The notes below the pieces were generated by a model that saw only the letters and a program-made list of their open reading frames with translations, was not told where the DNA came from and searched no databases. From positions 1 through 28,193 of the forward strand of contig JAHPZE010000042.1 of NCBI GenBank assembly GCA_019058365.1: a stretch of 28,193 nucleotides of DNA. The letters run 5' to 3'. Every line of letters begins with the position of its first letter. Position 1 is the first letter of the stretch. Below are positions 1 through 28,193 of this stretch, piece by piece. This stretch comes from Promethearchaeota archaeon. GTDB taxonomy: Archaea; Asgardarchaeota; Lokiarchaeia; Sigyniarchaeales; SOKP01. Position numbers and translations under genes: made by a program.

Positions 1-237
1 TATAAAAAGTCAATGTTCAATAGGATTTAGAGATCTACTTCCTTTGGTACTGTTCTATTATTCTTTAAAAAAGAATTAGGAAAATTAGCAATTATAAAAT
101 TAATATAATATTTATAAAGATGTCAATTTAATAAAAAATAAAGAATAATTTTTAAGAAATTTTTAATTTATAATTTAAAACCAAAATTTTTGAATTATCA
201 GTGTATATTTAATTTTTAAAAATGAGGTTGTTCTAAG

Positions 238-1125
238 ATGGCAGGAACTGAAATTATAGAGGTATTAGTTTATGGTACAGTGCAAGGTGGTATTTTTGCA
301 TTACTTGCTATGGGTTTTTCATTAGTTTTTGGAGTAGGAGGTATTTTAAACCAAGCTCATGGAGCTTTTTATGCATTAACAGGTTATTTTATATATTGGA
401 TTCATGATCCTATCTCTCTGTTTGCGGGACCTTCTTCTCCAAAATTTTATTGGGCTATGATTTTTGCATTAGCCGCAGTTACAGTTATTGGAGGGCTGTC
501 ATATTTAGGACTTATTAAACCAGTTCAAGATCATGAGATAAATGTCGTAATTATAACTTTTGCATTAGCTTTCTTCTTTGAACAGGCAGTCAAAATGATC
601 TTTGGTGATATCGGTCATAAAATTCCCTCTGTTTCTGGAAATGAGGAATTTTTAGGCATAGTTATCCCTGCTCAACACATTATTGCTTTAATAGGTTCAT
701 TGATTGTGATTGCTTCAGTTATTTTATTTATGAATAAAGTTAAGATTGGAAATCAGATTCGTGCTGTTGCTCAAGATAAAGAAGCGGCTCAACTGATGGG
801 TATAAATACTAACAGAATGCTTATGTATACTATTATGTTATCAGCATTTCTTGCCGGTATCGCAGGTCTCTTATATATCCCCACAGGGGACTTAGCGCCT
901 CATATGGGGTGGACTGTATTAACAAGGTCATTCGCTATTGTTGTTTTAGGGGGATTAGGTAGTATTCCCGGCAGTGTAATTGGTTCATTTATTCTTGGGT
1001 ATGCTGGTAATTTCGTAGGAACTTTTATTGGTCAAAATTGGGCTGGTCTTGTTCCAACAGTATTAATAGTTGTGATGCTTATAGTACGACCTCGTGGATT
1101 ATTTGGAAAGAAAGAAGTAAGATAA
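238..1125 (+). CDS. livH: Branched-chain amino acid (HAAT)-type ABC transporter permease, LivH-like
   Basis: Hydrophobic 295 aa. Motifs ALLAMGFSLVFG..ILNQAHG, G..IRAVAQDKEAAQLMGIN and VVLGGLGSIPG. GAGGT RBS-like site just upstream. Confidence 0.93.
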   Translation: MAGTEIIEVLVYGTVQGGIFALLAMGFSLVFGVGGILNQAHGAFYALTGYFIYWIHDPISLFAGPSSPKFYWAMIFALAAVTVIGGLSYLGLIKPVQDHEINVVIITFALAFFFEQAVKMIFGDIGHKIPSVSGNEEFLGIVIPAQHIIALIGSLIVIASVILFMNKVKIGNQIRAVAQDKEAAQLMGINTNRMLMYTIMLSAFLAGIAGLLYIPTGDLAPHMGWTVLTRSFAIVVLGGLGSIPGSVIGSFILGYAGNFVGTFIGQNWAGLVPTVLIVVMLIVRPRGLFGKKEVR

Positions 1126-1167
1126 TTTTAAAGAAAAATAATGAATAAAAAGAGGAAGATCTAAAAA

Positions 1168-2229
1168 ATGGTGAAATCACACATCGTAAAAAAAAGTATT
1201 GATGATTTTTTGAAAAGAATACCAAAAAAGATCAAACTTGGTGTTAAGAGTTTACCAACAGCACTAAATGGTTTTATGGGTAAGCTCCGTACATTCAAAG
1301 GATATTTAACTTTAAGCTGCCTAATAATACTTTGTTTGATACCAATATTCACGAATAATCCATTTTATTTAGGAATTTTTATGATGGCATGTATATATTC
1401 GATTTATGCTGCAAGTTGGGATTTTATGACTGGTTATACAGGTTTAGTTAGCTTTGGGCACGCTATTTTTCTTGGATTAGCAGGTTATGGTACATCTGCA
1501 GGGCTTGTTTTTTTAGGTTTTAATTGGTTCATTTCTCTCCTTTTTGGAAGCGTCATATCAGTAGTAATAGGTGTACTCATAGCAATTCCCTCCCTTCGAT
1601 TAAAAGGACCTTATTTAGCGTTAACACTCTTGTCTATAAGTATGATTTTATGGGCATTATTTTTGATGGGCGAGCTATCTCCTTGGCTTCGGGGTTCACA
1701 AGGAATTTCACAAGTTCCTCTCTTATCACCAGACCCAGTTATAGAATATATTGCTACCTTCATTATTATGGTTTTATCATTGGGTATAATGAAAATGCTT
1801 GGTAGTGCAAAATTCGGAAAAATATTAAATTCAATCCGTGACGATGATACAGGTGCAGAAGCTTCAGGAATTAATATTTCGAAATACAAGATTCTTGCTT
1901 TTTCGATAAGTGCCTTTTTTGCAGGTATTGCGGGTGGGCTTTTTGCTATGCATAACCGTGGTGTAGATCCCGGACGATTTCAACCTCTTTATTCTTTTTA
2001 TCCAATAATTATGGTAGCTGTTGGAGGTCTCGCGACAATTTCAGGAGGAGCGTTAGGAGCTTTTATATTTGTTTTTTTAAATGAGATTCTCATAGAACTT
2101 GCTCCCTGGGCACCATTATTCGTATTTTCTATTATTTTAATACTCATTATTCGGTTCTCAGAGAGAGGGATTATGAACCCTGCCATAGAACATCTTAAAG
2201 ACTTATGGGATTTGTTATTAGGAAAATAA
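1168..2229 (+). CDS. livM: HAAT-type ABC transporter permease, LivM-like
   Basis: Motifs WDFMTGYTGLVSFGHA, LRLKGPYLALTL, IRDDDTGAEASGIN..YKILAF and VAVGGLAT..G. Confidence 0.93.
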   Translation: MVKSHIVKKSIDDFLKRIPKKIKLGVKSLPTALNGFMGKLRTFKGYLTLSCLIILCLIPIFTNNPFYLGIFMMACIYSIYAASWDFMTGYTGLVSFGHAIFLGLAGYGTSAGLVFLGFNWFISLLFGSVISVVIGVLIAIPSLRLKGPYLALTLLSISMILWALFLMGELSPWLRGSQGISQVPLLSPDPVIEYIATFIIMVLSLGIMKMLGSAKFGKILNSIRDDDTGAEASGINISKYKILAFSISAFFAGIAGGLFAMHNRGVDPGRFQPLYSFYPIIMVAVGGLATISGGALGAFIFVFLNEILIELAPWAPLFVFSIILILIIRFSERGIMNPAIEHLKDLWDLLLGK

Positions 2230-2276
2230 ATCAATTATGATATAAAAATTTCGAAAAACTGTGAGTAAGAAAGAAA

Positions 2277-3017
2277 ATGGGAGTTTTATTAGAAGTAAAA
2301 AATTTAACAAAAAAGTTTGGAGGTTTAACCGCTGTTAATGATTTTAGTTTTGAAATCAAGCGAGGTGAATTTGTCGGTTTAATTGGTCCAAATGGAGCCG
2401 GTAAAACCACAGTGTTCAATTTAATATCAGGATTCGAGAGACCAAGCGCTGGTACAATCAGATTTGATGGAATGGATATTGTAGGGTTAAAACCTTTCAG
2501 AATTGTTAATTTAGGTATTGCTCGAACATTCCAGCTTGTAAGATCATTTAAGTATCTTAATCTTTTGGAAAATGTTACAATTTCATGTCTTTCCCAAAGA
2601 GGAAAAACTGCTTCACAAGATATTGGAACAGATGAATATGCTAGCGAAATTTTATCAGATGTTGGCCTTGTAGATAAGGCTAGAATTCCACCTATTATTT
2701 TACCACATGGAGATTTGAGAAAATTGCAGATTGGTAAAGCACTCGGTACTAATCCACAATTACTTCTTCTTGATGAACCTTTCAGTGGGCTTTCTTTTGA
2801 AGAACAGTTGGTAATTACGGATTTAATTAAACACTTACACGATGATGGAGTAACAATATTCATAACAGGACATGTATTACGAGAATTGATGAGTTTAGTA
2901 CCAAGGGTAATTGCAATGCATCAAGGAAAGTTTATTGCCGACGGATCTCCTCAAGAAGTTTCTAATAATAAAATTGTGCTTGAAGCATATCTAGGAAGAG
3001 GTGGAGAATTTGCTTGA
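2277..3017 (+). CDS. livG: HAAT ABC transporter ATP-binding protein, LivG-like
   Basis: K.FGGLTAV, Walker A GPNGAGKTT, GIARTFQ, Walker B LLLDEP. The signature motif is divergent (LPHGDLRKL). Confidence 0.92.
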   Translation: MGVLLEVKNLTKKFGGLTAVNDFSFEIKRGEFVGLIGPNGAGKTTVFNLISGFERPSAGTIRFDGMDIVGLKPFRIVNLGIARTFQLVRSFKYLNLLENVTISCLSQRGKTASQDIGTDEYASEILSDVGLVDKARIPPIILPHGDLRKLQIGKALGTNPQLLLLDEPFSGLSFEEQLVITDLIKHLHDDGVTIFITGHVLRELMSLVPRVIAMHQGKFIADGSPQEVSNNKIVLEAYLGRGGEFA

Positions 3018-3714
3018 ATTAAGTAAAGTTTATCATTATTATGGTCAGGCAAGAGCCCTCGAAGAGATTAACTTAACTATCGAGGAAGGATCTTTGGTAG
3101 CTGTTATTGGACCTAACGGTGCTGGGAAATCAACACTCCTCAGAGTAATATCCGGTTTAGAAGAACCAGACAGAGGAAAAATAACTTTTCTAGGTAAAAG
3201 AATAGATGGATTAAAAGCACATAAGATCGCTAAAATGGGAATATCTCATTGTCCAGAACGTCGTAGATTATTTTATGATATGACGGTTTTTGAAAATCTT
3301 AAGTTAGGAGGGAAGGTACTAAAAAGTCGAGAAGTATTTAAGAAACAACTTGATTTTGTATATGAATTATTCCCACGTTTAAAAGAAAGAAAAAAACAGC
3401 GATCAGGGACCCTTAGCGGGGGAGAGCAGCAGATGCTTGCTCTTGGTCGTGCTATTATGCCTAATCCAAAGCTGTTATTATTAGATGAACCCTCCTTAGG
3501 TTTAGCCCCTAAAATAAAAACAAAAATATTTGATGCTATTCGATTGATAAAAAATGAAGGTACCACTACATTATTAGTTGAACAAGATGCTGTTTTAGCT
3601 ATGAATGCTGCTGAATATATACATGTTCTTGAAGAAGGAAAAATTGAAATGAGGGGTACTAAAGAAGAGTTAGAAAAAGAACCTCGAGTAAAAAAGGTTT
3701 ATTTAGGAATATAA
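3001..3714 (+). CDS. livF: HAAT ABC transporter ATP-binding protein, LivF-like
   Basis: GPNGAGKST, LFPRLKER..Q..GTLSGGEQQMLA, LLLDEPSLGLAP, LLVEQ. The GTG start overlaps the end of livG, so the exact start is uncertain. Confidence 0.93.
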   Translation: MENLLELSKVYHYYGQARALEEINLTIEEGSLVAVIGPNGAGKSTLLRVISGLEEPDRGKITFLGKRIDGLKAHKIAKMGISHCPERRRLFYDMTVFENLKLGGKVLKSREVFKKQLDFVYELFPRLKERKKQRSGTLSGGEQQMLALGRAIMPNPKLLLLDEPSLGLAPKIKTKIFDAIRLIKNEGTTTLLVEQDAVLAMNAAEYIHVLEEGKIEMRGTKEELEKEPRVKKVYLGI

Positions 3715-3725
3715 GGTGATAAAAA

Positions 3726-5066
3726 ATGTCAGCACCATTAGATGTATTATTAAGAGATGCACGAATAGATTTGATCTTATCAAGAATAGAAAAAGATCCA
3801 TCTGTAATTGATGATGTAATTAAATATATAGATAGCGAAATCCGATCTATTCGATTCAATTCAATACTCATATTAGGTGAGTTAGGACAAAAAGCATCTT
3901 CAGCTCTCTCCGTAATAACAGAATGTTTGGAAGATGAAGATTGGAGTATATGCCGTGAGGCTGTTCGGTCTTTGGGAAAAATGGGGAATTTAGCTGAGAA
4001 TGCTTCTTCCAAATTATCAAAGTTAATTGGAAATGAAGAAGATTCAATTCGAAGAGAAATAGCAATAACATTGGGAAAAATTGGTATTGCTAGTGATGAG
4101 ACACTTTCTGCCTTAAAAACTGCTTTAAAAGATAAGAATGAAGAGGTTCGAATAGAAGCAGCTAAAGCGCTTGGAAATATAGGTCCCAGTGCTCATACAA
4201 TTATTCATGATCTGATGCTTAGTCTTAAAGATAAAAGTTGGTCTGTCAGAACGGCGACGGCACAAGCTATTAGTAAGATCGGGGAGGGAACTATAAAAGC
4301 AATACCTACTTTAATAAACTCATTAGATGATAATGATTGGAGAGTAAGGTATAGAGTCGTGAATACATTAACTAAAATGGGAAAGGAAGCAGTTCCAAAT
4401 CTTTTGAAAGTTCTTAAACATAAGAATCCTATTGCTAGAAAGGAAGCAGTTGAAGCTTTGGGAGGAATGCAACTTAATGATCCAACTATAATTGACAGTT
4501 TATCAGAAATGTTAAGTGATAATGTTGAATATGTACGTGGAAAAGCAGCTGATGCCCTCCGAAGTATTGGTAAGGATGCAATTCCAGCATTAATCAAAGC
4601 ATATGAGAATGTTAAAACTGAAATGAAAATTGTAATAATTTCTACTATTGGTGGGATTGGAATTGAAGCTGAAGAAGCAATTCCGTTTATAATTGAGGTT
4701 CAAAATCATAAAAATAAATTAATTCGCATAGAAGCTTCAAGAACTTTGGGTAATATTGGGAGAACTTCAGAGGAAGCGGTTAATGCGCTTATACAAGCGT
4801 TAAATGACCCAAAACACATCGTTCGGAGAGTGACTGCCATTGCTTTAGGGAAAATTGGACCTATTGCGAATAAAGCAGTTCCTGCATTAATCAATGTATT
4901 AAATGATAAGAATCCGGATGTTAGATGGAGAGCATCTGAGTCACTTGGAATTATTGGTGTAAATACCGAAGAGGTTATTTCAAGTTTGAACGAGTTGATC
5001 CATGATGAATGTGATTATGTATGCGAATCTGCTATTAATGCTCTTGATAATTTAACGGAAGAATAA
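3726..5066 (+). CDS. PBS-lyase-type HEAT-repeat protein
   Basis: About a dozen repeats of the pattern L.D....VR..AA.ALG.IG (e.g. LKDKNEEVRIEAAKALGNIG, LNDKNPDVRWRASESLGIIG). AGGTGA RBS overlaps the livF stop. Confidence 0.9.
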   Translation: MSAPLDVLLRDARIDLILSRIEKDPSVIDDVIKYIDSEIRSIRFNSILILGELGQKASSALSVITECLEDEDWSICREAVRSLGKMGNLAENASSKLSKLIGNEEDSIRREIAITLGKIGIASDETLSALKTALKDKNEEVRIEAAKALGNIGPSAHTIIHDLMLSLKDKSWSVRTATAQAISKIGEGTIKAIPTLINSLDDNDWRVRYRVVNTLTKMGKEAVPNLLKVLKHKNPIARKEAVEALGGMQLNDPTIIDSLSEMLSDNVEYVRGKAADALRSIGKDAIPALIKAYENVKTEMKIVIISTIGGIGIEAEEAIPFIIEVQNHKNKLIRIEASRTLGNIGRTSEEAVNALIQALNDPKHIVRRVTAIALGKIGPIANKAVPALINVLNDKNPDVRWRASESLGIIGVNTEEVISSLNELIHDECDYVCESAINALDNLTEE

Positions 5067-5152
5067 TTTTAATATGATTAACCTTTTCTTATTATAATAC
5101 AAACTTATCTAAAAATAAATCTAAAATTAAATATTTGAGGTTGTTGTATAGA

Positions 5153-6838
5153 ATGAGTGAAAATCCATATGTTGAAAAACCTTGGTTAAAACATTATGAC
5201 AAAGGTATTCCTGCCGAGATTGATTATCCTGAAATAAATATTAAAGAATTTCTCGATAATGCCGCAAAAGAATTTGGATCTAGAACTGCAATTTGGTACT
5301 TGAAAAATAAAATATCGTATAAAAAATTCAAGGAAATTGCCGATAGACTTGCTACAGCTCTTGTAGATTTAGGTGTTAAAAAAGGAGATGTTGTCGCTAT
5401 CATGCTTCCCAATTTCCCCCAATTTATGTTTGCATTCTACGGAATTTTAAAAGCAGGCGGAATTGTAACGGCATGTAGCGTGCTTCACACCGAACATGAA
5501 TTATCATATCAGTTGAATGATTCTGGTGCTGAAATAATAATAGCCTGGGATAATCAAATTGAAAAAATAATGAATGTTAAGGATAGAACACGTCTTAGAC
5601 ATATCATTATTACAAATGTATTTGATTATGGCCCAATGGCTCCGACTTCTCCCCCTGAAATCGCAGGAACAATACAATTCCTAAATTTAATCAAAAAAAC
5701 AAAACCAAATCCTCCAACTTTTGAAACTAACGCAAAAGAAGATATTGCTATTCTCCAATATACAGGAGGTACAACGGGCTTACCTAAGGGAGCCATGTTG
5801 ACTCATTATAATATTGTAGCAAATTGTGTTCAGGTATCCACTTGGGTACAAAGTGCTATACATCGAGGAAAAGACACAGCACTTACAACTTTACCTCTAT
5901 TCCATATTTATGGAATGACAATTTGTATGAATACTTATATTTATAATGGTACAACAATCGCTTTACATCCTGATCCTCGAGATCAAAAAGGGTTATTTGA
6001 GGTAATTAAAGCAACTCATCCAAGCATGTTTCCTGGTGTACCAACGATGTATATGCGCCTGCTAGAAAGAGATGATCTTGAAGATTATGCTAAGGATCTT
6101 AGATCAATTAAAATCTGTAATACTGGAGCTGCTCCTATGCCTCCTGAAGTCTTAAAAGAATTTGAAGAAAGAACTGGAGCAGTTATAGTTGAGGGTTATG
6201 GAATGACTGAAACATCTCCGGCAACTCATGTTAATCCGGTAATGGGAACAAGAAAGATTGGTTCTGTAGGACTTGCATTACCAGATACTGAAATAAAACT
6301 CGTTGATATTGATGATTACACTAAGATTGTACCAATGGGAGAATCAGGTGAGATCATGATTAAAGGACCTCAAGTTATGAAAGGATATTGGAATAAACCA
6401 GAGGAAACTGCAAACCAATTGAAAGATGGCTGGTTATTAACTGGTGATATTGCAAAACTAGATGAGGATGGATATTTGTTTATAGTAGATAGAAAGAAAG
6501 ACATGATAAATATCAGCGGATTCAAAGTCTATCCAAGAGAAGTTGAAGATGTTCTATTTGAGCATGAAGCAGTTGAAAATGCTTCTGTTATTGGAATTCC
6601 AGATCCAAATTCTCCTGGGGGTGAAATAGTTAAGTCATTTATAGTTCTAAAGGTTGGATACAAAGAAACTGATGAAATGAAAAATGAGATAAAAGAGTTC
6701 CTAAGACAAAATGTAGCACCATATAAAGTTCCAAAACTTATTGAATTTAGGAAAGAATTACCTGAAACTCTTGTTGGAAAAGTGCTTAGAAAAGAACTGA
6801 AAGAGATTGAAGCTAGAAAACGGGGAGAAGAAGTATAA
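5153..6838 (+). CDS. fadD: Long-chain acyl-CoA synthetase (ANL superfamily), copy 1
   Basis: QYTGGTTGLPKG, EGYGMTETSP, WLLTGD, DRKKDMI and the A10 motif LPETLVGK. ATG 5153 preferred over TTG 5135 because a GAGGT RBS lies between them. Confidence 0.92.
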   Translation: MSENPYVEKPWLKHYDKGIPAEIDYPEINIKEFLDNAAKEFGSRTAIWYLKNKISYKKFKEIADRLATALVDLGVKKGDVVAIMLPNFPQFMFAFYGILKAGGIVTACSVLHTEHELSYQLNDSGAEIIIAWDNQIEKIMNVKDRTRLRHIIITNVFDYGPMAPTSPPEIAGTIQFLNLIKKTKPNPPTFETNAKEDIAILQYTGGTTGLPKGAMLTHYNIVANCVQVSTWVQSAIHRGKDTALTTLPLFHIYGMTICMNTYIYNGTTIALHPDPRDQKGLFEVIKATHPSMFPGVPTMYMRLLERDDLEDYAKDLRSIKICNTGAAPMPPEVLKEFEERTGAVIVEGYGMTETSPATHVNPVMGTRKIGSVGLALPDTEIKLVDIDDYTKIVPMGESGEIMIKGPQVMKGYWNKPEETANQLKDGWLLTGDIAKLDEDGYLFIVDRKKDMINISGFKVYPREVEDVLFEHEAVENASVIGIPDPNSPGGEIVKSFIVLKVGYKETDEMKNEIKEFLRQNVAPYKVPKLIEFRKELPETLVGKVLRKELKEIEARKRGEEV

Positions 6839-6863
6839 AACAATTTTGAGATAAATTTTTAAT

Positions 6864-7028
6864 CTATTTTTGAGAAATATTTGTTTCTTTCCATTTTTTT
6901 ATAAAATCTTTAAAATTGTAATCAGAAATTCCAAGGGAATTAATATCTTTTTCTTTCAAATTCTTTTCTTCTTCAGATTTCTTTTTGAATGATAATTCCC
7001 AATCGTAATAGGAAATTGCTTTTGACAT
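6864..7028 (-). CDS. Hypothetical 54-aa charged small protein (not in ORF track)
   Basis: Hand translation MSKAISYYDWELSFKKKSEEEKNLKEKDINSLGISDYNFKDFIKKWKETNISQK*. It fills an otherwise empty gap. No motif recognised. Confidence 0.5.
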   Translation of the reverse strand: MSKAISYYDWELSFKKKSEEEKNLKEKDINSLGISDYNFKDFIKKWKETNISQK

Positions 7029-7265
7029 ACTATTATACTCAAATTTTATACAAATAAACCGATACGGTGTATCAGTTTTCTAATAATTATCAAAATAATA
7101 CAAATTTGTCTATTTAGATTTTGGCTTTATATTCTATAATACGTTCCAAAAGCACAAAAAATCTAGTCTTGCAAAGATATTTAAGGCACAATTTTAACGT
7201 ACTCTATAATAAAGAGTTATCCGACAAAAATGCTATATATTCTATTGTTATAGAATTTTTGACAA

Positions 7266-8282
7266 TCAATTTTCAATAATAGAATATATCCTTCTAGGGC
7301 GTCCCGCTTTTTCTTCTTTTAAAATTGTTTCTTCAATTAAACCTTCATTGATTAAAAAATTCAAGATTTCTCGCAATTTAGCACCACCCATTTTAGACTT
7401 GCTACTAAGATCTCTAGTCTTTATCGTTTTAGTCACTTTTATTGTATTCAATATTTTTTTAATTGGTTCAGGAAATTCGATTTCGATCCTCTTAAGTATT
7501 GTTAATACTTCTAAGTAATTTTTAGCTTGTTTTGCATAAGGACCTTGAAAGCCGTTAATATGAAAACATTCATCTTCTTTAAAGATTATTGAGTTTAAAT
7601 AATTCTCATCTAACAAAATATTACCCATATTTACAATTTCATCATTATACTTAATTACTTGACATGTTTTCTGTTCTGTTTGAATTATTTCGATTTTTAT
7701 TTTTCTTAAAAGATCGGTAATAATTTCAAGATAATTTGAAATTGTTTCAAAATCAAAAAATGAAAAATAGAGCTTAATTTGAATCCCTCTTCTGTAAGCC
7801 TCATATAGACTTGGTTCTAATCTTTTTATTAAAGAAGGAGGCAATGCAGTCATAATTATTTCCCTTTGGGTCGTTTCAAATAAGCTATAAAAATTTTCAT
7901 AGGCAAGATTTGCATCAGAATAATGGTAAAAGCTAATATCCTTTAAACATTTCCCAGATTTACTCTCTTGAGCTTTAATTTCTTCATCGATTTTATCTAT
8001 ATTTCTTTTAAAATTAGTGAGTTTTACATTCAATAATTTATTTAAAGCTATTTTTGGGTTAACTCTTATAAATATTTTCGGTTTTGAGTTTTCTGAAGAT
8101 TCTATTATGTTTTTTTCCTCTAGATATAGGAGGTTATGATATACCTGAGTGTAAGAATAATTCAATTCTGTTTTAATGTCGTTTATAGTACCAAATTTAT
8201 TTAACAAGAGATATTTGTAAATATCTATTTGAATATCAGAAAAACCAATCTCTTTTAAAAAAGAAAGAATTTGCAGATTCAT
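7266..8282 (-). CDS. TrmB-family transcription regulator with a second, C-terminal winged HTH
   Basis: N-terminal LKEIGFSDIQIDIYKYLL...YTQVYHNLLYLEEKNII..SKPKIF. Middle domain LYEAYRRGIQIKL. C-terminal wHTH TRDLSSKSKMGGAKLREILNFLINEGLIEE..GRPRRIY. Confidence 0.8.
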   Translation of the reverse strand: MNLQILSFLKEIGFSDIQIDIYKYLLLNKFGTINDIKTELNYSYTQVYHNLLYLEEKNIIESSENSKPKIFIRVNPKIALNKLLNVKLTNFKRNIDKIDEEIKAQESKSGKCLKDISFYHYSDANLAYENFYSLFETTQREIIMTALPPSLIKRLEPSLYEAYRRGIQIKLYFSFFDFETISNYLEIITDLLRKIKIEIIQTEQKTCQVIKYNDEIVNMGNILLDENYLNSIIFKEDECFHINGFQGPYAKQAKNYLEVLTILKRIEIEFPEPIKKILNTIKVTKTIKTRDLSSKSKMGGAKLREILNFLINEGLIEETILKEEKAGRPRRIYSIIEN

Positions 8283-8326
8283 GATATTAAAAATAAAAAT
8301 ATACTCAATTTCTTACTAGAGTAATA

Positions 8327-8378
8327 TGTGACAGAATTTAAATATTTTTTGTAACATAAGAAGTTTTTTATTGTCACA
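8327..8378. promoter_or_regulatory. Three phased TGTNACA palindromes in the divergent TrmB/microprotein intergenic region (candidate operator)
   Basis: TGTGACA 8327-8333, TGTAACA 8350-8356 and TGTCACA 8372-8378, with starts 23 and 22 bp apart. A TTACT-AG-AGTAA inverted repeat lies just before them. Confidence 0.55.
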
Positions 8379-8434
8379 AATCATATTTTATCTTAATACT
8401 TAAAAAAAAAAAGAAATTTTATTGTGATTAACAA

Positions 8435-8566
8435 ATGGCTCAATGTAAAGATTGTAAATTTTATAAACCTATTGACGACTCGAAGGGAGATTGTTTTGGA
8501 CATGAGGTTCCAGCCACACTAGATACTGCAAATTGTCCTGCTAATTCTTTTCAACCTAGAGAATAA
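8435..8566 (+). CDS. 43-aa four-cysteine microprotein, HpdC/BssC-like putative Fe-S or metal-binding (not in ORF track)
   Basis: MAQCKDCKFYKPIDDSKGDCFGHEVPATLDTANCPANSFQPRE*, pattern CxxC-x12-C-x13-C. GTGA RBS-like site upstream. Confidence 0.8.
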   Translation: MAQCKDCKFYKPIDDSKGDCFGHEVPATLDTANCPANSFQPRE

Positions 8567-8595
8567 TATTTAATGATATATACCAGGTGATATTA

Positions 8596-9219
8596 ATGCC
8601 CACAAAAGTTGATTTTAAAAAAACAATGAAAAATTTTTATTTTCCAAGTGCGAAAGAAGTAGTAATGGTTGAGGTTCCCGAAATGCAATTCTTAATGATT
8701 GATGGAATGGGATCTCCAGGAGATTCTCAAGAATATTTGGAAGCTCTTGGTGCCTTATATCCTATTGCGTTTAAAACTAAATTTTTAAGTAAAGCAAAGG
8801 GTAAAGATTATGTTGTTCCTCCATTAGAAGGGCTCTGGTGGGCTGATAACATGGAAGATTTCACAAAAGGAAATAGAGACAAATGGAAATGGACGATGAT
8901 GATAATGCAACCTGATTGGATAACTCATGAAATGATAAATAAAGCAATCGAAAGCACAATAGAAAAAAAACCAGAACTTAAAAATTTAATTTCAAAACTG
9001 CGTTTTGAAAAATATTATGAGGGAAAAGCAGCACAGATAATGCATCTAGGTCCATTTTCTGAAGAAGGACCAACTGTTAAAAAGATCCATATTTTTATTG
9101 AAGAGAAAGGAGGGTCATTTAATGGGTATATCCAAAAACATCATGAAATTTATCTTAGTGATCCGCGAAAATCAAAGCCAGAAAATATGAAAACTATAAT
9201 AAGACAATCCTTTAAATAA
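8596..9219 (+). CDS. GyrI-like small-molecule-binding domain protein
   Basis: FLMIDGMGSP, DYVVPPLEGLWW, WKWTMMIMQP, QIMHLGPFSEE, HHEIYLSDPRK. ATG 8596 follows an AGGTGA RBS (the track's GTG at 8587 is part of that RBS). Confidence 0.88.
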   Translation: MPTKVDFKKTMKNFYFPSAKEVVMVEVPEMQFLMIDGMGSPGDSQEYLEALGALYPIAFKTKFLSKAKGKDYVVPPLEGLWWADNMEDFTKGNRDKWKWTMMIMQPDWITHEMINKAIESTIEKKPELKNLISKLRFEKYYEGKAAQIMHLGPFSEEGPTVKKIHIFIEEKGGSFNGYIQKHHEIYLSDPRKSKPENMKTIIRQSFK

Positions 9220-9319
9220 TCTTTTTCTTCATCTTATTATTTTTTTATAGACTACATCATAATCTTTAAATTTTAAGTCTTAAGTAATTATAATTAATAA
9301 CAATTTTAGGATTAAGAAA

Positions 9320-9871
9320 ATGAGTAATGCTGAACGTCAATAAAGTATAAATGTAAGAGATTGGATTACTCTCAGTACAGTTATGATTGGAGCAGTATTA
9401 ACAATTCTAGCATTAATTTGGCAACAACCACCCCCTACAACTCATGGTATAGTTACAAGTACATTTCTATTAATGATATCATTCATTTTTTTTGTAAATT
9501 CAGTATCAACCAATTCAAAAGCTCAATTTGAAGCTCATCAAGAAAAGGTATCTGAGGACCGAATTCAAAGATTTATTGTTTTTGCAGAATATTCATTTGG
9601 ATTAGGATTTACTTTAGTTATTACAGGTTTTACAATTCTTGGTTATGGATATCTGTTAGATTATGTTGGGCGCGAATTAATTACATTGTTACTCCCAATT
9701 ACTTTTTTAATAACTACATGGGTAATAATTTTCATATATAACATTATTAACTATATGGGTAAACCACTAGGAGCACTCAGAAGTCTAAAACGTAATCTCT
9801 GGATATTTTTAGAATTGATCTGCTTAATAATAATAATCTCTGACTTCTTTGAGATACTCTTAATTCCCTAA
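9320..9871 (+). pseudogene. Multi-pass membrane protein with an in-frame TAA near the N-terminus (pseudogene or sequencing error; the intact part is 9383-9871)
   Basis: ATG 9320 reads MSNAERQ*SINVRDWITLSTV, in frame into the 9383 ORF, with TAA at 9341-9343. About five hydrophobic helices. Confidence 0.55.
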
Positions 9872-9888
9872 ACTTTTTTTTATTTAAT

Positions 9889-12297
9889 TCAAATAAAGCA
9901 CGATATATCTTTTTGAAGAGATTTCTTATTATAATCTAATGTCAGCAATTCCTCAAGCTCAGGGAATTTAAAAGGAAAAATATTTTCAAACGCTCTTTTT
10001 AGTAGGTCAACATATTTTTTTCTGTCGTATTCATGCTTTTTCTCATCGTATAAATCTGAAAGTATAACTTTTTTTTCAGGGAAATTCGGATCTGCTTCAG
10101 AATTAAGGATAATATATCTCACGTTCTTCCCTGCAGACGCTATTACACCAGATCGTTCTAATTGCCTAGCAGCAACCGCTTGAAAGCTGTTAACTTTATA
10201 TTGATTTGGTCTACGAGATATTCTTTGGCGAATCGTAAGTTCTTCTCTCGTTGTTTTTCCGGAATAAACTCTTTCTGCATATTCATAGAGTTTTTTCTTT
10301 GCTTTTGGAATTCTTTCAATAAACTCATTAACGGTCATTGCTCCTTGAAAAATATCAATGAATGCATATTGAGCATCTTTTACTATTTTTGGCATATCTC
10401 TCCGTCTCACTTCAATACCTCTCACTTTCACTTCACCATTGCTTTTGATACCCCAATAATGGCTAAGTGCAGGAACATCTGGTTCTGCTCGAGAAGGCAA
10501 AAAAACGATACTATTGAACCTACCATCCCAACTCATAGGAATACCAGTACTTTCGGAGATTTCCTCGGCAATTTTCTTTGTTAACTCTTCAAACTCTTTT
10601 GATGTTCTTCCTTTCGTGTCTTGGAGCCACATTGAATCGACAATTCCGTGAATAACTTTACAATCATAATTTTTGGCAATCTCAGCGGATCTCAATAGAA
10701 ATTCACGAGCAAAAGCACAAACTGTTTGATGAGCCTCAATTTTGCCAAAACGAGCATTTTTGAATCCTAAATATCCAAAACTTACAACAAGTACCCATTT
10801 TAATGCAATATCAGTGAATTTGTACCGAAGATCATTATGGGTTTTATTGTATTCTTTATACTTAAGACGCTTTCTTAGTGGCAGGCTAATTGATTTTGAT
10901 ATGATTCCTTCTCTTTTTGTACATATATGGAAATTTGTGCCAGGCACTTTGATTCCTGTTCCATCATCCTTACAACAATTACAATTAATCGTTTCCGATG
11001 AAATATTGAAGTTGGCCATTAGAGAGGGGTACATGCTTGAAAAGTCTAATTCTACAACTTGATCGAAGATTCCAATTAAGGGTTCGAATATATGTCCTCC
11101 TCGATCATTTATGATTAAATTCATACCGCTTCGAAAATCTTCTGGGCTCTTCTTGAAAGGTGGGATAAGATGATCTAGTTTATATGCATTATAATATTGA
11201 ATAGATTGAAGAGCACCTCCTATTGTTACTCTACATAATCTTTGCATCGGTACCCGAGAGATTCTCGCGACTTCAATAACACCAGGTATATTTCCCTCAC
11301 TAAAGTGCAAACTCCCGTAAGTAGTCGTGTCTAAATGAAAACGTCCCGTAAAGTAAACTTGTGTTTTGGAACGTCGCATTATAATCCCATAAGACATATA
11401 ATGATCTGAGTTTCCTGAAAGATTAAAGATGCAATTTCTAAGTGGCGTTCTAGTGCGAGAAAAATATAGATCATTGGATACTCGATTCACTGATGCTCGA
11501 GCAGCTAAGTAAGGAAATACAAATTCATCTCCACCTTGAGTTAATATAATGTCAGGATCCAATTGTTCAATCACCTTACTAATTGTTTTGATAGTTTCAG
11601 CTTCATCAGCTTTATCGATCAGAATCTTTCTTTTTCTTTGTCCATCTGCCCTCGGAATGTTGGCTTTCTCATCTTTTTCAACAATACTAATTTCAGCATA
11701 TAGCAGAGGATCATTGTAATATGATCTCATCCCACGCTGCTGTATTTTAATGTCCAACCATACAGCTTTTAGAGGAGGAAGATCATAAAATAATTCTTCG
11801 TTGTCATCCTTTATTTCTAATGATATTAAACGCATCAAGTGTCCGTTAGCTTTTTTCTTCTTTTCAAGTTTGATCTTAAAACCACATAAAGACATTGGAA
11901 ACAAGTCATTTTCATAAAAATACATCTGAGAGATTGGAAGATCGGTGTTATACAAAGTAAAAAGACCAATTTCATCAATTTCTTTAATTGTCTTCTTAAA
12001 AACTAAAGGTTTTACTACAGAAACTCCAAATATTTTTGCTTTTTCATGGTCCTCTAACTTCACATATTTTTCACAGATTCTTACACTTTTTATATTATGA
12101 TGGGATTTGAGAATCTGTTTTAATCTCTTGAAATCTTTACCAACATGTCGTTTTGGCACAGCAAAAAATTCGGGGTGGAAATCATGGAAAATTTTTACAA
12201 CCTTTTGCTCTTTTACTGTTTTCACCCAAAGAATTACTCCATTCCTATAAGTAGAAACATCTAAAAGCCAGCCGTCAAATTGATCTCGAAAATCCAC
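9889..12297 (-). CDS. polB2: Family B DNA polymerase, PolB2 (Dpo2) group
   Basis: Motif A ELDFSSMYPS, motif B KWVLVVSFGYLG, motif C HGIVDS in place of YGDTDS, KVRGIEVRRRD. No recognisable exonuclease DxE motif. Cys insert NCNCC...HIC and C-terminal PIP-like QKDISCFI. GTG start. Confidence 0.92.
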   Translation of the reverse strand: MDFRDQFDGWLLDVSTYRNGVILWVKTVKEQKVVKIFHDFHPEFFAVPKRHVGKDFKRLKQILKSHHNIKSVRICEKYVKLEDHEKAKIFGVSVVKPLVFKKTIKEIDEIGLFTLYNTDLPISQMYFYENDLFPMSLCGFKIKLEKKKKANGHLMRLISLEIKDDNEELFYDLPPLKAVWLDIKIQQRGMRSYYNDPLLYAEISIVEKDEKANIPRADGQRKRKILIDKADEAETIKTISKVIEQLDPDIILTQGGDEFVFPYLAARASVNRVSNDLYFSRTRTPLRNCIFNLSGNSDHYMSYGIIMRRSKTQVYFTGRFHLDTTTYGSLHFSEGNIPGVIEVARISRVPMQRLCRVTIGGALQSIQYYNAYKLDHLIPPFKKSPEDFRSGMNLIINDRGGHIFEPLIGIFDQVVELDFSSMYPSLMANFNISSETINCNCCKDDGTGIKVPGTNFHICTKREGIISKSISLPLRKRLKYKEYNKTHNDLRYKFTDIALKWVLVVSFGYLGFKNARFGKIEAHQTVCAFAREFLLRSAEIAKNYDCKVIHGIVDSMWLQDTKGRTSKEFEELTKKIAEEISESTGIPMSWDGRFNSIVFLPSRAEPDVPALSHYWGIKSNGEVKVRGIEVRRRDMPKIVKDAQYAFIDIFQGAMTVNEFIERIPKAKKKLYEYAERVYSGKTTREELTIRQRISRRPNQYKVNSFQAVAARQLERSGVIASAGKNVRYIILNSEADPNFPEKKVILSDLYDEKKHEYDRKKYVDLLKRAFENIFPFKFPELEELLTLDYNKKSLQKDISCFI

Positions 12298-12300
12298 GCT

Positions 12301-12573
12301 CTAACCTTTCCCTTTTATCATTTCTTCTAATTTTTTTACCTTCTCTTCTAACGCTTCGATTTTTTTTTCTTGTTCAACTGCAAAGGAGATGAATAATACT
12401 TCTGATAGCATTGGACGAGCACTCATGCTACCAGCATCTGCGTGTATTCGAGCAAAATTCATCAATTTATCAAATATCTTCTGTTCTTCAGGACGCAATG
12501 CCCTTTTGAAGTCCTTCCAGCTTTCGATTTCATGCTCCAATGCAGGTCTAAAAGAAGGTACAGTTCTACCCAT
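12301..12573 (-). CDS. Small alpha-helical PolB2-associated protein (arCOG07300-like)
   Basis: MGRTVPSFR.ALE.EI..W..F.RALR.EE..IFD.LM..AR.HA pattern with a C-terminal coiled coil. Ends 3 nt before the polB2 start. Confidence 0.85.
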   Translation of the reverse strand: MGRTVPSFRPALEHEIESWKDFKRALRPEEQKIFDKLMNFARIHADAGSMSARPMLSEVLFISFAVEQEKKIEALEEKVKKLEEMIKGKG

Positions 12574-12757
12574 TATTTCACATCCGATTCTGTTAGAATC
12601 CCAGAAAGTAAGTATTTCGGCACATTAAAAGGAGAATACATTACAAATTTTCTAATTTCTGAGACGTTCGATTTCATTTGATTTATTCATTCTAAATAAA
12701 TACAATCCTTAATTATTATTTCTAATAATTGTATTGAACAATAAAAGCGGGATATTA

Positions 12758-13729
12758 ATGAGTTATAAAATCATTGATTCTCTTTGTTATGTTCCTACTG
12801 AAGAAGTGTTTATAGATCTTTTAATCTCTTTACCTCCGCAAATGGCAAGATATCTTAAAGATATTTTTGGCCCAAGAGTAGCTCCTATCTTAGGTATTAC
12901 ACCAGAAGAACTTTATAAAATGAAATCAACTCTTAATACATCTGAACTTAAAGAAGCAATTAAACCACTTTTACCTAAAATAAAGAAATTAACAATGTCT
13001 ATTGAAGATTTTGTTGAAAAACTCAATGAAATGGGAGTAGAAAAAGCAATAATCTTCAATTTAGATGAAGAAACTCCTAGTGGTATTGCTGGACTTCCAA
13101 ATGATTACTATGCAAAAATTGTAAATCAATTTCCTGATAAATTCATAGGGATTGCTGGGATTGATCCCTTGAAAAAAAAGAAGGTTGTTCAAGAAATTCA
13201 GAGATCATATGAGATAGGTCTTAGAGGAATTGCAATTAGACCTTTTATGTTTCAGATACGACCAACTGATAAAAAAATGTATCCGATTTATTCTACTTGT
13301 GTGGAATTAGATATTCCCATATGGTTTCATATGTCCATTAATTATTCAACAAATACTATGGAAGTTGAACGCCCAATTTATCTTGATGTTGTTGCTCAGA
13401 AATTTCCTGAATTAAAGATAATCGCTGGACATGGAGGATGGCCTTGGGTAAATGAAATGGTTGCTGTTGCGTGGCGTAATCCCAATATTTATATTGATAT
13501 TGCTTCTTATTTACCTAAATACCTAGGTATGCAAGGAACAGGATGGGAACCTCTAATGCATTATGGAAATACGGTTTTGCAAGATAAGATCCTTTTTGGC
13601 TCCACTTGGCTCTTTATGGGATTATCAATAAAACAACTTGCAGATGAAGTCAAAAAACTTCCCTTAAAGGAAAAAGTAAAGGAAAAATGGCTCTACAGTA
13701 ATGCAGTTAGATTTTTTAATATAAAGTAA
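12758..13729 (+). CDS. Amidohydrolase-2 family TIM-barrel protein with a non-canonical metal site
   Basis: PNDYYAKIV..FPDKFIGIAGIDP, IPIWFH, PELKIIAGHGGWPW, NIYIDIAS, DKILFGST, EKWLYSNA. ATG 12758 preferred over TTG 12734. Confidence 0.88.
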   Translation: MSYKIIDSLCYVPTEEVFIDLLISLPPQMARYLKDIFGPRVAPILGITPEELYKMKSTLNTSELKEAIKPLLPKIKKLTMSIEDFVEKLNEMGVEKAIIFNLDEETPSGIAGLPNDYYAKIVNQFPDKFIGIAGIDPLKKKKVVQEIQRSYEIGLRGIAIRPFMFQIRPTDKKMYPIYSTCVELDIPIWFHMSINYSTNTMEVERPIYLDVVAQKFPELKIIAGHGGWPWVNEMVAVAWRNPNIYIDIASYLPKYLGMQGTGWEPLMHYGNTVLQDKILFGSTWLFMGLSIKQLADEVKKLPLKEKVKEKWLYSNAVRFFNIK

Positions 13730-13744
13730 ATATAATTGTATGGA

Positions 13745-13885
13745 TTATTTTTCATTATCGGTACATTCTGGACATATTATCTCATCAAAATCTTCTAAAT
13801 CACTCCTCCAAACATATATTCTACCATTACCTTCGCAAAATTTACATTTTTTTACATCTCCCTTAGGATACAAAAAATAACTCAT
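13745..13885 (-). CDS. 46-aa zinc-finger microprotein, CxxCxGxG...CPxC (not in ORF track)
   Basis: MSYFLYPKGDVKKCKFCEGNGRIYVWRSDLEDFDEIICPECTDNEK*. AGGTGA RBS on the minus strand just upstream of the ATG. Confidence 0.8.
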   Translation of the reverse strand: MSYFLYPKGDVKKCKFCEGNGRIYVWRSDLEDFDEIICPECTDNEK

Positions 13886-14105
13886 TTTTAATATCACCTA
13901 CTTTGGGAAGAAATTATTTGATTATATTAATTTCATATAATTTGAAACTTAGGAACTCAAAGAATATATTAATAATTTATCTATTTAAATGTTTTGAAAA
14001 AGACTGAAATCTGAAAACAAATCAAATCAAATTGTAAAAGAAAAATTAAATAATTCTTATGCTTTTTAATCCAATGTTAACACTACTTATGAACGGGAAT
14101 TAAAT

Positions 14106-14411
14106 ATGACTGAAGATTTAAAAAATTGGCAGACTCCTTGTGGAATTTATTGTAAAAGATGCCCTGGTGTAGAATCTATTGGATGTAAAGGATGCCGAGA
14201 ATTAAAAAGTCAATTTCTTAAGTTTCCAGTTTTTAAGACTTATAAATATACCACGGGTAAAGGATACGAATTTTGCTATGAATGTGCTGATTTCCCTTGC
14301 GAAATGTTGCAACCAATTGTAAATTTTGAAATCTTTAAACCTCATAATTCTAAAGTGTTAAATTTTGTTATGATATAAAAGTTAGGATTAAAGGAATGGC
14401 ACTATCACTGA
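14106..14411 (+). pseudogene. Degenerate DUF3795-like Cys-rich protein
   Basis: PCGIYCKRC..CKGC...FCYECADFPC pattern. The central Cys positions read F and Y (TTT, TAT). TAA at 14376-14378 is followed in frame by KLGLKEW, which resembles the family C-terminus. Confidence 0.6.
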
Positions 14412-14449
14412 TCATAGAAAAAAGAAATTTAAATGCGATATCAAAAAAA

Positions 14450-14761
14450 CTAAGTTCCTCCTGCTTTCTTCTCTGCTTTCTCAGCTTTATCCTCAGCTCT
14501 CTTCTCTGCTTTCTCAGCTTTCTCAGCTTTCTCTTCTGCTCTCTTCTCTGCTTTCTCAGCTTTATCCTCAGCTCTCATCTCAGTTCTCCTCTCAGTTCTC
14601 CCAGTCTTCTCCTCTTTTTCATGTTTTGAATAATCTTCGTTTGTTGCTTGTCTCACTGCATTGGCTCCGCATTTCTCACAATATTCCGTTTGTGTTGTCG
14701 AAAAATTACCACATTCACCACAGATAAATTTAAAAGTTTTTTTAAAAACCTTCATATCCAT
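14450..14761 (-). CDS. Zinc-ribbon protein with a charged (K/R)AE low-complexity tail
   Basis: CGECG...YCEKCG followed by RAEDKAEKAEKRAEEKAEKAEKAEKRAEDKAEKAEKK. Confidence 0.78.
   Translation of the reverse strand: MDMKVFKKTFKFICGECGNFSTTQTEYCEKCGANAVRQATNEDYSKHEKEEKTGRTERRTEMRAEDKAEKAEKRAEEKAEKAEKAEKRAEDKAEKAEKKAGGT
14461..14600. repeat. Intragenic 9/12-bp tandem repeats with an exact 35-bp duplication
   Basis: Units such as TTTCTCAGC. TCTTCTCTGCTTTCTCAGCTTTATCCTCAGCTCTC occurs at 14467-14501 and 14542-14576. Confidence 0.9.
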
Positions 14762-15131
14762 AATTCTTCACATCTATGAAAATCCTTTTTTTTTTATAAA
14801 TTATATGACAATATTTCGCATTACTTAAAAGCTATTCACATTTAAATATTGAATTATTTCGATTTTAAAGCAGATATTAATAACTTGATAAGCCGTAAAG
14901 TATAAAATGATAAGGAAGACTCGGGATTTTAGATTATTAATAAAGTTATTCTATATTTCTTAAAATATAATCTTTCATGTTGAAAGAAATTCATATTTCT
15001 ATATCATGGCGGAATTAAATATTACTCTTAATTTTATCGGTGTATGTATCTTTGCTGATTTCGAAAACCGTATTAAACATAGTTTTCAGGACACCGTAGA
15101 TAAATTTTGAAAAAGCCTTTTGATGATATAT

Positions 15132-15932
15132 CTAAAACCAGTAATCTATCGTCGCATTCTTTAAAGGAACTTTTTTCTTAGGTGTACGGGTTTTCCACTT
15201 TCGCAACCTATTTTCAGGTAAGTAAGGGTGTTGTACTAAAACATATTCATCAAATCTTTCATCGTCATTTATCATCACTAATACATTTCCAAAATGAGAA
15301 AGAATTTTTCCACCTTTCGGTCTGAAAAGAGAATGTTCGTGTAAAGATGTTGTAATAATAATGAGAGGTCTTGTTTTACAGAGTATTTGTTTGATTCCAT
15401 CTATTGTTCTTAGTAGATCTTCGAAAGTCTGCTTTTCATAGCCCTCAAACATTGTTGTAATCCCTGAGATTAATACAACTTTCACATCTTCAAGCATGCA
15501 AAGCCTGTTCTCCAAAATTTCAACCATTTGATCCCAAGTAAACGCTCGTGAAATAAGAATGTTTTCTAATACTTTCCGAGGAGATAAATTCTGTGAAACC
15601 GCAAACTTGCTTACATTATAGGGGTTAAACCGATTGTTTCCATCGATGAAGGCAACCCTAATACTTTCTCCAAATCCTCCATTATTAAAAGCTTTTTGGG
15701 CAATAACCGCTGTTGTTAGCAAAATATTGGTTGTTAACTTCTTATCTCCATAGAGTAAATACACTAAATCTCTGTGAAATCCTCCAGAAAGCAACTTGTC
15801 TAACGTGTGATCCCCACTTGAAATGAATGGTAAGTGATTGTTTCTTTTAAACACCTTAAATCCATCATCATAAGAGCGTAACGATTCTTCGAACGTCATT
15901 ATATGGAGTAAGGATTCTTCAAAATAAAACAA
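15132..15932 (-). CDS. RadA/Rad51-like protein with a degenerate Walker A (inactivated, PolB2-associated type)
   Basis: ISSGDHTLDKLLSGGF, then LLYGDKKLTTN where the P-loop should be (no GKT), then AFIDGNNRFNP and LENILISRAFT. C-terminal NATIDYWF. Start is TTG 15932 or ATG 15899. Confidence 0.85.
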   Translation of the reverse strand: MFYFEESLLHIMTFEESLRSYDDGFKVFKRNNHLPFISSGDHTLDKLLSGGFHRDLVYLLYGDKKLTTNILLTTAVIAQKAFNNGGFGESIRVAFIDGNNRFNPYNVSKFAVSQNLSPRKVLENILISRAFTWDQMVEILENRLCMLEDVKVVLISGITTMFEGYEKQTFEDLLRTIDGIKQILCKTRPLIIITTSLHEHSLFRPKGGKILSHFGNVLVMINDDERFDEYVLVQHPYLPENRLRKWKTRTPKKKVPLKNATIDYWF

Positions 15933-16080
15933 AGATACACCGACAATTTTCTAAAATACATGCAATTTCCCATGGTTTAGAAATATCATTTCTATTTTCA
16001 AGAAAAAGTGTTCTTTTAAAAGAAACATTGTTTCATGGAGACAGGGAGGGGAGATTAAAAGTAAAAATAAAGTTTAATAA

Positions 16081-16142
16081 ATTTCTAAATATGTTTAGGG
16101 AGCGCCAAAATTGAGAAAATTTATTTGTCCATATTTAGAAAT
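16081..16142. promoter_or_regulatory. Perfect 13-bp inverted repeat in the divergent radA-like/fadD intergenic region
   Basis: ATTTCTAAATATG (16081-16093) and CATATTTAGAAAT (16130-16142). A further palindrome TAGAAAT-ATC-ATTTCTA lies at 15978-15994. Confidence 0.5.
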
Positions 16143-16241
16143 ACGGAGGATAACTAAAATCAAACTTTATAACAAGTGTTACAAAATAATTTATTATCAA
16201 TTATTTAAATTATAAAAATTAAAAAAAACCAATGTATTAAC

Positions 16242-17957
16242 ATGTCAAAAATTTATAAAGATAGGTTTTGGATGGCAAACTGGGATTCGCATATTAAAGA
16301 TCTGAATCCCCAAGAGTTTGAAACTTCATTTACTGAAACGATAAGAAGAACTTTTAAAGAACTCCCTGATAAGTTAGCTTTTGCTTTTTATGGGACAGAA
16401 ATTACATATGGAGAATTGGATAAATTATCTAATGAATTTGCTCATATGCTTATTGAAAATGGAATGAAAAAAGGAGACGTTCTGGGAATAAATGTTGCTA
16501 ATATTCCTGAATATATAATTGGTATTTTGGGAGCAATGAAGGTGGGAGTTATTGTTTCTGGTGTTTCACCACTCCTCTCAGCTGTTCAAATACAATATCA
16601 ATTAAATGATTTGGGATCTAGTGGAAAGCAGGTTGCACTTCTCACTTTAGATGCAATTTTTGAGGGCCATATTACAAAAATTTATACAAAGCTTCCTTCG
16701 GTAAAATTAATAATTACTACAAGTGTGGGTGGCTTTATGCCAAAAATGTTAGCTAAGTTGGGAAGACTGGCAGGAAAAATCCCAAAAGGAAAAGTAACTC
16801 CGTTAGAAGGAAAAATAGTTCTTGAATATCATAAAAGCATTAAAGGAAAGTATTCTGATGAACTTCCCAAAGTTAAAATAACTCCAGATGATGTTATATT
16901 TATTCAATATACAGGAGGAACAACCGGTCCTCCAAAAGGGGCAATGTTGAGCCATAGAAATTTCGTTGCTGATATAAAAATATTCCAGCACTGGCTTAGT
17001 TGGGAATTTGGAGCGGGCTTTGCATTATCAGGATTTCCATTCTTCCATATAGCAGGATTATTTACTTGCTCGAATGTAATAATGTTAGGTTGGAGTCAGA
17101 TTTTAATACCAAATCCAAGAGATACTACCCATATGATAAAAGAAATGTTAAAATATAGACCCACAGTCTTGGCAAACGTACCTACATTGTATCAACTGAT
17201 AATAAAGGACCCTAAATTCAAAAAAATTGATAAAGATATGATTAACTATGCAATTTCGGCTGCAGCTCCATTTCCAAAAGAATCACAGGAGATATTTGAA
17301 GAAGTTATTGGCAAGGGAAAGATAATAGAGTTATATGGAATGACTGAAACTTCACCATTAACAGTGGGTAATCCTTCAAGGGGAAAGAAGAAATTGGGAC
17401 ATATTGGTTTACCCTTCCCTAATGTGGATTTCAAATTAGTGGACCCAGAGACAGAAAAAGTAGTACCTATAGGTGAAGCAGGAGAAATCTGTGTAAAAGG
17501 CCCAATGGTTATGGAAGGTTATCACAATAAACCAGAAGAAACGAAAAAAGCTATTGATTCTGATGGGTTCATGCATACTGGAGATGTTGGAATAATGGAT
17601 GAAGAAGGTTATGTAAGAATCGCCGATCGAACCAAAGATATGATTATTGTAGGAGGATTTAAGGTTTTTTCTGCAAAATTAGAAGATACTTTAACTAAAC
17701 ACCCTGCTATTGAGATGGTAGCTACTATTGGTGTGCCAAACCCAGATAGACCCGGTTCTGAACTTGTGAAAGCCATTATACAAATAGCACCTGATTATAA
17801 ATATGATGGAGATGAGGAAGCATTAAGGGAAAAAATAACTGCATTTGCAAAAGAAAATTGCTCTCCATATGAAGTCCCAAAAATCATTGAATTTACTGAT
17901 GAGCTTCCACTAACCGTTGTAGGAAAAGTTGATAAGAAATTATTGAGAAAAAATTAG
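16242..17957 (+). CDS. fadD: Long-chain acyl-CoA synthetase, copy 2
   Basis: QYTGGTTGPPKG, ELYGMTETSP, MHTGD, DRTKDMI, LPLTVVGK. Confidence 0.92.
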   Translation: MSKIYKDRFWMANWDSHIKDLNPQEFETSFTETIRRTFKELPDKLAFAFYGTEITYGELDKLSNEFAHMLIENGMKKGDVLGINVANIPEYIIGILGAMKVGVIVSGVSPLLSAVQIQYQLNDLGSSGKQVALLTLDAIFEGHITKIYTKLPSVKLIITTSVGGFMPKMLAKLGRLAGKIPKGKVTPLEGKIVLEYHKSIKGKYSDELPKVKITPDDVIFIQYTGGTTGPPKGAMLSHRNFVADIKIFQHWLSWEFGAGFALSGFPFFHIAGLFTCSNVIMLGWSQILIPNPRDTTHMIKEMLKYRPTVLANVPTLYQLIIKDPKFKKIDKDMINYAISAAAPFPKESQEIFEEVIGKGKIIELYGMTETSPLTVGNPSRGKKKLGHIGLPFPNVDFKLVDPETEKVVPIGEAGEICVKGPMVMEGYHNKPEETKKAIDSDGFMHTGDVGIMDEEGYVRIADRTKDMIIVGGFKVFSAKLEDTLTKHPAIEMVATIGVPNPDRPGSELVKAIIQIAPDYKYDGDEEALREKITAFAKENCSPYEVPKIIEFTDELPLTVVGKVDKKLLRKN

Positions 17958-18008
17958 TAAGTTAAAGAAATTACTATCTTTAATTTTATTTTTTATTTTA
18001 ATATTTTT

Positions 18009-19109
18009 TTAACTTCTATTAGCTAAGATTTTTTGATGTAAAACCTGAAAATCCTTTTCTGGTATTTTTCCCTCTAAATCATTTCTTAAAACAATCTTTA
18101 TAGCATTATTTGGACATTTTGAAGCACATACCCCACATCCTATACACCAATCGGTATCGATTACTGCGATATTATCCACTAATTTTATTGCATCTACTGG
18201 ACATATTTCAATGCAATTACCACAACCAACACAGTTATCACTTAAGGTTTCTCGAATGAAATATGTAGCAATTATTTCATCTCTAGGTATCATTCGTCTT
18301 TTAATCCGTCCTAAATTCCAACAAGAGCATCCACAGCAATTACAGTTTTGTTGCACATTTTCTATGGCATTATCCGTAAAATGAACTAATCCCGCTTCTG
18401 AAGCTTTTTTACTTATTTCTAATGCTTCTTCAACACATACTTCCCGTGCGAAACCTTTGTCAATTATAAATCGTGCTAAGTCATCAAATTTCATACAGAC
18501 TTCTAAAGGATGTTCACATTCTCTACCTATTAATTTCATAGATTGACGACAGATACAATGAGCTACAGCAATAATTTTCGCTTTTTTTATTATTTCATTC
18601 ATCACTTGATATGGAAGGACCACCTGTGTTTCTGGTTCGATCGTCTCGTCTACAGGGATAAATCTAAAAGGGATAGGTTCAGTACTATATGTTTCTTTTG
18701 TCACTTCTGTATTATAATATTTGATTACTTGCTTTGCCATTTTTCTTGAGTGAGGAGTATCCTCTCCTTTCCAGAAAAACACTTGAGGAAATCCAAATCC
18801 CGGTTGTTGCAGAGCATAATTTATTTGTTCTGTATTCTGGTCTCTATATGAGAATAAAAGTCCTCTAGTGGTAAGATTTTCAAGGATCTCTTCTAAATGC
18901 TCCATAGGTATCTGAATAGATTTAGAAATTTCATTTATAGGAACCCCTTCAAAAGGTATTTTTTTTGACGGGATAGCTAGAATAACTTCAACTTCCTCCT
19001 CAGTTAAATTTGATTTTAAAATTATAAGTAAATCTTCCCTGGGTGGACACATCATCCCCATAGAAGATAAATGCATCATTAATTGTTCGTAAATATCTAG
19101 GGTTGTCAT
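18009..19109 (-). CDS. Fe-S protein with a Cys-rich central domain and a C-terminal 2x[4Fe-4S] ferredoxin domain
   Basis: CICR..C....VC and CNCCGCSC, then CVGCGNCIEICP and CIGCGVCASKCP. N-terminal wHTH-like region. Confidence 0.88.
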   Translation of the reverse strand: MTTLDIYEQLMMHLSSMGMMCPPREDLLIILKSNLTEEEVEVILAIPSKKIPFEGVPINEISKSIQIPMEHLEEILENLTTRGLLFSYRDQNTEQINYALQQPGFGFPQVFFWKGEDTPHSRKMAKQVIKYYNTEVTKETYSTEPIPFRFIPVDETIEPETQVVLPYQVMNEIIKKAKIIAVAHCICRQSMKLIGRECEHPLEVCMKFDDLARFIIDKGFAREVCVEEALEISKKASEAGLVHFTDNAIENVQQNCNCCGCSCWNLGRIKRRMIPRDEIIATYFIRETLSDNCVGCGNCIEICPVDAIKLVDNIAVIDTDWCIGCGVCASKCPNNAIKIVLRNDLEGKIPEKDFQVLHQKILANRS

Positions 19110-19336
19110 AATTCAATGAATTTTTTTTTTCCTTAAAGAGAGAAATTTATAATTCAAGTTATTTATAAATAAAATTAATTTCTATATTTTCGGTTTTCTA
19201 TTTTAGGTAATATTTTATTATTGAAAATGAAAAAATATGGGAATTTTAATAAACTTTTTTAATAACTAATACTCTATTTATTATCACAATTCAATTTTGA
19301 ATCGAATACAATAAATAAAACGTGTGAATTTTTGAA

Positions 19337-21052
19337 ATGTCAAATCCGTATAAAAGTAGATTTTGGCGGAAGAATTGGGATCCATATCTTTCTGATCTTG
19401 ACCCGAAAGAATTTGAAACTACTTATCCTGAAACTGTAAGAAGAGTATTTGAAAAATTTCCCAATAATATGGCACTTGCTTATCAGGGAATAGAAATCAG
19501 CTTTAGTAAATTGGATAGATATTCTAGTCAATTTGCTAACATGCTGATTGAAAATGGTTTTAATAAAGGAGATGTAGTGGGAATTAATTTAGCAAATATT
19601 CCAGAATATGTATATTCTGTTTTAGGTACACTTAAAGCGGGATGTATTGTTTCAGGTGTTAGTCCTCTATTATCTGATGTCCAAATGCATTATCAATTAG
19701 ATGATCTCGGAAAAGGAGGTAAAAATGTTGCTTTAGTCACTCTTGATGCGATTTTTGAACATAGACTAACAAAAATTGCTGATAAATTACCGCAACTTAA
19801 AGTCGTTGTAGCAACAAGTGTAATCGGTTCATTTTCTAAAGAGGATCAAGCAAAGATTAAAGCAGTTCAGGATATCCCCTCTGGGGAAGTCAGTTCTTTA
19901 GAAGGAAAGATTGTCTATAATTTCCAAGATGATGTTTTGAAGAATTTTTCTACTGAATTACCAAAAGTTGATATATCTCCCAATGATATCGGGTGGATTC
20001 AATATACTGGCGGTACTACAGGACCTCCTAAAGGTGCAATGTTGAGCCACAGAAATTGCGTTTCAAATATAAAAGGTATTATTAGTTGGCTTCAATGGGA
20101 AGAAGGAAAAGGAATACTATTATCTGGATTTCCTATATTTCATGTTGCCGGTTTAACTGTATGCGAAGGTGCTCTTTTCAATGGTATGAGTCAAATTTTA
20201 ATTGCTAATCCTCGTGACGCGTTACATATCTGTAATGAAATGAAAAAATATAAACCAACAATGTTAGTAAATGTGCCTTCACTATATCAAATTTTAATCA
20301 ATTTTCGTAAATTTAAAAGGTTAGACCACTCAAGTTTGAGAATGTGCATTTCTGCAGCAGCTCCATTTCCAAAGGAATCTCAGGAAGCTTTAGAAAACAT
20401 AGTAGGCAAAGGTAAATTATTAGAACTTTATGGGATGACAGAATTATCACCTGTTGCTACAATGAATCCCTCCTTAGGTAAGAAAAAATTGGGTACAGTA
20501 GGATTGCCATTTTTAAACGTTGATTTAAGGATCGTCGATCCTGAAACCAATGAGATAGTTCCATTAGGAGTACCTGGAGAAATTTGCGTAAATGGACCAT
20601 TAGTTATGCAAGGATATTATAATAAACCAGAAGAAACTGCTAAAGCTATAGATAAAGACGGATATATGCACACTGGCGATGTTGGCATAATGGATGAGGA
20701 TGGCTATATTCGTATTGTTGATCGCACAAAAGATATGATTATTGTTGGAGGTTATAAAGTTTTTTCAGCGAAAGTTGAAGATACGCTAGTAAACCATCCT
20801 GCAATTGGAATGGTTGCATTAATCGGGCTCCCTAACCCTGATAGACCCGGATCTGAAATCGTTAAAGCTTTCGTCCAAATCAACCCAGATTTTGAATTTG
20901 ATGGAAATAAGGAAGCATTAAAGGAAGATATAATAAAATTTTCTAAAGACAATTTAGCACCATATGAAGTTCCAAAGTTAGTAGAATTTTCAGAAGAATT
21001 ACCATTAACGGTAGTAGGAAAAATAGACAAGAAAATTCTGAGATCTGGTTGA
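19337..21052 (+). CDS. fadD: Long-chain acyl-CoA synthetase, copy 3 (close paralog of copy 2)
   Basis: Same motifs and same length (571 aa) as 16242-17957, with shared blocks IVSGVSPLLS.VQ..YQL.DLG and ISAAAPFPKESQE. Confidence 0.92.
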   Translation: MSNPYKSRFWRKNWDPYLSDLDPKEFETTYPETVRRVFEKFPNNMALAYQGIEISFSKLDRYSSQFANMLIENGFNKGDVVGINLANIPEYVYSVLGTLKAGCIVSGVSPLLSDVQMHYQLDDLGKGGKNVALVTLDAIFEHRLTKIADKLPQLKVVVATSVIGSFSKEDQAKIKAVQDIPSGEVSSLEGKIVYNFQDDVLKNFSTELPKVDISPNDIGWIQYTGGTTGPPKGAMLSHRNCVSNIKGIISWLQWEEGKGILLSGFPIFHVAGLTVCEGALFNGMSQILIANPRDALHICNEMKKYKPTMLVNVPSLYQILINFRKFKRLDHSSLRMCISAAAPFPKESQEALENIVGKGKLLELYGMTELSPVATMNPSLGKKKLGTVGLPFLNVDLRIVDPETNEIVPLGVPGEICVNGPLVMQGYYNKPEETAKAIDKDGYMHTGDVGIMDEDGYIRIVDRTKDMIIVGGYKVFSAKVEDTLVNHPAIGMVALIGLPNPDRPGSEIVKAFVQINPDFEFDGNKEALKEDIIKFSKDNLAPYEVPKLVEFSEELPLTVVGKIDKKILRSG

Positions 21053-21084
21053 TTTTTTATTTTAATTACTTATTTTTTTTTATT

Positions 21085-21864
21085 TTATTTATTATTTGTG
21101 ATTTGATTTTCTACTATAGAAACTACTGCTAGAAGTATGTCCCCTATTTTTTCATGGATAACAACCTCAGCTGCTGAATCCATATCAGTTTCTTGAATAT
21201 TTATAATCGCTAATTTTGCTCCAAGTGATAGAGCTTTATGAGGATAAAATGCAACTGGATAAACTACAAGGGAAGAACCAAGTACTAATAGTAAATCGCA
21301 TTCAGCTATCATAGTATCTGCAGCTTCGAGAGTTTTTGACTCAAGTGGTTCCCCGAAAAAAATTGCGTTTGGTTTTAACATTCCTCTGCATTTTTCACAA
21401 GAAGGCGAATAATTCCCTTTCATTACCTGATTAACCATACTTGTAATTTCGTAAACCTGGCCACAAGTCATACATTTTGCTTCATAAGCATTTCCGTGAA
21501 GTTCTACAATGTTTTTCGTTCTTGCCTTATGGTGTAATCTATCAATATTCTGGGTAAGAACTCCTTTCAGTTTTCCAAGTTTTTGAAGCCTAGTTAATGC
21601 TCTATGCCCTTTATTTGGTCGTGCTCTAAAAATTGCTTTTCCAGTCTCTAACATAAATTGTAAATTCTTACTCGGGTTAGCTATGTAAGATTGAATAGAC
21701 GCAAATTCATACGGATCTACCTTTTCCCATAAACCGGTACCCGGTGATCGAAAATCCGCAACTCCACTTTCAGTAGACATCCCTGCTCCTGTTAAAGCTA
21801 CTATATTGTTCGAGTTAAGGATTAAATTTGCTAATATTTCAATTTTTTCTTCTAAAGATATCAT
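21085..21864 (-). CDS. cobB: Sir2/CobB-family NAD-dependent protein deacylase
   Basis: LTGAGMSTESGVADFRSP, TQNID.LH, ELHG, CxxC..CxxC zinc site, LGSSLVVYP, IIN. Confidence 0.94.
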   Translation of the reverse strand: MISLEEKIEILANLILNSNNIVALTGAGMSTESGVADFRSPGTGLWEKVDPYEFASIQSYIANPSKNLQFMLETGKAIFRARPNKGHRALTRLQKLGKLKGVLTQNIDRLHHKARTKNIVELHGNAYEAKCMTCGQVYEITSMVNQVMKGNYSPSCEKCRGMLKPNAIFFGEPLESKTLEAADTMIAECDLLLVLGSSLVVYPVAFYPHKALSLGAKLAIINIQETDMDSAAEVVIHEKIGDILLAVVSIVENQITNNK

Positions 21865-21955
21865 CTATTAATATTTCTGGAATTATAAGTCAAAAAAGTT
21901 TTATGATTAAATTACTTTATAAAATATTTTATTATCTTATGATTTTATTGTATTA

Positions 21956-22777
21956 ATGCTTGCAGAAGAATTTAAACAGATTAAATATAATAAAGAAGAA
22001 AATGGAATTCTAACTGTTACCCTAAACTGGCCCGAAAAAAAAAATGCTCTTTCACCATTAGGGCTTTTAGAACTCTGGTATGCTGTGGATCATGCTGAAA
22101 AGGATAAACAAGTTAAAGTTATGATATTAACAGGGTGTGAGGAAGCAGGCGCTTTTTCTTCGGGGGGTTATTTTTCAAATGAAATGTTGAAAGATATACC
22201 GGAAAAGTATAGAACAGAAATCAATTTAAGAGATATGGCATCAAAAAAGTTATGTCTTAAGTTTTGGGATTTTCCAAAACCAGTGATATCAGTGATTAAT
22301 GGTTTTGCTGTGGGTGGGGGATTTACACTTCCAGTAATTTGTTCAGATTTAGTCTATATGGCTGAAGATGCATGGTGGGCATTATATTTTATAAAAAGAG
22401 CGGTTATCCCTGATTTTGCCACTACTATTCTTTTACCTTTCATAATAGGGATGAATAAAGCTAAAGAATTGTTTTATTTTGGCGATCGAATGACTGCACA
22501 CGACGCAGAAAGATTAGGGCTTATTAATAAAGCATTACCTAAAGAGAAATTAGTGTTGTATGCAAAAGATCAAGCTTTAAGGCTTATTCCCCCTAAAGGG
22601 CCATCTCTTTCAATTAAGTTAATGAAGAAAACCATACATACCTATTTTAGGGATATTTTAGAATCACAATTAGATTTAGAAAATAAAATGTGGACCAAGG
22701 CAATCCAAAGTAAAGATTTTGGAGAGTCTTTAAATGCTTTAAAGGAAAAAAGGGATCCAACTTTTATTGGAAAATAA
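21956..22777 (+). CDS. Crotonase (enoyl-CoA hydratase/isomerase) superfamily protein
   Basis: LNWPEKKNAL, AFSSGG, PKPVISVINGFAVGGG, AHDAERLGLIN, EKRDPTFIGK. Confidence 0.9.
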   Translation: MLAEEFKQIKYNKEENGILTVTLNWPEKKNALSPLGLLELWYAVDHAEKDKQVKVMILTGCEEAGAFSSGGYFSNEMLKDIPEKYRTEINLRDMASKKLCLKFWDFPKPVISVINGFAVGGGFTLPVICSDLVYMAEDAWWALYFIKRAVIPDFATTILLPFIIGMNKAKELFYFGDRMTAHDAERLGLINKALPKEKLVLYAKDQALRLIPPKGPSLSIKLMKKTIHTYFRDILESQLDLENKMWTKAIQSKDFGESLNALKEKRDPTFIGK

Positions 22778-23070
22778 GTTTATATATCTTTAATAAATCA
22801 TAGGAATACTCAACAATGATTTTTAATATGGGATTTCTGTCACATAAAATTTTTTTTTTAGTCTAAATCATTCAATTCTATATTATCCCTAAAAAGTGAA
22901 TCTAAAAAAAAAGATTAATAACGATTATTTTTATTTATTCAATATAATATAATAATATAAAAAAAATATAAGAAATTAAGAAAGATCAATATTTCACTTA
23001 ATATCTTAAGTTATTAGCTAACTATAATTTAGTTTTATAATTCATTTTACACAATTTGGTGCAAGAACAA

Positions 23071-23619
23071 ATGGCTGCTGCAAAAAGCTTCATTTACAAG
23101 ATATGTGTTGTAGGAGATGGCGGCGTAGGTAAAACATCTATGGTCCTACGCTACTGTGAAAACACGTTCAAAGAAAATTATATTATGACGATTGGATCCA
23201 ACTTTTCAACAAAACAAATAAAGTTAGATGAATATCCGAACTATCTAATTCGACTCCAATTATGGGATCTCGCAGGACAGAAGCATTTTAGTTTTGTAAG
23301 GCCTCCTTTTTATAGAGGGAGTAGTGCTACGGTATATACATTCGACCTTACACGAAGAAGTTCATTTCAGAATATCTTAAATTGGAAAGCAGAAGTGGAA
23401 AAAGTAATCGGGGATGGCAAACCAAGTATTTTAGTAGGAAATAAAACTGATTTGGCAGAACAATGGGGCAGAGAAGTCGGAGAAGGGGAAGGTGAAGCAT
23501 TAAAGGAAGAGCTTAACGCAATAGCATATTATGAAACAAGTGCCAAGAATGATCTTAGAGTTTCTCCTGTGTTCAAAGATATAACACTTGCTATTTTAGA
23601 GAAGACTCAAAAGATCTAA
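23071..23619 (+). CDS. Rab-like small GTPase (Ras superfamily)
   Basis: G1 GDGGVGKTS, G2 YIMTIG, G3 WDLAGQ, FYRG, G4 GNKTD, G5 ETSAK. No C-terminal Cys motif. ATG 23071 preferred over TTG 23056. Confidence 0.93.
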   Translation: MAAAKSFIYKICVVGDGGVGKTSMVLRYCENTFKENYIMTIGSNFSTKQIKLDEYPNYLIRLQLWDLAGQKHFSFVRPPFYRGSSATVYTFDLTRRSSFQNILNWKAEVEKVIGDGKPSILVGNKTDLAEQWGREVGEGEGEALKEELNAIAYYETSAKNDLRVSPVFKDITLAILEKTQKI

Positions 23620-23700
23620 CTTTTTATTAGTTATAAACCATAAATTAAAATTTAGTTGTAAATTTAAAAACATAAAATAAAATAATAATAGGTAAATTAC

Positions 23701-24417
23701 ATGTTTGGAGCAGCCCCAAAATATGACCGTGCCCTTACTGTCTTTTCCCCAGAAGGGCGTCTTTTTCAGGTAGAATATGCTTTAGAGGCAGTGAGGCGAG
23801 GAACTCTCGCGGTCGCCATAAAATCTAAAGAAGATGTGTGTCTAGCAGCTCAAATAAAAATACCATCAATATTAATGGATGCTGATTCAATTGATAAACT
23901 TTTCCAAATAGATGAACATATTGGAGTAGCAATTTCTGGTCTTCATGCTGATTCCCGTGCTCTTATAAATTATGCAAGAGTCCAAGCACAATCGTTTAGA
24001 TTAACATATGATGAGCCTGTTCGCTTGAATATGCTAGCAAAGTCAATTGCGGATATGAAACAAATGTATACGCAGTATGGAGGTATAAGGCCATTTGGTT
24101 GCGCTCTTTTTTTCATCGGAATAGATGCTGGAGGGACGCAAATTTTCACAACATCACCAAGCGGAATTTACCGTTCATTCAAAGCATATGCTATTGGGAC
24201 TGGGGAGGCATCCGCTCGAGAATATTTAATTGAAAATTATAAAGAAGAAATGCCATTTGAAAAAATCATTAATTTAGCGTTAAATGCTCTAAAAGACTCG
24301 ATAGATGAAGAAGCAACAAAAGAGAATATCCGAATGGCTTATATTAAAGGTGAAACAAAACAGTTTCATATGTGTAATAAACAAGAAGTAGAAGAATTTT
24401 TGACGAAATTAACATAA
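23701..24417 (+). CDS. psmA: 20S proteasome alpha subunit
   Basis: YDRALTVFSPEGRLFQVEYA, IDEHIGVAISGLHAD, YTQYGGIRPFG, AYAIG. Confidence 0.96.
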   Translation: MFGAAPKYDRALTVFSPEGRLFQVEYALEAVRRGTLAVAIKSKEDVCLAAQIKIPSILMDADSIDKLFQIDEHIGVAISGLHADSRALINYARVQAQSFRLTYDEPVRLNMLAKSIADMKQMYTQYGGIRPFGCALFFIGIDAGGTQIFTTSPSGIYRSFKAYAIGTGEASAREYLIENYKEEMPFEKIINLALNALKDSIDEEATKENIRMAYIKGETKQFHMCNKQEVEEFLTKLT

Positions 24418-24525
24418 TTCTTATTTTAAAATCATCATAAAAGATTTTATTTTCTCAATCTATATTATAGATATTAATATAATATCTAGAATTTTTCTTA
24501 TATAACGAAAAAATAAGCGAGTTTT

Positions 24526-24918
24526 ATGGCTAAGAAGAAGATTAGAGAAGAGTTTGATAAACTTTTTAAGAATGGTGATGAAAAAGCAATAAAAAAGATG
24601 TTAGATAAGAATCCTTGGCTTCTTGATGAAGTCTCAAATACTATGGATGCAGGTATGGTAGAGCAAAATCAAATTATTGCTGCATTAGGTGTAATGGAAG
24701 ATGAACTTGGAGGTCCTGTGCCGATTGATGAAATTATATTTAGTTTAAGAGTTGATTTTAATATACGTAAAAGTGAGGATGAAGTACATACAATTTTAGC
24801 TAGCACAGAAAATCTAAATCTTGTAAAAAGAGACACTAATGGGTGGAGTTTAACTATTGAAGGAGGGAAAATCTGCGATGATTATCTTAATAAGAATCTA
24901 GGAAAAATTGAATTGTGA
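24526..24918 (+). CDS. Hypothetical protein with a probable C-terminal winged-helix domain
   Basis: Helix-helix-helix then LVKR..NGWSLT.EG wing-like pattern. Acidic overall. Confidence 0.7.
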   Translation: MAKKKIREEFDKLFKNGDEKAIKKMLDKNPWLLDEVSNTMDAGMVEQNQIIAALGVMEDELGGPVPIDEIIFSLRVDFNIRKSEDEVHTILASTENLNLVKRDTNGWSLTIEGGKICDDYLNKNLGKIEL

Positions 24919-25042
24919 TCGATTAAATATTTATTTTCGTTTAATAATTTTTAAATTAAGACTAATTTATTATAGAAATATTGTAGAGAGATTTTTGTTT
25001 AATATTTTCATTCATAATTCTCCTAAAAAATAGTTGAGATAT

Positions 25043-28000
25043 ATGGCAGAGAAAAAAGAGGAAGATTTCGACCAGGAATTCGATAAGAACGGGTTTGATC
25101 CCACAAAAGAAGCATTTTTTTCTGATATGATGAATGCGGAGGAAGAAATCGCTTCTGAGGCTTATGAATTAGTTGAACATGCTATTAATCTAATAGGGGG
25201 TCATTATTATGATGATGGTATTGAAATCTTACGTCAAGCAATCGGATTATATACACAGATTAATAGAGAAGAAGAAATAAAAGCTATTAATGATAAAATT
25301 TCAGAAGTTTATGTACTTAAAGAAAAATCATTCCGAGAAATCGAAGCTGAACCAGAAAAAGAAGTGGAAGTTTTTAAGGAAGCTGAAGTGATTGAGGAAC
25401 CTGAAGCTATCGAGGAAATTGAAGAGGTAGAAGTGAGCAAAGGAGCTGAATTAATCGAAGAGACTAGGAATGAGGCTGATTTGATCAGTAGAGCAGATGA
25501 ATTAATTGTGGAAGCCCACCAATTAACTAATTCCGGTGAATTTGAGGAAGCTCTCAATAAATATGATGCAGCTGAAAATATCCTTGAAGATCTTAATAAA
25601 ACTGAGGAGATAGAAAGATTATTTTTATTGATTGAAGAATGCTATACTAAAAAAGCGGAATATTTACGTAATGTTAAAAAAGAAGAACTATTTGTTGGTA
25701 TGGAAACAGAAGTACAATTAAGTGAAGAGCAGATAAAAGAACAAAAATTAGAACAATTTCGTGAAACTAAAAAGAGAGAGGAGGAGATTTCAACTCGAGC
25801 ATATGAAATATTGGATCAAGCAGTAGAAAGGGCAAAATTACAAGAATACGATCACGCGATAAAATTATATGAGGAAGGTATAAGTTTATTTGAAGAATTA
25901 AATTGGACATATGAAGCTAAACGAATTCGAGATACTATAGAGCAGTTAGAAAAAGAAAAGCTTGAACATCTTAGAGAACTTGAGAAAGAAAGAGTAGAGA
26001 TGGAACAAAAAATTGAAACCGAGTTAGAAAAAGAAAAATTGATTGATCACTACGCAAAAGAGGTAATTGAACAAGAAAAACTTGCACAACTAGAAAGATT
26101 AAAAGGACTCGAATTTCAAAAAATGGAGCAAGAGTTCTTTAAAGCACAAATTGACAATATGGTGTCAAATGCAGCTAGAATGGCACATGAGTATGAAATA
26201 GAAATGCAGAGAGCTATCAAAGATGGAAAAATAGTGGAGGAATGTATTTATCCTAAAGTTATTGAAATTTATAAAAGCATAAAGGATTTACTCATTGATA
26301 AGGGTTGGAATAAGGAAGCAGCAATATATGATGATACAATAGACGTCTATATTCAAAAATTTGAAAAGGATAAAAAAATAAGACAAATCGAAGCCGACAA
26401 GGTAAGCAAACAGAAAGAAACCGAAGAACTACTAAAAGTTCAGGAACAAGGTATAGAAGTTCATATTAGCGAAGAACAACAACATGCTATAAAAGAGCAA
26501 AGTCAAAGAGCAATAGAAATTCAGAATATACGAAATCAAATTGAGGAGATGACTAAAAGAGCAGAGCGTTTAGCTAGAGAGTATGAAGTAGCGTTAAGAA
26601 AAGGTAAATTCGAATTAAAATGTCCTTATTCTGATATTATCAATATTTTTGAAAAAGCTCGACAAATGGCATTAGAAAGAGGTTGGGATACAGATGTGAC
26701 AATCTTTTCAAGTCAGATATATTCTTATAAACAAAAGCTGGAAAAAGATAATCGATTAAGACAAATTGAAGTTGATAAAGTTAGAAAACAAGAAGAGATT
26801 GAAGAAACGTTTAAAGTTAAAAAAGAGGAGCCTTCTGTTGGATTAGATGTTGAAAAATTAAAATTACTTGAAAAGCAAAAAAAAGCAGAAGAAGAAAAAG
26901 AAGATTTTGATTCTACTATCGATATAATGGTAAATCGAGCGGAAAAAATGGCTCGAGAATATAATTCTGAAATGAAAAAAGCCATAAAAAAGGGTAAATT
27001 AGCAGAAAATCCTCCATTTTTGAAGATTATTGGTATATATGAAAAAGTTAAGCGAATGTTGCTTGAGAATGGACGTGAAGAAGAAGCGGCAGCATATGGT
27101 ACCCAAATAAATTTTTACTCAGAAAAATTAGAGCATGATAACAAATTAAGAGAAGTAGAGGCTGAAAAAGCCTATAGAGAAAAAGCACTTGAAGAAATGC
27201 ATAAAATGGGTAAGCACATTGGAGTAGAGGAGGAAAGATTAAAAACTATAGAAAGGAAAAAAGAAGAGGAAGATTTTGAAAAATTCATATCTGATAATGT
27301 CAATAATGCCGAAAAAATGGTGCGTGATTATGAAATGAATATGAGAAAGGCTTATAGAAAAGGAGAAATAATAAAGAATACACCATATTCAGACGTTATT
27401 GAAATATATAAAGAAATACGAGAAAAAGTCTATGCGAGGGGATGGAAGGACCAAGCAGAAGTATATGCTAATCAGATTAAAATTTATCAAGAAAAGTTAG
27501 AGAAACATCAAAAACTATTCGAAGTTGAGGCTCAGAAAGCCCATAGAGAAAAAGAATTAGAAGAGATGCATAAAGTAGAAAAGGAAGTTGAAGTTGACCA
27601 TAAAAAACTAGAAGTTATTGATAGAAAAAAAGAAGAAAAAGAATTTCAAAAATATATTACGGAAGAGGTTAACAAAGCAGGGAAACTTGAAAGAGAATTT
27701 GATACAGTTATGAAAAAAGCTATTAAAAAAGGGGAAATAATAGAACAAACCCCCTATCTAAAGATAATAGAAATATATAAAGAAATACGAGAAAAAATCT
27801 ATGCGAGGGGATGGAAAGACCAGGCAGAAGTATATGCCAATCAGATTAAAATTTATCAAGAGAAATTAGAGAAGCATCAAAATCTACTTGAAGTTGAGGC
27901 TCAGAAAGTCCAAAGGGAAAAAGATATCGAAGAGATGCATAAACTAGAAAAGAAAGTTGAAGTTGACCATAAAAAACTAGAAGTTATTGAGGACCAAAAG

Positions 28001-28193
28001 GAAGAAGAAGCTTTTGAAGAATATATTAATGATAGGATAAATAAAGCTGAAAAAGTAGTACGTGACTATGAAATGGATATGAAAAAAGCTATTAAAAAAG
28101 GGGAAATAATAGAACAAACCCCCTATTTAGATATAATAGAAATATATAAAGAAATACGAGAAAAAGTCTATGCGAGGGGATGGAAAGACCAGG
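25043..28193 (+). CDS. Giant (>1050 aa, truncated by the window edge) E/K-rich alpha-helical repeat protein with MIT-like units (not in ORF track)
   Basis: Begins at ATG 25043 (MAEKKEEDFDQEF...) and I saw no in-frame stop before the window end (...VYARGWKDQ). Three N-terminal MIT-like units, then at least six 123-130-aa repeats. Confidence 0.9.
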   Translation, partial: MAEKKEEDFDQEFDKNGFDPTKEAFFSDMMNAEEEIASEAYELVEHAINLIGGHYYDDGIEILRQAIGLYTQINREEEIKAINDKISEVYVLKEKSFREIEAEPEKEVEVFKEAEVIEEPEAIEEIEEVEVSKGAELIEETRNEADLISRADELIVEAHQLTNSGEFEEALNKYDAAENILEDLNKTEEIERLFLLIEECYTKKAEYLRNVKKEELFVGMETEVQLSEEQIKEQKLEQFRETKKREEEISTRAYEILDQAVERAKLQEYDHAIKLYEEGISLFEELNWTYEAKRIRDTIEQLEKEKLEHLRELEKERVEMEQKIETELEKEKLIDHYAKEVIEQEKLAQLERLKGLEFQKMEQEFFKAQIDNMVSNAARMAHEYEIEMQRAIKDGKIVEECIYPKVIEIYKSIKDLLIDKGWNKEAAIYDDTIDVYIQKFEKDKKIRQIEADKVSKQKETEELLKVQEQGIEVHISEEQQHAIKEQSQRAIEIQNIRNQIEEMTKRAERLAREYEVALRKGKFELKCPYSDIINIFEKARQMALERGWDTDVTIFSSQIYSYKQKLEKDNRLRQIEVDKVRKQEEIEETFKVKKEEPSVGLDVEKLKLLEKQKKAEEEKEDFDSTIDIMVNRAEKMAREYNSEMKKAIKKGKLAENPPFLKIIGIYEKVKRMLLENGREEEAAAYGTQINFYSEKLEHDNKLREVEAEKAYREKALEEMHKMGKHIGVEEERLKTIERKKEEEDFEKFISDNVNNAEKMVRDYEMNMRKAYRKGEIIKNTPYSDVIEIYKEIREKVYARGWKDQAEVYANQIKIYQEKLEKHQKLFEVEAQKAHREKELEEMHKVEKEVEVDHKKLEVIDRKKEEKEFQKYITEEVNKAGKLEREFDTVMKKAIKKGEIIEQTPYLKIIEIYKEIREKIYARGWKDQAEVYANQIKIYQEKLEKHQNLLEVEAQKVQREKDIEEMHKLEKKVEVDHKKLEVIEDQKEEEAFEEYINDRINKAEKVVRDYEMDMKKAIKKGEIIEQTPYLDIIEIYKEIREKVYARGWKDQ
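26130..28193 (+). repeat. Intragenic tandem repeats with an exact 369-bp period in the distal copies
   Basis: GAAATATATAAAGAAATACGAGAAAAA recurs at 27401, 27770 and 28139. The conserved Gly codon of each unit is at 26303, 26681, 27071, 27440, 27809 and 28178. The left boundary is approximate. Confidence 0.92.

Follow-up and report, generated by a model that had tools for sequence, protein, structure and literature searches.

A lineage-specific run of genes for a Rab-like GTPase, a second proteasome α subunit and a winged-helix/giant MIT-like repeat pair in a Lokiarchaeia genome

An α1/α2 pair of archaeal 20S proteasome subunits is known from Haloferax volcanii, and long helical proteins are familiar as spectrin-like rods and, in eukaryotes, as the long tethers golgins and EEA1. 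Rab-like GTPases are strongly expanded in Asgard archaea, with 37 Rab-like proteins among the 133 small GTPases of Lokiarchaeum (Surkont and Pereira-Leal 2016, PMC4915359), and the Asgard ESCRT-II subunits Vps22 and Vps25 are defined by tandem winged-helix (WH) domains (PMC9192718, PMC10936438). We analysed a window of 28,193 nt, the complete contig C18 of a Promethearchaeota archaeon genome, in which ORF calls placed four neighbouring genes on the + strand in the order Rab-like GTPase (rab), second proteasome α subunit (psmA2), winged-helix (wH) gene and giant, with gaps of 81, 108 and 115-124 bp, in agreement with a preliminary description of this DNA. A fifth co-oriented gene, encoding enoyl-CoA hydratase (21956-22777), lies upstream of the run. 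The features are as follows.

23056..23619, + strand: Rab-like small GTPase (Pfam Ras, E 1.7e-45; G1-G5 intact; no C-terminal cysteine)
23620..23700, + strand: 81-bp gap, with a T-tract at the Rab stop and then a TATAAAC block (21 same-genus gaps aligned)
23701..24417, + strand: second proteasome α subunit (α2), 238 aa (Pfam Proteasome and Proteasome_A_N)
24418..24525: 108-bp gap, with a T-tract and a TATA-like palindrome at 24458-24472; a UPF0182-like gene is found here in sister genera
24526..24918, + strand: wH protein, 130 aa (AlphaFold pLDDT 82; WH domain at residues 41-130)
25034/25043..28193, + strand: giant repeat protein, 5' half, running off the contig end, with the rest on contig C44
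27401..28193, + strand: recent tandem expansion (period 369 bp, 87% matches); near-identical copies begin C44

The Rab-like gene has two candidate starts, a TTG at 23056 (187 aa) and an ATG at 23071 (182 aa); the TTG is probably the true start because orthologues measure 186-187 aa. The translation, which matches Pfam Ras, contains the nucleotide-binding motifs G1-G5 (GDGGVGKTS, YIMTIG, WDLAGQ, NKTD and ETSAK), and candidate counterparts of RabF1-F5 (IGSNF, RLQLW, HFSFVR, FYRGS and YTFDLT) were judged by eye to be similar, not identical, to the consensus. The protein ends in LEKTQKI, with no prenylation cysteines and no hypervariable tail, which confirms the unprenylated Rab-like GTPase of the preliminary description. 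Counting this gene, the genome holds 66 Rab-like loci.

The identity of the second gene product as a proteasome α subunit was also upheld by Pfam, with matches to Proteasome (PF00227; E 1e-51, 175.7 bits) and Proteasome_A_N (PF10584; 54.3 bits) that both exceed the cut-offs. The SBDS/exosome context that the preliminary description gave as frequent for archaeal psmA belongs here to the canonical psmA (α1), which lies on contig C39 beside SBDS-Rrp4 and more exosome-like genes; psmA2 is encoded outside that superoperon, and its neighbours in the outgroup are vWA-RING and SNAP/TPR genes. α2 shares 44% identity with α1, aligns to the archaeal α subunit 6he5 (archaeal α subunits being its best PDB matches) and retains the YDR gate motif and the pocket lysine Lys-66; Tyr-8, Asp-9, Pro-17, Tyr-26 and Lys-66 are (nearly) invariant across 16 α1 and α2 sequences. 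A tree splits the α2 group from α1 with support of 100/100, and two α genes are present in most Asgard families sampled. We found no paper on an Asgard α2 subunit in the literature searched, the coverage of which was incomplete. α2 would be a core proteasome subunit that, with α1, may form mixed or alternative α rings, and two diverged α subunits in most Asgard families make a convenient model of how a homomeric α ring begins to turn heteromeric.

A Pfam search of the 130-aa protein gave no domain match. Its AlphaFold model (pLDDT 82) and the fold matches nevertheless bear out the proposed winged helix at residues 41-130, which superposes on 1stz with a VIA Z of 12.3 and an rmsd of 1.7 over 81 residues. 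The closest fold matches are transcription factor-type winged helices (HxlR, MntR/DtxR and MarR); the top 50 are generic winged helices with no ESCRT-II or PCI chains among them. The protein is acidic (pI 4.3; 17 Asp/Glu versus 8 Lys/Arg in the WH domain), and its N-terminal helical extension of ~40 aa is missing in several genera. Across the family, the protein measures 93-141 aa and has a single WH. The sole longer, fused form that we found (260 aa) sits on a 941-bp contig and is probably chimeric. When 1.8 billion representatives were searched with a profile, only 29 relatives came back, nearly all short, and both wH and giant were found only within this Lokiarchaeia order. The ESCRT-III and Vps4-like locus of this genome lies apart from wH, on contig C46, and the second of the genome's ESCRT-III proteins is encoded on contig C2. 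A possible link between wH and Snf7 was rejected: a Snf7 gene abuts a truncated wH in one error-prone, 63% complete genome of outgroup family f4, and the other three f4 genomes are without it.

The giant ORF crosses the end of C18 within the 369-bp tandem repeat, the expansion of which is the probable cause of the assembly break, and resumes on C44 (77711-74379, - strand). Together, the C18 and C44 parts encode a protein of ~1,900-2,150 aa, given as a range because the contig ends overlap solely through near-identical repeats. The part in the window comprises MIT-like three-helix units, 3 of them short and 6 long, at a spacing of ~123 aa, with Glu/Lys-rich helices between them. AlphaFold models the units as ~70-residue three-helix bundles (pLDDT 96), most with an insert between helices 1 and 2, in which helix 3 of a unit runs on into helix 1 of the next; a conserved basic helix forms the C terminus. 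The MIT-like character seen in the preliminary description is borne out by this model, by superposition of a unit on 2w2u (VIA Z 9.9, rmsd 1.5 over 63 residues) and on 4a5x, and by weak profile matches (E 0.006-0.03), including MITD1 (E 0.006) and VPS4B (E 0.02). The Foldseek top rows are mostly MIT domains at E 0.18 or worse, and Pfam MIT (PF04212) scores the window part at 24.7 bits, under the cut-off of 30. A paralogous giant on contig C45 exceeds that cut-off, with 74.4 bits summed. This paralogue lies beside an E1-like gene in 11 of 20 family loci but in 0 of 10 loci outside the family, and we therefore do not take the adjacency as support for a ubiquitin role. No paper on this locus or on the giant family was found in the literature searched, again with incomplete coverage.

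Gene order across relatives does not hold the four genes together. Family-wide, the order is rab, psmA2, an opposite-strand UPF0182-like gene, wH, giant, an RHH gene (opposite strand), a 107-aa gene, and Zn-ribbon, GNAT and RFC genes. psmA2 and wH are contiguous in 24 of 26 genomes of the genus and again in genus g16; g17 and g18 keep the same order with wider gaps. In four sister genera, the UPF0182-like gene (~1,000 aa) lies directly upstream of wH on the opposite strand (21/22 loci), and all 15 sister-genus loci with both psmA2 and wH have them 3.2-5.0 kb apart with this gene between. This divergent gene also sits beside wH in outgroup family f2 (9/9 assembled loci), where psmA2 is unlinked, as it is in all 13 outgroup α2 loci examined, some of them on short contigs; in two single-contig outgroup genomes, psmA2 and wH are ~0.7-0.9 Mb apart, with the best Rab match 10 kb (genus g2; opposite strand) or 114 kb away from wH. 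One same-genus genome retains psmA2 beside the UPF0182-like gene, which in the genome studied here sits on contig C16. In a psmA2 tree with α1 as the root, the genus that branches first in the family (support 96/95) has the split arrangement; the tree lacks resolution inside the family and so does not fix the number of losses. The order thus fails the proposed check of synteny across Asgard genomes beyond close relatives, and only wH-giant is kept across families, with adjacency in all 51 family loci and 8/10 f2 loci (0/4 in f4). Almost all family loci with both rab and psmA2 carry rab immediately 5' of psmA2 and in the same orientation, the deepest genus included; one genome has psmA2 inverted or broken relative to rab, and other families are without such adjacency. 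We note that the flanking Sir2, enoyl-CoA hydratase and RFC genes are syntenic to a similar degree, and the local order therefore reflects descent.

The gaps carry conserved T-tracts and TATA-like blocks between rab and psmA2 and between psmA2 and wH. The T-tract and TATAAAC of the 81-bp gap appear terminator-like and promoter-like, respectively, a call that rests on motif conservation in AT-rich DNA. The TATA-like palindrome of the 108-bp gap, which here lies 54-68 nt upstream of wH, is genus-specific; 21 of the 24 same-genus gaps contain it, at 63-71 nt upstream of the wH ATG. A σ70 promoter and terminator scan, a model not suited to archaea, performed at chance level. Together, the T-tracts and TATA-like elements are suggestive of independent transcription.

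We consider it quite probable that two separately transcribed units, most likely rab-psmA2 and wH-giant, have come to lie side by side in one lineage, and that each gene works alone. Two separate units are the most likely reading because the opposite-strand gene flanks wH in sister genera and outgroup and because psmA2 is unlinked in the outgroup; loss or relocation of the UPF0182-like gene would have left psmA2 108 bp from wH. Adjacency by chance with separate promoters, which the preliminary description had entered as a caveat, is by synteny and gap motifs a better reading than the single module it had proposed. In such a module, a GTPase switch, a long tether and an adaptor would bring substrates or membranes to an α2 proteasome, with clustering selected for co-expression. 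The common strand, the gaps of 81-124 bp, the contiguity within the genus and in g16, the ~7-kb span that holds all four genes in most of the family, split loci included, and the 10-kb distance between Rab match and wH in g2 would fit it. It is made very improbable by the opposite-strand gene that parts the halves, by the unlinked outgroup psmA2, by the presence of two α genes in most Asgard families versus wH and giant in this order only, and by the similarly syntenic flanks. Read-through or secondary co-regulation within the run is possible because contiguity is stable genus-wide and recurs in g16, with the same order in g17 and g18.

Two true operons side by side, wH-giant and a rab-psmA2 operon tying a GTPase to the α2 proteasome in this family only, would account for the family-wide position of rab just before psmA2; we nevertheless find this unlikely, as the pair is absent from other families and disrupted in one genome, a T-tract and TATA-like block separate its members, and, in a genome that has 66 Rab-like genes, one that became a neighbour by chance and was fixed by descent would be nothing unusual. 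Somewhat more weight, though still as a doubtful reading, goes to wH binding DNA and regulating the giant gene, in a locus (wH, RHH, a 107-aa PC4/PUR-like protein, Zn-ribbon and RFC, with SMC in one family) for chromosome organisation, in which the giant would be a nucleoid or segregation spacer and not an ESCRT-type scaffold. The HxlR, MntR/DtxR and MarR matches, the palindrome upstream of wH, the weak leads of the downstream 107-aa gene to DUF3276/PHA01746, SMC near wH in f4 and the basic helix that ends the giant point in this direction; on the other side, fold matches are no proof of function, the palindrome is confined to the genus, and a WH domain this acidic is atypical of DNA binding. 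The boldest reading takes wH-giant as a scaffold system, so far undescribed, that belongs to one Lokiarchaeia order. Its rod, up to ~200 nm long and varying in length with the number of repeats, would bear 10-17 MIT-like heads and gather ESCRT-III filaments or proteolytic/ubiquitin machinery along the cell; in this family, the system would share its regulation with the Rab-like GTPase and the α2 proteasome and so be a prokaryotic counterpart of tethers under GTPase control. We think this reading has little chance of being correct as a whole.

Under the juxtaposition that we prefer, each gene would function alone, with the Rab-like GTPase as one of 66 cytosolic switches. The conserved, undescribed part of the locus is the wH-giant pair, which is probably a multivalent scaffold. 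The giant would be catalytically empty, a chain in which charged helices link ~15-17 MIT-like bundles and which could reach up to ~200 nm at full extension, with ~13 nm per unit for a rigid rod; by analogy with MIT domains, it may bind short helical or extended peptide tails, those of ESCRT-III being the leading candidate ligand. For the acidic wH protein, a place as a lid/PCI or ESCRT-II subunit is less likely than one as a protein-binding partner of the giant or as its regulator. If an Asgard archaeon did have a Rab-tether-proteasome module, this would bear directly on the origin of eukaryotic trafficking, but the genomic case for it fails one taxonomic level up. The MIT-like giant, near-universal in the order and usually paired with a small wH gene, is a candidate structural element amenable to study in Lokiarchaeia cultures.

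Compared with known systems, the GTPase shares with Asgard Rab-like GTPases (PMC4915359) the G-box motifs, stretches that resemble RabF motifs, a short cysteine-free C terminus and membership of an expanded family; its sequence is undistinctive, and it is singular only in its family-wide place before psmA2. α2 resembles archaeal 20S α subunits in its complete Proteasome_A_N and core domains and its gate and Lys-66 pocket residues, and differs from canonical archaeal psmA as a second paralogue outside the SBDS/exosome superoperon. The wH protein has the WH fold of ESCRT-II Vps22/Vps25 and of PCI proteins, and its acidic surface could suit protein binding, but it has one WH where Vps22/Vps25 have two in tandem, is encoded outside the ESCRT locus and, unlike the PCI proteins of the proteasome lid, has no helical-repeat part beyond, at most, the ~40-aa N-terminal extension. 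The giant shares the three-helix bundle of MIT proteins (the Vps4/CdvC MIT, MITD1 and the tandem-MIT calpain-7; PDB 4a5x, 2w2u and 1yxr), yet carries ~15-17 copies on long charged helices, has no ATPase or other catalytic domain and lies outside the ESCRT locus on C46. With spectrin-like rods, golgins and EEA1 it has in common a long, all-helical repeat rod of a similar order of length if extended, whereas homology to them is not evident in sequence or fold, no membrane anchor is seen, and a conserved link to a particular GTPase is absent.

The four genes at the end of the window, which is the whole of contig C18 in a 4.74-Mb assembly (G000), are real. As the preliminary description had it, they are co-oriented and separated by short gaps (81, 108, and 115–124 bp between successive ORFs), and the enoyl-CoA hydratase gene 5′ of the run has the same orientation.

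23056/23071–23619, + strand: Rab-like GTPase (Pfam Ras)
23701–24417, + strand: proteasome alpha, psmA2 (Pfam Proteasome and Proteasome_A_N)
24526–24918, + strand: 130-aa winged-helix protein, wH (no Pfam match)
25034/25043 to window end, + strand: giant MIT-like repeat protein (sub-threshold Pfam MIT match)

A conserved T-tract opens the first and second gaps, conserved AT-rich blocks are present in all three, and 21 of 24 same-genus genomes carry a TATA-like palindrome (24458–24472 here) 63–71 nt 5′ of the start of wH; these motifs fit separate promoters and terminators. Elsewhere in the window, a family B DNA polymerase gene (9889–12573, −), with a 90-aa ORF upstream and a Rad51/RadA-like gene nearby (15132–15932, −), forms a group that we take to resemble the archaeal PolB2 operon. 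We also noted a 446-aa HEAT-repeat protein (3726–5066, +) directly 3′ of a branched-chain amino acid ABC transporter operon, and two 571-aa AMP-binding (acyl-CoA ligase-like) paralogues (16242–17957 and 19337–21052, +) on either side of a 4Fe-4S protein and adjoined by Sir2 and enoyl-CoA hydratase genes.

The proposal that the run is one module joining a Rab switch, a helical tether, and the proteasome is not supported, and we consider it very improbable; the synteny split is decisive. Across genomes, the four-gene order is not kept beyond close relatives and most relatives have a split arrangement; what emerges is two conserved gene pairs of different depth, the Rab-like gene with psmA2 and wH with the giant gene. 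Within the genus, psmA2 and wH are direct neighbours in 24 of 26 genomes. In four sister genera of the same family (g12–g15), a UPF0182-like gene of ~1,000 aa on the opposite strand lies directly 5′ of wH at 21 of 22 loci (the 22nd runs into a contig edge) and stands between psmA2 and wH, 3.2–5.0 kb apart, at the 15 loci with both; wH must have its own promoter there. Because the split state is also that of the deepest genus of the family in the psmA2 tree, and the same divergent gene flanks wH at 9/9 assembled loci of the outgroup family f2, psmA2-wH contiguity is most simply read as a derived state, which may have arisen more than once. In one same-genus genome, psmA2 still converges on the UPF0182-like gene, which in G000 is on C16. 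Another (G012) has a 296-aa opposite-strand ORF inserted between psmA2 and wH (L070:4512–5402, −), possibly from a mobile element. Outside the family, neither wH nor the giant gene was found near alpha2 at any of 13 loci, some on short contigs, and in two single-contig genomes wH is ~0.7–0.9 Mb away from psmA2 and 10 kb (opposite strand) or 114 kb away from the best Rab match. The wH-giant adjacency reaches deeper, holding at all 51 loci of the family and at 8 of 10 in f2; it was found in none of four genomes of family f4, where related giants lie elsewhere. At three f4 loci (L053, L061, and L062), an SMC gene and two small unannotated companion genes lie a few kb from wH.

The GTPase is, as described, an unprenylated Rab-like protein, with intact G-boxes, RabF-like motifs, and a C-terminus without cysteine, features reported for lokiarchaeal Rab-like proteins (PMC4915359). 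G000 has 66 Rab-like loci, this one included, so a Rab-like neighbour is common.

The expected exosome/SBDS neighbourhood applies to only one of the two proteasome alpha genes of G000, which are 44% identical: alpha1, on C39, lies 5′ of SBDS, Rrp4, and further exosome-like genes, and the window's copy is outside it because it is the second paralogue. The tree places this copy in a separate alpha2 group (support for the split, 100/100), and gate residues and K66 are retained. The alpha signature occurs in two copies in most Asgard families sampled (one or three in a few); a literature search on this duplication found no paper. alpha2 would be built into 20S rings, either mixed or alternative ones. 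At five f2 loci (L031, L033, L035, L037, and L047), psmA2 lies beside a vWA (Ssl1/Rpn10-like)-RING gene and a SNAP/TPR gene, which in G000 are together at C26:66612–70621, without psmA2; their products may be more promising leads to proteasome-linked factors.

The contig end cuts the giant gene inside a 369-bp tandem repeat; it resumes on C44 for 1,110 codons, and possible joins give ~1,900–2,150 aa, with intact orthologues of 932 to 2,547 aa (7–17 units). The units of the protein are spaced at ~123 aa. Profile and fold searches bear out the MIT-like identity weakly but consistently (MITD1, VPS4A/B, and archaeal Vps4); SNAP/TPR folds rank just below. In a model of two units (66 sequences, pLDDT 96, pTM 0.63), each forms a three-helix bundle, and helix 3 of one merges with helix 1 of the next into a single 105-residue helix. 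A rigid protein would extend ~13 nm with each unit, to ~200 nm in all, which we take as an upper bound since other linkers contain Pro or Gly. The giant's family has members in 70 of the 73 other genomes from the two best-sampled families and was found in 0 of 7 genomes of other orders of the class. Next to the giant gene there is usually a conserved 107-aa gene (C44:73509–73832, −, L071; 3′ of the giant), found across families, with relatives in other archaea, no Pfam match, and weak leads only (DUF3276/PHA01746). A 2,127-aa paralogue of 16 units (C45:7995–14378, −, L074; Pfam MIT 74 bits) lies directly 5′ of a ThiF/E1-like gene, and ~3 kb beyond that is a UBC/E2-like ORF; the adjacency of giant and E1-like gene holds at 11 of 20 family loci and none outside. 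A free-standing 220-aa protein (C24:97909–98571, +) consists of just two long-type units, and several relatives have comparable ORFs of ~225 aa.

wH is a single-copy gene carried by nearly the whole order (37/41 genomes); in other Asgard families it was not found, one marginal match excepted. Only 29 representatives were recovered among 1.8 billion proteins, and named homologues are mostly labelled Promethearchaeota/Lokiarchaeia. AlphaFold (29 sequences, pLDDT 82) places N-terminal helices before a winged helix at residues 41–130, which is acidic (17 D/E versus 8 K/R); the winged helix is thus modelled as anticipated, and its closest folds are generic (1stz, Z 12.3; HxlR-, MntR/DtxR-, and MarR-type). 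In one error-prone genome (G033), a Snf7/ESCRT-III ORF (L053:10001–10700, −; Pfam E 2.7e-11) overlaps a 5′-truncated wH gene, a single case.

We infer that the two halves of the run would function independently. The giant would be a multivalent, non-catalytic peptide-binding scaffold acting like MIT domains, and wH its partner or regulator. By analogy (PMC7240154), our leading guess for the giant's ligand is ESCRT-III tails, but with the ESCRT locus on C46 nothing in the genome ties the two together. What wH shares with ESCRT-II or proteasome-lid modules is the generic winged-helix fold: ESCRT-II subunits have tandem winged helices (PMC9192718), whereas wH has one, and unlike PCI proteins it lacks the PCI-type repeat part. 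The wH-giant pair, which is undescribed, would be a variant of MIT-type scaffolds.
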